Made by a program: the position numbers and the translations under genes
Shown here: positions 1 to 64,000 of the stretch, in pieces
How the letters are laid out: each line of letters begins with the position of its first letter
Position numbering within the stretch: position 1 is the first letter of the stretch
Source of the DNA: a candidate division WOR-3 bacterium
GTDB taxonomy: Bacteria; Hydrothermota; Hydrothermia; LBFQ01
Assembly: GCA_039802605.1 (NCBI GenBank)
Contig: JBDRWW010000006.1
Location: forward strand, 44,020-108,019
Reading direction: 5' to 3'
Length of the DNA: 64,000 nt
Notes under the pieces: model-generated
Seen by the model: only the letters and a program-made list of their open reading frames with translations
What the model was told of the DNA's origin: nothing
Database searches by the model: none

Positions 1-212
1 TCCCCATATTTATATTCCCTCACCCTTTCTTCCTTGTGGAGTTTAAACATTAAAACCTTACCCTTTGGAAAGCCTTTTAGTTTGGCATTATCGGGAATGA
101 AAAAGGATCTATATCCCGTCCAGTAGGATTTTACCCTTTGGTATCCCCCGAAAACCTCCACATAATTAACGGAATTTGCATTTACACTGAGCCAATATAT
201 GGGAAAACTCAT
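1..212 (-). CDS. hypothetical protein (5' part only, runs off window edge)
   Basis: Minus-strand frame is open from the ATG at 210-212 to position 1 (MSFPIYWLSVNANSVNYVEVFGGYQRVKSYWTGYRSFF...). The ATG overlaps the purM stop as ATGA, typical of translational coupling. No family recognised. Confidence 0.4.
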   Translation of the reverse strand, partial: MSFPIYWLSVNANSVNYVEVFGGYQRVKSYWTGYRSFFIPDNAKLKGFPKGKVLMFKLHKEERVREYKYG

Positions 213-1168
213 AAAACCTCCCCCAATATAAATGCCCCTTTAAACCTGTGTAAGATTTCATCAACCCGTTTTCTCGGAACTATGAAGGCAAAACCCACAC
301 CCATATTGAAAACCCTCTTTGCTTCATCTTCCGGAATATTACCCATCCTTATAAAGGCCTTCATGTACTCCGGTGTAGGAATGTTTTCCCAGTATATTTT
401 TGCCTTGTTCCCTTCAAGTGCCCTGGGAAGGTTTTCGGGTATCCCGCCGCCGGTTATATGCGCCCCCCTTTTAGCCCCAAACTTTAAAAACATTTCCTTA
501 CCCTCTTTGTGGTATAACCTCGTAGGCGTTAAGAGTATATCAATAAGGGGTTTTTGGGGATGGATTTCCGGATAAACCTTAAAAGGGTCCAACCCCTTTT
601 CCTCTAAAACCTTCCTTATAAGGGAATAACCGTTTGAATGGAAACCGGATGATGGGAAACCTATTATTGCATCACCACTCTTTACCCTTTGGAACCTCTT
701 TTTTAAGGGAACCCCTACGCCAAATCCGGCAATGTCAAATGTATCCTTTACTATTATACCGGGAAGCTCCGCGGTTTCACCCCCAACCAGTTTTGCCCCA
801 ATTTTCTTGCAAGATTCAATAACATCCGATAAAACCTCTTTTGCAACTTCTCCCTTTAAGGGAAAGGTGGCGTAGTAGTCCAAGAAATAAACCATTCTTC
901 CACCATCGGCCAAAATATCGTTTGAAACCATAGCCACCAGATCCTGCCCCAAACCCTTAAACCTCCCAGCCTTTAAATAGAGCAAGATTTTCGTACCAAC
1001 ACCATCCGCTGAAAGCAAAACCGTACTATTACCCACTTTAACCTTTACGGAAAAGGAGCCTATTTGTTTATTCTTTCCTTTTAACCACCCTACTAACCTT
1101 TCCGCCTCTTTAATTGAAACCCCTGCATCCTCGTATGTTATACATCTATTATCACCGATGCCCTCCAT
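209..1168 (-). CDS. purM: phosphoribosylformylglycinamidine cyclo-ligase (AIR synthetase)
   Basis: 319-aa ORF. It shows the PurM/AIRS hallmarks YEDAGVSI near the N-terminus, DGVGTK, GGETAELPG and HITGGG. Confidence 0.9.
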   Translation of the reverse strand: MEGIGDNRCITYEDAGVSIKEAERLVGWLKGKNKQIGSFSVKVKVGNSTVLLSADGVGTKILLYLKAGRFKGLGQDLVAMVSNDILADGGRMVYFLDYYATFPLKGEVAKEVLSDVIESCKKIGAKLVGGETAELPGIIVKDTFDIAGFGVGVPLKKRFQRVKSGDAIIGFPSSGFHSNGYSLIRKVLEEKGLDPFKVYPEIHPQKPLIDILLTPTRLYHKEGKEMFLKFGAKRGAHITGGGIPENLPRALEGNKAKIYWENIPTPEYMKAFIRMGNIPEDEAKRVFNMGVGFAFIVPRKRVDEILHRFKGAFILGEVL

Positions 1169-1563
1169 ATGCCCCTTTCCCTCTCAACATGGAGTTTGTG
1201 CCGGGTTACCCCTTTAAGTGCCTTCTTTATGGTATGTTTGTTTGGATCAAAGGGCTCTCCCCCGATTGTGGCGTCAAGCTTAAACTTGTCATCCTCAAAG
1301 TTTATATTAACCTTGAACTGCCTGTATATCATCTTTGAGGTCTCAAACTCGTAAAGTAAATGCGAGAGCCATTTGTGTAATAAATCTTCAAGGTCTTCCC
1401 CTTCAAGATGCACCTTTTTCTCCTCCAAAATCTTTATACCGTATAGACTTCCAAGCATTTCCCTAAACATAGCCCTCGCGCACTCAATAAAAAGTTTTGC
1501 CAAATCCATTGAACTAACCTCAAAACCTATTTCCGATGTATGTGAAATCGGTTTATATGCCAT
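1138..1563 (-). CDS. archease family protein
   Basis: Start set at the MAYKPISHTSEIGFEV ATG (1561-1563), preceded by AGGAGGTG. The H-T-(A/S)-(D/E)-IG N-terminus and ~140 aa size are typical of archease. Confidence 0.75.
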   Translation of the reverse strand: MAYKPISHTSEIGFEVSSMDLAKLFIECARAMFREMLGSLYGIKILEEKKVHLEGEDLEDLLHKWLSHLLYEFETSKMIYRQFKVNINFEDDKFKLDATIGGEPFDPNKHTIKKALKGVTRHKLHVERERGIWRASVIIDV

Positions 1564-1579
1564 AATGCACCTCCTTTTT

Positions 1580-3214
1580 TTATTTATTTTCTTCCGCAAA
1601 CTTATGCGCAACGCAATCGCACTCTATTATAGGCTTAAATGTGCTTTGAACGGTTATAGTTAGGTTTTCACTACCACAACCCGAGTTCGTAAATGTTGTC
1701 GTAACCGTCATGGTGGCGGAGAATGGTTTAAAAGACAAAATCGTTTCATTTCCACCCCTGAAAACAAGCGGATCGTTTATATACACCGGTACATCCGAAA
1801 ACCTAACCCTATCTCCTCCGACAACCCTCATACCCAATAGGTCAAATATTGTATTCTCACTGCCCACGCTACTTACCATTACACCTCCGTTTATGTAATA
1901 TCTGAGCGTTACATCCTGGGTTTTACCCACGGAGTATGCGGCCATAAATACGGTATCAATTGAAGGGTCCTTTAGGTTCCACGGATCCAAAACCCCGCAG
2001 TCGCTATATTTTGCTGATACAACCTTACCCTTATCCGTTTGCCCAATTTTCTTGTTTTTTAGAAAGTTATCCGAAACGAACAAAACATCCTCTCCTGATA
2101 ATCCGAATGTTTGGGCAAATTTGGAATTAAAGTCTATGAAATTCCTACAAGCAAACTTTGAATGCAAGATGTAATTCAATTCGTACTTAACATTGCTGTG
2201 CTCCGATGATACGCTTACCGTTGAGGAAACGTTCCAAGCATAAGGTGCCTTAACCTTAAAGGCCGTTTTGCCCGATGACAATGTGGGTTTTACACCCGGT
2301 AAAATCTTGTTATCCCTTGGACATACCGCCGCAACCTCAAAGGATACATCTATCGGGTTTTGCTGGTTGAAAACATTGCAATCCGGGGGTTGGTATAGAA
2401 CAACGGGGTTTTCTCCCCTTATAATGTACCAACCATCGCCAATATTTTCGCCACTCGTTATCCTCCCCTTTGAGTTTCCGCTTAAACGAACGGCCACCCC
2501 GGCCTTTTTATCGAGTATATCAAACAAACTTTTTCCCTCGGAGTTATTCATTGATGAAAACCTTATGGCCACAAACCTATCTTGAGAAATGTCGGCCTCA
2601 TCAACCACTTGAACCGAATACATTATCATGGTTTCCTTTGTGGCTATCCTCGTAAGGATTGATCCCATTTTTTCCGCTAATTTGTTCGTTATCAAAACTA
2701 TTGATTGCAACACATCCTTTACGGCCGTTGATGGTATCCTGTAAGAAAATGTCTCATACACGGTTTCGCTTTCAAGGTTTATAAGCCAAATCTTACCCAC
2801 CAAGCCATATGAATCTTCACCTATAAGTATATCAACCAGATAGGGAACGCTCCCATATGCCGTATCGTCTTTGTGTAAGGCCGCGGTTAGCGAATCGTTT
2901 ATGAGTTTTGAAAATGTTCCAAAAGGGGTTTCCGTCCAACCCGAACCCACTATTTTTATAGAATTACCATCAACACCCGTGAAATACTCTTGCGCCTTTT
3001 TTATTATCACGGGTAAGTATGTGGTTAAATTTCCGCGAAAGTTTTGGCTATACTTACCTGCGGGGTTTACCGCTATTCTCGCCTTTAAATACACTTCCGG
3101 AGGAGAGCATACCGAGTAAGGTAGTTTTTTGGTTGTGGTGCTCTCCTTACTTTTTTGGGCGTATGTGGGGGATACGAGAAAAGGCAATAAAATAAAAGGA
3201 AAAACCCGTTTCAT
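1580..3214 (-). CDS. secreted protein of unknown function
   Basis: 544-aa ORF with a canonical signal peptide MKRVFPFILLPFLVSPTYAQ. It has several spaced Cys residues and no recognisable catalytic motif. Confidence 0.7.
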   Translation of the reverse strand: MKRVFPFILLPFLVSPTYAQKSKESTTTKKLPYSVCSPPEVYLKARIAVNPAGKYSQNFRGNLTTYLPVIIKKAQEYFTGVDGNSIKIVGSGWTETPFGTFSKLINDSLTAALHKDDTAYGSVPYLVDILIGEDSYGLVGKIWLINLESETVYETFSYRIPSTAVKDVLQSIVLITNKLAEKMGSILTRIATKETMIMYSVQVVDEADISQDRFVAIRFSSMNNSEGKSLFDILDKKAGVAVRLSGNSKGRITSGENIGDGWYIIRGENPVVLYQPPDCNVFNQQNPIDVSFEVAAVCPRDNKILPGVKPTLSSGKTAFKVKAPYAWNVSSTVSVSSEHSNVKYELNYILHSKFACRNFIDFNSKFAQTFGLSGEDVLFVSDNFLKNKKIGQTDKGKVVSAKYSDCGVLDPWNLKDPSIDTVFMAAYSVGKTQDVTLRYYINGGVMVSSVGSENTIFDLLGMRVVGGDRVRFSDVPVYINDPLVFRGGNETILSFKPFSATMTVTTTFTNSGCGSENLTITVQSTFKPIIECDCVAHKFAEENK

Positions 3215-3221
3215 TGCGGGA

Positions 3222-3227
3222 ATTATA
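3222..3227 (-). promoter_or_regulatory. -10 box TATAAT, 7 nt upstream of ATG 3214 (leaderless-type)
   Basis: Plus strand reads ATTATA at 3222-3227. The gap TGCGGGA has no SD. Confidence 0.45.
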
Positions 3228-3266
3228 AGGCTGAAAGATTTTATAAAATTTAAAACAAAACGGGCA

Positions 3267-3272
3267 TATAAT
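3267..3272 (+). promoter_or_regulatory. -10 box TATAAT, 8 nt upstream of ATG 3281 (leaderless-type)
   Basis: TATAAT-CCCCGCTT-ATG, with no SD. Confidence 0.45.
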
Positions 3273-3280
3273 CCCCGCTT

Positions 3281-5362
3281 ATGAAAAGGCTCCTTGTAAG
3301 TTTAGGCGTTTTAGGTATTATTTCCTGCGCTGGAAAATTCGTAGAGGAAGGGTATTTGCAAAATGAAAGTTTGGTGAAGGGACTGTTTCAGGAACTCAAA
3401 GGGGATTATAGCGGTTCAATAAACACCTTCCGGTCCTCGGGTGACAAATATTGGGGAAACCTATTAACGGCGGATGTTTATCTTTACAGGTTTAGGGATT
3501 ACGCAAAGGCGAAGGAATTTGTGGATAAAGTTAAAGTTAAGGAAAAGTCCCCAGCAGCACAGGAAGTATTGTACAGAAAGGCTTTGCTTCTTGAACTTTT
3601 GGGTAATTACGCCGAGGCGGGGAAGTTATACGAATTTTTGGCGGTTAATTTTCCAAACGGAAAGTATTTTGAAGACGCCTCACAGGCGGTTGAGGAGATG
3701 TTTAGGAGGAATTTTCCGGATACAGTTGCGGTATTTGACGGGGGATATATAACTTCCATGATGGTGGATTACGCAATAGAACAGATACCACCTTTTAACA
3801 GAAACCAATTTGATACACCCGAAGGTAGGAAGCAGATAGCGGAAAGGCTTGCGATAGAGGTTGTAGCCCTCAAAGAGGCGGAAAAGTTGAAGCTTGATAC
3901 CGCACAAAAGGTTAAGGAAAAAATTGAAATTGATAGGATAAACGCTTTAAGACAGGCCTATTACCAGTACGCCATAAAGGCTAAGGCAACCGCTACGGAG
4001 AAAGAACTTTTGGCTTATTATAACGAACACAAATCGGAATACAGGGTTCCGGCAAGGGTTGAGTTGAGTAGGGTTATACTAAAAGATAGTGCAAAGGCCT
4101 ATGAGGTTTATAACTTGGTAAAATCCGGCCAAAAAATAGACTCTTTGGCCAAGGAATTGTCAGTTGATAAATATGAGGGTCAAAGGGGAGGGAAAATAAC
4201 TATTTATGACACATACGAGGCTTACAAGGATCTGTTTAACGAGGCCTACCAAAAGGACACGGGAAGCGTTTTTGTGTATAAGAAGGATACGCTTTGGATG
4301 GTTATAAGGGTTGATGAAAAGGAAGCGGATAGGATAAGGTCCTTTGACGAGGTTAAAACCATAGTTAAAGGTGCCGTTGAAGGGCAGAAGGAAAAGGATT
4401 TATTTGAAAAGGAAAAGCAGAGGTTAAGGGAATTTTACGGGGTAAATATTTTTATTAAACCCGATACCGCGGAAAAGTCTAAGTTTGAAGAGGAAAGGGG
4501 ATATGAAGAAGAGGCGGGGGTTTTAACAGAGGAGGAGAAAAATGCCCTTGAAAAACTTCCCGATACCATGGCCATAATAACAAAACTCAACAGGGTAATA
4601 ACAAAGGAAGATTTTATCGATAGGCTCAACAAAATGCCCCGTAGGTATAGGTCTTATTATCTAACAAATAAAGGGGCATACCAACTCTTAAACGATGTCA
4701 TGATCCAAGAAATACTTGAAACATCCGAGGCTGAGTTTAGAAGGTATTACCTGCACTACCCGATATTCAAGAGGTTGTGGGAATCTTATAGGGATGCCAT
4801 GTTGTTGCAGCTATACGATGTTTTGGTTAAAAACAATGTATCCGTTTCCGATGAAGAGGTTAAGGAGTATTATGAGAAGAACAGGGATAAGGAGTTTAAA
4901 GACCCGGCGAGGATAAGGGTTCAAAGGATAGTGGTTCCGACGAAAGATTCGGCTTTAAAGGTTTTAAGAAGGGTAAGAGGTATTAAAAATGATAAACAAC
5001 TTAGGGAATTCGTTCAAAAGGTATCTATTTACACCGGTGAGGCCTCGGCGGGTGGTTTTGCTTTTATAACCGAAGATAGGGAACCCGATTTCTTCAAGGA
5101 GGCTTGGAAAAAACCCCTAAAAATGTGGTATATAGGAAAGCTTAACGACGGGAATTGGGCGGTATATAGGGTTTTTGAGAAAACAAAGGAAAGCGTTAAG
5201 CCTTTTGAAGATGTTGAGGCTTATATAAAAGACAGGTTGAGGTACGAGAAGGAAAAGAAGTTATACGAAAGCGTTTTGGAAGATTTGAAGAAGAAGTATA
5301 ACATTTTGGTGTTTGAGGAAAAGTTTAAGAAAGCGGAAGGGGAAGAAAAAGGCGAAAAATGA
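3281..5362 (+). CDS. lipoprotein, SurA/PpiD-like peptidyl-prolyl isomerase with N-terminal TPR-like region
   Basis: 693 aa with signal plus lipobox MKRLLVSLGVLGIISC. Two parvulin-like segments are present (ARVELSRVILKD...SLAKELSVD and ARIRVQRIVVPTKDSALKVLRRV) in a SurA-like helical context. Confidence 0.65.
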   Translation: MKRLLVSLGVLGIISCAGKFVEEGYLQNESLVKGLFQELKGDYSGSINTFRSSGDKYWGNLLTADVYLYRFRDYAKAKEFVDKVKVKEKSPAAQEVLYRKALLLELLGNYAEAGKLYEFLAVNFPNGKYFEDASQAVEEMFRRNFPDTVAVFDGGYITSMMVDYAIEQIPPFNRNQFDTPEGRKQIAERLAIEVVALKEAEKLKLDTAQKVKEKIEIDRINALRQAYYQYAIKAKATATEKELLAYYNEHKSEYRVPARVELSRVILKDSAKAYEVYNLVKSGQKIDSLAKELSVDKYEGQRGGKITIYDTYEAYKDLFNEAYQKDTGSVFVYKKDTLWMVIRVDEKEADRIRSFDEVKTIVKGAVEGQKEKDLFEKEKQRLREFYGVNIFIKPDTAEKSKFEEERGYEEEAGVLTEEEKNALEKLPDTMAIITKLNRVITKEDFIDRLNKMPRRYRSYYLTNKGAYQLLNDVMIQEILETSEAEFRRYYLHYPIFKRLWESYRDAMLLQLYDVLVKNNVSVSDEEVKEYYEKNRDKEFKDPARIRVQRIVVPTKDSALKVLRRVRGIKNDKQLREFVQKVSIYTGEASAGGFAFITEDREPDFFKEAWKKPLKMWYIGKLNDGNWAVYRVFEKTKESVKPFEDVEAYIKDRLRYEKEKKLYESVLEDLKKKYNILVFEEKFKKAEGEEKGEK

Positions 5363-6315
5363 CGGAGGATCGGATAATAGAGGAACTCGTATCACCTTAT
5401 AGGGAATATGGTCCAAGGGTTGTAGTGGGTGTTGGGGATGATTGTGCCGTAATAAGGGAGAATGTGGCAAAAGAACTTTTAATAACCGTTGATAGTGTGG
5501 TTGAAGGTGTTCATTTCACATTCTCCCTTTTGAGGCCGAAAGAAATAGGGCATAGGGGTTTAACGGCGGCTTTGTCCGATATAGCCGCTATGGGTGGGGA
5601 ACCTTTGGGTGTTCTGATAAACGCCCAGGTTCCGCAAGACGGTGTTGAGAAGCTCAAAGAGATTTATAGGGGGTTTAACCACCTTTTGAAGGAGTATTGC
5701 GTAGATCTCCTAGGGGGTAATATTACCAAAGGGGAAAATTTTGCCTTGACATTTACGGTTTTGGGTGAGGTTAGTAGGGGAAAGGCTTGGAGGAGGGACG
5801 GGGCTCGGGATGGGGATTTGGTTTTTATAACGGGTGATGTGGGTAGGGTTAAATCCTTTCTAATGCTTGAAAAGTTGAACGCAAAGGGTTATGAGTGGTG
5901 GTTTAGGGAAACCAGGTTAAAATTTGCCAACCCGGAACCCAAGTTGAAGGAGGTTATGAGAATAAAATCCGAAGGGATAGAGGTTCATTCCGCAATTGAT
6001 ATATCCGACGGTTTGGCCATTGACCTTTGGAGGTTGGCTAGATCCTCAGAAGTTAGTATATTTATTGATTTGAACGCAATTCCCATTAAGGATTCCGTTA
6101 GGTATGTTGCGGAAAATCTGAAAAAAGACCCCTATGAGGTGGCGCTTTCAAGCGGGGAGGAATACGAACTCGTTCTAACCGTTCCAAAGGAATACGGCAA
6201 AATTATGGAAGACTTGAAGTTTATACAGATAGGTGAGGTGAAACTCGGTGAGGTTGGTGTTTTTGATACATCCGGAAACAGGATTCAGCCCTTGGGTTGG
6301 CAACACTTTAAGTGA
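5359..6315 (+). CDS. thiL: thiamine-monophosphate kinase
   Basis: 318 aa with AIRS-family motifs GVGDDCAVI, DSVVEGVHF and SDIAAMGG. The ATGA overlaps the upstream stop. Confidence 0.85.
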   Translation: MTEDRIIEELVSPYREYGPRVVVGVGDDCAVIRENVAKELLITVDSVVEGVHFTFSLLRPKEIGHRGLTAALSDIAAMGGEPLGVLINAQVPQDGVEKLKEIYRGFNHLLKEYCVDLLGGNITKGENFALTFTVLGEVSRGKAWRRDGARDGDLVFITGDVGRVKSFLMLEKLNAKGYEWWFRETRLKFANPEPKLKEVMRIKSEGIEVHSAIDISDGLAIDLWRLARSSEVSIFIDLNAIPIKDSVRYVAENLKKDPYEVALSSGEEYELVLTVPKEYGKIMEDLKFIQIGEVKLGEVGVFDTSGNRIQPLGWQHFK

Positions 6316-7442
6316 TGGATAAAATACCCATTTTTGAACTAAACTGGGATGGGGATGAGGAAAGGGAGGTTTTAGAGGTATTAAAGAGTAAGTGGGTTTC
6401 AATGGGTCCTAAAACCGAGGAATATGAGCGGGATTTGTCAAGGTTTTACGGTGTTAAATATGCCCTCGCTTTTAACAACGGAACATCTGCCCTTTTATCC
6501 GCATATTACTCCTTGGGTTTAAAGGGAGAGGTCGTTTTACCCTCCTTAACATTCGTCGCTACGGCAAACGCCTTAAGGTTCCTCGGAATAAAGCCCATTT
6601 TTGCGGATATACATTCCTTGGAAATCCCTTTAATCTCTGCGGAAACGGTTGAGAGGGTTTTAAATCCAAATGTTTGCGCCGTCGTATATGTTAATTATGC
6701 CGGTTATTCGCTTTTTATCGATGAGATTAAAGATTTATGCGATAGAAAGGGGTTAATACTCGTAGAGGACGCCTCGCATGCCCATGGGGCGGTTTATAAA
6801 GATAGATTTGCGGGGACATGGGGAAATGTGGGCGTTTTTAGTACCTTTGCAAATAAGAACCTATCAACGGGTGAAGGTGGGTACCTTTTAACGGACGACG
6901 GGGAACTATACAGAAGGGCAAAACTTTTTAGATCTCATGGATTAACATCATCCTCTTGGGAGAGGTTTAAAGAGGGTAAAAACAGGATTTACGATGTCGT
7001 TGATATTGGATTAAATTTAAGACCTTCCGAAATACAATCCGCAATAGGTTTGGCAAATTTGAGGAAACTCAAAAGAGAAAACGAAAAGAGGCGGAATCTC
7101 GTCTCCCTTTATAGGAAGCTTATAAGGGAGGAAATACCCGATATAACCATACCCTTTGAAAACATACCCGTTGAAGGATCTTCCCATTACATATTCCCGA
7201 TACTTTTACCCAAGGGCGTCAATAGGGATAAAATTGCGGAGAAATTGGCGGATATAGGTATAGGGACGAGTGTGCATTATCCCCCCGTACATAGGTTTTC
7301 CTTTTATTATGAGGGTCAAAAACTTGAAAAAACGGAAGAGTATTCGGAAAGGACATTAACATTGCCCCTATGGGGGGATATGGGTGAGGAGAGGGTTTAT
7401 AGGGTAGTTGAGGGTTTAAAGAAATGCCTATATTCGCAATAG
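6312..7442 (+). CDS. DegT/DnrJ/EryC1/StrS family aminotransferase
   Basis: 376 aa with motifs AFNNGTSAL, VEDASHAHGA and FSTFANKNLSTGEGG (PLP-lysine region). The start is GTG 6312 or ATG 6315. Confidence 0.85.
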   Translation: MMDKIPIFELNWDGDEEREVLEVLKSKWVSMGPKTEEYERDLSRFYGVKYALAFNNGTSALLSAYYSLGLKGEVVLPSLTFVATANALRFLGIKPIFADIHSLEIPLISAETVERVLNPNVCAVVYVNYAGYSLFIDEIKDLCDRKGLILVEDASHAHGAVYKDRFAGTWGNVGVFSTFANKNLSTGEGGYLLTDDGELYRRAKLFRSHGLTSSSWERFKEGKNRIYDVVDIGLNLRPSEIQSAIGLANLRKLKRENEKRRNLVSLYRKLIREEIPDITIPFENIPVEGSSHYIFPILLPKGVNRDKIAEKLADIGIGTSVHYPPVHRFSFYYEGQKLEKTEEYSERTLTLPLWGDMGEERVYRVVEGLKKCLYSQ

Positions 7443-8998
7443 TACCACCTTCCCAAGCCTTGCATATACGATGTTATCATAGGCCTTACACCTAAAAGGT
7501 TCCTTATACCGCAGTTAAACTGGCTAGTATAATCCCCCTTAAAGCCCACCATGTTAAGGTTTAAATCCAAGAATACACCCACATTGGCTTTATAACCGAA
7601 GTAATCGTATTGGGTTGTATCGTTCTCAACCCTAAGGCCGAGGATGTTTGTTAAGAATGAAAACCTATACCTCGGGAAGGATGGGGTGTATCTTCCCGCG
7701 CCTTTTACATCCGGATAAAGGGCCGAGAATGAAAGGTTTAGGGTTATAGGTCCTAAGTAATAAACCGGTGAGAAGGCCTCAAAGCCGTATATATTGTGTG
7801 TTTGTATGTTTTCCGCGAAGTATTTATCATCCCTTTTAACCCAATCAATCCTATCGTAAAACCTTATGGCATAAACCTTAAAGATCCCAAAATCCGCATC
7901 AACTCCAAAGTCAAAACCCAAAACCCTTTCGGGCTTTAAGTTCTTATTCCCATAGTTTTTTGGGTCGGAATAAAACAATTCCGTGAAATCCGGCAACCTG
8001 CGGGAATAATAAGCGTTCAATGAAAACCACCCATAAACCCCAAATATATAGGGTTCATATCCCAATTTTCCGGAAAAGTTATCGTACGAAACCTTTAAAC
8101 CACCCTTAACAACCCAGTTGTATCCGTTTGATATAAGGGAAGGTAATATAAAGGCGTAATACCTCATTGTATCCCTAATACCCGTAGCCCTTTCAACTAT
8201 TGAACTTTTTATATACTCCGCATTCCCGCCGGTTTTTATTTCAAGAAACCCAATCTTATGGGAAAACTCCCCACCGGAATTTAAAGTATTGTGTAAGTTT
8301 CTACCGGTTCCCCAATTAAACTGGTCTTGGTGCCATCTGGCAAACAACTTTAACCCTTTAAAACTCCCACCCAAAAGGGCTACCTGTGTGGTTTCATTTG
8401 ATTCAAAGGTTGGAGGCAGATAAAACCCCTTTGCCGAGAAGGAGTTATACCTATAACCCGCAAACACATCAAAATCCGTTTCTTTTCTTGAAAGGAACAA
8501 TGCTATGGAATTTGCCGGATTAAAGTATTTTCCGTTATCATACTCAAAAACATAACCATCCCACCTAAAACCCTCAAAGGAAAGCGTATTGTTTTGATGG
8601 TAAAACTTACCAATGCCCTTTACATACCCCCTTCCCCCAATCCTCAAAATCCCACCCGAGATATTTGAAGGCGTTATATTTATCCCCGGAAGGTTTGCAA
8701 ATCCGGAATAAAAGGATGAAACCAATCCAAAACCCGATATATCCATTTCGGTGAAAGGTAGGTTTGAGTTGTGATGGCCCGTTTGTGGATCGTAAAGGGG
8801 TATTCCATTATATAAAATCCTCGTTTGGTTAAAACTCAAACCCCTAAGGGATATATCCGCCTGAATTCCAAAAGGTCCCCTTTCTATAAGATAAACCGAA
8901 GGTAGTGAATTTAGGGAGTATATAGGGTCGGCACTTGATACGGAAACGGCATACATATGAAAAGGGCTTATTGCCATTACCGTGTCTATCCAAAACAT
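7397..8998 (-). CDS. TonB-dependent-receptor-like outer membrane barrel (compact, no obvious signal peptide)
   Basis: 533 aa. It has a plug-like segment LNSLPSVYLIERGPFGIQADISLRGLSFNQTRILYNGIPLYDP followed by a Tyr/Gly/Phe-rich beta-strand pattern. Confidence 0.65.
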   Translation of the reverse strand: MFWIDTVMAISPFHMYAVSVSSADPIYSLNSLPSVYLIERGPFGIQADISLRGLSFNQTRILYNGIPLYDPQTGHHNSNLPFTEMDISGFGLVSSFYSGFANLPGINITPSNISGGILRIGGRGYVKGIGKFYHQNNTLSFEGFRWDGYVFEYDNGKYFNPANSIALFLSRKETDFDVFAGYRYNSFSAKGFYLPPTFESNETTQVALLGGSFKGLKLFARWHQDQFNWGTGRNLHNTLNSGGEFSHKIGFLEIKTGGNAEYIKSSIVERATGIRDTMRYYAFILPSLISNGYNWVVKGGLKVSYDNFSGKLGYEPYIFGVYGWFSLNAYYSRRLPDFTELFYSDPKNYGNKNLKPERVLGFDFGVDADFGIFKVYAIRFYDRIDWVKRDDKYFAENIQTHNIYGFEAFSPVYYLGPITLNLSFSALYPDVKGAGRYTPSFPRYRFSFLTNILGLRVENDTTQYDYFGYKANVGVFLDLNLNMVGFKGDYTSQFNCGIRNLLGVRPMITSYMQGLGRWYYCEYRHFFKPSTTL

Positions 8999-9006
8999 AA
9001 GAGGGT

Positions 9007-9012
9007 ATTATA
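9007..9012 (-). promoter_or_regulatory. -10 box TATAAT, 8 nt upstream of ATG 8998
   Basis: Minus strand reads TATAAT-ACCCTCTT-ATG. Confidence 0.45.
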
Positions 9013-9032
9013 AAAAGGTTTGTTTCACAAAA

Positions 9033-9842
9033 TTACTTTGTTAAAGCAACGCTTACGGCTACCAAGAATAAACCAAAGGATTCCGTTGCACTTAGGGATT
9101 CGCCGAGGATAAAAATTGAAAAAACGGTTCCAAAAATTATTGTTGAAAGTATTATTACGGAAGACGAAACGGCACCTTTAAACTTTAATCCGTAAAAGTA
9201 GAGGATATAACCCAAACTTGAAGGGAAAACGGCAAGCCATATTACCGATAGCGATGGAACAATATCCGGTTGGAATTTAAAGAACATAGGTAAGAATGCC
9301 AAGGCTATAAAGGTTGAAACGAAGTTTGTGGAAAATGTATAATAAATCGGTTCTATTTGTAGGGAAAACTTTTTTGCAACCACTACATAGAATGCGTAAA
9401 TTATTGATGCCAGGAAGGATAAAAAGTCCCCCAAATTTATACCCCTAAATTCAAAAACATTCCCTATTAATAAAACCCCAAGGGTTCCCAAAACTATGGA
9501 AATTATGCTCCTGTTAATAAGCCTTTCCTTTAAAACCAGCGGCGCCAAGATACCCACATAAATCGGAAAAGTGTTTGATATTATTGCAACCTTTGAGGCT
9601 GTTGTAAAAACCTGCCCCGTAAATTGGAGCTCGTGGGCCAATGCGTTTAAAGTTCCCAATATTATCGTAGGCTTTGAGATTAAAGGGGTTTTTCTGAGTA
9701 TTAAAAACAAAAGAATGCTACTCAGAAGGAACCTGAAAAATATTATAACCTGCGGTGAAAAAGATGCTAAGGCGAATTCGGTGGCCGGTGGCGATGTTCC
9801 CCAAATTATTGAGGCTATTATTAAGGCAATGAAGCCCCTCAA
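9033..9842 (-). CDS. EamA/DMT family transporter
   Basis: 269 aa, about 10 hydrophobic helices, with an N-terminal IWGTSP motif typical of EamA repeats. The start is TTG. Confidence 0.8.
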   Translation of the reverse strand: MRGFIALIIASIIWGTSPPATEFALASFSPQVIIFFRFLLSSILLFLILRKTPLISKPTIILGTLNALAHELQFTGQVFTTASKVAIISNTFPIYVGILAPLVLKERLINRSIISIVLGTLGVLLIGNVFEFRGINLGDFLSFLASIIYAFYVVVAKKFSLQIEPIYYTFSTNFVSTFIALAFLPMFFKFQPDIVPSLSVIWLAVFPSSLGYILYFYGLKFKGAVSSSVIILSTIIFGTVFSIFILGESLSATESFGLFLVAVSVALTK

Positions 9843-9850
9843 AGCGGGGA

Positions 9851-9856
9851 ATTCTA
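9851..9856 (-). promoter_or_regulatory. -10 box TAGAAT, 8 nt upstream of TTG 9842
   Basis: Minus strand reads TAGAAT-TCCCCGCT-TTG. Confidence 0.35.
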
Positions 9857-9910
9857 AGGGTGTGGTTTGTTTTGCCGGAAATGGTTAGATTTAAGACTTG
9901 AAGGCAACCG

Positions 9911-9916
9911 TAAAAT
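9911..9916 (+). promoter_or_regulatory. -10 box TAAAAT, 10 nt upstream of ATG 9927
   Basis: TAAAAT-AACCGGTTAA-ATG, with no SD. Confidence 0.35.
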
Positions 9917-9926
9917 AACCGGTTAA

Positions 9927-10787
9927 ATGGACTTAAAAGAGATCCTCAAAGAAATTGAGAACCTTGAAACCGAAAAAAAGGGGTTTCAACTGGACGATTT
10001 GGATTATGGAGAAATCGTAAGCCTTTCAATAAACGACAACATTTATGGCCTTTTAAAGGTAAGGGAACATATAGGGGAGGTTGTGAAAGTTGCGAATATG
10101 TGGGCTAAGGCTTTGGGGGGAGGGGGAAGGGTTGTTATGGTTGGTGCTGGGACATCGGGAAGACTTGCAATAATGGAAGCGGCGGAAATGTTCCCAACAT
10201 TCGGTATAGGCAGGGATAGGGTTTTGGGTTTCATAGCGGGGGGTAAAAACTCCGTATTCGCATCAAAAGAGGGTGCGGAGGATAATATTACCGCCGGTAA
10301 AAGGCTTGTAAAAAGGCTTAAACTATCAAAAAAAGACCTCCTAATAGGTTTATCCGCATCCGGGAGAACCCCATATGTAAAGGGTGCTATTGATATGGCG
10401 AAGGTTTTAAACTGTCCCACCGCTTTAATATCAACAAATCCAAAGGAAAGGGTTTTAATAAAGGCGGATGTAAATATTTGTGTAAATGTTGGGAGCGAGA
10501 TTCTACCGGGTTCAACGAGGATGAAATCCGCAACGGTACAAAAGGTGATATTGAACACGATTTCGCTTTTGGGTGCGGTAATTTTGGGAAGGGTTAAGAG
10601 GGGTAGGATGGTTGATTTGGTTCCAACATCCGGGAAGTTGAGGGCAAGGGCTATAAAAACATTGGTTGAGGAATTTTCATTGGAATACGATGAGGCTGTA
10701 AAACTCCTTGAAAAAACGGGTTGGAATTTGAGGTTAGCCTTTGAAATTATGGAGGGTAAAGATGCAGATAACGGGCGGAAAGTTTAA
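9927..10787 (+). CDS. murQ: N-acetylmuramic acid 6-phosphate etherase
   Basis: 286 aa SIS-domain protein with GAGTSGRLAIMEAAEMFPTFG, SASGRTPY and GSTRMKS. Confidence 0.85.
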   Translation: MDLKEILKEIENLETEKKGFQLDDLDYGEIVSLSINDNIYGLLKVREHIGEVVKVANMWAKALGGGGRVVMVGAGTSGRLAIMEAAEMFPTFGIGRDRVLGFIAGGKNSVFASKEGAEDNITAGKRLVKRLKLSKKDLLIGLSASGRTPYVKGAIDMAKVLNCPTALISTNPKERVLIKADVNICVNVGSEILPGSTRMKSATVQKVILNTISLLGAVILGRVKRGRMVDLVPTSGKLRARAIKTLVEEFSLEYDEAVKLLEKTGWNLRLAFEIMEGKDADNGRKV

Positions 10788-11289
10788 AGGTTTTAAGGTG
10801 AAGGTTTCAAAGGACATAAGGCCCACGAGTGCATTTAATAGGAAAAGGATTTTTGACATTTTGAGGGATGTTAAAGGTTTTAAGGTGTTAGACCTATTTT
10901 GCGGAAGTGGGGCCTTGGGTTTGGAGGCCCTTTCAAGGGGGGCATCGTTTTGCGTTTTCGTTGATATTTCCAATGAAAGCGTTAAGGTGGTTAAAGAGAA
11001 CCTAAAAAAATTGGGTATAACCGACATGGGTTTGGTATTAAGGGAGGACGCATTAAAGTTTTGCAGGAATTGGAAAAATGGCGAATTTGACCTTATATTC
11101 GCCGACCCCCCGTACAGTTGGGATAGGTATGACGAATTGGTTTCCGGTGTATCAAACCTCCTTAAAGACGGTGGGATCTTTGTTTTAGAGCTTTCAAGCA
11201 GGGTTAAACCGCCAGAAAACGAAACCCTTAAAATGTTTAAATTCATTAAAGGTGGTGATAGTGCCTTTGCTTTTTATAGCAAAGCCTAA
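10762..11289 (+). CDS. rsmD: 16S rRNA (guanine966-N2)-methyltransferase
   Basis: Shows MQITGGKFKG...RPT, the LDLFCGSGALGLEALSRGA SAM motif and DPPY. Start moved to the ATG at 10762 within ORF 10741-11289. Confidence 0.85.
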   Translation: MQITGGKFKGFKVKVSKDIRPTSAFNRKRIFDILRDVKGFKVLDLFCGSGALGLEALSRGASFCVFVDISNESVKVVKENLKKLGITDMGLVLREDALKFCRNWKNGEFDLIFADPPYSWDRYDELVSGVSNLLKDGGIFVLELSSRVKPPENETLKMFKFIKGGDSAFAFYSKA

Positions 11290-11507
11290 ACCCTTACCTC
11301 CACGACTTTATTCCGGGATTTTTCCCCCCTCAAAATTTTTATATTATCCTTTGGAATACCAAAGAAATCCGATAAAAGTTCTATTAACCTCTTGTTTGCC
11401 CTCCCATCAATAGGTGGGGAATTTATACCAACTTCAAACCTGTTTTCATCTAACCTTTTAACATATTCCCTCTTTGAATTGGGTTTAACTTTTACCTCAA
11501 TTATCAA
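11286..11507 (-). CDS. DUF167/YggU family protein
   Basis: 73 aa with VKVKPNSKRE...PPIDGRANKRLIELLSDFFGIPK...I.RGEKSRNKVVEV. Confidence 0.8.
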   Translation of the reverse strand: MIIEVKVKPNSKREYVKRLDENRFEVGINSPPIDGRANKRLIELLSDFFGIPKDNIKILRGEKSRNKVVEVRV

Positions 11508-12781
11508 ACCACAACATCAACCAGGGGTTTTGCTTTTAAGGTTAAACCGCTAACATCGGTGATCTTAACCTTTACGAATTCACCGGGTTTAAACAACCCT
11601 TCAACAACTACCGTTAAACCGTTTTTTATCTTTCCGGAAGACTCTTTAACGCTTTTCCTACTTATCCCATCAATTAATACCTCTTCTTCCCTTCCCAGGA
11701 AAACCTTTCTCCTTTCAAGGGCATTTTTATTAACCTCGTCTATAAGCCTTCTTTGTCTCAAAATCTTTGTATCCTCATCCACCTGATCCTTGTAGAAGGC
11801 CGCCGGTGTGTTTGGCCTTGGTGAATAAACGAACATAAAAGCCCCGTCAAACTTAACCTTCCTAACGACATCCAAGGTTTCCTCAAAGTCTTCCTCGCTT
11901 TCACCCGGGAATCCCACAATTATATCCGTTGTTATCGTCCCATAAGGCATCAATTCCCTTATCATATACGCCTGTTCAAGGTATTCCGCTTTGTTATAAC
12001 CCCTATTCATCTTCCTCAAAATCCTATCCGAGCCCGCCTGTAAAGGCAAGTGTATCCAATCCGTTATAATCTCGCTTTCCGCAATGGTCTTTAAAACCTT
12101 ATAAGAAAAGTCCCTCGGGTTTGGGCTCGTAAATCTAACCCTCCTTATATTCTTTACATTATCCTCTATAATCCTTAAAAGGTCGGCAAAATCGTATTTC
12201 CCATCAAAATAACTGTTAACATTCTGCCCAAGTAGGGTTATCTCAACAACCCCTTGCCCGTCCAAGGTTTTAACCTCTTCAACTATTTCCTCCGCAGGCC
12301 TTGATATTTCCCTACCCCTCGTATAAGGCACAACGCAAAATGTGCAAAAGTTATCACATCCGTATTGTATGCTAACATACTCGGAATAACTTAAAGCCTT
12401 CCTTTTTGTCCTGTAATGCAAACCCAAATCATAACAAACGACCTTTTTCTCTTCCAATGAACCTAAAAGTTTTGGGAGTTCGTTGTATCCCCTCGTTCCA
12501 ACCACAATATCCGCCCCAAATTCCAAGAGTTTATCGCCTTCCTGTTGAGCCAAACAACCCAGAACGCCTACAAACTTTCCCCTATTTTTATAATGTCTCA
12601 AAAGGTGTTTTGCCTTTCTGGCCGCCTTTTCCCTAACCGTACATGTGTTTATTAAAACGATATCCGCATTTTGTGGATTTTCTGTATATACAAAACCGCT
12701 TTCCTCCAAAATATCCCTGATTATCTCGCTATCCAACTCGTTCATCTGACAACCAAAAGTTTTAATATAAAACCTCCTCAT
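11504..12781 (-). CDS. miaB: tRNA-2-methylthio-N6-dimethylallyladenosine synthase (radical SAM methylthiotransferase)
   Basis: 425 aa with FYIKTFGCQMNELDSE at the N-terminus, the radical-SAM CDNFCTFC motif and a C-terminal TRAM-like region. Confidence 0.85.
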   Translation of the reverse strand: MRRFYIKTFGCQMNELDSEIIRDILEESGFVYTENPQNADIVLINTCTVREKAARKAKHLLRHYKNRGKFVGVLGCLAQQEGDKLLEFGADIVVGTRGYNELPKLLGSLEEKKVVCYDLGLHYRTKRKALSYSEYVSIQYGCDNFCTFCVVPYTRGREISRPAEEIVEEVKTLDGQGVVEITLLGQNVNSYFDGKYDFADLLRIIEDNVKNIRRVRFTSPNPRDFSYKVLKTIAESEIITDWIHLPLQAGSDRILRKMNRGYNKAEYLEQAYMIRELMPYGTITTDIIVGFPGESEEDFEETLDVVRKVKFDGAFMFVYSPRPNTPAAFYKDQVDEDTKILRQRRLIDEVNKNALERRKVFLGREEEVLIDGISRKSVKESSGKIKNGLTVVVEGLFKPGEFVKVKITDVSGLTLKAKPLVDVVV

Positions 12782-12796
12782 AATTTCAACTGCTTA

Positions 12797-13990
12797 TTAT
12801 AAGGCTGAAATAAACTCTTCGCCCGTTTCCATATCCTTTACCTTGAATTTCCCGGTTTTTACTTCTTCCTCACCCACAAACACCACCCACTTAGCACCTA
12901 CTCTATTAGCCCTCCTCATCTGAGATTTTAAGCTCTTACCCCTTTCAAAAACCATATCCGCCTTTTTACCCATTTCCCTTAATCTCATCAGCGCGTTAAA
13001 GGCCACATCCGTATATTCGTCCGATGTCCTAACTACAAAGTAAATTTCTTCCCTTTCCCCTTGCGGGTTGTATATAAGGCTAATCCTATCAATTCCCGCC
13101 GCCCATCCGAATGCCGGTGTATCTTTACCCCCAAGCCAAGATACGAGTTTATCGTATCTCCCACCGGCCAAAATGGTGTTCTGTGCGGCATCCAAACCCT
13201 CGGCCTTAACTTCAAAAACCAATCCCGTATAGTAATCCAATCCCCTTACGAGCTTAGGATCCCTCTCAACCGGAACCCCGAAATCTTTTAATATTTGAAA
13301 GGTCTTTTCAAAATTATCCCTCTCTTCATCCGGTGTAAAATCCGCAATATCCGGCGGATTGAGTTTTGGGGAGCAGGTTTTACAATCAAGAACCCTTAAA
13401 GGGTTTCTTTCCCTCCTAAATTTACAATCATCGCACAGGAAATCCAAATCTTTAAGGTATTTTTTTAACTCCTCCGAATACCTCAATTTTGTATCCTCGC
13501 CTCCAAGCGTATTAACATAAATTTTAACATCCAAATTTAATTCCCTTAACGGTAGATACGCCGCAAGTATTCCCTCGGCATCCGAATAAGGACCCGAATA
13601 ACCCAAGAACTCCACCCCCAATTGGTAGAATTGCCTATACCTTCCCTTTTGAGGCCTTTCACCCCTAAACATAGGGCCGAAATAAGCGAGTTTAATGGGG
13701 GGGGAGAGGCCGTTTTCCAAAAATGCCCTCACAACTCCGGCAGTTCCCTCAGGCCTCAAAGCCACATCCCTCCCCCCCCTATCCTTAAAGACAAACATCT
13801 GCTTTTGCACTATGTCCGTAAATTCCCCCACGGATCTTACGAACAGTTCCAGAGGCTCAACTATCGGCGTTTCTATCCATATAACATTGAACCTTCCCAA
13901 CCAAACCTTAAAGGTGTTAACAATCCTCTCAAACTTGTAGAGCTCAAAACCCACCAAATCCCTAAAACCCCTAAGGGCTTTTATCTGCAT
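12797..13990 (-). CDS. hisS: histidine--tRNA ligase
   Basis: 397 aa with RGFRDL, ALRPEGTAGVVRA, FRGERPQKGRYRQFYQ and GGGRYD-like GGRYDKLV. An anticodon-binding domain is present. Confidence 0.9.
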   Translation of the reverse strand: MQIKALRGFRDLVGFELYKFERIVNTFKVWLGRFNVIWIETPIVEPLELFVRSVGEFTDIVQKQMFVFKDRGGRDVALRPEGTAGVVRAFLENGLSPPIKLAYFGPMFRGERPQKGRYRQFYQLGVEFLGYSGPYSDAEGILAAYLPLRELNLDVKIYVNTLGGEDTKLRYSEELKKYLKDLDFLCDDCKFRRERNPLRVLDCKTCSPKLNPPDIADFTPDEERDNFEKTFQILKDFGVPVERDPKLVRGLDYYTGLVFEVKAEGLDAAQNTILAGGRYDKLVSWLGGKDTPAFGWAAGIDRISLIYNPQGEREEIYFVVRTSDEYTDVAFNALMRLREMGKKADMVFERGKSLKSQMRRANRVGAKWVVFVGEEEVKTGKFKVKDMETGEEFISAL

Positions 13991-14003
13991 TTGGGATATT
14001 ACC

Positions 14004-14843
14004 CTATCTCCTACCCGTTAGAGCCCTATACCTACGGGTTATTTCTATTTGGCTTCCCATAGATGAGTTGAACACAACGCTATCCTTCGCTTGTGTTAAA
14101 ACAACACCATAATAAGGTTTTATGTAGGTTGTATCGTATGTGTCAAGTGTTGCAAATGTATCGCCCGAAATCGGAAGGCATCCCGTTGGAATGGTGAATA
14201 ATCCATAAAACAATCTTGCATGCATTTTACTCCTAATCCTATAAGCGCTAAAAATTCCGGCGGGTACGGAAACTGACAAGGAATCCATAACATAAGCATG
14301 AGAGGAATCAACCCTGAAACTGTCCAATCTGACTCCCAAAGTGCAGGTTGCCGTAAGAGGATTTTTTATCGTATCTCTTAACCTTTGGGTTTGCGGTAAT
14401 AACGGCATCCAAGATTTACCTATATTTAAAGGCCTTATACCAAAATTATACCTAAGCCTTACAGTATCCGATTCAATAGCGAAACTCGTGTATAGATAGA
14501 CCGTGTCCCCCTTTATATGAAAGGTATCCTTTAAGGTTCTACCGGATATGAAGAAAGTATCAACATGTGGTACCAAGAGTTCCCCTCCGGAAGGTATATA
14601 GTTGTAGAAAATAGTTTGAACGGTATCCAGCGCGGTTCCGCTACTTGAAGATGTGGTACTGTCCCAATATACGAAGGAACTGTCCGGTGTGATACCGAAA
14701 TACACAGCCGTGCTTTCCGGACTTGGTGTGGGGCCACCTCCCCCGCCTCCTCCGCCACCCCCACCGCCTTCTTCGGGAGCCGTGCTCCTTTTACACCCAA
14801 AAGCCACCGCTAAGGCTAAAAGAATTAAAGAAACGCGTTTCAT
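14004..14843 (-). CDS. lipoprotein of unknown function with 12-residue poly-Gly linker
   Basis: Signal plus lipobox MKRVSLILLALAVAFGC, followed by EEGGGGGGGGGGGGPTPSP. The remainder is beta-rich with no recognised family. Confidence 0.7.
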   Translation of the reverse strand: MKRVSLILLALAVAFGCKRSTAPEEGGGGGGGGGGGGPTPSPESTAVYFGITPDSSFVYWDSTTSSSSGTALDTVQTIFYNYIPSGGELLVPHVDTFFISGRTLKDTFHIKGDTVYLYTSFAIESDTVRLRYNFGIRPLNIGKSWMPLLPQTQRLRDTIKNPLTATCTLGVRLDSFRVDSSHAYVMDSLSVSVPAGIFSAYRIRSKMHARLFYGLFTIPTGCLPISGDTFATLDTYDTTYIKPYYGVVLTQAKDSVVFNSSMGSQIEITRRYRALTGRR

Positions 14844-14853
14844 GGTTGAGGGT

Positions 14854-14859
14854 ATTATA
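14854..14859 (-). promoter_or_regulatory. -10 box TATAAT, 10 nt upstream of ATG 14843
   Basis: Minus strand reads TATAAT-ACCCTCAACC-ATG. Confidence 0.45.
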
Positions 14860-14890
14860 AGGGTGAAATTTAACTACCGTAGAATTTTCT

Positions 14891-15490
14891 ATGTGGGTGA
14901 ATGAAAGTTGGGGGTTTTTATTTAAAGGCGAGAATTTTTTGATAAAGGTTAGCGTTGAACCCGTTAAGATGGATATAAATTTGCACCAAATACACGGGGC
15001 CAAGGTTGTGGTTTATAGGGGTCGGGATGGGTATGTGGGAGATGGGATAATAACGGATAAAAAAGGGGTAGTTATAGGCGTTAAAACGGCCGATTGTTAT
15101 CCGATTTTTTTGGTTTCACAAAATGTTGTAGGGGTTCTCCATGCGGGTTGGAGGGGTAGTATAAAGGGTATAGTTCTTGAAGGCTTAAAGGAGATTTATG
15201 AAAATTTTGGGGTAAAACCAAAAGATGTAAAGGCCATATTTGGACCCGGCATATGTGGTAAATGTTATGAGGTTGGCTACGATGTTGCCAGTCTTTTCAA
15301 CGGCTTCGTGATTTTTAAAGATAATGGAAAATACCTTTTAGATCTTTACCTTTACAATAAGCACATATTGGAAAACCTCGGCGTTAAGGTTATAATACCC
15401 CCACCTTCATGCACATACGAAAACAAAAGCCTCTTTTCACATCGCAGGGGGGATAGGGGAAGATTGTACAATACGGTTGTTATGGTATGA
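14891..15490 (+). CDS. pgeF: YfiH/PgeF family (laccase-domain) purine nucleoside phosphorylase-like protein
   Basis: Motifs HQIHG, TADCYPIFL, LHAGWRG, GPGICGKCYEVG and FSHRR. The exact start is uncertain (14891 or a downstream codon). Confidence 0.8.
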   Translation: MWVNESWGFLFKGENFLIKVSVEPVKMDINLHQIHGAKVVVYRGRDGYVGDGIITDKKGVVIGVKTADCYPIFLVSQNVVGVLHAGWRGSIKGIVLEGLKEIYENFGVKPKDVKAIFGPGICGKCYEVGYDVASLFNGFVIFKDNGKYLLDLYLYNKHILENLGVKVIIPPPSCTYENKSLFSHRRGDRGRLYNTVVMV

Positions 15491-16449
15491 AACCGAAATT
15501 CAGAATATTAATGTCCTTGGCCTTGATATTATTTGTAATATTAACGGGGAGTTTGGGATATATGTGGTTGGAAAATATGAGGTTTTTAGATGCTTTATAT
15601 ATGACGGTTATTACCGTTTCCACCGTGGGTTTTAGGGAAGTTAAAGATTTATCCGATATTGGAAAGTTATGGACGATAATACTAATAATTTTCGGTTGGG
15701 GAACGGTGAGCATTTTAATAACAAATGTTGCGGCATATTTTTTAAGCCTTGAAGTTTTTAAAAGGAGGTATGGAATGCCCAAGGGGATTTCGGATCATTA
15801 CATAATTTGCGGCTTTGGTAGGATGGGTAGGATAGTGGCGGAATTCCTGAAAAGCTCCCATTCCCCTTTTATCATCGTGGAAAACGACCCCGAAAGGGTT
15901 GAGCAGGCCATATCCATGGGTTATAAGGTAATTGAGGGGGATGCAACCGAGGAAAGCACGCTGATTAAGGCGTGTATTCATAGGGCAAGGGGGTTGGCAT
16001 CCCTTTTACGGGACGATCCGGATAACCTGTATGTCATCATAAACGCCAAAAACCTAAACCCTAAGATTTATACCGTTGCGAAGGCCACAACCGAAAAAGG
16101 AGCCAAGCTGATGAGAAATGTGGGGACTGATAGGGTAATACTACCCTATGATTGGGCTGGGATAAGAATAGCAAGAGCCCTTATACACCCGGCGGTTTCG
16201 GAGTTCCTTGACCTTTATCATATGCGGGTTGAGGAAATTACCCTTGATGAGGGATCACCATTCGTGGGTAAGAGCTTGAGGGAATTAAACTTAACGAAGT
16301 ACGGTGCATATGTCCTTGCAGTTTTTAGAAATGGAAAACCCATTATACCACCAAACCCACACGAACCTTTAAACAGGGGAGATGTTTTAATAATTCTCGG
16401 TGAGATTGAAAAACTGAAAGATGTTGAAGTTTTAGTACATGGGAAATAA
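15487..16449 (+). CDS. two-TM pore / RCK (TrkA-N plus TrkA-C) potassium-channel-like protein
   Basis: 320 aa with TM1, pore helix, filter-like TVSTVGFRE and TM2. These are followed by the Rossmann motif ICGFGRMGR and a C-terminal TrkA-C-like segment. Confidence 0.8.
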   Translation: MKPKFRILMSLALILFVILTGSLGYMWLENMRFLDALYMTVITVSTVGFREVKDLSDIGKLWTIILIIFGWGTVSILITNVAAYFLSLEVFKRRYGMPKGISDHYIICGFGRMGRIVAEFLKSSHSPFIIVENDPERVEQAISMGYKVIEGDATEESTLIKACIHRARGLASLLRDDPDNLYVIINAKNLNPKIYTVAKATTEKGAKLMRNVGTDRVILPYDWAGIRIARALIHPAVSEFLDLYHMRVEEITLDEGSPFVGKSLRELNLTKYGAYVLAVFRNGKPIIPPNPHEPLNRGDVLIILGEIEKLKDVEVLVHGK

Positions 16450-16568
16450 TTCTAATTTCCTCCGGGCCTTCCCTCTTTTGTTAGCCCCACTCAGTTTAAC
16501 CTCATAGGGTAGAGTTGATGAGTAAAGTTCCGCGGAGGCCGAAGTTTATGACCCGAAGGATGGACATA

Positions 16569-16598
16569 TTCAATACTTCTTTTTTTCGCCCTTATAAT
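16569..16598 (+). promoter_or_regulatory. sigma70-like promoter TTCAAT-18-TATAAT, 10 nt upstream of ATG 16609
   Basis: -35-like TTCAAT at 16569-16574 and TATAAT at 16593-16598. There is no SD before the ATG. Confidence 0.45.
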
Positions 16599-16608
16599 AT
16601 ACGGTAGC

Positions 16609-17106
16609 ATGTTTTGGTTAATTGCGTTTGGCAAAGGCGCCGCTATAACCGTTCCGGTTACCCCGGCTCCGGATAAAAAGCCGGGTGAGTGGAGGACATA
16701 TAACTCTACAATAAGTCCCGCAAGTGAATCGCCGAAAATAGAAGGTATAAGGTGGGGTAGTCCTGTGATAATAAACCTTTCTGGGAAAGGGGAAGATCCA
16801 GCATCCGCGACTTTAACCGGAAGGGGTGAAGACCTCAAAGGTTTTTCAAACATAACCGTATATATCAAGGGCAATGGTAATGTAAAGTTTAACCTGTATT
16901 ACACATACGACGGTAAATATATGATGTTATCAAGGGATATAACCGCCAGTGAAAGTTGGCAGGAGATAGTGTTTAACCTTTCGGAAGGCTTAGAGTTTGG
17001 ACTCGGTATGCCCAACCGTCCCGATGTTATAATGCCTTATAAACTCGTAATTTCTTCCGAGGGCAACGCCGTTATCAACTTTGGTGGTGCATACATAAGG
17101 AGGTAA
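16609..17106 (+). CDS. small secreted beta-sandwich (carbohydrate-binding-module-like) protein
   Basis: 165 aa with a short hydrophobic N-terminus and a beta-strand-rich sequence (VYIKGNGNVKFNLYYTYDGKYMML...WQEIVFNL). It lies in the same reading frame as the following BNR gene, separated by TAA-GAA. The CBM assignment is a guess. Confidence 0.5.
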   Translation: MFWLIAFGKGAAITVPVTPAPDKKPGEWRTYNSTISPASESPKIEGIRWGSPVIINLSGKGEDPASATLTGRGEDLKGFSNITVYIKGNGNVKFNLYYTYDGKYMMLSRDITASESWQEIVFNLSEGLEFGLGMPNRPDVIMPYKLVISSEGNAVINFGGAYIRR

Positions 17107-17109
17107 GAA

Positions 17110-18486
17110 ATGTTAATACTTCTATTAACCGATGCGCCATTTGGCCCAAATGTTAAGGTTTCAAACTGGGATATTAGCACGGGATTGGATCAGCTTGAAG
17201 TATCCCTTGCCAAGAGCTCTTCTTGGATAGCGGCTCATTGGATAGATACGGATTGGTCCGGATGGTTTTCCGCCAACGATTTTGCTATAAGTTCCGATGG
17301 TGGCTCTACATGGAAGTTCGTATGGTATATCAGACCCCCTGACACCGTAAACTGTTGGATAGGGGATCCATCCGTCGCTTCCGATCCCACAAATCCGGAC
17401 AAGTTCTACGCAGTGGGTATGATATATTGCAACCCTTCAGATCCCAAAGGTGAGGTTTATTTCTGTAAAAACACCGGAAGGCCTGATACGATTACCAGTT
17501 GGAGTTGTTCCATACTCCCCCCTAACGACGGCTGGGCATACTTTAAGGATAAACCTTGGATAATATCACTGGGTGGGGGTGTTCTCCTTGTAAATTACAC
17601 TACCGACAAGTACGGAAGTTATGAAATAGATATAGCCCGGAGTACGAATGACGGTTCAACTTGGAATACAATAAGGCTATCTGGGGTACAATCAACGGTT
17701 GCATACTTTTACAGGGATGGTTCAACTGTTTATCTATCCCAAAACAACTTTAACTCTTGGCCTAATATAGCCATAAGGGTTAGGAAATCAACGGATAACG
17801 GAGCTACTTGGACATCCTTAGGGGATGCGGTCAGTTTTAGTCCGGGCTCTTCAACATATTGTCCAAACTTTAACAGACCAGCAAAGATACACAACCATAT
17901 AACCGCCCAAGGCAACAATATAGCCGTTGCCTTTATAAAACCCAACGGTTCTTATTGTAATGTAGGTGTGGCATATTCAACGAATGGGGGTTCTACTTGG
18001 AACAACAAATATGTGGCACAGGCATCAATCGATCAGGTTCTCCCAATGATTGCGAGTTCTTCCCCTTCAAATCTATATGTTATGTGGCAGGAAAAGGTTG
18101 GGAGTCAATGGGCCACAAAGTGGGCGTCTTCAAGCAACTGGGCAACAACCTTCTCCTCGCCGGGTAGGGTATCCGATCATAACTATACATTTAACCAAAA
18201 TCCGGCCGGCCATGACTACAACGGTTTCCTATACGATGCGGGCAATCTCTTTGCCATATGGGCAAACGACTATTACGGAGATGATGCGGGAGCTGTTTAT
18301 TTTACTAGAACCGCATATACATCCTTAGAAGAGGCTTTGGATAATGGGATTGCCGGGGAATTTGATATATATACCGTTGATGGAAGGGTTGTTGCAAGAA
18401 ATGTCAAAAACTTAAAAGAAATGCACCTGCCAAATGGTGTATATTTCTTAAAGACGGGAACGCGGGTTATAAAGGTTGTAAGATAA
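17110..18486 (+). CDS. BNR-repeat (sialidase/exo-alpha-sialidase-like) beta-propeller protein with T9SS-like C-terminal sorting tail
   Basis: Four SxDxGxTW Asp-box repeats (SSDGGSTW, STNDGSTW, STDNGATW, STNGGSTW). The C-terminus FDIYTVDGRVVARNVKNLKEMHLPNGVYFLKTGTRVIKVV resembles Por secretion tails. A strong SD, AAGGAGGT, sits 6 nt upstream. Confidence 0.75.
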   Translation: MLILLLTDAPFGPNVKVSNWDISTGLDQLEVSLAKSSSWIAAHWIDTDWSGWFSANDFAISSDGGSTWKFVWYIRPPDTVNCWIGDPSVASDPTNPDKFYAVGMIYCNPSDPKGEVYFCKNTGRPDTITSWSCSILPPNDGWAYFKDKPWIISLGGGVLLVNYTTDKYGSYEIDIARSTNDGSTWNTIRLSGVQSTVAYFYRDGSTVYLSQNNFNSWPNIAIRVRKSTDNGATWTSLGDAVSFSPGSSTYCPNFNRPAKIHNHITAQGNNIAVAFIKPNGSYCNVGVAYSTNGGSTWNNKYVAQASIDQVLPMIASSSPSNLYVMWQEKVGSQWATKWASSSNWATTFSSPGRVSDHNYTFNQNPAGHDYNGFLYDAGNLFAIWANDYYGDDAGAVYFTRTAYTSLEEALDNGIAGEFDIYTVDGRVVARNVKNLKEMHLPNGVYFLKTGTRVIKVVR

Positions 18487-18490
18487 CCAT

Positions 18491-18512
18491 AAGGGGGGTA
18501 TCCCCCCTTTTT
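18491..18512 (+). terminator. rho-independent terminator after the BNR gene
   Basis: AAGGGGGG-TAT-CCCCCCTT hairpin followed by a T-run, immediately after the stop at 18486. Confidence 0.75.
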
Positions 18513-18540
18513 CCACAAACATAAAAATCAACTATATAAT
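18512..18540 (+). promoter_or_regulatory. sigma70-like promoter TCCACA-17-TATAAT upstream of tRNA-Trp
   Basis: TATAAT at 18535-18540 lies 12 nt before the mature tRNA 5' end. The -35-like TCCACA is at 18512-18517. Confidence 0.5.
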
Positions 18541-18552
18541 ACCCAGTCGTAT

Positions 18553-18626
<74 letters not shown>

Positions 18627-18629
18627 TTT

Positions 18630-18797
18630 ATGGCTAAAAAGGCACAGGGTAGGCATACGGTAGGTTTGAAGTGTGGTGAATGCGGGCGTTTTAATTACGC
18701 TATAAGCAAAAACAGGGCGAACAGGAAAAAATTGGAGTTGCGCAAGTACTGCAAGTGGTGCAAAAAACATACAATCCATACGGAGGGTAAGATATGA
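18630..18797 (+). CDS. rpmG: 50S ribosomal protein L33
   Basis: MAKKAQGRHTVGLKCGECGRFNYAISKNRANRKKLELRKYCKWCKKHTIHTEGKI with a zinc-ribbon CxxC...CxxC. Start chosen at the ATG at 18630. Confidence 0.9.
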   Translation: MAKKAQGRHTVGLKCGECGRFNYAISKNRANRKKLELRKYCKWCKKHTIHTEGKI

Positions 18798-19030
18798 ATA
18801 TTGTAAAGCAAATAAAAGAAACCTTTGCAAAGTTTTTCAACATAATAATCAATTTGCCCGATTTTCTTGAAGGGATGAAAGATGAGATAAACCGTTTAAC
18901 ATGGCCTGATTGGAACAGCATAGTCGTCGGGACGGTAGGGGTAATAGCCATTTCGCTATTTACCACCGTTTTCGTGTGGATTTCGGACTTCATAATTTCC
19001 CGTATATTGATGATGATAATAGGGGGTTAG
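18794..19030 (+). CDS. secE: preprotein translocase subunit SecE
   Basis: 78 aa with EINRLTWPDWNSIV plus a single C-terminal TM. It occupies the canonical position between rpmG and nusG. Confidence 0.85.
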   Translation: MNIVKQIKETFAKFFNIIINLPDFLEGMKDEINRLTWPDWNSIVVGTVGVIAISLFTTVFVWISDFIISRILMMIIGG

Positions 19031-19032
19031 TC

Positions 19033-19944
19033 GTGACTGGGCAAAAAACCTGGCTTATATTTTGGACTAGGGGTGGAGAGGAATTAAAAACCAAGGAAAA
19101 AATAGAAAAACTTGTAAGAGATTTAAAATTGCAGGATAAAGTTGAAAAGGTGTTCGTACCCACCACTAGAACCACAAAATACAATAAAAAGAGGGTAAAA
19201 CCCAAACTTTACGATATAGTGATAAACAATTTCCCAAAAGATTTACCCTTAGAATTTCCTAAACTAATATCGGCGTATCCCTTAGGGTTTAAGGGTAAGT
19301 TGGCTGGGGGCATTGGGTACGACTACGAAGAAATTTCGAAGAACACTTATAGACTTAAGAAGTTGGACAGGAGTAGGTTATCGGATATATTTAAAAACCT
19401 GTCCGAAAGGGGATTAAAACCCGCTATATTGGGTGTTAAGGAAAAGGAAAGTGAAGAATTGATGAATAAACTATCATCTATGGGTTTCTCGGTTGAAAGG
19501 GTAAAAAGCGCGTTAAAACCCCAAGCTCATGAGATAGAAACACAGCCGATGGTGGTTGAAAAGCCCATGTACAAAGGTTATATTTTCATCTTTATGGAAG
19601 AGGATCAAGCCGTTATAGACAAAATAACCCAAATCATATCAAACACGAGGCCGATTAGGGCAACAGATCCTGCCACGGGTTTGCCCGTATATATACACGC
19701 CAGTGAGGAAGATATAAAGAAGATAGAGGAGCTGATGGCCAGGCAGGAGAGGGAAAAGAGTAGAGAGGCACCGTTTGTGAAAGGTGATAAGGTGAAAATT
19801 ACCGAAGGCACTTTGAAGGGTAGAGAGGGTGAAGTGGTTGATGTGGATCTGGATAAGGGGGTTTTGACGGTTAGGGTAAGCCTTTTTGGAAGGCCACAAG
19901 AGGTTCCGGTAAAATTTACGCAGGTTGAAAGATTAGAAGTATAA
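19033..19944 (+). CDS. nusG: transcription termination/antitermination factor NusG carrying an inserted domain
   Basis: GTG start at 19033, 7 nt after AGGGGG. An NGN N-terminus ([11 protein letters not shown]...VFVPT) and YKGYIFI flank an insert of ~125 aa. The KOW motif [24 protein letters not shown] is present. Confidence 0.9.
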
Positions 19945-19958
19945 AAAAGGGGGAAAAT

Positions 19959-20399
19959 ATGGCCAAAAAACCTAAGAAGGAAGTGGTTGCAAGGGTAAAA
20001 CTGCAACTACCCGCGGGGCAGGCAACTCCTGCGCCACCCGTGGGTCCCACCTTGAGTCCATACGGGATAAATTTGATGCAGTTTGTTAAGGCATTTAACG
20101 ACGCCACAAGGGATAGAATGGGTTTAATCATACCCGTTGTCATAACCATTTACAAAGACAAGACATTTGATCTTGAATTTAAAACTCCCCCCGCATCGGT
20201 ACTCCTTAAAAAAGCCGCCGGTATAGAAACAGCCGCCCACAATCCCGGTAAGGAAGTGGTGGCAAAAGTTCCAAGGTCAAAGGTTATAGAAATAGCCAAA
20301 ATGAAAATGCCCGATCTGAATACTACCGACCTTGAAGCCGCGATTAGGATGATAGAGGGTACGGCCAGAAGCTGTGGAATACAAATAGTGGAGGGTTAA
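19959..20399 (+). CDS. rplK: 50S ribosomal protein L11
   Basis: 146 aa with [19 protein letters not shown] and canonical gene order. Confidence 0.95.
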
Positions 20400-20400
20400 A

Positions 20401-21126
20401 ATGGCAAAAATTGGGAAAAGGTACAGGAAGCTGCTGGAACTATACGATTTGACAAAGGAATACACTTTAAGGGAGGCGTGCGAGATGGTCAGGAATTTTC
20501 AAAGCGCAAAATTTATAGAAACCGTAGAACTCCACATGAAATTAAACATAGATGTCACAAAACCCGAGCAAAACATAAGGATTCCAATAGTTTTGCCGCA
20601 TGGGACCGGGAAAACCGTTAGGGTTTTGGTTTTAACAAGCGATCCCGATAAAGAAAAAGAGGCAAAGGAAGCCGGTGCAGATTATGTAGGTTTCAAGGAG
20701 TATATAGAAAAGATTCAGAGCGGTTGGTTGGAGTTTGATGCCGTCGTTGCAACGCCCGAAGCCATGCGTGAGGTCGGGAAACTCGGAAGAATATTAGGAC
20801 CCAGGGGCCTAATGCCCAATCCCAAAACCGGAACCGTAACCACGGATATCGCACAAGTGGTTTCCGAACTCAAGAGGGGAAGGATTGAGGTCAGAAACGA
20901 CAAATCCGGTAATGTTCATGTACCCATCGGCAAGACCGATTTTACACCGGAGCAACTTTACGAAAACGCTTTAACGGTATTTGAGGAAATCGTTAAACAT
21001 CGTCCCAAAGGTGTTAAAGGGCAATTCATAAAAACCTCATATCTAACCACTACAATGGGGCCTTCTATAAAGTTGAATCTCGCGGATATTATGGATACAC
21101 TTAGAAAGAGGGGGGTAATGGCATGA
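20401..21126 (+). CDS. rplA: 50S ribosomal protein L1
   Basis: 241 aa with LPHGTGK, LGPRGLMPNPKTGTVT. Confidence 0.95.
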   Translation: MAKIGKRYRKLLELYDLTKEYTLREACEMVRNFQSAKFIETVELHMKLNIDVTKPEQNIRIPIVLPHGTGKTVRVLVLTSDPDKEKEAKEAGADYVGFKEYIEKIQSGWLEFDAVVATPEAMREVGKLGRILGPRGLMPNPKTGTVTTDIAQVVSELKRGRIEVRNDKSGNVHVPIGKTDFTPEQLYENALTVFEEIVKHRPKGVKGQFIKTSYLTTTMGPSIKLNLADIMDTLRKRGVMA

Positions 21127-21647
21127 AAACGAGGAAAGAAAAGGAAAAAATGCTAAAAGAATTAAAAGAAATAGCAGAAAAGGCAAAGGTTATAACCCTT
21201 TTTGACTTCAAGGGTTTAACCGTTCCCGAGATGAATGACCTAAGAAAGCGGATGAAGGAAAAGGGTTATGGTGTTAAGGTTATAAAAAACAATCTTTTAA
21301 GGATAGCCCTTGAAAACAGGGTACCTGAGATAAAGGATGTACTCGTTGGGAATACGGCAATAATATTTTCCTTCGGTGATGAGGTTGAACCCATAAAAAT
21401 ATTTGCGGAATTTTCCGAGGAAGTTGGCAAGGGTGAGGTTAAAGGAGGGGTACTTTACGGAAGGTTTATAAGTAAGGATGAGGTTATAAGGTTATCAAAA
21501 TTGCCCTCAACATCGGAGTTAAGGGCTAAGGTGGTGGGTGGATTGATGGCCCCAATTTATGGCTTGGTTTGGGGCCTTAACGGTCTAATGGCAGGTTTGG
21601 TTTACGCTTTAAATGCAATTAAAGAAAAGAAAGAAAAGGAGGTATAA
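21123..21647 (+). CDS. rplJ: 50S ribosomal protein L10
   Basis: 174 aa. Position and sequence ([18 protein letters not shown]) fit L10. Confidence 0.93.
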
Positions 21648-21649
21648 AT

Positions 21650-22036
21650 ATGACGGAGAAGAGGCTTTCCGTTGAAGAGATAGTTTCTGCAATAGAAAAT
21701 TTGACGGTTTTGGAGTTGGCCCAGTTGGTAAAGGCCTTGGAGGAAAAGTTTGGCGTTAGCGCCGCTGCACCGGTTGTTGCCGCACCGGTTGCAGGGGCTG
21801 CCCCCGCGGTCGAACAGGCCGAGGAAAAAACTTCCTTTGATGTGGTGTTGGTTGAAGCCTCCAATAAAATACAAGCCTTAAAGGTCGTTCGTGAAATAAC
21901 AGGCTTGGGGCTTAAAGAGGCAAAGGATATAATTGAATCCCTTCCTAAGACCATAAAAGAGGGGGTTTCTAAGGAGGAGGCGGAAGAAATTAAAAAGAAA
22001 CTTGAAGCCGCGGGTGCTAAGGTTGAGATTAAATAA
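21650..22036 (+). CDS. rplL: 50S ribosomal protein L7/L12
   Basis: 128 aa with an Ala/Pro-rich hinge and [17 protein letters not shown]. Confidence 0.95.
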
Positions 22037-22055
22037 TTCCGTCGCGGAAAGTGTA

Positions 22056-22082
22056 GGGGAGGGGGATTCCCCCTTCCTTTTT
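22056..22082 (+). terminator. rplL-rpoB intergenic hairpin (attenuator/terminator)
   Basis: GGGGAGGGGG-ATT-CCCCCTTCC stem followed by TTTTT. It sits between the rplL stop (22036) and the rpoB SD AGGAGG (22093-22098). This is analogous in position to the partial attenuator known in E. coli. Confidence 0.7.
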
Positions 22083-22107
22083 AACATTAAATAGGAGGTG
22101 TTTTGTT

Positions 22108-25100
22108 ATGAAAGTGGTTAGAGTGGGAAAAGTTGAAGAAAAGTTTTTGCCAAACCTTTTGGAATTGCAAATAGCCTCATACGATGATTTTTTGGGTAAA
22201 AGGTTTAACATTTTCTGGTCGTATGTGGGTAGGGTTGATCTCTTAGAGGGCTTTTTGCGTTCCCTTTCCGAGAATTATACACTCGGTATAAAAGTTTTTA
22301 GGGGAACGGTTCAGGAAAGGGCTAAAAATGCCGAAGAGATTTTAAGTTTATTAAGGAAGGAGGTTAATCCAAACGCGAATAAGGAAGAAATCCCCAGACC
22401 AAATTCCTATTACATCATAATTCCGAAGGGGAAGTATTCGCAGGCGGTAATTAAAAGGTTGTTTGAAATTGCAAACGATTATAACGCATCTTTGGGAATT
22501 ATAGGTGTATCCACAAAAACAAGGGATGAAATGCTCGGTTTATCCAACGAAAGGGGATTTGTTGTAAATGTTGAGAATTCTTTCTTTGACCATTCCGAAC
22601 CACGATCCACTATGAGTTTGAATCAAATATTTAAGGAAATGTTCCCCCTTCAAAGTACGGATGGAAGGGTTGAGATAGAATATTTGGATTATAGGGTGGG
22701 GGATCCCACATCAACACCCGAGGACGCCAAGAAAAGGGACTTAACATATTCCGTGCCGGTTCATATAAGGGTGTTTGAAAGGTTGTTTGATGAGGAGGGT
22801 AGGTTAGAAGAGGAAAGGTTGGATGTTGTGTATTTCACCGATATGCCCTATATGACCCCCAGGGGAACATTTGTAATCAAGGGGGTTGAGAGGGTTGTAA
22901 TAAACCAAATACATAGGGCTCCTGGTGTGTATTTTGTTATTGAGGAGGAGGGGTTAAACAAAATCTTTAAAGCTATGATAATCCCTTACAGGGGTCCTTG
23001 GATGGAGTTAAGGATAGAGGGGGAGAAAGGTATTTACTTTTTCCTAAGGAAGAGAAAGTTCTATCTTACGAGGTTTTTACGGTTCTTGGGGTTTGAAGGT
23101 TTTAGGGATATTGTAAATGTTGCCCTGGGACACCTTATACAGGAAAAATCGCTAAGTGAGGCCGAAGGGTATTACTTAGCGGAAGATATAATGGATGAAG
23201 ATGGGGAAGTTATCATACCTATGATAAACGACAGGGGAGAACCCAAGGAAATAGACGAAAAGATCATTAAAAAATTGAAGAAATCAAAGAGAACAAAGGT
23301 TAAGGTTTTGGATCCTAGGGACCCGGCCGTTAACATAATCTTAAAAACCCTGAAGGATGATAAGATGAGGAGTAGGGATGAAGCCATAAGGTTCATATAT
23401 AGGGCTATAAGGTTTGCTTCCGCAACAATTGAAAACGCCGAAGAGTTCCTGAGGCTTTACTTCTTCTCACCCGACCGCACATACTTGGGTAAAGTTGGAA
23501 GGTATAAGATAAATACGAGATTGTATGAGAATGTAGTAAAGTATTTGAAGGATTTGGAAGGGTTTTCGGTTCCAAAACCGGATGTTGAAAGTTTAACCGA
23601 GTTGGATTTCATAGTCGCCCTTAGGATACTCTTGGATCTATATAGGGGTGAGGGTGAAGAGGACGACATAGATGACCTCTCACACCGTAGGATAAAGAGG
23701 GTTGGTGAACAGTTGTTTGAGTGGTGTAGAAACGAATTTATAAGAACCGCCAAGGGGATCAGGGAAAAACTAATAACCGAAAAGGAGCCTTTGAGAAATA
23801 TTGTACACCCGAAAATAGTTTCCCGTTCGGTTATAAATTTCTTTACACAAAACAGCCTTTCCCAGTTGCTTGACCAGACGAATCCTTTATCCGAATTAAC
23901 CAATAAGAGAAGGATTTCCGCGATGGGTAAAGGTGGATTGACGAAGGAGACGGCAACTTTGGAGGTTAGGGATGTTCATCCATCCCATTATGGTAGGATA
24001 TGTCCTATTGAAACACCCGAAGGACAAAACATAGGTTTGATATTATCCCCAACGGTATACGCACGGGTAAACGAACTGGGTTTTATAGAAACCCCACTTG
24101 TAAAGGTTGAAAAGGGTAAAATCACGGATAAAGTTAGATACTTTGCCCCGCATGAGGATTACAACTTAAAAATTGCACCCGCCGATATAGAAATAGATCC
24201 AAAAACCAAGAGTATAAAAAAGGCAACAAATATAATTGTTAGGCACAAGAGGAGCTATATGTTTGCCAATAGGGAAGAAATTGACTACATAGATTTATCG
24301 CCGAGACAGATAATATCACCTTCAACATCTCTAATACCCTTCTTGGAATACGACGATGCCAACAGGGCGCTAATGGGTTCAAACATGCAAAGGCAGGCGG
24401 TACCCCTCTTGGATCCCGAATCCCCCAATGTGGGAACTGGTATGGAGGAAAAGATAGCAGCGGATACCGGTTCTGTTATATTCGCCGAGGAGGACGGCGA
24501 AGTTGTATATGTGGATTATTCAAAGATAATAATCCGTCCCGAAGGGAGTATATTTAACCTTAAAACTTATAACTTGCGTGTGTTTGAGAGATCTGGGCAG
24601 AATACCATAATACACTATGTGCCTAAGGTTAAGAAAGGTCAAAAGGTTAAGAAAGGTGATATATTGGCGGAAAACTTGGCATCCGTAGGGGGAGAAATTT
24701 CCCTAGGGAGAAATTTAACGGTTGCTTTTGTTCCTTGGTACGGTTATAACTTTGAGGATGCCATTGTTATTTCCGACAGGCTTGTTAAAGAGGATAAGCT
24801 TACATCGTTGCATATATTGGAATTCACCTGCGAGGTTATGGATACGAAGTTGGGTCCAGAAGTCGTTACAAGGGAACCGTACAAAGAGCATGAGGGAAAC
24901 CTCCGCCATTTGGATCAATACGGAATAGCCAGAATAGGTGTTAAGGTGGGTCCAGGTGATATATTGGTTGGTAAGAATACTCCCCGTGAGGATAGAAAGT
25001 TCAGCGAGTTGTCTCCCGAGGAAAAGCTGTTAATATCTATATTCGGTGAGAAATCCAAGCCCTGGAAGAATACATCTTTAAGGGTACCTCCGGCGGTACA

Positions 25101-26529
25101 CGGGATAGTGATAGGTGTTGAAGTGTTAACCAGGTATATTTCCGATGATCCCTTAGCTTACGGTATGCCCGGCCCTGGAAACGAATTTATCCCAGGAGAA
25201 CTGTATGTGGATCCCGAAGTCAGACCCGATTCGCCGCCGGATCCTTCAAGACCCATAGGTAGAAGGCAGAAAAAACTCTTAAACGAGATAAACCTAAAAA
25301 TACAAAACCTCCGCGATACTTTAAGGGAAACATTGCAAAACATGTTAGCCGGAAAGACGGTTAAAAAACCCCTGTATGTTAGAAAGGGCGATAAACGACA
25401 AAAAGTCCTTGAAAAGGGTGAGGTTATAACCACGGAAACGATTAAAGAGATAGACCCATTGAAGCTCGTAATAGAGGATGGAACATTTGGTGATAAAAAC
25501 TTGGAAAACGAGGTTGAGAGGATCCTAAGGGATGGAATGGAAAGTTATGAAAGCCTTATTCAGGAGTACGAAGAGGGTTTGGAGGCCATAAGGAGGGGGG
25601 ATGAGCTCCCGGCGGGTATCAGACAGGTTATAAAGGTTTATGTGGCGCAAAAGAGGAAAATTAGGGTTGGGGATAAACTTGCAGGTAGGCATGGTAATAA
25701 GGGTGTGGTTTCCATAATAGCACCCGAAGCCGATATGCCCTTTATGGAAGACGGTACTCCTGTGGATGTCGTGCTAAACCCCTTAGGCGTACCTTCCCGT
25801 ATGAACATAGGTCAGATATTGGAAACACTTTTGGGGTATGCCGCCGTTAAAAATACCGAAAAACTAAGGGATATGCTGAAAAGGAAAGAATCACCCGCAA
25901 AAATAAGGGAATTCCTGTTAGAACTTTATAAACCCCACAAAGATGAGAGCCTTAAGGAATGGTTAAAGGATGCCTCTTATGACGATATACTTTACTTCGC
26001 CCAAGAACTCGCCGAGAAGGGCATAAAGTATGCTTGTCCCGCTTTCCAAAGCTTAAAGGTTGAAGAGGTTAAGGAACAATTGAAGCTCGCAGGGTTGCCG
26101 GAAGACGGTAAAATGAGGCTTAGGGATGGTAGGACGGGTGAATACTTTGATTATCCCGTAACGGTTGGAAATATGTATATTATGAAGTTAATCCATATGG
26201 TTGAGGACAAGATACACGCCCGTTCCGTTGGTCCTTATTCATTGATCACCCAGCAACCCGTAGGTGGTAGGTCTCATATGGGAGGTCAGAGGTTTGGGGA
26301 AATGGAGGTATGGGCCTTAGAGGCGCATGGGGCGGCATACTCCCTGTGGGAGATGCTAACCATAAAATCCGACGATGTTAGGGGAAGGATAAAGACATAC
26401 AAAGCCTTACGAGAGGGAACCGAGCCACCCTTACCATCAACACCCGCTACTTTTCAGGTTTTAACCAAGTTTTTAAGGGCTTTGGGTATTAACTTAGAAA
26501 TTAAAAGGGGAGACGGAAAAAGGGGGTAA
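22108..26529 (+). CDS. rpoB: DNA-directed RNA polymerase subunit beta (with large N-terminal insertion)
   Basis: 1473 aa with conserved blocks LLELQIASYDDFL, GKGGLT, RDVHPSHYGRICPIETPEG, NMQRQAVPL, GDKLAGRHGNKGV and SHMGGQRFGEMEVWALE. Confidence 0.97.
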   Translation: MKVVRVGKVEEKFLPNLLELQIASYDDFLGKRFNIFWSYVGRVDLLEGFLRSLSENYTLGIKVFRGTVQERAKNAEEILSLLRKEVNPNANKEEIPRPNSYYIIIPKGKYSQAVIKRLFEIANDYNASLGIIGVSTKTRDEMLGLSNERGFVVNVENSFFDHSEPRSTMSLNQIFKEMFPLQSTDGRVEIEYLDYRVGDPTSTPEDAKKRDLTYSVPVHIRVFERLFDEEGRLEEERLDVVYFTDMPYMTPRGTFVIKGVERVVINQIHRAPGVYFVIEEEGLNKIFKAMIIPYRGPWMELRIEGEKGIYFFLRKRKFYLTRFLRFLGFEGFRDIVNVALGHLIQEKSLSEAEGYYLAEDIMDEDGEVIIPMINDRGEPKEIDEKIIKKLKKSKRTKVKVLDPRDPAVNIILKTLKDDKMRSRDEAIRFIYRAIRFASATIENAEEFLRLYFFSPDRTYLGKVGRYKINTRLYENVVKYLKDLEGFSVPKPDVESLTELDFIVALRILLDLYRGEGEEDDIDDLSHRRIKRVGEQLFEWCRNEFIRTAKGIREKLITEKEPLRNIVHPKIVSRSVINFFTQNSLSQLLDQTNPLSELTNKRRISAMGKGGLTKETATLEVRDVHPSHYGRICPIETPEGQNIGLILSPTVYARVNELGFIETPLVKVEKGKITDKVRYFAPHEDYNLKIAPADIEIDPKTKSIKKATNIIVRHKRSYMFANREEIDYIDLSPRQIISPSTSLIPFLEYDDANRALMGSNMQRQAVPLLDPESPNVGTGMEEKIAADTGSVIFAEEDGEVVYVDYSKIIIRPEGSIFNLKTYNLRVFERSGQNTIIHYVPKVKKGQKVKKGDILAENLASVGGEISLGRNLTVAFVPWYGYNFEDAIVISDRLVKEDKLTSLHILEFTCEVMDTKLGPEVVTREPYKEHEGNLRHLDQYGIARIGVKVGPGDILVGKNTPREDRKFSELSPEEKLLISIFGEKSKPWKNTSLRVPPAVHGIVIGVEVLTRYISDDPLAYGMPGPGNEFIPGELYVDPEVRPDSPPDPSRPIGRRQKKLLNEINLKIQNLRDTLRETLQNMLAGKTVKKPLYVRKGDKRQKVLEKGEVITTETIKEIDPLKLVIEDGTFGDKNLENEVERILRDGMESYESLIQEYEEGLEAIRRGDELPAGIRQVIKVYVAQKRKIRVGDKLAGRHGNKGVVSIIAPEADMPFMEDGTPVDVVLNPLGVPSRMNIGQILETLLGYAAVKNTEKLRDMLKRKESPAKIREFLLELYKPHKDESLKEWLKDASYDDILYFAQELAEKGIKYACPAFQSLKVEEVKEQLKLAGLPEDGKMRLRDGRTGEYFDYPVTVGNMYIMKLIHMVEDKIHARSVGPYSLITQQPVGGRSHMGGQRFGEMEVWALEAHGAAYSLWEMLTIKSDDVRGRIKTYKALREGTEPPLPSTPATFQVLTKFLRALGINLEIKRGDGKRG

Positions 26530-26532
26530 AAA

Positions 26533-29500
26533 ATGAATTGGAGGACGATTAAAAGGGTTATAGCATCTTTGGCCTCGCCGGAGGAGATGAAACTCTGGTC
26601 TGAGGCCGAAAGGAGGGGTAGGGAGAGGGGAGAACACGGTTTGGGTGAGGTTAAAAGCCCCGAAACCATTAACTACAAAACCTTAAAACCCGAACCTGGT
26701 GGTCTATATTGTCAAAGGATTTTCGGGCCTGTTAAGGATTACACCTGTGCTTGTGGGAAGTTTTCGGATAAGAGGTATGAGGGTATAATTTGCGATGTTT
26801 GTGGTGTTGAGGTTACGAGATCCGATGTTAGAAGGGAAAGGATGGGATATATATCCCTCAACACACCGGTTGTACACCCCTGGTTTTACAAGATGCCCCC
26901 TTATATCATTCCCACACTCTTAGGGATACCAAAAACGAAGTTTGAGCCCGTAATCAACTATGAGGCTTATGTTATCCTTGATGTGAAAACCGACCTGGAA
27001 TTTGTTGAGATAGATTCCCGAGACGGAAAGAAAAAGATATACCTCCGCAAGGGTGAAGTTGTATCCATAGAGGAGAGGAAAAAGATAATTGCCGCTTTGG
27101 GCCCTGAGGAGGTTGAATTCGAATGGGGTGCTGAGGCCATGGCGGTTAAATTCGGATGGGGTGCTGAGGCCATAAAGAAGCTACTGGAAGATTTAAACGA
27201 GGAGGTAGAGGATCCACAAACGAGGGAGAGGATTACGAGATTGGAAGCCTTATATAAAGAGACCAAGTTAAAACTTCAAACCACTACAAATCCGTCGGAA
27301 AGGACAAAGCTCTTAAATAGATTGAAGATTATAGAGGCCTTTATCCTATCCGGACAAAACCCCGCTTGGATGGTGTTGGAGGTTATACCCGTCTTACCCC
27401 CTGATCTAAGGCCGATTTTGACCTTAGGTGGTGGTAAGTTTGCAAACACGGATTTAACGGATCTTTATAGGGATGTAATAAGGAGGAATAACAGGTTAAA
27501 GCAGATATACGAAAAGGGTGCGTTTGAACTGATGGTTATAAACGAAAAGAGGCAGATAAAGCATGCCGTTGAAGCCCTGATAGACAACTCCCGTTTGAGA
27601 AGGCCTTCTATGAACAGGAGCGGTCAGAGGAGGAAATCTCTTACGGATTATTTGAGGGGTAAGAAGGGGTTGTTGAGGAGGAATCTACTCGGCAAGAGGG
27701 TTGATTATTCCGGTAGGTCGGTAATAGTTGTAGGTCCCCATTTAAAACTCCACCAGGTTGGAATACCGAAGGATATGGCCCTTGAACTGTTTAGACCCAT
27801 GATTGAGAAGAAACTTGAAGAATCCGGCATTGCATATACCACATCCGAAAAGCGGTTGTTCATAAAACGGCAAAAACACGAGACCATAGAAATACTCCTT
27901 GATATTACAAGGCGCCATCCTGTTTTGTTAAACAGGGCTCCCACATTGCACAGGGTTTCAATTCAGGCCTTTGAACCCGTTATAAACGAAACATACGCCA
28001 TTCAAATACACCCTTTGGTTTGTGCAGCATACAATGCCGACTTTGATGGGGATCAGATGGGCGTTTTTGTACCCATAAGTCCCGAGGCCATAGCAGAAGC
28101 ATACGCTTTAATGTTGGCCCCCCACAATATTCTATCGCCGGCGCATGGGAATCCCTTGGCTACGGCCTCTCAGGATATGGTGATAGGTATAAACTATATA
28201 ACAAAGATGAGGTCTGGGGAGGTTAAGGGATCATATTCTGGGTACTATGAAGCCATACATGCCTTTGAGAATGGGCTTGTAAAGATAAACGATCCTGTGG
28301 AGGTATTGTTGCCCGTTGAAGGAAACCCCTTTGATCCAAATAACTCCAAGGTAAAGCCCGTACAAACGACGGTTGGTAGGATAATCTTTGCATCAATAAT
28401 ACCCTCTGAGATGTGGGGGGATGGATTTACATTTCTTTCGGTGAATAAGGAATTTAAGAAGAAGGATATATCAAATCTTGTAAAGGAGATCCACAGGAAG
28501 CTTGGGACATGGAAGACGGCGGAATTTCTTGACAATATGAAGGAACTCGGTTTCAAGTGGGCTACATGGTCGGGCTTAACCTTCGGCATAGATGACATAA
28601 TAATCCCCAAAGAAAAGCAAAAGATAATAGAAGATGCCTTTAAAGAGATAGACAAAGTTGAAAGGCAGTTTACGCATGGTAGGATAACGGGTGCCGAAAG
28701 GAGGCAGAGGATATTTGATATATGGACTAAGGTGACGGAAGAGGTGACAAAAAAGATGATAGAGGCGATGGAAAAGGATAAAGACGGTTTTAACCCGATA
28801 TACCTTATGGTCTTCTCCGGGGCTAGGGGTAATATAGATCAGACGAGGCAGTTGGGGGCGATGAGGGGGCTTATGACGAAACCCTCAAAGAAGGGTCAAG
28901 CCGGGGAAATAGTTGATACGCCGGTTCTTTCGGCTTTGAAGGAGGGGCTTTCATCCATAGAGTTCTTCATATCTTCCCACGGGGCGAGGAAGGGGTTGTC
29001 GGATGTGGCCATGAAAACCGCCGATGCCGGTTATCTAACCAGGAGGCTTGTGGATGCCGCCCAAGAGGTTGTTGTTACTATGGATGATTGTGGGGCTATA
29101 AAGGGTAGGGCTGTTAGGGCGTTAAAGGAGGGGGAGACGGTCATAAGGAGGTTGAGCGAAAGGATAGTTGGGAGGTATGCCCTTGACGATATATACGATC
29201 CGGAAAGTGGGGATGTTATAGTTGAGGCTGGGGAAGAGATAACGGAAGAGAAGGCCAAGATAATAGAGGAGAAGGGGATAGAAGAGGTTGAGATTAGGTC
29301 TGTGCTGTATTGTGAGGCGCCTTATGGTGTATGCCGGAAGTGTTATGGGAGGAATTTGGCTACGGGCAAACCCGTTGATATAGGTGAGGCCGTTGGGATA
29401 ATAGCGGCGCAATCCATTGGAGAGCCCGGAACACAATTAACCCTTAGGACCAAACATACCGGGGGTGCTGCCGAAAGGATAGTAGAGGAACCGATACACA

Positions 29501-30753
29501 AAGCCGCCTTTGATGGTATAGTTGAATGGGAGGATGTAAATGCGGTTAAAAACTCGGAGGGTTATTGGACCGTTATATCTAGGAAGGGGGCTATAATTCT
29601 TCGTGGGAAGGATGGAAGGAGCAAGAGGTATAACCTTGAATACGGTTATATCATTTATGTTTCGGATGGGGATAAGGTTAAAAAGGACGACAAAATTGCG
29701 GAATGGGATGCCTACGATTTGCCAATATTGGCAACCAAAGAGGGCATTTTGGAGTTTGAAGACCTAGTTGAAGGGGTATCTTTAAAGGAGGATGTTCAGT
29801 GGAATGTTTTGGAGTATGTTGTTGAGGTTGTAAGGCACAGGAGGCTATATCCCAAGGCCTTTGTAAAGGATCCCAAAACGGGTAAAATTCTAGAAGTAAT
29901 ACCCCTTGCAAACGGTTCAAGGCTAACCAAGAGGGCTTACGAAATATTTAAAGGTGGTTCGGATGCCCTTGTAAAACCCGGGGAGATAATAGCAAAACTG
30001 CCTAGAACTATATATAAGACTAGGGATATAACGGGGGGATTGCCGAAGGTTGAGGAGCTTTTTGAGGCTAGGGTTCCAAAGGATGCGGCGGTTATAGTTG
30101 AGAAGAACGGGGTTGTTAAGGACATAAAGTTGGATAACAAGAGGGGGATGATAGTAATAACCGTAGAACACGACGACGGTACGGTTAAAGACTACGACAT
30201 AAAGTATGGGGAATATTTATTGGTTTCGAAGGGTGATAGGGTGCAGGCGATGGATAAACTTGTAGAAGGTGACATATCCCCCAGGGATATATTGAAGGTA
30301 AAGGGGCCTAATGTTGCGGCCGAATACCTGTTGGAGCAGATACAAAAGGTTTATAGCGTTTCTGGGGTAGTAATAGACGACAAGCACATAGAAATAATCC
30401 TAAGGCAGATGCTGAGGAGGGTTAAGGTTGTAGATGGTGGCACCACTAGGTTTTTACCCGAGCAAATAGTTGATAGGGTAAAGTTGGAGAGGGAGAATGC
30501 GGAGGTTATAAGGAAGGGTGGTAAACCTGCGAGGTGGGAGCCGATACTCATAGGTATAAGTAAGGTTGCATCGACTACTGACAGCTTTTTAGCCGCCGCC
30601 TCGTTTGAGGAAGCGCCTAGGATACTGGCCGAAGCGGCCGTTAGGAAACAGGAAGACGATTTAAGGGGATTAAAAGAAAGGGTGATAATTGGAGACCTGA
30701 TACCCGCCGGTACGGGGTACTACTACGGGGTACTACGATTGGAGGATGGATAG
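26533..30753 (+). CDS. rpoC: DNA-directed RNA polymerase subunit beta'
   Basis: 1406 aa with [23 protein letters not shown], zinc CACGKF...[16 protein letters not shown], the catalytic NADFDGDQM and [11 protein letters not shown]. Confidence 0.97.
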   Translation: [1406 protein letters not shown]

Positions 30754-30827
30754 GATTGCGCTAAAAGTGGAGGAAGAGGAAGGGAAAAAGGAAGTTGCAC
30801 AAGGATAAAAAACTTTCTTTTCGGCCT

Positions 30828-30833
30828 TAGAAT
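30828..30833 (+). promoter_or_regulatory. -10 box TAGAAT, 8 nt upstream of rpsN ATG 30842
   Basis: TAGAAT-ACCTACCT-ATG, with no SD. No convincing -35 was seen. Confidence 0.35.
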
Positions 30834-30841
30834 ACCTACCT

Positions 30842-31027
30842 ATGGCTACGAAGGCGCAATTGGAAAAGATGAAGAAAAAACCAAAGTTTAAAACCCGGAA
30901 AAGGAACAGGTGTTTGATATGCGGTAGGGATCACGGATATTTCAGGCAGTTTGGGATATGCAGGATATGTTTCAGGGAGCTCGCGCTTGAAGGTAAATTA
31001 CCCGGGGTTATAAAGGCATCCTGGTAG
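30842..31027 (+). CDS. rpsN: 30S ribosomal protein S14 (short zinc-binding type Z)
   Basis: 61 aa with [25 protein letters not shown]...ASW. Confidence 0.92.
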
Positions 31028-31036
31028 GAGGTAAAT

Positions 31037-31432
31037 ATGCTAAGCGATCCCATTGGCGATATGCTAACCCGTATCAGAAATGCCGTAATGGCCGGTAAAA
31101 AGGAAGTTATAATAGAACCCGCCTCAAAGTTTAAAATGGCAATCCTCGATGTATTAAAGAGAGAGGGGTACATAGACGGGTATAGGGTTGAAGGCGAAGG
31201 TGTGAAGAAAAGAATACTGGTACAACTCAGGTATTACAAAGGAAAGCCCGTTATACAATACATAGAAAGGGTTTCCAAACCCGGCAGGAGGGTTTATGTT
31301 GGCGTTGATGAAATTCCTAAGGTTTTCAACGGACTCGGAATAGCGGTATTATCCACACCAAAGGGTGTTCTTTCCGATAGGGAGGCTAAGAAACTCCGAG
31401 TGGGTGGCGAATTGGTTTGTAAATTGTTCTAA
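31037..31432 (+). CDS. rpsH: 30S ribosomal protein S8
   Basis: 131 aa with LSDPIGDMLTRIRNA. Confidence 0.95.
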   Translation: MLSDPIGDMLTRIRNAVMAGKKEVIIEPASKFKMAILDVLKREGYIDGYRVEGEGVKKRILVQLRYYKGKPVIQYIERVSKPGRRVYVGVDEIPKVFNGLGIAVLSTPKGVLSDREAKKLRVGGELVCKLF

Positions 31433-31443
31433 GGGGGTGAATT

Positions 31444-32052
31444 ATGTCAAGGCTTATAAAGAAACCGTTGGAAATCCCGCCATCCGTAAAGGTTGAAGTT
31501 AAAGAGGGCGAGGGCAAGTTTAAAGGCAGGATGGTTAAGGGCAAGGTTTTTCACTTTAAGGGTCCAAAGGGCGAAGTTGAGGTTTATGTTCCACCATTGG
31601 TAAATGCCGAATTGGAAAACGGTACAATAAAGGTTCATCCAATAGATGTTAAGAAATTACCCAAACCCGATAGAAAATTGGGTGAGGCTTTGCCCGGCAC
31701 CATATACAGAATCCTCAAAAACGCAATAATAGGCGTTGTCGATGGGTACAGAAAAGAATTAAAGGTTGTCGGTACGGGTTATAGGGTTAGAAAGGAAGGA
31801 GAAAAATTGATATTCACCGTTGGTTATTCCCATCCCGTGGAATACGAGATCCCGGAAGAGTATAGAAAGTATGTAAAAGTTGAAGTTCAAGGCCAAGATA
31901 CCGTTATCGTTTCAGGAACAAGTAAAGAGCTCGTGGGACTCGTGGCCGCACAGATCAGATCCATTAGGGAACCGAATGTATATACCGGTAAGGGAATTAG
32001 GTACGCGGATGAAGTGGTAATTTTGAAACCTACCAAGAAGACAAAGGCGTGA
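31444..32052 (+). CDS. rplF: 50S ribosomal protein L6
   Basis: 202 aa with [11 protein letters not shown]...GTGYRV...YTGKGIRY. It is about 20 aa longer than typical L6. Confidence 0.92.
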
Positions 32053-32062
32053 GGATAAGAAT

Positions 32063-32458
32063 ATGAACTACGTATCCGAAAGGGATAAAACCGAATATAG
32101 GTTAAAGAGGAGAAAGAGGAGGCATTTGAGGGTTAGAAAGAAAGTGATGGGGACACCGGAAAGGCCGAGACTCGTGGTTTTTAAGTCCAACAAACACGTA
32201 TACGCTCAACTGGTTATAGATTACCCCTTTGGCCCCTGTAAGATTTTAACGGGTGCATCCACGCTTTCCCCAGAAATAAGGGATAAAATTGCAAATTTAA
32301 AAGGTGTTGAAAGGGCGAGGGAGGTGGGGAAACTTATAGCGGAAAGGGCTAAAAAACTCGGGATAACCAAAGTCGTTTTCGATAGAGCGGGTTATAAGTA
32401 TCACGGTAAGGTAAAGGCCTTGGCGGAAGGGGCGCGCGAGGGTGGTCTTGAATTTTAA
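32063..32458 (+). CDS. rplR: 50S ribosomal protein L18
   Basis: 131 aa with [17 protein letters not shown]...[26 protein letters not shown]. Confidence 0.93.
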
Positions 32459-32469
32459 GGAGGGATATT

Positions 32470-32991
32470 ATGGAGGAACTAATTGAACACACGGTGGTTA
32501 TAAGAAGAACGGCCAAGATGACGGCCGGTGGCCGTAAATTCCACATCGATGCTTGGGTTGTAGTGGGAAACGGTAAGGGTAGGGTTGGGATAGGTCATGG
32601 AAAGGCCCAAGAAACACCCGACGCGGTACAAAAGGCCCTAAGAAGGGCCAAAAAGAATATGATAGATGTCGTTATAGTTAGGGATACCGTACCACACGAT
32701 ATAAAGGTTAAATTCAAGGCTACAAAGCTTATAATTAAGCCCGCATCTCCGGGTACGGGTATAATAGCCTCCCGTCCCGTACGTGCTGTGCTTGAAGCGG
32801 CCGGATACCGCAATGTATTAACCAAAATAATAGGTTCAACCAACCCGATAAACGCCTTATACGCTACCATAAAGGCTTTACAAATGATGAGATCTCCCGA
32901 AGAGATTTTAAGGGCAAGGGGTAAATGGAAGGAGGAGGTAAAGACAAATGAAAGTGTTGAAGATAACACTGAAAAGGAGCCTAATAGATAA
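32470..32991 (+). CDS. rpsE: 30S ribosomal protein S5
   Basis: 173 aa with VVIRRTAKMTAGGRKF...VVGNGKGRVGIGHGKA. A C-terminal tail overlaps rpmD by 44 nt. Confidence 0.93.
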   Translation: MEELIEHTVVIRRTAKMTAGGRKFHIDAWVVVGNGKGRVGIGHGKAQETPDAVQKALRRAKKNMIDVVIVRDTVPHDIKVKFKATKLIIKPASPGTGIIASRPVRAVLEAAGYRNVLTKIIGSTNPINALYATIKALQMMRSPEEILRARGKWKEEVKTNESVEDNTEKEPNR

Positions 32992-33133
32992 GAAGAAAAA
33001 AACGAAGAAGATTATCAGGTCTTTGGGTTTAAGGAAAAGGGGTCAAACGGTTATACATAAAGATACCCCTTCCATACGGGGGCAGATCAACAAAGTAAGG
33101 GGATTAGTGGAAGTGGAGGAAATGGATGCCTAA
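32948..33133 (+). CDS. rpmD: 50S ribosomal protein L30
   Basis: 61 aa with MKVLKITLKRSLI...LGLRKRGQTVIHKDTPSIRGQINKVRGLVEVEE. Confidence 0.9.
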   Translation: MKVLKITLKRSLIDKKKKTKKIIRSLGLRKRGQTVIHKDTPSIRGQINKVRGLVEVEEMDA

Positions 33134-34355
33134 GGAATTCTTAATGCCCGAAATTGCTGAAAGCGTGGTTGAAGGCGAAATATCAAAATGGCTGGTAAAA
33201 GAAGGGGATGAGGTAAAAAAGGAACAACCGCTGGTTGAGGTTATAACCGATAAGGTTACCGTTGAAATACCCTCCCCCTTTGAAGGGAAAATCGTTAAAC
33301 TCTTGGCCAAAGAGGGGGATGTTGTAAAGGTCCATCAACCCATACTGATATATTCGGAAAGCGGTGAGAAAGATGTTGAATTGGAAGAAGTATCGGTAGG
33401 GGTAAATGAAAAAGAAAGTGTCAAACCTGAAAAGGGGGTTGAAGGAAAACCTTTATCCCAAAGGCCCTTAGCCGCCCCTGCCGTTAGGAGGTTGGCAAAG
33501 GAACTCGGTATAGAACTTTCCCAAGTAAAAGGTACGGGTCCAAAAGGTAGGATTAGGAAAGTGGATGTTTTGAGGTTTGCGGAAGAGATAAAGGTTCAAA
33601 AACCCGTCGAAGAAAAGATAGTTGAAATCGTTCCAAAGCCAGAGAAACCGGAGTTTGGTATAAGGAGAATACCGTTTAGAGGGGTTAGGAGGACGATCGC
33701 CGAACATCTCAGAAAGTCTAAGGATAACGCCGTTCACGCTTTCCACGCCGAGGAGATGGATTTCACAGAAATGCTAAATCTTTTGGATAGGATTAAACCT
33801 TTGGCGGAAAAGGAGGGTTTAAAAGTCACGATCTTCCACTTGTTCTTAAAGGCCGTAATAGCCACCTTAAAGAAACACCCCGAGTTTAACGGTAGGGTTG
33901 ATGATGAGAGGGGGGAAATTTTGCTTTACAATAGTATAAACCTTTCCATAGCCGTTGATACCCCCGATGGATTAAAGGTTCCCGTTATTAAAAATGCCGA
34001 GAGAAAATCTTTAATAGAAATCGCGAGGGAAGTTAAAGAATTGGCCGAAAAGGCGAGGAATAACAAACTAACCTTGGAAGATGTTCAAGATGGTACATTC
34101 TCCGTTACGAATATAGGGGCAATAGGTGGGGTTTTTGCATATCCCGTTATCAATTATCCGGAAATAGCCATAGTGGCATTACCCAAGCCGAGAAAGGTTC
34201 CGGTATTTGTCGGTGAAGAAATAAAACCGAGATATATGGCTACCATAGTTATAACCTTTGACCATAGGGCTGTTGATGGCGCCCATGCCGCAAGGTTCTT
34301 AAACGACTTGAAATCATTGGTGGAAAACCCCGAATTGCTCTTATTAAACTTATGA
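33126..34355 (+). CDS. 2-oxoacid dehydrogenase complex E2 component (dihydrolipoamide acyltransferase)
   Basis: 409 aa. Lipoyl domain with VITDKVTVEIPSP, E3-binding domain AAPAVRRLAKELGIELSQVKGTGPKGRIRKVDV, and catalytic DHRAVDG. The start overlaps the rpmD stop. Confidence 0.88.
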   Translation: MPKEFLMPEIAESVVEGEISKWLVKEGDEVKKEQPLVEVITDKVTVEIPSPFEGKIVKLLAKEGDVVKVHQPILIYSESGEKDVELEEVSVGVNEKESVKPEKGVEGKPLSQRPLAAPAVRRLAKELGIELSQVKGTGPKGRIRKVDVLRFAEEIKVQKPVEEKIVEIVPKPEKPEFGIRRIPFRGVRRTIAEHLRKSKDNAVHAFHAEEMDFTEMLNLLDRIKPLAEKEGLKVTIFHLFLKAVIATLKKHPEFNGRVDDERGEILLYNSINLSIAVDTPDGLKVPVIKNAERKSLIEIAREVKELAEKARNNKLTLEDVQDGTFSVTNIGAIGGVFAYPVINYPEIAIVALPKPRKVPVFVGEEIKPRYMATIVITFDHRAVDGAHAARFLNDLKSLVENPELLLLNL

Positions 34356-35398
34356 ATTTTCTAAAATCCATTGTAAATTTTTTCAGGCCCGCAATGGCCA
34401 TAGACTTGGGTACCTCAACAACTTTAATTTATGTAAGGGGCAAGGGTTTGGTTTTAAGGGAGCCTTCGGTTATAGCAATAGATTCAAAAACCCAAAAAGT
34501 TTTGGCCGTTGGTTGGGAGGCAAAAAAAATGCTTGGGAAAACCCACGAGGGGATAATAGCCAAAAGACCTATAAGGGACGGCGTAATACACAATCTCGAA
34601 TATGTTCAGTATATGTTATCGGAATTCAAAAAAAAGGCGATTAAAAACTTCGTTGCGAACCCCACAGTTCTTGTAGCCGTTCCCTCCGGGGCAAACGATG
34701 TTGAGAGGAAAGCGGCCATAGACGCGGCTAAGAGTATAGGCGCGGGTCAAGTATTTCTAATAGAGGAGCCCGTTGCTTCCGCCTTAGGTATAGGGTTGGA
34801 TGTTTTTGATCCTAAGGGTCATCTAATAGTTGATATAGGGGGTGGAACATCCGAAATAGCATTGGTTTCCTTAGGTGGGGTTGTTTATAAGCACCCGATA
34901 AGAACGGCCGGTGACGAGATGGATGAGGCAATAGCAGACTATATTAGGAGAAATTTTAACATAGCAATAGACGAAACCGTTGCCGAAAGGATAAAGATAG
35001 AAATAGGCGATGTATATGGTGAAAACAAGATGGAAATGAAAATCGTGGGATGGGATATATACGCGAGAAAACCCGCGGAAATAACTATAACCTCCGACCA
35101 CATAAGGGAGGCTCTAAACGGTGTGGTTATGGAGTTGGTTAACGCCATAAAAAAGGTTTTGGATAACGCCCCCCCCGCTCTGGTTCAGGATGTTTTGGAA
35201 GAGGGAGTATATTTAACGGGTGGTGGTTCAACTATAAGGGGTCTGGATAAAAGGTTGGAGGAAGAAACGGGTATAAAAATGATTAGGGCGAGCAATCCGT
35301 ATGAAAGTGTTGTTATGGGGGCGGGTAAAGTCTTGGAAGAATTATACAATAAAAATACGCAATATCACAAACTTTTGTATTACACGCGAAAGCCTTAA
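34352..35398 (+). CDS. mreB: rod shape-determining protein MreB
   Basis: 348 aa actin-like ATPase with AIDLGTSTTLIYV, VDIGGGTSEIA and LTGGGSTIRGLD. Confidence 0.93.
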   Translation: MNFLKSIVNFFRPAMAIDLGTSTTLIYVRGKGLVLREPSVIAIDSKTQKVLAVGWEAKKMLGKTHEGIIAKRPIRDGVIHNLEYVQYMLSEFKKKAIKNFVANPTVLVAVPSGANDVERKAAIDAAKSIGAGQVFLIEEPVASALGIGLDVFDPKGHLIVDIGGGTSEIALVSLGGVVYKHPIRTAGDEMDEAIADYIRRNFNIAIDETVAERIKIEIGDVYGENKMEMKIVGWDIYARKPAEITITSDHIREALNGVVMELVNAIKKVLDNAPPALVQDVLEEGVYLTGGGSTIRGLDKRLEEETGIKMIRASNPYESVVMGAGKVLEELYNKNTQYHKLLYYTRKP

Positions 35399-36081
35399 TG
35401 AACATAAATTTATCCAATTCGGAAATTCTCGCTTTGGTATCTTCCCTTTTATTTTTGTTTCCCCTTAGCCGGGAATTTTTAAGCGAATTTCTGAGCATAG
35501 TGTTTTACCCGGCGTTCGCTTTGGAGGATAAAATGTCCGAAATTTTCTATTTGCGGATGCAAAGGGATGAACTCTTGGCCTTAAAATCAAAAGTGGAGAT
35601 AAAATTCCTTACGGATACATTAAAGGTTTATCCGGTTAGGTTCAAAGGTTATTGCCAATTTATCGCTTGGAGTAATGGCCATTATCCCCCCTTTATAAAG
35701 GTTAAATGTGAAGACAAACCGAAGGAAGGGGATATTATATGGGCATTGGGGCTTGTGGGTTTTGTTGTGAAAAACAATAATAATTATGCAGAGGTTCAAA
35801 CCATTTATTCCCAAGATTTCTATGCAAAAGTAGTCGTTAATAGGTCATCGGTTATGGGTATATTAAAAGGTGGTAATCCCCCAAAAATAGAATTCTTACC
35901 TTATGGTTCGGATATAAAGGTGGGTGATACCCTGTATCTGCAAGAGCATCCCGGTGTGTATGTGGGAACCGTGAAATATGTTTTTTCATCCCCCCCTTTT
36001 ATCACGGTTGAGGTGGAACCCTTGTGGAGGTATGAGGTATGGACAAAGTTTTCACTTTTAGAACCTTTGTATATATTTTAG
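35398..36081 (+). CDS. mreC: rod shape-determining protein MreC
   Basis: 227 aa with an N-terminal TM, a coiled segment, then beta-rich GLVGFVVKNNNNYAEVQTI...VGDTLY. It lies directly after mreB. Confidence 0.7.
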   Translation: MNINLSNSEILALVSSLLFLFPLSREFLSEFLSIVFYPAFALEDKMSEIFYLRMQRDELLALKSKVEIKFLTDTLKVYPVRFKGYCQFIAWSNGHYPPFIKVKCEDKPKEGDIIWALGLVGFVVKNNNNYAEVQTIYSQDFYAKVVVNRSSVMGILKGGNPPKIEFLPYGSDIKVGDTLYLQEHPGVYVGTVKYVFSSPPFITVEVEPLWRYEVWTKFSLLEPLYIF

Positions 36082-37226
36082 CCTTCATAGTCATTTCTCT
36101 GGGTTTTTTCACGCTCGGTAGGGGAGTGGTTAATGTCCTCGATTTAACCCTTGTTATAATTTCCTTAATAACAATTGCGCGAAAGCCCCAGGTTGTAAGG
36201 GATATTCTGGGAAAAAATAGGGTATATTTTTTACTTTCGGGAGCGGTTATTTTATCCGTGATATTATCGGGGATTTATGCCTTAAATAAATGGGAGGTTT
36301 TTAAGAATTTTATACAATTTTCGGCTTACCTATTTTTGACACCTATTGCCTTAACTTCGGGGTTTGATCTCAAAAAACATTTGAGGATAACATTCTTAAT
36401 CCTTTCCCCATTTGTGCTAATGTATTCCTTATTGTTCTTTTGCACACCAAAGCCCGTTAGACTAACACTCTCCGATATACATCCCAACGCCTTGGGATAT
36501 ATTTTTGCCCTTTTATCGGTTTTGAATGTTGAAAACCCTTTACTCTATACAACCTTTGCCTTTCTAACCTCCCTAACATTCTCAAGGGCATCGATGTTGT
36601 CCCTGTTTTTGGCAACTTTAATATTTGCGGTTTTTAAAAGGGAAAAGAGATTTTTGATTTTTTCCGCTATTCCTCTGTTTTTTATGGTGATTATGTCCCA
36701 ATTGATTTCCCTTTATAAGGAATCCCAATTATGCCGTCTTGTGCAAAGCACCATAATTTTACAAAAAATCGAAAGTTCAGTGCCCGTGGATATAAGGCTT
36801 GTTAGGATTTATGACTTTGATAGGATAAGGATATGGGAATCGGCCTTAAAAATGTTTTTAAAAAGTCCCATTTTCGGTGTGGGTTCTGGCAATTTCAACC
36901 TTTGGGCCAAAGATATGTGCGATAAGGGGGAATTAAATAAGGCTCAGTGTTATGCATCCTTACCCCAAAAGGATGCCCATAATATGTTTATCGGGTTTTT
37001 GGCGGAAACGGGAATGCTTGGATTTTTATCAATATTATCGCTACTCGGTTTTATATTTGTAAAGTTGTTGAGTATTAAAGATTCGGAAGGTTTGGTGGTT
37101 TTTATACTTTCCATTTTTATAAGTTTTCTACACCCACCGGTATTTTTTACGAGGTATATGGGGATTTTGGTGTGGTATATCCTGCTCGGTAAAGTTTTAA
37201 ATTACACCGAAAGAATAATTCCATAA
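36039..37226 (+). CDS. O-antigen ligase/polymerase (Wzy_C) family membrane protein
   Basis: 395 aa polytopic protein with FSRASMLSLFLA and DAHNMFIGFLAETGMLGF motifs typical of WaaL/Wzy-like proteins. Confidence 0.7.
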   Translation: MDKVFTFRTFVYILAFIVISLGFFTLGRGVVNVLDLTLVIISLITIARKPQVVRDILGKNRVYFLLSGAVILSVILSGIYALNKWEVFKNFIQFSAYLFLTPIALTSGFDLKKHLRITFLILSPFVLMYSLLFFCTPKPVRLTLSDIHPNALGYIFALLSVLNVENPLLYTTFAFLTSLTFSRASMLSLFLATLIFAVFKREKRFLIFSAIPLFFMVIMSQLISLYKESQLCRLVQSTIILQKIESSVPVDIRLVRIYDFDRIRIWESALKMFLKSPIFGVGSGNFNLWAKDMCDKGELNKAQCYASLPQKDAHNMFIGFLAETGMLGFLSILSLLGFIFVKLLSIKDSEGLVVFILSIFISFLHPPVFFTRYMGILVWYILLGKVLNYTERIIP

Positions 37227-38135
37227 TGCCGATAAATACAAAATCCTTTCATACGTATATCTCTTGAAACCCACTTCAACATCCCTTAACGAAAACAGTA
37301 TTCTCTTAAAGTTTTCCCAATCACCGAAATCATAATAGTATTCCTTGGCCTTTGCATAACCTATCCTCAAAAAATAACCCTTCCATTTTTCAAAGAGGTT
37401 AAGCCCCAGTTCAATGACGGAATTATCCTTAAAGTTTATTACCCTTTCCCAAACCTCAACGGCTTTATGAAAATCCTCCCCCATCCTCAAAAATCCCTTG
37501 GCTATCCCCGGACTACCCTCTGAAACTCTATAAAGGAATTCGCTTTCTTCCCCTACAACCTTTATAAAATCCCCATAACTTAGTGGTGAAAACCTTATAT
37601 GCAATGCCCTTGATTTAACCGTTGGTAAAACATATGTTGGCTTTGAAGATATCAGGATGAAGATCGTGCTTTTGCTACCCTCTTCCAAAACCTTTAAAAG
37701 GGCGTTTTGGCTTTCCAAATTGGCATTTTCTATGTTCATGATTATTACAACCCTCTTTTCGAATTCAAAAGGGGGTTTTTGCAACTCGCTTTGTAAGCTT
37801 CTAACCTGTGAAATCTTTATTGTGCTCTCCGATTCGTAGAAGTCGTCGGGTCTGGGTTTAAAGGGTTCCCCTTCTTTACCCGAAAGGATAAACAGGTCAG
37901 GGGATCTTAATCCCCCAAACCTCTTACACCCATAACATTCACCACAGGGTTTTTCTTCACCTTTGCACACCAAAACCTGCGAAAACTCCAATGCCAATGT
38001 GGCTTTTCCCACCCCAGGAGGTCCAACAAACATAAGGGTGTGTATGTCGTGGTTTAATATCTTTTTAAGCATTTCCTTTGCAACAATTTGTCCTAAGGTT
38101 CTCCTAAAAACCACCATATCAGAAGTCCCAACCAA
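37197..38135 (-). CDS. holB: DNA polymerase III subunit delta'
   Basis: 312 aa with HTLMFVGPPGVGKATLA, the zinc module CGECYGCKRF and SRALHIRF. Confidence 0.8.
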   Translation of the reverse strand: MVGTSDMVVFRRTLGQIVAKEMLKKILNHDIHTLMFVGPPGVGKATLALEFSQVLVCKGEEKPCGECYGCKRFGGLRSPDLFILSGKEGEPFKPRPDDFYESESTIKISQVRSLQSELQKPPFEFEKRVVIIMNIENANLESQNALLKVLEEGSKSTIFILISSKPTYVLPTVKSRALHIRFSPLSYGDFIKVVGEESEFLYRVSEGSPGIAKGFLRMGEDFHKAVEVWERVINFKDNSVIELGLNLFEKWKGYFLRIGYAKAKEYYYDFGDWENFKRILFSLRDVEVGFKRYTYERILYLSALWNYSFGVI

Positions 38136-40917
38136 ATGATATGTTCAATACTGGGCTATAAATACCCTCGTTATTAAATGGAAATGCCCAATCAAGCCTT
38201 ATCGGAATGTAAAACACGTTGAACCTAATTCCAAAACCCACATCCGCAAAAACATTATAATCCTTTCCAAAAAGATGTAAAACCATAGGGTATAGTCTCT
38301 CGTAATTTTCCTTTAAAACCTCATCGTTACTGAACCAGGCATTCCCAACATCCAAAAAGGCTAAGGCTCTCAAATTCCGGATTTCTAAGGGTAAAAATCC
38401 AAATTTAAGCCTATCTATAAACGGAAATCTTATCTCGGATGTATATTGCACATAATTATTACCTATCAATGCCCTTACCAGTTTATCCTTATCGTAAAAG
38501 AAGTAGTATAGGTCATATCCCCTCAAACCGTAAGGCCCTCCCGCCGTATATACATTCCCGTTCTTTCCAAAGCTTTTAGCCCCTATAAAGAGGTTTGCCC
38601 ATGTGGTTCTTGTTCCTATACTTCTAAAAAACATTCCCACAAATTGTATCCACCTGTTTTCCACCTGTGATAAGGGTAGGGATGAAGAGGCTGTAAATAG
38701 CCACCTTATACCATCCGTTGAACCGTATTGGCTTAAAAGTACATCGTCATACACAAAGGATAAAAATCCCTCATATCCTTTGGGATATTCAAACTTTGGA
38801 TATATACAGAATAAACTCGTCGTTATCCCGCAATAATATTCAAAACTGTCTTGGTGGAACTTTATCCAAGTGTTGTAATAAGATGATATTCCGGATTCCA
38901 ACCTGAAAAACCTATTGAAGGGATAAGCGCCAAAAACATCCAAACCAAACCTCTTTTCTATCACAAAATAAGGCTGGTAATACCTATAAAAGTACAACTG
39001 ATAAAAGTTTAAACCCTTGTCAAGCCTCCCCTTAAAGTTGTAATAGTTTATCATAAACTCCGAGTTTTCAATGTATTGCGACTGGCCGAGTAGCTGCAAT
39101 ATTATCCAGTTATCCCCAGGAATATCCGAAAACATCATAATAAGGGAACCCACGGTTCCATAAAAACTTGAATAGGAAAACCCGCCATAAGCGAAATCCA
39201 ACCCTAGGGTGAATCCCAAGGGTTCCTTCACCATTTGTACATCTTCGTCTTTCCTTACAATTATACCTTCTTCCCCTTTAAGTTCAACAACCAACTTTTC
39301 CTTCGGGAATTCCGTTGATAGGAATACATCCCAACCCCCCTCCCAAAGCATACTCATAACCCACCTTCCATTTTCGGCAACATCGTAATCCTGTATTTCC
39401 GAAAAGTAATTCGTTAAAATATAAGCGCTATCCCCTTTAAGTTTGAATAGATTCGCCGAACCCTTGTATTCGGATATAAACACTATGCCATCCCCTATCC
39501 TCTTGGGCTTTTTCAGAAACCTCATATATCCAAAAACCCTTTCCCTTTTACCCGTTAAGGTCATTTTGAATATGGCATAACTTCCGATTTCACCCTTTTC
39601 GTTCCTATCGCTAACGAATACAATAGTGCTATCATCATACCAAGAGGGGTCGTTATCCGAGAATTCATCGTTTGTTAGGTTCCTTAGGGTTTTGTTTTCC
39701 AAATCTAACAAATAAATATCCGGTACCCCATCCTTATAACCCACAAAAACGAACCTCTTTCCATCCGGGGAAATCTCACCTCCATGCGCGCCATCCAGCC
39801 CCCTTAATTCGTATTTTGCTATTCTTTTAAACCTCTTTAAGTCGTAAATGCTCAAAATATCGCTAAAAGTCCCCTGCGATATTACCGCCAACTTTTTATC
39901 GGAAGATATGCTTAAAGATGGTTTTAAAACATGAAGGTTTTCGAAATCGGGTGTCCTTTCGCCTTCTTGGAGTAATTTAAGCTCCCTAGTAGCCAAATTT
40001 AAAACCCATATCCCCATTCTACCCCTTCTATCCGATATGAAGGCCACCAATGAGCCATCCGGAGAAATTGAAGCCCCAACATTCATATAAGAGTTGTCCT
40101 TTCTACGGCTTAACCTTTTTATATCACGGGGAAAGTCATACTCCCCCAAAACCCTCATAACCTTCGATTTTATATACATTGAGAACTCTTCGGATATTTC
40201 ATCGGGGTCTTTACCCGTAATACTTTTCAAGGCCCTTTCTATATTTCCCGACATACCCATCCTTATGAAATCCCTAACAGCCCTCTCACCATATACATCC
40301 TCCAAGAACTTAAAAAAGGCCTGTCCGTATCTGTAAGATATATACCCATAATAATAGCCCATTTCCTCTAAGCTCGGAAGCCTCAGGTTTACAACCAGGT
40401 CCCTCATATAAACTTCCGTTCTTAAATCCCATTTCTGCGCTATGTATTCCGCCATACCTTCTATGAACCACTGAGGCGGTTGGGAATAGGGGATTAAACC
40501 GGTTAATCCCCTTGAATATCCAAATTGTAATGCATGTACCAACTCGTGCCTTAAAACATGTCTAAACTCGTAATAATCCCCTGCAAAGGGAACCACCACC
40601 CTCCTCTTAAATCCCTCTGTAAATCCCCCTACGCCTTCGGGAACTATATAAGGTGATACATTTGTCTGTTGAAAATCCTTGGGGGAAATATATATTATTA
40701 CCGGGATCTTTTCCCCCTCTTTTAATGCCCCCGGAAGGTAATCCTTAAATTCTTTGTAGGCTTCCTCCAAAACATATACAGAAAATTCCGCAAGTTTTTC
40801 CCCACCCTGATAATGATAAACCTTAAAATGCTCGCTATCCAAAACCTTCCACTTTAAATCCTTATAATCCACCTTGTTTTGACCAAAAGACCACTGCGAA
40901 AGTAAAAACAGTACCAC
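38119..40917 (-). CDS. HExxH metallopeptidase-like / PD40 (TolB-like) beta-propeller / Omp85 (bacterial surface antigen) barrel fusion protein
   Basis: 932 aa. The N-terminal domain carries RHELVHALQF (40534-40548). PD40-like repeats follow (ISPDGSLVAFISDRRGRMGIWVLNL, ISPDGKRFVFVGY, PSWYDDSTIVFVSDRNEKG). The C-terminal barrel ends GFGIRFNVFYIPIRLDWAFPF...NISFGWDF. Confidence 0.75.
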   Translation of the reverse strand: MVLFLLSQWSFGQNKVDYKDLKWKVLDSEHFKVYHYQGGEKLAEFSVYVLEEAYKEFKDYLPGALKEGEKIPVIIYISPKDFQQTNVSPYIVPEGVGGFTEGFKRRVVVPFAGDYYEFRHVLRHELVHALQFGYSRGLTGLIPYSQPPQWFIEGMAEYIAQKWDLRTEVYMRDLVVNLRLPSLEEMGYYYGYISYRYGQAFFKFLEDVYGERAVRDFIRMGMSGNIERALKSITGKDPDEISEEFSMYIKSKVMRVLGEYDFPRDIKRLSRRKDNSYMNVGASISPDGSLVAFISDRRGRMGIWVLNLATRELKLLQEGERTPDFENLHVLKPSLSISSDKKLAVISQGTFSDILSIYDLKRFKRIAKYELRGLDGAHGGEISPDGKRFVFVGYKDGVPDIYLLDLENKTLRNLTNDEFSDNDPSWYDDSTIVFVSDRNEKGEIGSYAIFKMTLTGKRERVFGYMRFLKKPKRIGDGIVFISEYKGSANLFKLKGDSAYILTNYFSEIQDYDVAENGRWVMSMLWEGGWDVFLSTEFPKEKLVVELKGEEGIIVRKDEDVQMVKEPLGFTLGLDFAYGGFSYSSFYGTVGSLIMMFSDIPGDNWIILQLLGQSQYIENSEFMINYYNFKGRLDKGLNFYQLYFYRYYQPYFVIEKRFGLDVFGAYPFNRFFRLESGISSYYNTWIKFHQDSFEYYCGITTSLFCIYPKFEYPKGYEGFLSFVYDDVLLSQYGSTDGIRWLFTASSSLPLSQVENRWIQFVGMFFRSIGTRTTWANLFIGAKSFGKNGNVYTAGGPYGLRGYDLYYFFYDKDKLVRALIGNNYVQYTSEIRFPFIDRLKFGFLPLEIRNLRALAFLDVGNAWFSNDEVLKENYERLYPMVLHLFGKDYNVFADVGFGIRFNVFYIPIRLDWAFPFNNEGIYSPVLNISFGWDF

Positions 40918-40918
40918 T

Positions 40919-41542
40919 TTATCCCCTTTTCTTCGACTTTAACCTCTTTAAACGGAATTTATCCTCCCTCTCCCTATCTTCCAGAACCTGCCTTATAAAC
41001 TTCATTTCTGCCTGCAATTGGGGTATAACCCTCTGTTCAAGCGTATTAACCCTACGGGAGGTTTTCCTGATCTCGTTTCCCAATTTTTTCAATTTTGCTT
41101 CCAAAGGTACGAGTTCAAAAATCTTTTCAATCAACCTTTCATAAACGGATGCGGTTAAATCTATCCTCGCGGTTATGCTTATGGTTGAATATCCCCTCTC
41201 TTGTGGTTTTTTTATAAGGTTTTCGGGTTTTAAATCCGGTATTTTAACACCCCAAACCTTTATCTCGGATTTTTTTACCGTTAATTTCTTGCTTAGGGAT
41301 AAAGACGCCGACCTAAGGGCTTCCGGTCCATCGTATCCCAAGGCTACGGATAAAATTGCTACCGCCTTTCTGGCCTGTTTATCTATCTCCCTATGGGTTT
41401 CAACGATTGGAACAAGCAACTTTTGGAATTCCCTCATCAAGGCATCCCTTTTTTTCCTCAAAAGTTCCGCACCCTGTTTTGCTATAACCAACTGCCTTTT
41501 CCTCGCCAATAGGTTCATCCTCGTGGGACTAACCCTTTGCAT
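40919..41542 (-). CDS. ntpD: V/A-type ATP synthase subunit D
   Basis: 207 aa with MQRVSPTRMNLLARKRQLVIAKQGAELLRKKRDAL...RRVNTLEQRVIPQL...VLEDREREDKFRLKRLK. It matches the conserved ends of V-type subunit D closely. Confidence 0.85.
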   Translation of the reverse strand: MQRVSPTRMNLLARKRQLVIAKQGAELLRKKRDALMREFQKLLVPIVETHREIDKQARKAVAILSVALGYDGPEALRSASLSLSKKLTVKKSEIKVWGVKIPDLKPENLIKKPQERGYSTISITARIDLTASVYERLIEKIFELVPLEAKLKKLGNEIRKTSRRVNTLEQRVIPQLQAEMKFIRQVLEDREREDKFRLKRLKSKKRG

Positions 41543-41545
41543 AAG

Positions 41546-42184
41546 TTAAGTATTATAAGGTTGTGATTGAATATACCCACACTTGCCCCTCAAAGGACAA
41601 GCCTCACACAATGGCCTTTTCTTGCAATACCTTTTACCCAACTCATCCAGAAGGGCATGCATTTCCCTTAAGTAAAACAAATCATCGGATATGTGCAGAT
41701 GCCTTTTTAATGTTTTGTTATCAACCCTTAAACCGAAAAACCTCTCAAACCACCTTTTTGTGTATTCATCAACGATAAAAACGGGCTCGTTATAAGCATA
41801 AAGCAATATAACATCCGCGGTTTCCTCGCCTATACCGTAAACATTTAGCAAATCTTCCCTTTTAGGTTTTTTGTTCTGTACGACTTTATAAACTTCCCTA
41901 AGGGTCCTTATTTTTCTCTTAACAAACGCCGCAGGTTTTAAGACTCTGTAAGCCTCCTCGTCTTTAAGTTTAACCAATTTTTCAATTGATTTTATGCCCC
42001 TTCTCTCCAAGTTCATTAATGCCTTTTCAACATTTTTCCAGCTTACGTTTTGCGTTAATATAGCGCCTATTATTATTTCATCCAAAAAGTCCCCATCTTT
42101 CCAGATCCTAGGCCACCACTTTTGCCTTCCGAATTTGCACAACAACTTTAAGAATACCCATTCAACCTTTTCCTCACTAACCAT
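41546..42184 (-). CDS. endonuclease III-related HhH-GPD DNA glycosylase
   Basis: 212 aa with ILTQNVSWKNV, the helix-hairpin-helix VYGIGEETADVILLYA, and a C-terminal four-Cys cluster CKKRPLCEACPLRGKC. Confidence 0.75.
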   Translation of the reverse strand: MVSEEKVEWVFLKLLCKFGRQKWWPRIWKDGDFLDEIIIGAILTQNVSWKNVEKALMNLERRGIKSIEKLVKLKDEEAYRVLKPAAFVKRKIRTLREVYKVVQNKKPKREDLLNVYGIGEETADVILLYAYNEPVFIVDEYTKRWFERFFGLRVDNKTLKRHLHISDDLFYLREMHALLDELGKRYCKKRPLCEACPLRGKCGYIQSQPYNT

Positions 42185-43611
42185 AAAGCAACACTTATCA
42201 AAACCGACAAATAAGGAAAAATATAACCAAAGGATACGAACGGAGTGCGGTGGTTGTACAAACCAACATCCGCCACAATCCTCCCCCTTACATATAAGGG
42301 CAAAGAGTCCAGAACCTTACCCTCGGGTGTTATTATCGCCGATATGCCCGTTTTAGCCGCCCTTATTATATACCTTCCGGTTTCAACGGCCCTTGGAATA
42401 CCCAAATGGAAGTGTTCAACGGGTCCAATACTTTTGCCAAACCACCCATCACTCGTTATAATAACCAAAACATTCGCACCGTTATCGGCCAATTTTTTAC
42501 CTATACCGCTGAATATTGATTCGTAGCATATCATAACGCCGAGTTTATGCTCTTTAAATTGTATAGGATAAAATCCCCTTCCCCTTTGATAGTTTCCCTG
42601 CCCCAATTCAACATTCCTTATAAATTCCGGCAATATCTCGTAAAAGGGTAAGTTTTCCCCAAAAGGAACAAGCCTAACCTTATCGTAAAATCCTATAATT
42701 TTATTATCGGTATCTACCAAAAGCGCCCTGTTAAAGAACGAATATTCCTTTTCCCCCTTTTCCACACCCGCGGTTCCAAACAACAATGGGGAATTTGTTC
42801 TACTGACAATTTCATAAACTATTTTTTTGGAATTTTCGGAAAACTTATAAACACCGGGAAACGCGGATTCCGATGCGACCAAAAGGTCAATACCCTTTAA
42901 ACCCTCCGTTATTTCTCTGTATGCCTTAAAGGTTTGTTCCCATTCTTTCGGGTCGTAATCCAACCTTGGTAAAATGTTAGGCTGTAAAATCGCCACTTTT
43001 ATGGTATCGTAGGGTTTTGGAATCCTATAAGCGAAGTTCCATATCAAACCCAACAGTAAAATCAACGAGGCCAACCTCCACCTCTTAATCCCTATAAATC
43101 CCCCCACCAAAACCCCATAAAAGGATAAGAAATAAACACCAAATATTGATGCCATCTTCAAAAACGGCGATTTAACGAAACTTTCGCCGATTAAAGCCCA
43201 AGGATAGGATAAATCCCCTAGGTATTCCCCCCTTATAAACTCCAAAGATGAAAACGCAAAAGCCCCAAATATCACCGAATATATCCCCTTAAACCTTGAT
43301 GTCATCCAACCCCAAAAAGCCCAAATCAAACACAGTATTAAAGCCATAGAAACAACGCCGGCAAACAGCAAAGGCTTTAAAGCCCTTGGAACATCTAAAT
43401 TGTAAATCCAAAAGGAGTGGTAAATCCAATACGGCAAACCGATGACAAAGGACATTAAAAAGGGCTTTTTTGTGCTTTTTAACAGATAAAACCACAGGGA
43501 AAAACCGAGAAAGGGTAGAAGGGGTATAAAAAACGGTGAATTACCAAAGATTAATAATAACGAAACCCCTAACGCCCTTAAAATATCACTTTTCGGAGAG
43601 GATTTCTTCAA
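42148..43611 (-). CDS. lnt: apolipoprotein N-acyltransferase
   Basis: 487 aa with an N-terminal polytopic domain plus a CN-hydrolase domain. Motifs VASESAF, VRLVPFGE and the catalytic-Cys motif ICYESIF are present. Confidence 0.85.
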   Translation of the reverse strand: MKKSSPKSDILRALGVSLLLIFGNSPFFIPLLPFLGFSLWFYLLKSTKKPFLMSFVIGLPYWIYHSFWIYNLDVPRALKPLLFAGVVSMALILCLIWAFWGWMTSRFKGIYSVIFGAFAFSSLEFIRGEYLGDLSYPWALIGESFVKSPFLKMASIFGVYFLSFYGVLVGGFIGIKRWRLASLILLLGLIWNFAYRIPKPYDTIKVAILQPNILPRLDYDPKEWEQTFKAYREITEGLKGIDLLVASESAFPGVYKFSENSKKIVYEIVSRTNSPLLFGTAGVEKGEKEYSFFNRALLVDTDNKIIGFYDKVRLVPFGENLPFYEILPEFIRNVELGQGNYQRGRGFYPIQFKEHKLGVMICYESIFSGIGKKLADNGANVLVIITSDGWFGKSIGPVEHFHLGIPRAVETGRYIIRAAKTGISAIITPEGKVLDSLPLYVRGRIVADVGLYNHRTPFVSFGYIFPYLSVLISVALWLVRKRLNGYS

Positions 43612-44512
43612 TTTTGACCGTTGGATAAGGTATGAGTTTGTTTGAAATCAAATATTGGTTAAACTTTTGGAAATCCCCTAGATCCTCAGGCACTACAAAC
43701 TTTGGAAGTCTGTTTAACGATAAACCCAAGTGTTTATTGAGGATTTTTTTCGCCTCTTCCGGATTTGAGTTTATATATTCTATCGCCTCCTTAATTGACC
43801 TCTTAATCCTGTTTATAGCCTCTTTCCTCAGGGATACATTAACCGCAGATGATATTCCCATACCTTGAATGACGGGTATATCCGGCGAAAAGATCAAGTT
43901 CCTCCCTATAACCCTATACCCTTTCTTTTCCAAATAGGATAATATGGGTTCGTTGGCGTAGATCGCATCAACCCTTCCGTTATCCAAAGCGCTTTCCATC
44001 TCGTCCAAGGTCAAACCTATAAAATCCACCGCAGTATCACCCAAACTTTTGAGCCTTTCCTCCAAGAGTACATTATACCTCGTGTTATCATAATATCCTA
44101 TCCTCTTGCCGCTCAAATTTTTCAAATTTATACTTGTATCCTTAACAACCAAACCATCGCCGTTATCCTTGGAATAGTACAAAACCCTTAAAGTTTTTAA
44201 ATCACCGGCATTCTTAAAAACCGAATATGTGTAATCTATTCCAAAGGATGCATACAGGGCACCTTTAAGGGTGTTTTCCAATTCGTCTAAGGGCCTGCTA
44301 ACCTCGTTGGGCTTAAACTTTACCCCGTTTCTTTCAAATATTCCCATATCATAAGCAACCCAATACGGAAGGCTTGAAATATCTTCAATTGTTGCTATAC
44401 TTACCTCTATTTCCTTTGGCTTTTGTCCAGGGCGCGCCAAGATTATTATAAGGATTATCGCAAGGATCACATTTATAACCGTAATAATTGCGTTTTGGAA
44501 TCTGTTGGCCAT
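43586..44512 (-). CDS. membrane-anchored ABC-type substrate-binding protein (NMT1/THI5-like)
   Basis: Start set at the MANRFQNAIITVINVILAIILIIILA ATG (44510-44512), which has TACAAT 8 nt upstream. The periplasmic-binding-protein-like body is a weak family call. Confidence 0.55.
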   Translation of the reverse strand: MANRFQNAIITVINVILAIILIIILARPGQKPKEIEVSIATIEDISSLPYWVAYDMGIFERNGVKFKPNEVSRPLDELENTLKGALYASFGIDYTYSVFKNAGDLKTLRVLYYSKDNGDGLVVKDTSINLKNLSGKRIGYYDNTRYNVLLEERLKSLGDTAVDFIGLTLDEMESALDNGRVDAIYANEPILSYLEKKGYRVIGRNLIFSPDIPVIQGMGISSAVNVSLRKEAINRIKRSIKEAIEYINSNPEEAKKILNKHLGLSLNRLPKFVVPEDLGDFQKFNQYLISNKLIPYPTVKIEEILSEK

Positions 44513-44520
44513 AGGTGGGT

Positions 44521-44526
44521 ATTGTA
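44521..44526 (-). promoter_or_regulatory. -10 box TACAAT, 8 nt upstream of ATG 44512
   Basis: Minus strand reads TACAAT-ACCCACCT-ATG. Confidence 0.4.
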
Positions 44527-44585
44527 AGGTTGAAACAACGATAAAAAGTTGCAAACAATTTGTTCATTTTAACAATCAACCTCTA

Positions 44586-44591
44586 TAAAAT
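44586..44591 (+). promoter_or_regulatory. -10 box TAAAAT, 8 nt upstream of gltA ATG 44600
   Basis: TAAAAT-ATCCGGTT-ATG. A possible -35, TTGTTC, is at 44560-44565. Confidence 0.4.
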
Positions 44592-44599
44592 ATCCGGTT

Positions 44600-45727
44600 A
44601 TGAACGAGGTAAAGTTTTCAAAAGGCTTAGAGGGTATTCCCGCTGCGGAAACGGTTTTAACATACATAGACGGGCAAGAGGGTAAGCTGTATTATCTTGG
44701 AATTCCCATTGAGGAATGGGCGGAAAAATCCACATATGAAGAAGTGGCATTATCCCTATTGCTGAGGAGGTTGCCAACAAAGGGTGAGTTAATGCTTTTT
44801 GATTCCGCCCTGAGGAATTCAAGGGACTTACCCGAAGAGGTAATAGATTTCATATACGATTTGCCCCCGGAAACGCATCCAATGGCCGCCCTTAGAACGG
44901 TTGTATCTTTGCTGGAATCCTATGATGAGGATGCAAAGGGAGGCGACCTTGAATCGAAGTTTAGAATTTCAATAAAACTTATAGCAAAGTTCCCCACAAT
45001 TGTGGCGTATTTTGATAGGATTAGGAAGGGGCTTGAAATCGTGAGACCTAATCCCTCCTTAAACCATGCCGCAAACTTTTTATACATGCTAAGAGGTGAA
45101 AAACCTTCCGAATACGAGACAAGGGTTATGGATATCGCCTTAATACTCCACGCGGATCATGAAATGAACGCATCAACGTTTACATCCATGGTTATAGCAT
45201 CAACCCTATCAGACATGTATTCGGCCATTACCGGTGGTGTAGGTGCCTTAAAGGGACCCCTACACGGTGGGGCAAACGAGGAGGTTTTAAAGATGTTTGA
45301 AGAGATAGGTTCGGAAGACAATGTTCAAAATTACATAGAAAACGCCTTATCCCAGAAGAAAAAGATAATGGGATTTGGGCATAGGGTTTATAAGGCATAC
45401 GATCCTAGGGCAAAAATCTTAAAGAGAATAGCCGAGAGCCTTTCAATGAACAGCAAATACTACAAGATAGCCGTTAAGGTTGAAGAATATATGATGCAAA
45501 AGGTTGCACAAAAGGGCATATTCCCGAATGTTGATTTCTATTCGGGTATCGTTTATAACGCCCTCGGTATAAGTTCCGATCTCTTTACACCCATATTTGC
45601 CATAAGTAGGGTTGCGGGTTGGTGTGCCCATATCCTTGAATACTTGGAGGATAACCGGATATTTAGGCCCTCCGTTGTATATAAAGGTGAACTTGATAAG
45701 CCGTACATACCCATAGATCAGCGCTAA
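44600..45727 (+). CDS. gltA: citrate synthase
   Basis: 375 aa with GLEGIPAAET, HADHEMNASTF, GPLHGGANE and MGFGHRVYKAYDPRA. Confidence 0.9.
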   Translation: MNEVKFSKGLEGIPAAETVLTYIDGQEGKLYYLGIPIEEWAEKSTYEEVALSLLLRRLPTKGELMLFDSALRNSRDLPEEVIDFIYDLPPETHPMAALRTVVSLLESYDEDAKGGDLESKFRISIKLIAKFPTIVAYFDRIRKGLEIVRPNPSLNHAANFLYMLRGEKPSEYETRVMDIALILHADHEMNASTFTSMVIASTLSDMYSAITGGVGALKGPLHGGANEEVLKMFEEIGSEDNVQNYIENALSQKKKIMGFGHRVYKAYDPRAKILKRIAESLSMNSKYYKIAVKVEEYMMQKVAQKGIFPNVDFYSGIVYNALGISSDLFTPIFAISRVAGWCAHILEYLEDNRIFRPSVVYKGELDKPYIPIDQR

Positions 45728-46906
45728 TTGAGGGTTTTACACATAATTACCGCATGCCCCTATGATGATGAGGAAGGGGATGTTTTAACCCCTTGGCTTT
45801 GGAGGGTTTTAGAGGAGTTAGGCAATAGGGGTGTAAAGGTAGATTTGCTTTGTCCAACTTATAAAGGGAAAAGGGGTGAATATTTTAGGGGTTTTTATGT
45901 CCATAGGTATCGTTATTGTATTTCCAAATGGGAGATTTTGGGTTATAAGACCGCCATTCCAGAAATTCTAAAAACCAACAAATTGGCCTACGCTTTAATA
46001 CCCTTCTATATCTTATCCGGCCTTTTGAAATCCTTTATACTTTCCGGTACGGAAAACTACGATGTTGTGCATGTGCATTGGCCTTTTCCCTTGGCCGTTC
46101 CATCTCTGCCCTTTAAAATGAGGGGAATACCCGTTGTTCATTCGTACTACACCGCTGAGATAAAGCTAATTGAAAACCTCGGTCCCTTAGGGAAGTTTCT
46201 CAGGTTGCTTTCAAATACCGCCGATGTAAAAACCGCAATTTCAACATATGTAAAGGATTTGCTCGGTTATGAAGATGTTATAATTATACCCTATGCGGCA
46301 GCCTTAGATATTAGGGAATTCCATCCACCCAAGGAAAAACCGGAAAAACCCGTTATACTATTTGTCGGCAGACTTGTTGAAAGGAAGGGGGTTAGATACC
46401 TAATAGAAGCCACCAAAATTTTAAGGGGAAAGGGTGTTAATGCATCCCTTCATATAGTGGGGGATGGGCCTTTGAGAAAAGAACTTGAAGAATTGAGCAA
46501 AGGTTTGGGTTTGGAAGATGTGGTTTTATTTAAGGGGAAAATTGGGAGCCAGGAGTTGATAAATGAATACGAGAACTCAAACATCTTCGTTTTGCCTTCC
46601 ATAATTGATTCAAGGGGAGACACGGAGGGTTTGGGGGTTGTTTTGATAGAGGCTTTAACATTTGGATTACCCGTAATAGCCAGTAGGGTTGGGGGTATTC
46701 CGGATATAATAATTGACAAAGAAACCGGCCTTTTGGTGAATGAGAAGGACCCCGTAAGTTTGGCATCGGCCATAGAATACCTGCTTTTAAACTGGGAGGA
46801 GGCCAAGAAAATGGTTATTATGGGGCAAAGGAGGGTAAAGGATAAGTTTTCCCCCGAGATTATAGCGGATAAAATTCTGGAAATTTATAGGGGTTTAAAA
46901 AGTTGA
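45728..46906 (+). CDS. glycosyltransferase family 4 (GT-B)
   Basis: 392 aa, TTG start. It has FVGRLVERKGV and the EX7E region GDTEGLGVVLIEALTFGLPVIASRVGGIPDII. Confidence 0.85.
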   Translation: MRVLHIITACPYDDEEGDVLTPWLWRVLEELGNRGVKVDLLCPTYKGKRGEYFRGFYVHRYRYCISKWEILGYKTAIPEILKTNKLAYALIPFYILSGLLKSFILSGTENYDVVHVHWPFPLAVPSLPFKMRGIPVVHSYYTAEIKLIENLGPLGKFLRLLSNTADVKTAISTYVKDLLGYEDVIIIPYAAALDIREFHPPKEKPEKPVILFVGRLVERKGVRYLIEATKILRGKGVNASLHIVGDGPLRKELEELSKGLGLEDVVLFKGKIGSQELINEYENSNIFVLPSIIDSRGDTEGLGVVLIEALTFGLPVIASRVGGIPDIIIDKETGLLVNEKDPVSLASAIEYLLLNWEEAKKMVIMGQRRVKDKFSPEIIADKILEIYRGLKS

Positions 46907-47775
46907 GGGTTTGCAAATTTAAAGGGATTATTTTCACCGTCATACCCCCACCCGTTGATTGGGAGGGGGAAAAGGTTAAGAGGAAAGCCTTTGAGATTGT
47001 CTCAATTTCCAATATGCTGAACATAAGAACCATAAACATACCTGAGGTCATAGAGGAAAAGGATGGAAAGGGTAGGGTGGTACCCTATAAACCAAAGGTT
47101 GATAATGTGGAATTCGGGAAGATCCTAAAAGGTTTCGATGGGAATTTGGACATAATCATAGATAAGGTTGTTCCCCTAATTCCCAAGGATTTGTTGGAGG
47201 ATACCCTGTTAAGCATATCCAAAGAATTCAAAGGCATAACCTTGGTGGGTGGGGAATCTTCAAAGAAGGTTTATCCGGGTTTTTCCCCTTTGGAAGCGGT
47301 GGGATTTGCAAGGGGTTTGTTCTCAAAGGTTTATGGGATAACGATATTCACCCGGAAAAACGAGGCCGAAAGGCTTTTGGCAAAAACCAAAGCGGGATTT
47401 AATGCCTTTATATCCCAAATAGTCTTCGAAACCGAAAATATGAGGAAAGTCTTAAAAGAATATTACAAACTTTGCAATTCCGAGGGCATAAAACCCGCAA
47501 CGATATATATAAGTTTGGCACCGGCCTCTAAGAAAAAGGATATAGAATTTATGGAATGGCTTGGCGTTTACATCCCAGAGGACATAAAAAGGTATTTGCT
47601 TGAAGACGAAGGGTTAATTGAAAAAAGGAGCATTGAAATCGTTGAAAGATTGGCCCTTGATGTTTCTACAACGGAGGGCGAATTGGGTATAAATGTTGAA
47701 CATGTTATGTATAACAACTTGCAGGTTGCCGGTTATACATTACACAGAATAAAGGAGGTATGCGGATGGAAATAA
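46903..47775 (+). CDS. methylenetetrahydrofolate reductase-like protein (distant)
   Basis: 290 aa. Overall layout and the AGFNAFISQIVFE segment resemble the MetF AGAD..ITQ.FFD region. The gene is coupled to the MetE-like genes downstream. Similarity was judged by eye only. Confidence 0.45.
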   Translation: MRVCKFKGIIFTVIPPPVDWEGEKVKRKAFEIVSISNMLNIRTINIPEVIEEKDGKGRVVPYKPKVDNVEFGKILKGFDGNLDIIIDKVVPLIPKDLLEDTLLSISKEFKGITLVGGESSKKVYPGFSPLEAVGFARGLFSKVYGITIFTRKNEAERLLAKTKAGFNAFISQIVFETENMRKVLKEYYKLCNSEGIKPATIYISLAPASKKKDIEFMEWLGVYIPEDIKRYLLEDEGLIEKRSIEIVERLALDVSTTEGELGINVEHVMYNNLQVAGYTLHRIKEVCGWK

Positions 47776-48674
47776 AGATATCTTTAAACGGCAAATATCC
47801 CAGAAGCGAGGGTTTGGTTAAAATAACAAGGGATTACGATAGGGGAAGGGTGGATTACGACACCCTTATGGAGGGGTATAGAAGGGATTACGAGGATCTC
47901 TTAAAACTCCAAGAAGGTCTTGATATGGTATCAGATGGTTTGTTAATATGGGATGACATAATAAGACCCATTTCCCAATTCGTTGAGGGCGCGGAAGTTG
48001 GAGGCCTTATAAGGTATTTTGAAACCAACACCTTTGTAAGGAAGATAACATTCAAGGGCAAGGATTTCGTATTTGAACCCGATAAGTTCTTACACTATTT
48101 CCGTTTTGGAAACTTGGCCATACTTCCCGGACCTTATACCCTTTGGGTTTTCTCGGAGGGGTTGGGAATAGAAGATTTGGGGGAAATCCTTGGGAAATTG
48201 GTTAGCAAACTCGTGAAAGCAAATTATGGGTATATTTACCTTCAAGAGCCTGCCTTACCCTTTTACGGTGATAGGGAACACTTCAAGCCTTTTGAAAGGG
48301 CCATTAAAACCATAAGGGAGAACTCCTACGGGGCAAAAGTGATAGTTAATACATACTTTTCGCCTATAAATAAGGTTTTGGGTTTTCTGTTATCCTTAGA
48401 TGTGGATGGAATAGGCTTAGACTTTACATTCAATGACATTGAGGATATAAAAAGGGTTTGGAAATTGGATAAGGGTATGGTTGCGGGTATAGTTGATACC
48501 ACAAACTCTTTAATAGAAACCCCGGGGGATGTTAGGGAGGTTGTTGATGAGATCCTTTCTTTGGATTTACCCTTTGTTATATTTACGGGTTCTTCGGATT
48601 TTGAATTCTTGCCAAGGGAAATTGCGGATAAAAAGTTTGATTTTTTGAAAAGGTTAAAGGAGGTGCTGAAATGA
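47760..48674 (+). CDS. MetE-like TIM-barrel protein lacking the zinc ligands (N-terminal-half-like)
   Basis: 304 aa. It resembles the cobalamin-independent methionine synthase fold (YLQEPALP, VDGIGLDF) but has no HxC / C zinc motif. Confidence 0.5.
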   Translation: MRMEIKISLNGKYPRSEGLVKITRDYDRGRVDYDTLMEGYRRDYEDLLKLQEGLDMVSDGLLIWDDIIRPISQFVEGAEVGGLIRYFETNTFVRKITFKGKDFVFEPDKFLHYFRFGNLAILPGPYTLWVFSEGLGIEDLGEILGKLVSKLVKANYGYIYLQEPALPFYGDREHFKPFERAIKTIRENSYGAKVIVNTYFSPINKVLGFLLSLDVDGIGLDFTFNDIEDIKRVWKLDKGMVAGIVDTTNSLIETPGDVREVVDEILSLDLPFVIFTGSSDFEFLPREIADKKFDFLKRLKEVLK

Positions 48675-49831
48675 TTAAGCCCCTTTTAACGCATGAAATA
48701 GGTTCCCTTGCAAAGCCAAATTGGAGGGTTAAGGCCATAAGGGGGATAAGGTTAAACGATGATGATATAGAGTATGCAAAGAAATGGGGGGATTTTTTAA
48801 AGGAGGATTACGGGGAGCTCCTGGATATTTTGAGAAGGAGGGGGGGTTTTACTCAGGAGGAAAAGGAGAAGATAATTTATTATTCTTCCCTTTTTGCAAC
48901 AAGGCTTTTGGAAAAGGCGGGTTTGGATGTGGTTTTTGACGGTGAGCAACACAGGGTTGAGATGTACGAACATCCCGTTAAAAACATAGAAGGGTTTAGG
49001 TTTTACGGCCATGTTAGGAGTTTTGATAACAAGTATTACAGAAAGGCGGCCATTACGGAGAAACCTAAACTCAAAAAGTTTTACCATTTAGATGAATACA
49101 AAACCATATCCTCCTTTGCCAAGAAAGATGTTAAAATTCCCTTAACGGGTGCATACACTTTGGTTGATTGGTCCTTTGACGAGTATTACCTTAAAGGGGT
49201 TGAAATAGGGGTTAAAGGTGTGGTTGAGAGGCGTAAGAGGGCGAGGTGGGAGTTTTTAAAGGATATTTCCGAGAATGTTATAAAGCCTAACATAAAGGCT
49301 TTAATAGATGAGGGGGCGAAGTTTATACAGATAGACGAACCCGCGGCAACCACAAAGAGGAACGAGATAGATATATTCGTGGATTCCGTAATTGCATCCG
49401 TAGGAGAAAATAAGGGTAAAGCGTTTTTTGGTATGCATATATGCTTTTCCGACTATTCCCTATTGTTTCCGGAGATAAAGAGGTTAGAGGGTTATATTAA
49501 CGAGTTGCATTTTGAGTATGCAAACAGGGATACAAAGGAGTTGGGGGTTTCCGAGGGTAAGAGGAGGGGTTATGAGATACTAAAAACATTAAAGGATTAC
49601 AATTTTGTTGTTGGACTTGGTGTTTTGGATGTGCATACGGACTTTATAGAGCCTGCGGAATTGATAAGGGATAGGGTTCTTTTCGCATTGGAAATAATCC
49701 AAGACACTAATAGAATCTTTGTTGCCCCGGATTGCGGTTTGAGGACGAGGACATGGGAAGTGGCCTATGAGAAACTTTGTAGGATGGTTGAAGGGGTTGA
49801 AATGGTTAAGGGCAAGTTAAAGGTGGGATAA
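48671..49831 (+). CDS. core (single-barrel) cobalamin-independent methionine synthase MetE-like protein
   Basis: 386 aa with THEIGSLAKPNW, IQIDEPA, and putative zinc ligands in HICFSDY, HFEYAN and APDCGLRTR. Confidence 0.75.
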   Translation: MIKPLLTHEIGSLAKPNWRVKAIRGIRLNDDDIEYAKKWGDFLKEDYGELLDILRRRGGFTQEEKEKIIYYSSLFATRLLEKAGLDVVFDGEQHRVEMYEHPVKNIEGFRFYGHVRSFDNKYYRKAAITEKPKLKKFYHLDEYKTISSFAKKDVKIPLTGAYTLVDWSFDEYYLKGVEIGVKGVVERRKRARWEFLKDISENVIKPNIKALIDEGAKFIQIDEPAATTKRNEIDIFVDSVIASVGENKGKAFFGMHICFSDYSLLFPEIKRLEGYINELHFEYANRDTKELGVSEGKRRGYEILKTLKDYNFVVGLGVLDVHTDFIEPAELIRDRVLFALEIIQDTNRIFVAPDCGLRTRTWEVAYEKLCRMVEGVEMVKGKLKVG

Positions 49832-49841
49832 TCTTCCCCAT

Positions 49842-49847
49842 TATAAT
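49842..49847 (+). promoter_or_regulatory. -10 box TATAAT, 11 nt upstream of ATG 49859
   Basis: TATAAT-ATCCTCCTTCA-ATG. Confidence 0.4.
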
Positions 49848-49858
49848 ATCCTCCTTCA

Positions 49859-50125
49859 ATGCTCCGTTTGATACTTACCCTACTAATTCTTGTGGTCAAC
49901 CTTTTCCTATCAAATTTTCATATACACAAAACGGTTTACGAACCCCAAAACTGCCCGGCCTATGTCTTAAATAACTACATACCCCAAACATTTGAACCCC
50001 CACAACCCGTTTTTGAAAGCTTGGGGGAATTTTTTGAGGTAAAAAACTTTAAAGAAAATTACACATTTTGGCATTTAAATGTTCCGTCCGTATTAAATGT
50101 GCGCTCTCCACCCCATAAGGTTTAA
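49859..50125 (+). CDS. small membrane-anchored hypothetical protein
   Basis: 88 aa with an N-terminal TM MLRLILTLLILVVNLFL. TATAAT lies 11 nt upstream of the ATG. It sits directly upstream of a TonB-dependent receptor gene. Confidence 0.4.
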   Translation: MLRLILTLLILVVNLFLSNFHIHKTVYEPQNCPAYVLNNYIPQTFEPPQPVFESLGEFFEVKNFKENYTFWHLNVPSVLNVRSPPHKV

Positions 50126-50189
50126 CCTCTTTCAATCTTTAAGAAAAATTTAAAAAACTTAAAGGTTTAAGGCAAAAAGGAGGTGAAAA

Positions 50190-51977
50190 ATGATATGGAT
50201 AATAATAAGCGATGCTTTTGCAAAGGTTTGCGTTAAGGATGAAAGCGGAAGGCCCGTTTATGGGGCTTATGTTAGGACAAAAAGGGATTGGGAATTGACC
50301 GGAGAGGATGGGTGTGTAAATATAAAAAGGGATGACAGCCTTTTTGTTAGTAGGGTGGGGTATAAGACATATAAGGGTGTTTTTAAGGAGGAAATACTTT
50401 TACAATCCTCCCCAATAATATTACATCCCGTTGAGGTTTCCGTTGAGGGGTTTTCCCAACTCTCAAAAATACCCTTTCACATATCAACACCGGAGGATTA
50501 CTTTAACATATACGAGGCGGGGGTTAGCGCATACGGGCCCCCATCTTTAACTAAGGTTAATATAAGGGGATTTGACAGGAAAAGGTATGAGGTTTTACTT
50601 GATGGTTTTGTCATATCGGATGAATCGTCATCGGAGGACCACCCTTTGGGTATTTTCCCCACCAACGAAGTATTGGGTGTAATTAAGGGTTCTGCTGGGA
50701 GTATATTCGGAGGGAATTCCTTGGGTGGTGCGTTAATACTTGAAAATCAAAAACCCGACAATGGTTTAACCTTTAAACCAAAAATAAACATAAGCAATCT
50801 TGGATTTTCTTTATCCGGGGAACTCTCATACGGAGGGGAGAGATATGGGGCCCTCATTTCCGGTGCTTTTAGGGGATTGGGTGATTACATTGAAAACTCT
50901 TGGGATACTACTATAAACATTAAAGGTGGGCTTTATTACGGTGGATTTTCCGCATACGGGTATTATAAAGATCAGGTTTTCGGAATACCCCTTGAAGAAT
51001 CTTACTCCCATAACAAATTCACAATGCTTTACGCAAAGTTTAAAGGTCTCGGATTTTCGTATCAGAACCTTGACCAAAGGGAATTTGAGGAAGAGGAAGA
51101 AACCGTTATCAAACAAGAAAACTTTCAGGGTATATATTCAACCGTATGGGACAGATTGGGCTTATATCTAAGGGGGTTTTACGGCAGGTTTCATACGGGG
51201 GACAGCCTTAGGTATATTTTCTCCTCCCTTAGGTATGTTTTAATACAAAGGGAAATTTATGAAATTATTGGAGGCTTAAACTTTCAGTTTGGGAACCACC
51301 CCTTTATATTCGGTTTCCTCATAGGCGGAAACTATGATATAAACAACCTATTCATTTCCGGAACGATAAGCAAATCCTCCCGTGTTCCAGACCTTTATGA
51401 AAGGTTTTTTGTGGGATACCATCACGCCCTAGGTAGGTATGATATAGGAAACCCCGATTTAAAGCCCGAAAACTCATACGAAGGACAAATTGGTATAACC
51501 ATTAACATAAAAAACATAATCCTATCCACAAACGGATACTACAACAGGGTTTATGGGTATATCTATCCCAAGAATATCAAGGCGGATACATTTAAGTGGG
51601 AAAATGCGGAATATGTGGATTTTAGGGGTTTAGAGTTTGAATCAAAGGTTGTAATCGGAAGGGGCATTTTAACATCAAGCATTACAATACCCAACAACCG
51701 GTTATACAACGGCGATAGTGTTCCGTACTCCCCAAGGCCCGAAATATCCTTAGGCGGTGAAATAAACCTTTTCGGATTAACATTTAAACCCTTTTACAGG
51801 TGGAACTATGCGGGTTTTAGCATAATAAACATATCCGTCTTAAAAAACCTTGGGAAATTCCAAATATCAACGGGTGTTAATAACCTCTTAAACGAGAACT
51901 ATATAGAACCCACATACCCAAGACGAATACCCCAACCCGGAAGGCTGTTTTTCCTCAACCTTTCCGCCTCAATCTGA
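50190..51977 (+). CDS. TonB-dependent receptor (CarboxypepD_reg-like N-domain, plug, compact barrel)
   Basis: 595 aa with VCVKDESGRPVYGAYV...VSRVGYKTYKG, the plug NIRGFDRKRYEVLLDGFVISDE, and a barrel with YERFFVGY...GNPDLKPE. The SD GGAGGTG is at 50179-50185. Confidence 0.75.
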   Translation: MIWIIISDAFAKVCVKDESGRPVYGAYVRTKRDWELTGEDGCVNIKRDDSLFVSRVGYKTYKGVFKEEILLQSSPIILHPVEVSVEGFSQLSKIPFHISTPEDYFNIYEAGVSAYGPPSLTKVNIRGFDRKRYEVLLDGFVISDESSSEDHPLGIFPTNEVLGVIKGSAGSIFGGNSLGGALILENQKPDNGLTFKPKINISNLGFSLSGELSYGGERYGALISGAFRGLGDYIENSWDTTINIKGGLYYGGFSAYGYYKDQVFGIPLEESYSHNKFTMLYAKFKGLGFSYQNLDQREFEEEEETVIKQENFQGIYSTVWDRLGLYLRGFYGRFHTGDSLRYIFSSLRYVLIQREIYEIIGGLNFQFGNHPFIFGFLIGGNYDINNLFISGTISKSSRVPDLYERFFVGYHHALGRYDIGNPDLKPENSYEGQIGITINIKNIILSTNGYYNRVYGYIYPKNIKADTFKWENAEYVDFRGLEFESKVVIGRGILTSSITIPNNRLYNGDSVPYSPRPEISLGGEINLFGLTFKPFYRWNYAGFSIINISVLKNLGKFQISTGVNNLLNENYIEPTYPRRIPQPGRLFFLNLSASI

Positions 51978-52386
51978 AACCGAAGGGTAATAATTCCCCG
52001 AGCTTAACCCTTTTAAACCCGTTGTATACCTCCGTATCGCCTTCCCCAAACTCCCACATAACCTGCCTGCAAGCACCACATGGATAAACCTCAACCAATT
52101 CACCCTTAAAAGATGCCACCAAAACTACCGCCAAAAGTTTTCTATAACCCTCGGAAACCCCCTTAAAAATCGCCACCCTTTCCGCACAAACCGTTAAACC
52201 ATACGATGAATTCTCAACATTCACACCAAAAAACCTTTTAACATCCCCCTCCCCATTCTCCATAATTGCACAACTCGATACTAAGAACCGCGAGTAGGGG
52301 GCATAGGAGTTTTGTAAATTTTTTACCACCTCTTGAAAGATGTCCTCAAAGTTCAATCTCAAAATCCCCCCTAAAAGAAAAACCAA
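51955..52386 (-). CDS. cdd: cytidine deaminase
   Basis: 143 aa with zinc motifs CAERVAIF and PCGACRQVMWEF. The start is uncertain (52386, or TTG at 52356). Confidence 0.85.
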   Translation of the reverse strand: MVFLLGGILRLNFEDIFQEVVKNLQNSYAPYSRFLVSSCAIMENGEGDVKRFFGVNVENSSYGLTVCAERVAIFKGVSEGYRKLLAVVLVASFKGELVEVYPCGACRQVMWEFGEGDTEVYNGFKRVKLGELLPFGFRLRRKG

Positions 52387-53143
52387 AATCCGGCTGGTAG
52401 GATGAACCTAAGGAAAAGGAGTAGTTTTTCCTCTTAACCTTTACACCTAGCCTAGGAAAACCGTCCAAGAATCCGCCAAGTATTGCAAAATAAGGGGTAT
52501 CAAAGGATAAGGATACAAATCCGTCCCTTTTGAGTTTAAACCCCCTACCGTCGGGGGAAAAGGCTCCGCCGAAACATAGCATTGCTATACCATTCCTTAA
52601 TGATACCCTTAAATCCCCCTCGGGGAGTGCAAACTCCTTTTTTCCGGTGCCCCATATAACGGGTGATGTTAAAACATTGTTTATGGAAAAAAATGTTAAA
52701 ATGTTTTTTCCCAAATATCCACCGAAAACATCAAAACCCCCACCGCTTCCCCAATCGCTCAAAAACTTTGCATATATAAATTTCCCCTTAAACCCGTAAA
52801 CAAAATCCCCCTTGGTTCTTTGAGTTCTAAAAGAAACCTTTCCCGCCCAAAAATTACCCCTACCTATGACTTCGGGTTGATTATCGGACGATGGTGGCTT
52901 CGTGGTATCGGGAAGGCGGGTTATTAAAACATCCCCAGACCTATAAATTACACCCTCCAATGCGGAGCTTTTATAAGATAATATTCCTCCACCGTAAAAG
53001 TCTCCGGGAATTATGCCCGAGGATATACCCAAGTTAAATCCATCTTTTTGTTTAAGCCCGTATGGGCTTTCCCCAAAAATTGCCGTTTTTGATGTGAATT
53101 CAACAACATTATACTGAAAATTTACGAATTCCAAGGCAAACAT
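52346..53143 (-). CDS. putative outer-membrane beta-barrel protein, unknown family
   Basis: 265 aa with Gly/aromatic alternating beta-strand character and no family recognised. It is similar in size and flavour to ORF 63003-63797. Confidence 0.45.
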   Translation of the reverse strand: MFALEFVNFQYNVVEFTSKTAIFGESPYGLKQKDGFNLGISSGIIPGDFYGGGILSYKSSALEGVIYRSGDVLITRLPDTTKPPSSDNQPEVIGRGNFWAGKVSFRTQRTKGDFVYGFKGKFIYAKFLSDWGSGGGFDVFGGYLGKNILTFFSINNVLTSPVIWGTGKKEFALPEGDLRVSLRNGIAMLCFGGAFSPDGRGFKLKRDGFVSLSFDTPYFAILGGFLDGFPRLGVKVKRKNYSFSLGSSYQPDFGFSFRGDFEIEL

Positions 53144-54084
53144 TACTCGTATGCGGACTTCAAAATATAAACCACAACATCCTCATAAGACAAACCCATA
53201 TGCTTGGCCTCCGCGGGCAGGTCTGAGAGTTCCGTCATCCCAGGTATTGTGTTTATTTCAAGGGCGAAAACATCCCCATCCGTTGCTATGAAATCAACCC
53301 TTGAAAATCCTTTACAATCGATTTCCCTATGCAATAATAGAGCGGTGTCCTGCGCCTTTTTGTAAAGTTCCTCTGGCAACTCGGCGGGTATTATAAACTC
53401 GGTTTCCCCCTTTGTGTATTTTGCAACATAATCGTAAAACTCCCTTTTTTTTACCCTCAATTCAAGGATGGGTAGGGCAAAAGCGTTCCTTCCCGTTCCC
53501 AAAACCCCAACCGTTATTTCCTTACCCTTGATATACTTTTCAACGAGTGTATCCCCGAAGGTTTTTAGGTTTTCTTTCAAAGCATCCCTTAAATCGTCCG
53601 GATTTTTACAAATCTTTGTGCCCACGGATGAACCCTCACGGCGGGGTTTTATTATTACCGGATAACCAACCCTTTCCGCGAACCCAAAAGCTTTATCAAT
53701 TCCATCGTAATCCCTTATTAAGACAAAATCCGGAACCCTTACGCCCAAACCCCTACAAACCAGTTTAAAAATATACTTGTCTATGCCCACCGCACTGGCG
53801 ACGACGCCGGAACCGGTGTAAGGTATTTTCAGCATTTCCAAAAACCCCTGAACCGTACCGTCCTCCCCCGGTCTTCCATGCATCATTATTACCGCCAAAT
53901 CCGGGGGGTTTTGAACAAAATCCCTTATATTATCCCCACAAAAATCCACAATGGGGGCATTTATACCCAGATTTTCCAAAGCCTTTTGCACATTTTTCGC
54001 AGACCTAAAACTAACATCCCTTTCCGACGATTCCCCACCCGCAAGTATTACAACCCTTTTACCCCTTAAATCGTTTATGTCCAT
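53143..54084 (-). CDS. ddl: D-alanine--D-alanine ligase
   Basis: 313 aa ATP-grasp protein with SGGESSERDVSFRS, HGRPGEDGTVQG, IIKPRREGSSVG and EINTIPGMT. Confidence 0.92.
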   Translation of the reverse strand: MDINDLRGKRVVILAGGESSERDVSFRSAKNVQKALENLGINAPIVDFCGDNIRDFVQNPPDLAVIMMHGRPGEDGTVQGFLEMLKIPYTGSGVVASAVGIDKYIFKLVCRGLGVRVPDFVLIRDYDGIDKAFGFAERVGYPVIIKPRREGSSVGTKICKNPDDLRDALKENLKTFGDTLVEKYIKGKEITVGVLGTGRNAFALPILELRVKKREFYDYVAKYTKGETEFIIPAELPEELYKKAQDTALLLHREIDCKGFSRVDFIATDGDVFALEINTIPGMTELSDLPAEAKHMGLSYEDVVVYILKSAYE

Positions 54085-54087
54085 TAT

Positions 54088-55518
54088 TTATAAGGAAAAC
54101 GCCACCCACTTCTTTATTTCGCCACTCTGCAAGAGCATCAAAACCGAACCCTTCTTTTTGGCTTCGGATATGGCCTTCTCGTAATCCTGTATACCCTTTA
54201 TCTCGTAGTCGTTAACCTTTAAAATAACATCCCCGGGTTCTATACCCACGCTTTCCGCAACGCTTCCCGGTTTAACGCTATCAACTATAACTTTTCCACC
54301 GCTTTCCTTAACCGTAATACCTATTTCCCTTGAACTTGCCTTTTCCTCCGTCTTCTCAGCCTTTGTCATAAACTTTTCCGCAGAACCCAATTTAACCGTT
54401 ATAACATTTTCCTTCCCATTCCTAAGAACCTTTACCTTTACACTTTCCCCGGGTTTTTTACTCTGAACATAAGACCTGAGCTGTAAGGAGTTTTTGATCT
54501 CCTTTCCATCAATTTCCACGATTATATCACCCTCTTTTAAACCCGACTTTTCGGCCGGGGAACCCTTAACCACATCCGTAATTATTACTCCATAAGGCTT
54601 TTTGAGTTTAAAGTGTTTTGCTATATCCATATCAACATCCTGCATGTATATACCCAAGTATCCCCTCTCAACCCTTCCCTTTTCTATCAACTGCTCCGCA
54701 ACATTCCTTGCTATGTTTATGGGTATTGCAAAACCTACACCCGCATATTGCCCCGTACTGCTGATTATAGCGGTATTCACACCCACAACCTCCCCCTTAA
54801 CATTTACGAGGGGGCCTCCGGAGTTGCCGGGGTTTATGGCCGCATCCGTTTGCAAGAAGTCCTGAATTGATGGGGCATCACGCATAACACCTATTTCCCT
54901 ATGCTTTGCGCTTATTACCCCCACCGTAACCGTTGAAGATAGACCAAAGGGGCTACCTATGGCCATTACCCAATCCCCAACCCTTAATTCATCGGAATCC
55001 CCCAGCTTTGCAACCTGAAATTCGTCCTTACTCTCAAACTTTAAAACCGCTATATCCGTTGCAGAATCCGTTCCAACGATTTCAACCTTTTCTATTACGG
55101 TCCCGTCGTAAAGTTTTATTGTTATCTTATCCATACCGCTTACAACATGGTTGTTGGTCATAACATAATAGGTATTCCCATTCTTTTTGAAAATAAAACC
55201 CGAACCCAGACTGTTCCTCCTATACTCCCTCCATTGGGGACCGAAGAAATACTCAAAAAAGGGATCCAAGGGTATTTCCACCCTAACCTTACCCGTGCCC
55301 TCAATATTTACAACCGAAGGCAAAACGCTTTCCGCTATATCCGCAAAAGATGGTATTGTTATAGTCGGTGCGTTATTTGGGGTTCTTACGGTTTGTTTTC
55401 CTTTTTCGGAAGATTCAACGGCTTTAAGGTTCTCCGTAATATTGGCCCTTGCGCTTACTATCAATCCCACGAGAATACCAATTATACCTATACTTACCAA
55501 TCCCAAAGCCTTTTTCAT
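54088..55518 (-). CDS. htrA: HtrA/DegP family serine protease with two PDZ domains
   Basis: The catalytic triad context includes TNNHVV, DIAVLK and GNSGGPLVN, followed by two PDZ-like segments. Start set at the MKKALGLVSIGIIG ATG (55516-55518), which has TAAAAT 8 nt upstream. Confidence 0.9.
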   Translation of the reverse strand: MKKALGLVSIGIIGILVGLIVSARANITENLKAVESSEKGKQTVRTPNNAPTITIPSFADIAESVLPSVVNIEGTGKVRVEIPLDPFFEYFFGPQWREYRRNSLGSGFIFKKNGNTYYVMTNNHVVSGMDKITIKLYDGTVIEKVEIVGTDSATDIAVLKFESKDEFQVAKLGDSDELRVGDWVMAIGSPFGLSSTVTVGVISAKHREIGVMRDAPSIQDFLQTDAAINPGNSGGPLVNVKGEVVGVNTAIISSTGQYAGVGFAIPINIARNVAEQLIEKGRVERGYLGIYMQDVDMDIAKHFKLKKPYGVIITDVVKGSPAEKSGLKEGDIIVEIDGKEIKNSLQLRSYVQSKKPGESVKVKVLRNGKENVITVKLGSAEKFMTKAEKTEEKASSREIGITVKESGGKVIVDSVKPGSVAESVGIEPGDVILKVNDYEIKGIQDYEKAISEAKKKGSVLMLLQSGEIKKWVAFSL

Positions 55519-55526
55519 AAGCAAAT

Positions 55527-55532
55527 ATTTTA
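55527..55532 (-). promoter_or_regulatory. -10 box TAAAAT, 8 nt upstream of htrA ATG 55518
   Basis: Minus strand reads TAAAAT-ATTTGCTT-ATG. Confidence 0.4.
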
Positions 55533-55545
55533 AGGCTGAATGATT

Positions 55546-55574
55546 TTTACACAAGAACCCAACAACTTTATAAT
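55546..55574 (+). promoter_or_regulatory. sigma70-like promoter TTTACA-17-TATAAT of the MCP-like/CheY/CheC/TPR/patatin operon
   Basis: TTTACA at 55546-55551, a 17-nt spacer, and TATAAT at 55569-55574. The TTG start at 55585 lies 10 nt downstream with no SD. Confidence 0.55.
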
Positions 55575-55584
55575 ACTTTGAACA

Positions 55585-57873
55585 TTGGAGGGCGTAAAAA
55601 GGTTATGGATTTTCCCATTTATATTAACTGTGGGGCTCCCTTTTGTTTCCCTTTTTGCCGCGGGTTTATTTTCCATTTTTTCTGGTAATATACCCCTTGG
55701 GATATTTTGGTTTTCGCTACTTTTAGGATATATAGCCATATATATACACATCCGCCTTGCAACACCAAAACATATAATAGATGTAATGAAATTCGCAAAG
55801 AATGGAATCCCATTGCCGCCTTCGGTAATAACATATTATTACGATGTAAATCGGGTTGTGGAAAAATTGAGGGAAGAGTTTGTGATAACACCCTTTCAAG
55901 TTGCCAAAAAAATTGATGAGATTTATATTACACTTTCCAAAACCATAAACGAGACAACGGATATTTTGCAAAACATAAACATCCAGATAAACCAAATATC
56001 TTCATCCGTGGACGAAATTTCGAGGGTATTTGAAGAGATAGTCTCCAAAAACTTAACACAACTTTCGGAATCGGCGGATTATAATCAAAAAAATGTGGAA
56101 ACGGGTTTAAAGGACTTGGAGGATAACTTAAAGGTTTTTTATACCGTTGATCAATCTTTTGAGGATTTCACAAAAAGCCTTGAAAATATTAAAAGAAGCC
56201 TCACAAAACTTTCCGAAAATTCTCAAAATCTAGAAGATATAGGGAAAATGATAACCGTTTTGGCATACGAGGTTTCCTTGGGAGCTGCCAAGTATAAAGA
56301 TTTGCCGGGTATAGGAAAACTTTCCCAAGAGATAAGAAACCTTTCCATAAGTTCCAGGGAGGATATTCGGAAAACGCATGAAATTTTGGACAGAATGGGC
56401 ATTACGATAGATTATAACATTAAAGAATCCGAAAGCATTAGGGAAAGTTTAAAGGGTATATCCAATAGGGTCAAGGGTATTAACGAAAACTTCCTTAATA
56501 TTCGCGATTCGGTAAGGATACTCGTTGATAAGTCGGAGACGATAATAAGAACGATAGAAGAAGCCTCCGCATCCATCACCGAGATAAGTGTGGCCTTATA
56601 TGAAATGAATACCGCGGTTCAGGAATTATACTCGGATATGAACTACTTCCAAAAAACATTTGCCGACCTTGAAAAGGAGATTAAAGAAATACTGTTAATT
56701 TATTCGGAACAAAAAAGGAGTCCCAAGGTTGAAAGGATTAGGATCTTATCTTATGCGGTTTTGAGAACTTCATATCCTTTGATATTATTACTGGGAGCCT
56801 TTTATTTCTGGAACCTTGGAAACATTGCGGCATCTTTTATTTTGGGTGCTGGGGGTCTTATGGATCTATTCGCTTTAATCTTAATAAGGCTATCCGCCGC
56901 CGACTTTATAGTTAAATCCATCCGAGGAAATGGAACTTTAACCAATATCATAAATCTGTATGTACCCTTTAATAAGGTTGTTGAGTTTGCCAGAGAAGAA
57001 TTTATTAATAAGCCAAGGGAAATTGCCGAATCGGTATCCTTGGCTTTGGTGTCTTTGCGCGGAAAGTTGGGGGAAATATCCGTTTCTTTGAGACAAATTA
57101 TCGCGCAAATATCCCAAATATCCGCATCAACTTCCGAAATATCGGGTGCCTTTAACGAGGTTTTATTACCAAGTATTGAAGATTTAAAAAGCTCTTCAAA
57201 AATTTCATATGCCAACGCCTTAAAGGGTTTTGAATTCGTAAGTAATAACATAGTGGATTTTGAAAAAACACTGCAATCTATAAGCTCTTTGATGGAAAGT
57301 TTAAAGGGTATTACGGGTTTTGCCCGAGACCTAAACACCATATCATCGGAGATGTTGAAAATAATTGAAAAAATAAAGATACTCTCAATAAACGCCACGG
57401 TGGAGACTTTTAGGCTTAGGGAGGAAACATCATTTGAGGTTATATCCCGCGAGATTAGAGCACTTTCGGAAAAAAGCGGCATCATAATGAGATCCTTGGG
57501 TGATGGTATGGAAATCTTACGAAAAAACATAGAAAATATAGTAAAAGAAAGCGTAGAATGGATGGAGATTTTAAGAAAATCGTCGGAAAATGCCCAAAAA
57601 ATAAAGAGAATTTTTGAAGACATAAAGTTTGGAATAGAATCCTCCGATAGACTAATAGATGACATTTCGCAAGCCATATACGAATCTTCGTCCTCCATTA
57701 ATGAAATAGCAGCGGTATTAAGCGAACTTGACAAAATCGCACAAAAGATAAGCTATACTACCTTAGAAATAAACGATAACTTGCAAATAATTTCCGAAAA
57801 CCTACGCGAACTTGTACCTTCCGGAAAGGAAGAAATGAAAGAAGAGCTTAGTATTCTGAGGGTTGCGGAATGA
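55585..57873 (+). CDS. internally duplicated membrane protein with two degenerate MCP-signalling-like coiled-coil domains
   Basis: 762 aa, TTG start. It has two units of [TM hairpin + ...VVE..REEF... + long heptad-rich region]. The hairpin-tip-like segments are VLAYEVSLGAAKYKDLPGIGKLSQEIRNLS and ILSINATVETFRLREETSFEVISREIRALSEKS (compare the MCP consensus LALNAAIEAARAGE.GRGFAVVA.EVR.LAE.S). Confidence 0.65.
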   Translation: MEGVKRLWIFPFILTVGLPFVSLFAAGLFSIFSGNIPLGIFWFSLLLGYIAIYIHIRLATPKHIIDVMKFAKNGIPLPPSVITYYYDVNRVVEKLREEFVITPFQVAKKIDEIYITLSKTINETTDILQNINIQINQISSSVDEISRVFEEIVSKNLTQLSESADYNQKNVETGLKDLEDNLKVFYTVDQSFEDFTKSLENIKRSLTKLSENSQNLEDIGKMITVLAYEVSLGAAKYKDLPGIGKLSQEIRNLSISSREDIRKTHEILDRMGITIDYNIKESESIRESLKGISNRVKGINENFLNIRDSVRILVDKSETIIRTIEEASASITEISVALYEMNTAVQELYSDMNYFQKTFADLEKEIKEILLIYSEQKRSPKVERIRILSYAVLRTSYPLILLLGAFYFWNLGNIAASFILGAGGLMDLFALILIRLSAADFIVKSIRGNGTLTNIINLYVPFNKVVEFAREEFINKPREIAESVSLALVSLRGKLGEISVSLRQIIAQISQISASTSEISGAFNEVLLPSIEDLKSSSKISYANALKGFEFVSNNIVDFEKTLQSISSLMESLKGITGFARDLNTISSEMLKIIEKIKILSINATVETFRLREETSFEVISREIRALSEKSGIIMRSLGDGMEILRKNIENIVKESVEWMEILRKSSENAQKIKRIFEDIKFGIESSDRLIDDISQAIYESSSSINEIAAVLSELDKIAQKISYTTLEINDNLQIISENLRELVPSGKEEMKEELSILRVAE

Positions 57874-58058
57874 AAGGTAAAAAGTTTGAACTTTTAAAGG
57901 ATTTATTGGATGACCTTATAATACTTTCTATCAACGCGGAAATGCAGGATTACGAACCTATGAGGGTTCTTGCGGGTGATATTAGGGAAATAGCGGAGAG
58001 GATGAAAACCATAATTTTGGAATTGGAGGAGAACTATGACAAGGGTGATGATAATTGA
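57870..58058 (+). CDS. 62-aa protein resembling an isolated MCP hairpin tip
   Basis: MKGKKFELLKDLLDDLIILSINAEMQDYEPMRVLAGDIREIAERMKTIILELEENYDKGDDN. The ATGA overlaps the upstream stop, and there is a 23-nt overlap with cheY. Confidence 0.5.
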   Translation: MKGKKFELLKDLLDDLIILSINAEMQDYEPMRVLAGDIREIAERMKTIILELEENYDKGDDN

Positions 58059-58398
58059 TGATGCAAAGTTTATGAGGACGCTTATAAAAAAGGCCTTGGA
58101 GGATGCGGGTTTTGAGGTTGTGGGGGAGGCGGATAACGGGGAAAAGGCAATAGAGGTTTTTAAAGAAGTCAATCCGGATATAGTTACCCTTGATGTGGTT
58201 ATGCCGGATAAGAGCGGAATAGAGGTTTTAAAAGAAATTCTCAAAATAAAACCGGATGTGAAGGTTATAATAGTTTCGGCTATGGGGCAAACGGATATGA
58301 TAACCGAGGCTTTGAATTTGGGGGCAAAGGATTATGTCGTAAAACCTTTCCAACCCCATACGCTTGTAGAGGTCATAAAAAGGGTTGCACAGTCATGA
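58036..58398 (+). CDS. cheY: CheY-like single-domain response regulator
   Basis: 120 aa with the acidic pocket IIDDA, the phospho-acceptor LDVVMPD, VSAMG and VVKPF. Confidence 0.9.
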   Translation: MTRVMIIDDAKFMRTLIKKALEDAGFEVVGEADNGEKAIEVFKEVNPDIVTLDVVMPDKSGIEVLKEILKIKPDVKVIIVSAMGQTDMITEALNLGAKDYVVKPFQPHTLVEVIKRVAQS

Positions 58399-58967
58399 TT
58401 ATATCGGATGATCAATTGGATGCAATAAGGGAAACCATTAACATATCGGCGGGGCAGAGCGCGACGGCCTTGTCCGAATTATTGGGATGTAGGGTTAATA
58501 TGGAAGTTCCGGAGATAAGGTTTGTGGAAATTAACAAACTCGGCGAAGTTTTGTCGGAGGAAACGAAAAGCTTTTTATCGTTTTTCAGCAACTTTGAGAA
58601 GAATTTTAGCGGGAATATAGTGGTGGCATACGAGGAGAATCAAAAGGAAAAACTCGTAAGCATTGTGATAAATAGGTATGGCATTTCCGTGGATGAGGAA
58701 AACATCCTTGAAGAGGTATCAAACATAGTTTTCGGAGCCTTTGTTGGGGGGCTTTCCAATTTCATAGGGTTAAACATAACATTTTCACCCCCGAAAAAAG
58801 TGAAGGTTTTGGAGGAGTTGGGAAATATATCCGATTCCGTAATCATCCTCGGAGAGGTTTTACTTTTACCCGAGGTAAATGGGAAGATTAAGGCCAAAAT
58901 CCTCATAATACCCACGAGGGAATCCGTTTCACTACTCTTGGATAAATTAAGGGGTTTGCTGGGATGA
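58395..58967 (+). CDS. cheC: CheC/CheX/FliY family CheY-P phosphatase
   Basis: 190 aa. It has an exact D-x3-E-x2-N-x22-P motif at residues 9-39 (DAIRETIN...MEVP). A second near-copy, N-x3-E-x2-N-x22-P (NILEEVSN...FSPP), is also present. Confidence 0.8.
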   Translation: MIISDDQLDAIRETINISAGQSATALSELLGCRVNMEVPEIRFVEINKLGEVLSEETKSFLSFFSNFEKNFSGNIVVAYEENQKEKLVSIVINRYGISVDEENILEEVSNIVFGAFVGGLSNFIGLNITFSPPKKVKVLEELGNISDSVIILGEVLLLPEVNGKIKAKILIIPTRESVSLLLDKLRGLLG

Positions 58968-61156
58968 AGGAATTGTTGAAACTTAAAGAGATTTTGCCCA
59001 AAGATCCGGAAACTTTAAACAATTTGGGTGTGGTATATTACCACCACGGATTGTATAAAGAAGCATTAAAATTGTTTAAAATGGCTTGGTATTACAGCGG
59101 TTATAAACTCAATATTGCAAAGAATAATCTGGAAACTCTGGCAAGGCGTTTGAATATAAACCCGGCGGATATTACCATAGACGAGAAAAAAGATGTAAAT
59201 GACTTGAAGACCATAGAAACACTGATATTCATGGGTCAAGAGGAAAAGGCGGAAATACTGTTAAAGGAGTACATTGAAAGCAACCCCAACATGTTGGATG
59301 CTTTGCGCATGGCCGCGGCTTTATCAAAGAACCTTGGGAAATACGAGGATACGGTTGAATACACGAAAAAAATATTATCCATACGCCCGGACGATGTTGA
59401 TGCGAAAAAGCTTTTAGCGGAAGCCCTGTACAACCTTGGAAAACTTGAAGAGTCTTTGAGTATATTGAAGAATATTGTTAAAGAGCACGAGGATGCGGAA
59501 GCCTATTTCTTGATGTCTTTCGTATATGGTGAAATGGGGGATTACGAAAATGCCGAACTTGCCATGCTTAAGGCCCAGGAGATAAACCCATCTCTATCCG
59601 GAGGGGAGAACATACTAAGCCTATACACCAATACCCCTAAGGCTCCAAAACAGGTAAAACAGGGTACGGAAAGCGGGATAGTGTTGGCAAAGGCTTATTT
59701 GAATAAGGGTTTAATAGAGGAGGCTTCAAGGGAATTGCGAAGGGTAAAGATCGGCACCTTAACATTAAAAGCCCGCAAGGATTACGATTTTATCAAGAGC
59801 GTTTTGGCAATAATAAAGGGGGAGTACGAAGAGGCTTTACAGATCTGCGAGTCCTATAAGGCTTCTATAAGGAGAGAGCCCGATATGTTAAAATTGGGTG
59901 CCGTAGCAAATTTTCAACTGGGAAATATAAGCGAAGCGGTTGATTTATTGCGGGAAGCGAATAACGGAAAGGTTGATGAGTTTATGTGGCTAATATATCA
60001 ATTAAAGAGGAAAGCCGTTGAGATTCCCGAACCCGATAAAAATTTTGCCCATATATACAACTCCGCCGTTTTTATGTTAAACGAGGGGAGATTTGATGAG
60101 GTTTTACGGGTTTTGAACGATAATCGCCCTTATTCCAAGATTTTGAGGGCTAGGGCATATGTGGGGAAGGGTGAATACGAAAGGGGTTTAAAGGAAATAG
60201 AAGGGGTACAAAACTTTGATGCCGATATAATAAGGGCCTTTGTACTGTTTAAACTACAACGATACGATGAGGTTATGAACTTATCCAACACCTTAAAACC
60301 CACATCTAAGGAGTTAAAGTCGGAAACCTTCCTAGTGAATATCCCAAATCTGAGTTATCCCCTACCCATACTCGTGGAATTCCCATACGAGAGGTTTTAC
60401 GGGTCATCTTTGTACGGGATAAAAAAGGCGTTTTCTTATGGTAATATTAAAGCGGTTTTAAAGGTTATTGACCTCAGTATGAGGTTTGGAAAAACGCCCG
60501 AGCACATTAAGTATTTATCCATTGTATCCTTCCTTATCGGTAAAATATCGCTTGCGGAATACCTTTTGGGAAATTTAAAGGGTAAGGGCATTATAGACCT
60601 TGAATCCTTGGAGATCCTCGGTATAATTGAGGAATGGAAGGGCAACGGTAGGGTGGCTTTATCAATATTCGGAGAACTATTAAAAAAGGGCAAGAAAGAA
60701 GCGGCTATGCATATCTTACGGATATTGGTAAAGATGAACCTATACGAAATGGCTTATAACTTTTACAATAAAAACAAATTTCCCGAACATCCGGAAATAA
60801 TGTTTTGGCTTGGTGAGGTTATGTTGGGGTTGGGAAACCTCTCCGAGGCGGAAAGAATAGGCAAAGAATTGATAAAAATGGGAGATGAAAGGGGATATCT
60901 TCTTTTAGGGGAATCTTTGTTTAAAAAGGAGGATTATCATGGGGCGTTGGAAAACTTGATTAAGGTAAAGGGAGGTTATGCCGAGCAGAAAGCCCATTTC
61001 TTGGTGGGTAATATCTATGCTTTGATGGGAAACAACGAGGAGGCGATAAAACATTGGGAAAAGGCCGTTAAATTAAATTACGATAAAAGCATATCATCGC
61101 GCGCGAGTAGAAACCTACAAGGTTTGAAAAACTTCTTCCTAAACCTGAAAAAATGA
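58964..61156 (+). CDS. large TPR-repeat protein
   Basis: 730 aa with many 34-residue TPR-like units (e.g. LNNLGVVYYHHGLYKEALKLFKMA, AEALYNLGKLEESLSILKNI, VGNIYALMGNNEEAIKHWEKAVKLN). Confidence 0.8.
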   Translation: MKELLKLKEILPKDPETLNNLGVVYYHHGLYKEALKLFKMAWYYSGYKLNIAKNNLETLARRLNINPADITIDEKKDVNDLKTIETLIFMGQEEKAEILLKEYIESNPNMLDALRMAAALSKNLGKYEDTVEYTKKILSIRPDDVDAKKLLAEALYNLGKLEESLSILKNIVKEHEDAEAYFLMSFVYGEMGDYENAELAMLKAQEINPSLSGGENILSLYTNTPKAPKQVKQGTESGIVLAKAYLNKGLIEEASRELRRVKIGTLTLKARKDYDFIKSVLAIIKGEYEEALQICESYKASIRREPDMLKLGAVANFQLGNISEAVDLLREANNGKVDEFMWLIYQLKRKAVEIPEPDKNFAHIYNSAVFMLNEGRFDEVLRVLNDNRPYSKILRARAYVGKGEYERGLKEIEGVQNFDADIIRAFVLFKLQRYDEVMNLSNTLKPTSKELKSETFLVNIPNLSYPLPILVEFPYERFYGSSLYGIKKAFSYGNIKAVLKVIDLSMRFGKTPEHIKYLSIVSFLIGKISLAEYLLGNLKGKGIIDLESLEILGIIEEWKGNGRVALSIFGELLKKGKKEAAMHILRILVKMNLYEMAYNFYNKNKFPEHPEIMFWLGEVMLGLGNLSEAERIGKELIKMGDERGYLLLGESLFKKEDYHGALENLIKVKGGYAEQKAHFLVGNIYALMGNNEEAIKHWEKAVKLNYDKSISSRASRNLQGLKNFFLNLKK

Positions 61157-62166
61157 GGGGAAGTATAAGTGCAACCTCAATCCTTGAAGTTTTACAGATG
61201 TTGTCCCTGAGCGGCCGGGAAGGAGTTTTGCATATTAGGAGAAAGGAAGATATTTTAAGCGTAAATGAGGGGGCAAGGATATACATAAAAAACGGGAAGG
61301 TGTGCTTTATATCCATTGAAGGGGCAAAAACCCTCATAGATGCTGCAAAACAAAGGTTGGGTGCGGATTTGAATGTAAAGGAAGAGGAGCAAGTTTTAAA
61401 AATGATATACGATGAAAGAATTTCGGATATAGTTGAAGATATTATAAGGGATAGGCTTTTAATTGTGGCAACATGGAAGGATGGGGAATACGAGTTCGTT
61501 GATGAAACCGTTGACCTTCCCGAAATTTATCCCATATCATCCCTAATTATTTCCGTTGTTAGCTCATTGGACGAAACCGCCGAGGTTATTGATATTTCCC
61601 CATTTGCAATACCCGTAATAGAGCCCAAGGGTAGGGTGGAAGAAAAGCTATCATCCGAAGAATGGAAGGTATTATGTTGGATAAATGGGGAAAGGAATGT
61701 CCTTGAAATTTCGGAATTGTCTTCTTTAAGTTTCTCAAAAACGGTTTTGGGTATAAGGGGTCTGTTGGACAAAGGGATTATAACTTTAAAAGAGCCTATA
61801 AACATTCCGGACAAAGAATCCCTAAAAAAGGAGGTATTGGACCTTTACAGGAGCGGCAGATATTCCGAGGTTATTCAAAAAATAGATAGGTTAATATCCG
61901 TCATGCCCGAGGATAGGGATTTGATACTGATAAAAGCGGAAAGTTTGTATAAAATTGAAAGGTATGAGGAAGTTGTTAGGGTATTATCGCAACTTTTGGA
62001 AAGGGAAAACGACCCCAATTTAAAGAGGTTTTTCGGGTATGCGTTGGTTGGGGCGGGGAGGTTCAAGGAAGCCCTAAGGGTTTTGGAAAGCGTAGGCGAG
62101 GGGGTTTTAAGTGAAATGCTTAGGATGTTGATAAGCGCTTTGAAGGAAAGGGAGGGGTTGATATGA
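61153..62166 (+). CDS. DUF4388 (PATAN-like) domain protein with C-terminal TPR repeats
   Basis: 337 aa. The N-terminus GSISATSILEVLQMLSLSGREGVLHI...IYIKNGKVCFI matches the DUF4388 signature G.L....L.D.LQ.L....TG.L. The C-terminus has TPR-like helices. Confidence 0.7.
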   Translation: MRGSISATSILEVLQMLSLSGREGVLHIRRKEDILSVNEGARIYIKNGKVCFISIEGAKTLIDAAKQRLGADLNVKEEEQVLKMIYDERISDIVEDIIRDRLLIVATWKDGEYEFVDETVDLPEIYPISSLIISVVSSLDETAEVIDISPFAIPVIEPKGRVEEKLSSEEWKVLCWINGERNVLEISELSSLSFSKTVLGIRGLLDKGIITLKEPINIPDKESLKKEVLDLYRSGRYSEVIQKIDRLISVMPEDRDLILIKAESLYKIERYEEVVRVLSQLLERENDPNLKRFFGYALVGAGRFKEALRVLESVGEGVLSEMLRMLISALKEREGLI

Positions 62167-63056
62167 GGGCTTTGGTATTAAGTGGAGGATCTACGAGGGG
62201 TGCCTTGCAGGTTGGGGCGTTAAGGGCGTTGGTTGAAAGGGGTTTTGAATTCGACCTAATAATTGGGGTTTCAATAGGCTCCTTAAACGGCGTTTTCTTC
62301 GCGCATAATCCCGGTATGGAAACGGTTAAAAAACTTGAAAATATATGGCTATCCGTAAAAAAGAAAGATATATTTCCCGAAGGTAGGGTGAAGGCCTTGA
62401 TAAGGGTTATAAGTAATAAGAAGAGTTTGTTTTCAAACGACGCCCTTTACAAATTCGTTTTAAAGAACACACCCGTTATGACATTTGCGGAGTTGAAGGT
62501 GCGAACCCTTATACCCGCGGTTGATATAAAAACGAAGGATGTGTATGTTTTTGGGAAGGACCCTTACGATTCGGTTCCCGATGCCTTAATGGCCTCCTCC
62601 GCTTTACCCCCCTATTTCCCCCCTTGGAAGTATAAGGGAATGATGCTAATAGACGGGGGGTTTTACAGTAACCTTCCGTATGATATTGCCATAAACGAAG
62701 GGGCTAAGGAAATAGTGGCCTTACATATTACGGGTGGCAGGTCATTTGACGACGAAATATACAATATATATGGAATTTTGGCAAAATCGGTGGGAATTTT
62801 ACTTGAAGCGAGGTTAAAGGAGCAGGTAGAGATAGCAAAAAAGAAAAGGGCTAAGGTTTTGTATATACCCCTTGAACCCCCCGTTGATGTATCGATTTTT
62901 GATTTTACAAAAACGAAATTGTTAATAGAAATGGGATACGAGCAAGCCGTTAAGGCTTTGGAAGAGAGGGAAAAAGATGGGTTTGCAAACAGGATGAAAG
63001 GTTTATTTAAAAAGATAACCGATTTGAAGGGTGTTCTTACTTCCAAAAAGTCCTAA
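62163..63056 (+). CDS. patatin-like phospholipase
   Basis: 297 aa with the oxyanion motif LSGGSTRG, the nucleophile elbow GVSIGSL (G-x-S-x-G), and the catalytic Asp in IDGG. Confidence 0.85.
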   Translation: MRALVLSGGSTRGALQVGALRALVERGFEFDLIIGVSIGSLNGVFFAHNPGMETVKKLENIWLSVKKKDIFPEGRVKALIRVISNKKSLFSNDALYKFVLKNTPVMTFAELKVRTLIPAVDIKTKDVYVFGKDPYDSVPDALMASSALPPYFPPWKYKGMMLIDGGFYSNLPYDIAINEGAKEIVALHITGGRSFDDEIYNIYGILAKSVGILLEARLKEQVEIAKKKRAKVLYIPLEPPVDVSIFDFTKTKLLIEMGYEQAVKALEEREKDGFANRMKGLFKKITDLKGVLTSKKS

Positions 63057-63797
63057 GAAAGTGTATGAGTAGTCAAAGGTTATACTTTTATACTCCAAAC
63101 CCCCAAAAAGGGATAGCCCGCTTAGAAAATCCAAACCATAACCGCCGTTCAACCACCTATACCTACTATCATACGCAAAACCCAAATTGAGTATGTTTAT
63201 ACCCAACTGCCCCCCGAGTTTAAAGGAAAAGCCCGAGGAGGAATATCCGTTTATTTCCAGAAAACCGTAAAACCTATCGTTGTATATCCTATCCCCTAAG
63301 GATAATCTAAAAGGCAAAACATCCCTTAAAACTCCTATTGGAAAAACCTCATATCCCAAATTATCGACAATAGCATAAACTTCGTTTTTAAACGCTTTTA
63401 ACTCCCAATACCTTGAAGCCAAGATGTAAATGTTTATTCCCAAACCCGTTTCATTTGGGGCCAAACCTATATAACCCAAACCCACACCCGAAACTATGCG
63501 GTATTGTTTAAAGTCAAAAATTTTACCCGCGGAAAACCTTACAAAGTTCGAAGAGAATTTACCTATCACTTCACCTTGATCGTTTGTTAAATCCATATTG
63601 CCGGATGAAAAAAACCTAAGATTCCCCCAAAAACCCTTGTATTCACCCCCTACCTCACCCCCAAACATACCCGCAACCCAGTTATAACCCGAAGAATACG
63701 CATACGAGGGCTTATAATATTCGGCCTTTAAAGAAAAAACCGAAAAATCGTTTAAGAATATGTCATAAGCAACGGCAAAGGATATTATAAGCGTCAT
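63003..63797 (-). CDS. putative outer-membrane beta-barrel protein, unknown family
   Basis: 264 aa with a short hydrophobic N-terminus MTLIISFAVA, a Gly/Tyr/Phe-rich alternating pattern, and a C-terminus ...LQIGYLFK. Confidence 0.5.
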   Translation of the reverse strand: MTLIISFAVAYDIFLNDFSVFSLKAEYYKPSYAYSSGYNWVAGMFGGEVGGEYKGFWGNLRFFSSGNMDLTNDQGEVIGKFSSNFVRFSAGKIFDFKQYRIVSGVGLGYIGLAPNETGLGINIYILASRYWELKAFKNEVYAIVDNLGYEVFPIGVLRDVLPFRLSLGDRIYNDRFYGFLEINGYSSSGFSFKLGGQLGINILNLGFAYDSRYRWLNGGYGLDFLSGLSLFGGLEYKSITFDYSYTFLGLFGSKNTLQIGYLFK

Positions 63798-64000
63798 TTT
63801 TCCAGATTGGCAAACAATTCATCAACCTTTTTCCTAAGTTCGGATACCTTTTCCGCCGCTTCCCCTTTGAGACCCCTGCCCTTTTCCTCTATTTCCCTTT
63901 CCAATTGGTCTTTGATCTCCCTAAGCCTTTTTAATGTATCTTTACCCCTTTTTGCGATCTTCCCCCTAACTTCTTTACCCGTGTAAGGTGTGGTTAGAAG
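63794..64000 (-). CDS. YtxH-like protein (C-terminal part, 5' end outside window)
   Basis: The frame is open from the window edge to the TGA at 63794-63796, overlapping the downstream ATG as ATGA. Translation: ...TPYTGKEVRGKIAKRGKDTLKRLREIKDQLEREIEEKGRGLKGEAAEKVSELRKKVDELFANLEK. The P.TGKE.R motif plus a charged helix is typical of YtxH/DUF948-like proteins. Confidence 0.5.
   Translation of the reverse strand, partial: LLTTPYTGKEVRGKIAKRGKDTLKRLREIKDQLEREIEEKGRGLKGEAAEKVSELRKKVDELFANLEK

Follow-up and report, generated by a model that had tools for sequence, protein, structure and literature searches.

We describe a compact operon of uncultured hot-spring bacteria of the WOR-3/Caldipriscus group, found in the window (the whole stretch of 64,000 nucleotides that was analysed), which we tentatively interpret as a CheA/CheW-independent, Che-derived phospho-switch of thermophilic WOR-3 ('Caldipriscota') with an output through TPR and PATAN proteins, likeliest onto a pilus or T2SS-type machine. 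Since no CheA kinase or CheW is encoded nearby, a chemotaxis-derived module has apparently been rewired to another output. The conserved unit comprises six genes (g1-g6) and was seen in one small clade of thermophilic WOR-3 only: the window lineage, Ca. Caldipriscus and the marine MAG S146_79. Gene order and overlapping junctions are common to these three lineages, which have different upstream neighbours, and all six genes are intact in at least 10 independent loci. The dN/dS values of the core genes against a close relative (0.06-0.21) indicate purifying selection; in comparisons with the other lineages, synonymous sites have reached saturation. A preliminary description of this DNA had proposed a self-contained, non-canonical Che-like module, which agrees with its conservation as a unit across such distances; of the seven-gene order it had set out, g1-g6 recurs in the relatives, but g7 is missing in the Caldipriscus loci. 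Searches of the literature on PATAN, DUF4388, CheA-less CheC/CheY and chemosensory-patatin systems yielded no published account of such a gene combination, in line with the earlier impression that it is undescribed.

Table 1. Features of the operon (positions in the window).
Feature	Position	Strand	Size or match	Assignment
Promoter	55546-55574	+	11/12 matches	sigma-70-type, TTTACA-17-TATAAT
g1	55585-57873	+	762 aa, TTG start	tandem MCP-like inner-membrane protein
g2	57870-58058	+	62 aa	acidic MCP-tip-like miniprotein
g3	58036-58398	+	120 aa	single-domain CheY-type receiver
g4	58395-58967	+	190 aa	predicted CheC-class CheY-P phosphatase
g5	58964-61156	+	730 aa	all-TPR protein, cytoplasmic
g6	61153-62166	+	337 aa	PATAN (DUF4388/PatA_N) + TPR, cytoplasmic
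g7	62163-63056	+	297 aa	patatin-like phospholipase

All seven open reading frames were recovered on one strand, together with the near-consensus promoter and every junction that had been claimed for them (Table 1). The promoter is the top-scoring plus-strand site of the region; its -10 box is kept 10-11 nt 5' of the g1 TTG in four of the five orthologous loci checked (L007, L009, L010 and L029, besides the window itself; the loci cover the window lineage and Caldipriscus), and no conservation of the -35 box was found across them. Only 10 nt separate the end of the -10 box from the TTG, and the mRNA is therefore probably leaderless or nearly so. Direct inspection of the sequence located ATGA overlaps at 57870, 58395, 58964, 61153 and 62163 and a 23-nt overlap of g2 and g3 at 58036, and the overlapping junctions are repeated in the orthologous loci. 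In the deposited annotation of related assemblies g1 starts at Met68 (55786), which would remove the first two transmembrane helices; we prefer the long form with the TTG start because the N-terminal region is conserved.

The profile searches proposed for the encoded proteins were run, and MCPsignal, Response_reg, CheC, TPR, DUF4388/PATAN with TPR, and Patatin were all matched. The receptor-like g1 (MCPsignal, 63.7 bits, Pfam cut-off 34.6) consists, as had been suspected, of two tandem copies, each with two transmembrane helices and a full-length MCP-type hairpin of about 300 aa; modules A and B align over 301 columns (hhalign, probability 99.7%, E 4e-27), the hydrophobic segments lie at about residues 8-56 and 389-440 and the hairpin tips at about 231-242 and 612-615. 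No periplasmic, HAMP or PAS domain was found in g1. The alignment of module B with the Thermotoga maritima MCP 2CH7 (E 1e-8) extends over the whole length, and an AF2 model of moderate confidence (pLDDT 64.5) contains two helical hairpins and matches 2ch7_A (Foldseek, TM 0.79). One possible reading of the two hairpins is a pseudo-dimer within a single chain. Within the 37-residue tip core, the canonical consensus is matched at 14 positions in module B (38%) and at 9 in module A (24%), whereas ordinary MCPs match it at 23-34, which bears out the view that the tips have drifted from the CheA/CheW-binding consensus. The turn lacks one residue and is glycine-free, every U-turn glycine of module B being gone, and g1 is the fastest-evolving gene of the operon. 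The miniprotein g2 has no Pfam match, and its predicted kinship with MCP tips was borne out by profile comparison: it is a shortened hairpin tip (LSINAEM...RVLAxxVRxIAE; turn 5-6 residues shorter) that matches module B (hhalign, E 3.5e-4), and its HMM aligns to the tip of several canonical MCPs, over the full length on P0048 and P0046 and with the C-arm only on P0049 and P0050, with true scores above all 120 column shuffles both against canonical MCPs and against module B. Every lineage has it; 23 of its positions are invariant, and its dN/dS is 0.21-0.30.

The receiver was expected to be canonical and the phosphatase to be of CheC type, and both are. In g3 (Response_reg, 111 bits, Pfam; top NCBIfam match CheY_Halo; dN/dS 0.06) the phospho-acceptor site is complete (D8, D9, D53, S81, Y100, K103), and its active-site residues are unchanged in five orthologues. 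The product of g4 (CheC, 61.3 bits, Pfam cut-off 22; profile comparison with T. maritima CheC 1XKR/2F9Z, E 3e-15) carries the exact first site D9-x3-E13-x2-N16-x22-P39 and a second site, x-x3-E107-x2-N110-x22-P133, that had not been claimed; E13, N16, P39, E107, N110 and P133 are unchanged in five orthologues. The motifs of g4 are those of a CheC-class CheY-P phosphatase in which both active sites are intact. Members of the g4 subfamily score at least 280 bits and the next CheCs at most 77 bits, and these closest outgroup proteins reside in canonical cheA/cheW/flagellar operons.

It is unlikely, though worth serious consideration, that the operon supplements a conventional chemosensory pathway, with g3 and g4 as its usual CheY and CheC, and that genes for CheA, CheW and possibly CheR/CheB lie elsewhere in the genome, g1 being an unusual MCP that still forms arrays with their products. 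The above-threshold MCPsignal match, the T. maritima-type hairpin length and the intact CheC and CheY catalytic residues would all suit such a role, and residual CheA/CheW docking is possible because module B retains several signature residues of the tip (N603, E607, R610, F617, E623, R625); moreover, the MAGs are incomplete, and a 'cheB' has been reported in Pyropristinus T1 (PMC4791363). Against this stand the low identity of the tips to the consensus with their shortened, glycine-free turn, the stronger conservation of the TPR and PATAN proteins than of the receptor, and the gene content: Pfam annotation of the called genes gave no CheA, CheW, CheR, CheB, flagellar or pilus gene in the 64 kb, as had been stated, nor in the next 10 kb downstream, where a cheA-cheW pair just outside the window had been looked for, and in none of the loci do the 74 kb that surround the operon contain cheA or cheW. 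For the Pyropristinus T1 MAG only cheB, cheY and cheC are listed and no flagellar genes, and a genome-wide absence of CheA and CheW would rest on this one published analysis of incomplete MAGs (PMC4791363).

The TPR protein g5 and the DUF4388/PATAN plus TPR protein g6 were likewise recovered as anticipated. Many TPR families of Pfam match g5, in which no other domain was matched and no transmembrane segment is predicted; among the large proteins of the cluster none is better conserved (61-64% identity between lineages), and g5 is presumably a scaffold or adaptor. In g6 (DUF4388, 54 bits, cut-off 25, and TPR_19, Pfam), the PATAN domain comes first, then a small helical region of winged-helix-like character, and the TPR domain forms the C-terminus; the AF2 model (pLDDT 73.9) has a mixed helix-strand part (1-213) and helical repeats (221-336), and TPR structures alone were matched in the PDB. 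The same architecture is shared by two distant proteins (P0140 and P0151), and we presume g6 to be the output adaptor. A role of PATAN as an output domain is in line with its binding of PilB1 and PilC in Synechocystis (bioRxiv 10.1101/2021.06.11.447907; PMC10519157) and with the linkage of PATAN genes to MglA/MglB polarity modules (PMC4316618), and a cultured WOR-3 relative has pili, motility not having been observed in the isolate (PMC12285271).

In the phospho-switch that we tentatively favour, g1 and g2 would form a membrane platform, g2 binding to, or competing for, the diverged g1 tips, and this platform would recruit the TPR and PATAN-TPR adaptors in place of CheA and CheW. CheY might receive its phosphate from an unlinked kinase or a small phospho-donor, with CheC resetting it, and CheY-P would toggle the adaptors between states, so that two separate proteins, CheY and PATAN, would do what PatA-type regulators of cyanobacteria do with a covalent PATAN-REC fusion. 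By analogy with Synechocystis, the PATAN domain may act on an envelope machine, likeliest the ATPase or platform of a type IV pilus or type II secretion-type system.

The same CheA-less switch could instead have its output in cell polarity, division or envelope biogenesis, which we consider rather unlikely. PatA of Anabaena, the founding PATAN protein, governs heterocyst patterning and, reportedly, was tied to the divisome in one study; given this association, the target could be other than pili. PATAN genes have also been associated with MglA/MglB polarity modules (Makarova et al. 2006, as cited in PMC4316618), a PATAN-TPR gene adjoins Roadblock genes at locus L021, and the absence of observed motility in the cultured isolate and the envelope-related flanks of the operon would fit as well. 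However, no division or MglA/MglB gene was found in the operon or the window, the upstream neighbours differ between lineages, and the experimentally defined PATAN partners in the literature found are PilB and PilC only. The genes around the operon, in the window and the 10 kb downstream, are housekeeping genes; envelope-related neighbours include htrA and ddl upstream and outer-membrane-like proteins on both sides.

The patatin g7 (Patatin, 117.6 bits, Pfam) has an intact Ser-Asp dyad and, in conserved form, all three motifs announced for it, GVSIG and DGG as expected, the glycine-rich one being GGSTRG, with Ser third, rather than GGxRG. With the S146_79 copy, which has the 4-nt overlap as well, it shares 71% identity, and its dN/dS is 0.09. 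It had been placed at the end of the seven-gene operon as a possible target of its output, but a role as the conserved end or output of the system is not supported: none of the Caldipriscus-type loci examined (L008, L009, L010, L022-L026, L029, L030) has g7, g6 being directly followed there by a convergent gene, and in a 93%-identical relative (L007) it is frameshifted by a 38-bp deletion. The patatin is thus a clade-specific accessory outside the six-gene core, which the window lineage and S146_79 perhaps gained, or kept, at the 3' end of the operon, and control of a phospholipase would at most be a clade-specific add-on. We therefore regard as improbable a lipase-centred system in which the loop-less, four-TM g1 would let the Che-like module sense the state of the membrane, and the patatin under its control would remodel membranes or serve as a toxic or defence effector. 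The translational coupling (ATGA) and conservation of g7 would agree with it, a membrane-borne signal is plausible since g1 has no extracytoplasmic domain, and the best NCBIfam and PADLOC matches of g7 are CBASS-type lipase effectors; yet this match is far under the curated cut-off (67.9 vs 200 bits) and covers the catalytic half only, no other operon protein convincingly matches a PADLOC defence model, the neighbours are housekeeping genes, and the patatin is absent from Caldipriscus-type loci, where g1-g6 are fully conserved. That the operon is a decaying, functionless remnant left after flagella loss is strongly disfavoured and scarcely credible: the lineage lacks flagellar genes (PMC4791363) and the receptor evolves fastest, with degenerate tips, but the core is intact in at least 10 independent loci and under purifying selection, the CheY and CheC catalytic residues are invariant, and the junctions and the -10 box are both conserved.

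Among known systems, CapV/CBASS-effector and RssA patatins share with g7 the catalytic domain with glycine-rich loop, GxSxG and DGG and provide its best matches, but g7 scores far below the equivalog cut-off, is dispensable within the operon family, and has no cyclase or other defence gene beside it in the operon. The PATAN-TPR genes linked to MglB/Roadblock (e.g., L021) have the PATAN and TPR architecture of g6 and an adjoining second TPR protein, although sequence identity to g6 is only about 25% and the partners here are MCP-like, CheY and CheC proteins, with no Roadblock, MglB or MglA. The cyanobacterial Tax/Pix systems (PatA-type PATAN-REC, type IV pili) likewise unite PATAN, a CheY-type receiver and an MCP-like receptor in one operon, and PATAN is there a documented output domain binding PilB1 and PilC; in contrast, the PATAN of g6 is fused to TPR, not REC, the receiver is a separate gene (g3), CheA (PixL) and CheW (PixI) are missing and a CheC phosphatase is present, and those systems control pili, whereas the window holds no pilus gene. 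The canonical CheC-bearing pathway of the Thermotoga/Bacillus type runs MCP-CheW-CheA-CheY-CheC/CheD. With it the operon shares an MCP-type hairpin equal in length to that of 2CH7, a single-domain CheY with a full active site and a homologue of T. maritima CheC with two D/S-x3-E-x2-N-x22-P sites; it differs in having no linked CheA, CheW, CheD, CheR, CheB or flagellar genes, which do accompany the nearest outgroup CheCs, in the tandem duplication, missing sensor domain and diverged tips of g1, in the extra tip-like miniprotein g2, and in the TPR and PATAN proteins that occupy the places of CheW and CheA.

All seven genes of the operon lie on the forward strand exactly where the preliminary description had placed them, and the junctions it had listed, with ATGA start/stop overlaps at five of them and an overlap of 23 nt between g2 and g3, were read in the sequence. 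The promoter proposed there also stands, as it shows 11 of 12 matches and is the top forward-strand promoter-like site of the region. A perfect TATAAT box is located 10-11 nt 5' of the TTG codon of g1 in the window and in four of the five orthologous loci checked (L007, L009, L010 and L029); the loci sharing this box differ in their upstream genes, and the -35 box showed no conservation in the five loci. The retention of the TATAAT box near the TTG codon supports the operon start and suggests that the g1 mRNA may be leaderless or near-leaderless, beginning at the TTG codon. In the public annotation of related assemblies, g1 begins at Met68 (window position 55786); the long form is favoured because of the placement of the TATAAT box, and because a start at Met68 would cut off two conserved transmembrane (TM) helices. 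Profile searches with Pfam and NCBIfam confirmed all family assignments that had been made by eye.

Coordinates of the operon genes and of other features discussed (window positions unless a locus is named)
Feature	Position	Strand	Remarks
g1, MCP-like receptor	55585-57873	+	762 aa, TTG start
g2, miniprotein	57870-58058	+	62 aa
g3, CheY	58036-58398	+	120 aa
g4, CheC	58395-58967	+	190 aa
g5, TPR protein	58964-61156	+	730 aa
g6, PATAN-TPR protein	61153-62166	+	337 aa
g7, patatin	62163-63056	+	297 aa
Promoter-like site 5' of g1	55546-55574	+	TTTACA-17-TATAAT
Deletion in the patatin of L007	L007 11570-11580, window ~62728-62765		38 bp
Convergent gene	63003-63797	-	264 aa
Promoter-like site of the convergent gene	63784-63813	-	TTGCCA-18-TATAAT
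Second flanking gene	52346-53143		265 aa
NusG homologue	18910-19944	+
ORF	1580-3214	-	544 aa
PATAN-TPR locus L021	L021 292-2661
PATAN neighbourhood of L039	L039 5036-12122

Uncultured thermophiles akin to Candidatus Caldipriscus (WOR-3/'Caldipriscota') make up the window lineage; identical proteins occur in MAGs GCA_0398025xx-0398028xx, and among named relatives Caldipriscus MAGs and the WOR-3 MAG S146_79 stand nearest. The block g1-g6, with its overlapping junctions, was recovered in three lineages with different upstream neighbours: the window lineage (locus L007, 77-98% identity per gene), Caldipriscus (L008-L010, L022-L026, L029 and L030), and the marine hydrothermal MAG S146_79 (L011/L036). 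In searches of libraries of 5.8 billion and 1.8 billion proteins, no closer relatives of g1, g4 or g6 turned up outside this clade, and word-index searches with g6, g4 and g1 returned only the family itself together with ordinary CheCs and MCPs.

The receptor g1 (Pfam MCPsignal, PF00015, 63.7 bits vs a cut-off of 34.6) is a tandem duplication, residues 60-385 aligning with residues 445-762 over 301 columns (hhalign, probability 99.7%, E 4e-27). Each half (modules A and B, N- and C-terminal) is preceded by a pair of hydrophobic helices with a loop of only a few residues between them, which makes four TM segments in all, and the protein was found to contain neither a periplasmic sensor nor a HAMP or PAS domain; this loop-less anchor suggests that the signal is a membrane-borne or cytoplasmic cue. 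Module B aligned end to end with the cytoplasmic domain of the Thermotoga maritima chemoreceptor 2CH7 (E 1e-8). An AlphaFold model, built on a shallow alignment and of moderate confidence (mean pLDDT 64.5; helices 70-89), predicts two helical hairpins that turn at residues 231-242 and 612-615 and whose arms are 128-152 residues long, and superposition of one predicted hairpin on 2ch7_A gave a target-normalised TM-score of 0.79. The highly conserved hairpin tip of MCPs, QTNLLALNAAIEAARAGExGRGFAVVAxEVRxLA, docks CheA and CheW and forms trimers of dimers. A canonical tip is missing from g1, since module B is identical to the consensus at 14 of 37 positions and module A at 9, compared with 23-34 of 37 for eight diverse MCPs scored against their own consensus, which bears out the drift away from the CheA/CheW-binding consensus that had been proposed. 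The turn of module B is one residue shorter than the MCP consensus, and all three glycines are replaced. Across lineages g1 is the fastest-evolving protein of the operon (33-41% identity).

Despite the lack of any Pfam match, g2 is a real gene, kept in every lineage with a length of 57-62 aa, 23 invariant positions and dN/dS values of 0.21-0.30. Its profile aligned with the tip of module B (E 3.5e-4, with a 5-residue deletion at the turn) and with canonical MCP tips, over the full length on the library MCPs P0048 and P0046 and over the C-arm only on P0049 and P0050. In column-shuffle controls (n=120 per target), the real score was 23.5 against 10.5 ± 2.1 (mean ± sd) for shuffles on canonical MCPs, and 28.3 against 11.8 ± 2.3 on module B, and none of the 120 shuffles reached the real score in either case; the likeness of this miniprotein to an MCP tip, first noticed by eye, is thus upheld.

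The assignment of g3 as a phosphorylatable CheY (Pfam Response_reg, 111 bits) holds, and D8, D9, D53, S81, Y100 and K103 are invariant. Its neighbour g4 (Pfam CheC, 61.3 bits; profile against the T. maritima CheC 1XKR, E 3e-15) carries both of the D/S-x3-E-x2-N-x22-P active sites that, on a CheC fold, define the class: site 1 is D9/E13/N16/P39 and site 2 x103/E107/N110/P133, with E, N and P invariant in both. It is therefore predicted to be a CheY-P phosphatase of the CheC class (CheC/FliY/CheX); CheC dephosphorylates CheY-P. The score below the NCBIfam equivalog cut-off (82.9 vs 250) indicates a divergent CheC subfamily, and scores within the CheC family fall from at least 280 bits to at most 77 bits across a gap. 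Two outgroup CheC loci were inspected, one (L017) being a canonical operon with cheA, cheW and cheD, the other (L018) containing cheW, cheD, cheB, cheR and fliM together with flagellar genes.

None of the CheA domains (Hpt, dimerisation, HATPase_c, CheW-like) was detected in the called genes of the 64-kb window, in the 10 kb downstream or in the flanks of the orthologous loci, and neither CheW (PF01584) nor CheR nor CheB_methylest, the last two being the enzymes of MCP adaptation through methylation, was found in the window or the flanks. Flagellar and pilus genes were likewise absent from the Pfam annotation of called genes in the window and the 10 kb downstream, in agreement with the preliminary description, which had seen no CheA, CheW, CheR, CheB, flagellar or pilus gene in the 64 kb. 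A cheA-cheW pair just outside the window is ruled out downstream (10 kb) and also within 4.5 kb upstream of g1 in two orthologous contigs. The genes around the operon encode ribosomal proteins, RNA polymerase, MreBC, HtrA, Ddl, methionine synthase, transporters and similar products. Elsewhere in the window, an unusually long NusG homologue (303 aa as called in related assemblies), with a faint match to the NusG N-terminal domain and a KOW domain, suggests a large insertion, and the 544-aa ORF had no Pfam match at E <= 0.001. In the paper that first described the lineage, Pyropristinus T1 was reported to have no flagellar genes and only cheB, cheY and cheC (PMC4791363), and in a cultured WOR-3 relative pili were present and motility was not observed (PMC12285271). 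Several signature residues of the tip survive in module B, and they would fit an ordinary accessory cluster served by a CheA and CheW encoded at a distance, an explanation that we find plausible yet unlikely.

The two remaining proteins of the block are candidates for adaptors. No TM segments were found in either; g5 matches Pfam TPR families, and g6 combines a PATAN domain (DUF4388/PatA_N, PF14332; 54 bits vs a cut-off of 25, residues 3-142) with TPRs. The model of g6 (pLDDT 73.9) predicts a mixed helix-strand region at residues 1-213, comprising PATAN and a small helical region, followed by the TPR domain; no solved PATAN structure was found, as sequence and fold searches of the PDB matched TPR only. 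In Synechocystis, PATAN binds PilB1 and PilC, which belong to the motor of the type IV pilus (PMC10519157). We tentatively propose, as a possible rather than a probable reading, an MCP-type array freed from CheA/CheW, in which the remodelled tips of a single-chain, pseudo-dimeric receptor dock TPR/PATAN adaptors, g2 acts as a 'tip decoy' that competes for or completes the interface, and the complex is gated by CheY-P and CheC. In the mechanism that we favour, itself somewhat less likely than not, the two hairpins of g1 would form a single-chain pseudo-dimer platform, and its remodelled tips, with g2 or against its competition, would recruit g5 and g6 instead of CheA and CheW. CheY would receive its phosphoryl group from an unlinked kinase or from a small donor, and CheC would reset it; CheY-P would toggle the adaptors, so that the ensemble would functionally equal a split PATAN + REC regulator, and PATAN might then act on a machine resembling a type IV pilus or on another one concerned with the envelope or polarity. 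One paper (PMC7380572), judging by its title, is said to link a PATAN protein to the divisome, and this would favour the same core having polarity or division, rather than pili, as its output. The association of PATAN genes with MglA/MglB polarity modules (PMC4316618) points in the same direction, and we regard such an output as rather unlikely.

Other PATAN neighbourhoods were surveyed as well. A full-library HMM search with the g6 alignment returned mostly TPR proteins, and the same architecture appeared only in the distant proteins P0140 and P0151. Locus L021 (soil metagenome contig Ga0126377_10095917, high GC) encodes a distant PATAN-TPR protein, after which come a TPR-Roadblock/LC7 fusion and another Roadblock/LC7 protein, an MglB-type polarity context for the PATAN-TPR architecture; the locus was rejected as a carrier of the operon system. 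Also rejected were L027 (a distant REC-PATAN adjoined by CheY and CheW), L031 (no linked signalling gene) and the Acidobacteria loci L037-L040 (GlmU, a small TPR protein and a hybrid kinase). Three of the latter (L037, L039 and L040; thermophilic 'Acidobacteria' MAGs, GC ~36%) share a recurring block of a small TPR protein, a GlmU-like nucleotidyl/acetyltransferase, a PATAN protein and a DivIC-like coiled-coil protein, adjoining a PAS-rich hybrid histidine kinase; this neighbourhood appears to be undescribed, and it has no relation to the Che-like operon.

The preliminary description had also suggested control of the patatin at the end of the operon as one possible output, and this part was not supported. 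On its motifs, g7 (PF01734 Patatin, 117.6 bits) is a predicted patatin-like phospholipase, with the oxyanion glycine loop (G8-G9-S-T-R12-G13, GGSTRG), the GxSxG motif (G35-V-S37-I-G39, GVSIG) and D164-G-G (DGG/DGA being the class motif), all kept in the S146_79 orthologue. An intact g7 joined by the 4-nt overlap is present in the window and in S146_79 (71% identity, dN/dS 0.09). However, all Caldipriscus-type loci have a convergent gene directly 3' of g6 and no patatin, the same gene that lies 3' of g7 in the window, and in the 93%-identical relative L007 (CAYRSH010000003.1) a frameshifting deletion takes out the conserved ITGGRSFDDEIYN block, so that this copy is either a pseudogene or an assembly error. 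Missing in Caldipriscus and frameshifted in L007, the patatin is thus an accessory of particular clades and not the defining output. In a PADLOC scan only the lipase gave a convincing match (72 bits), the other operon proteins scoring at most 26 bits on coiled-coil or REC regions, and against CBASS_lipase g7 reached 67.9 vs a cut-off of 200; an anti-phage defence system, CBASS or other, in which an effector goes together with a cyclase or sensor, was rejected on these grounds. A lipase-centred or defence system is, with the patatin lost in relatives, very unlikely.

The convergent gene, which shares 54 nt with the 3' end of g7, is located directly 3' of the operon in every lineage, whether the patatin is present or not; it matched nothing in Pfam or PADLOC, and judging by its sequence it resembles an outer-membrane beta-barrel. 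A promoter-like site with 11 of 12 matches lies at its start, and since the -10 box falls just inside the longest ORF, the true start codon may lie further downstream. The 265-aa gene on the other side of the operon has no annotation and a similar composition; paralogy of these two outer-membrane-like flanking genes was rejected, as they share no sequence similarity.

Conservation of the operon goes with purifying selection on its genes. Measured against the close relative, g1 and g2 have a dN/dS of 0.21 and g3-g6 one of 0.06-0.09 (synonymous sites are saturated against the other lineages), and the slowest-evolving proteins are CheY (69-80% identity) and the TPR protein g5 (61-64%). Under such selection, a decaying remnant is hardly credible.

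If the proposed array without CheA/CheW is real, the MCP fold would have a kinase-independent mode of output, in a deep-branching thermophile from which flagellar genes are reported to be absent. To our knowledge, MCP signalling hairpins are understood almost entirely as controllers of CheA via CheW. A conserved operon under selection that retains the fold of the receptor along with CheY and CheC, has TPR/PATAN proteins replacing CheA/CheW, and adds a tandem receptor and a free copy of the tip would demonstrate that an MCP tip can be turned into a docking site for other partners, and the g2 tip mimic is a candidate for a new class of small proteins regulating receptor arrays. WOR-3/Caldipriscota dominates some 80 °C streamer communities, and the operon offers a first handle on the control of behaviour or surface organelles in this largely uncultured group.

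Every domain in the operon is already known; what appears new is their combination. Most surprising are the doubling of the receptor within a single chain, the miniprotein that mimics its tip, and the apparent release of an MCP from CheA. As had been suspected from the gene content, the literature searched (on PATAN, DUF4388, CheA-less CheC/CheY and chemosensory-plus-patatin) contains no description of a tandem MCP with a free tip mimic, CheY/CheC and TPR/PATAN-TPR proteins replacing CheA/CheW, and no locus outside the WOR-3 clade showed the same combination. There is a likeness to the cyanobacterial Tax/Pix systems, which also bring PATAN together with CheY and an MCP-like receptor. In PatA-type regulators, PATAN and REC are fused, the REC being C-terminal to PATAN, whereas here CheY and PATAN are separate proteins: g6 has TPRs in that position, and the receiver is g3. 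Such a natural 'split' PatA-type regulator could help to dissect how receiver phosphorylation controls the output of PATAN.
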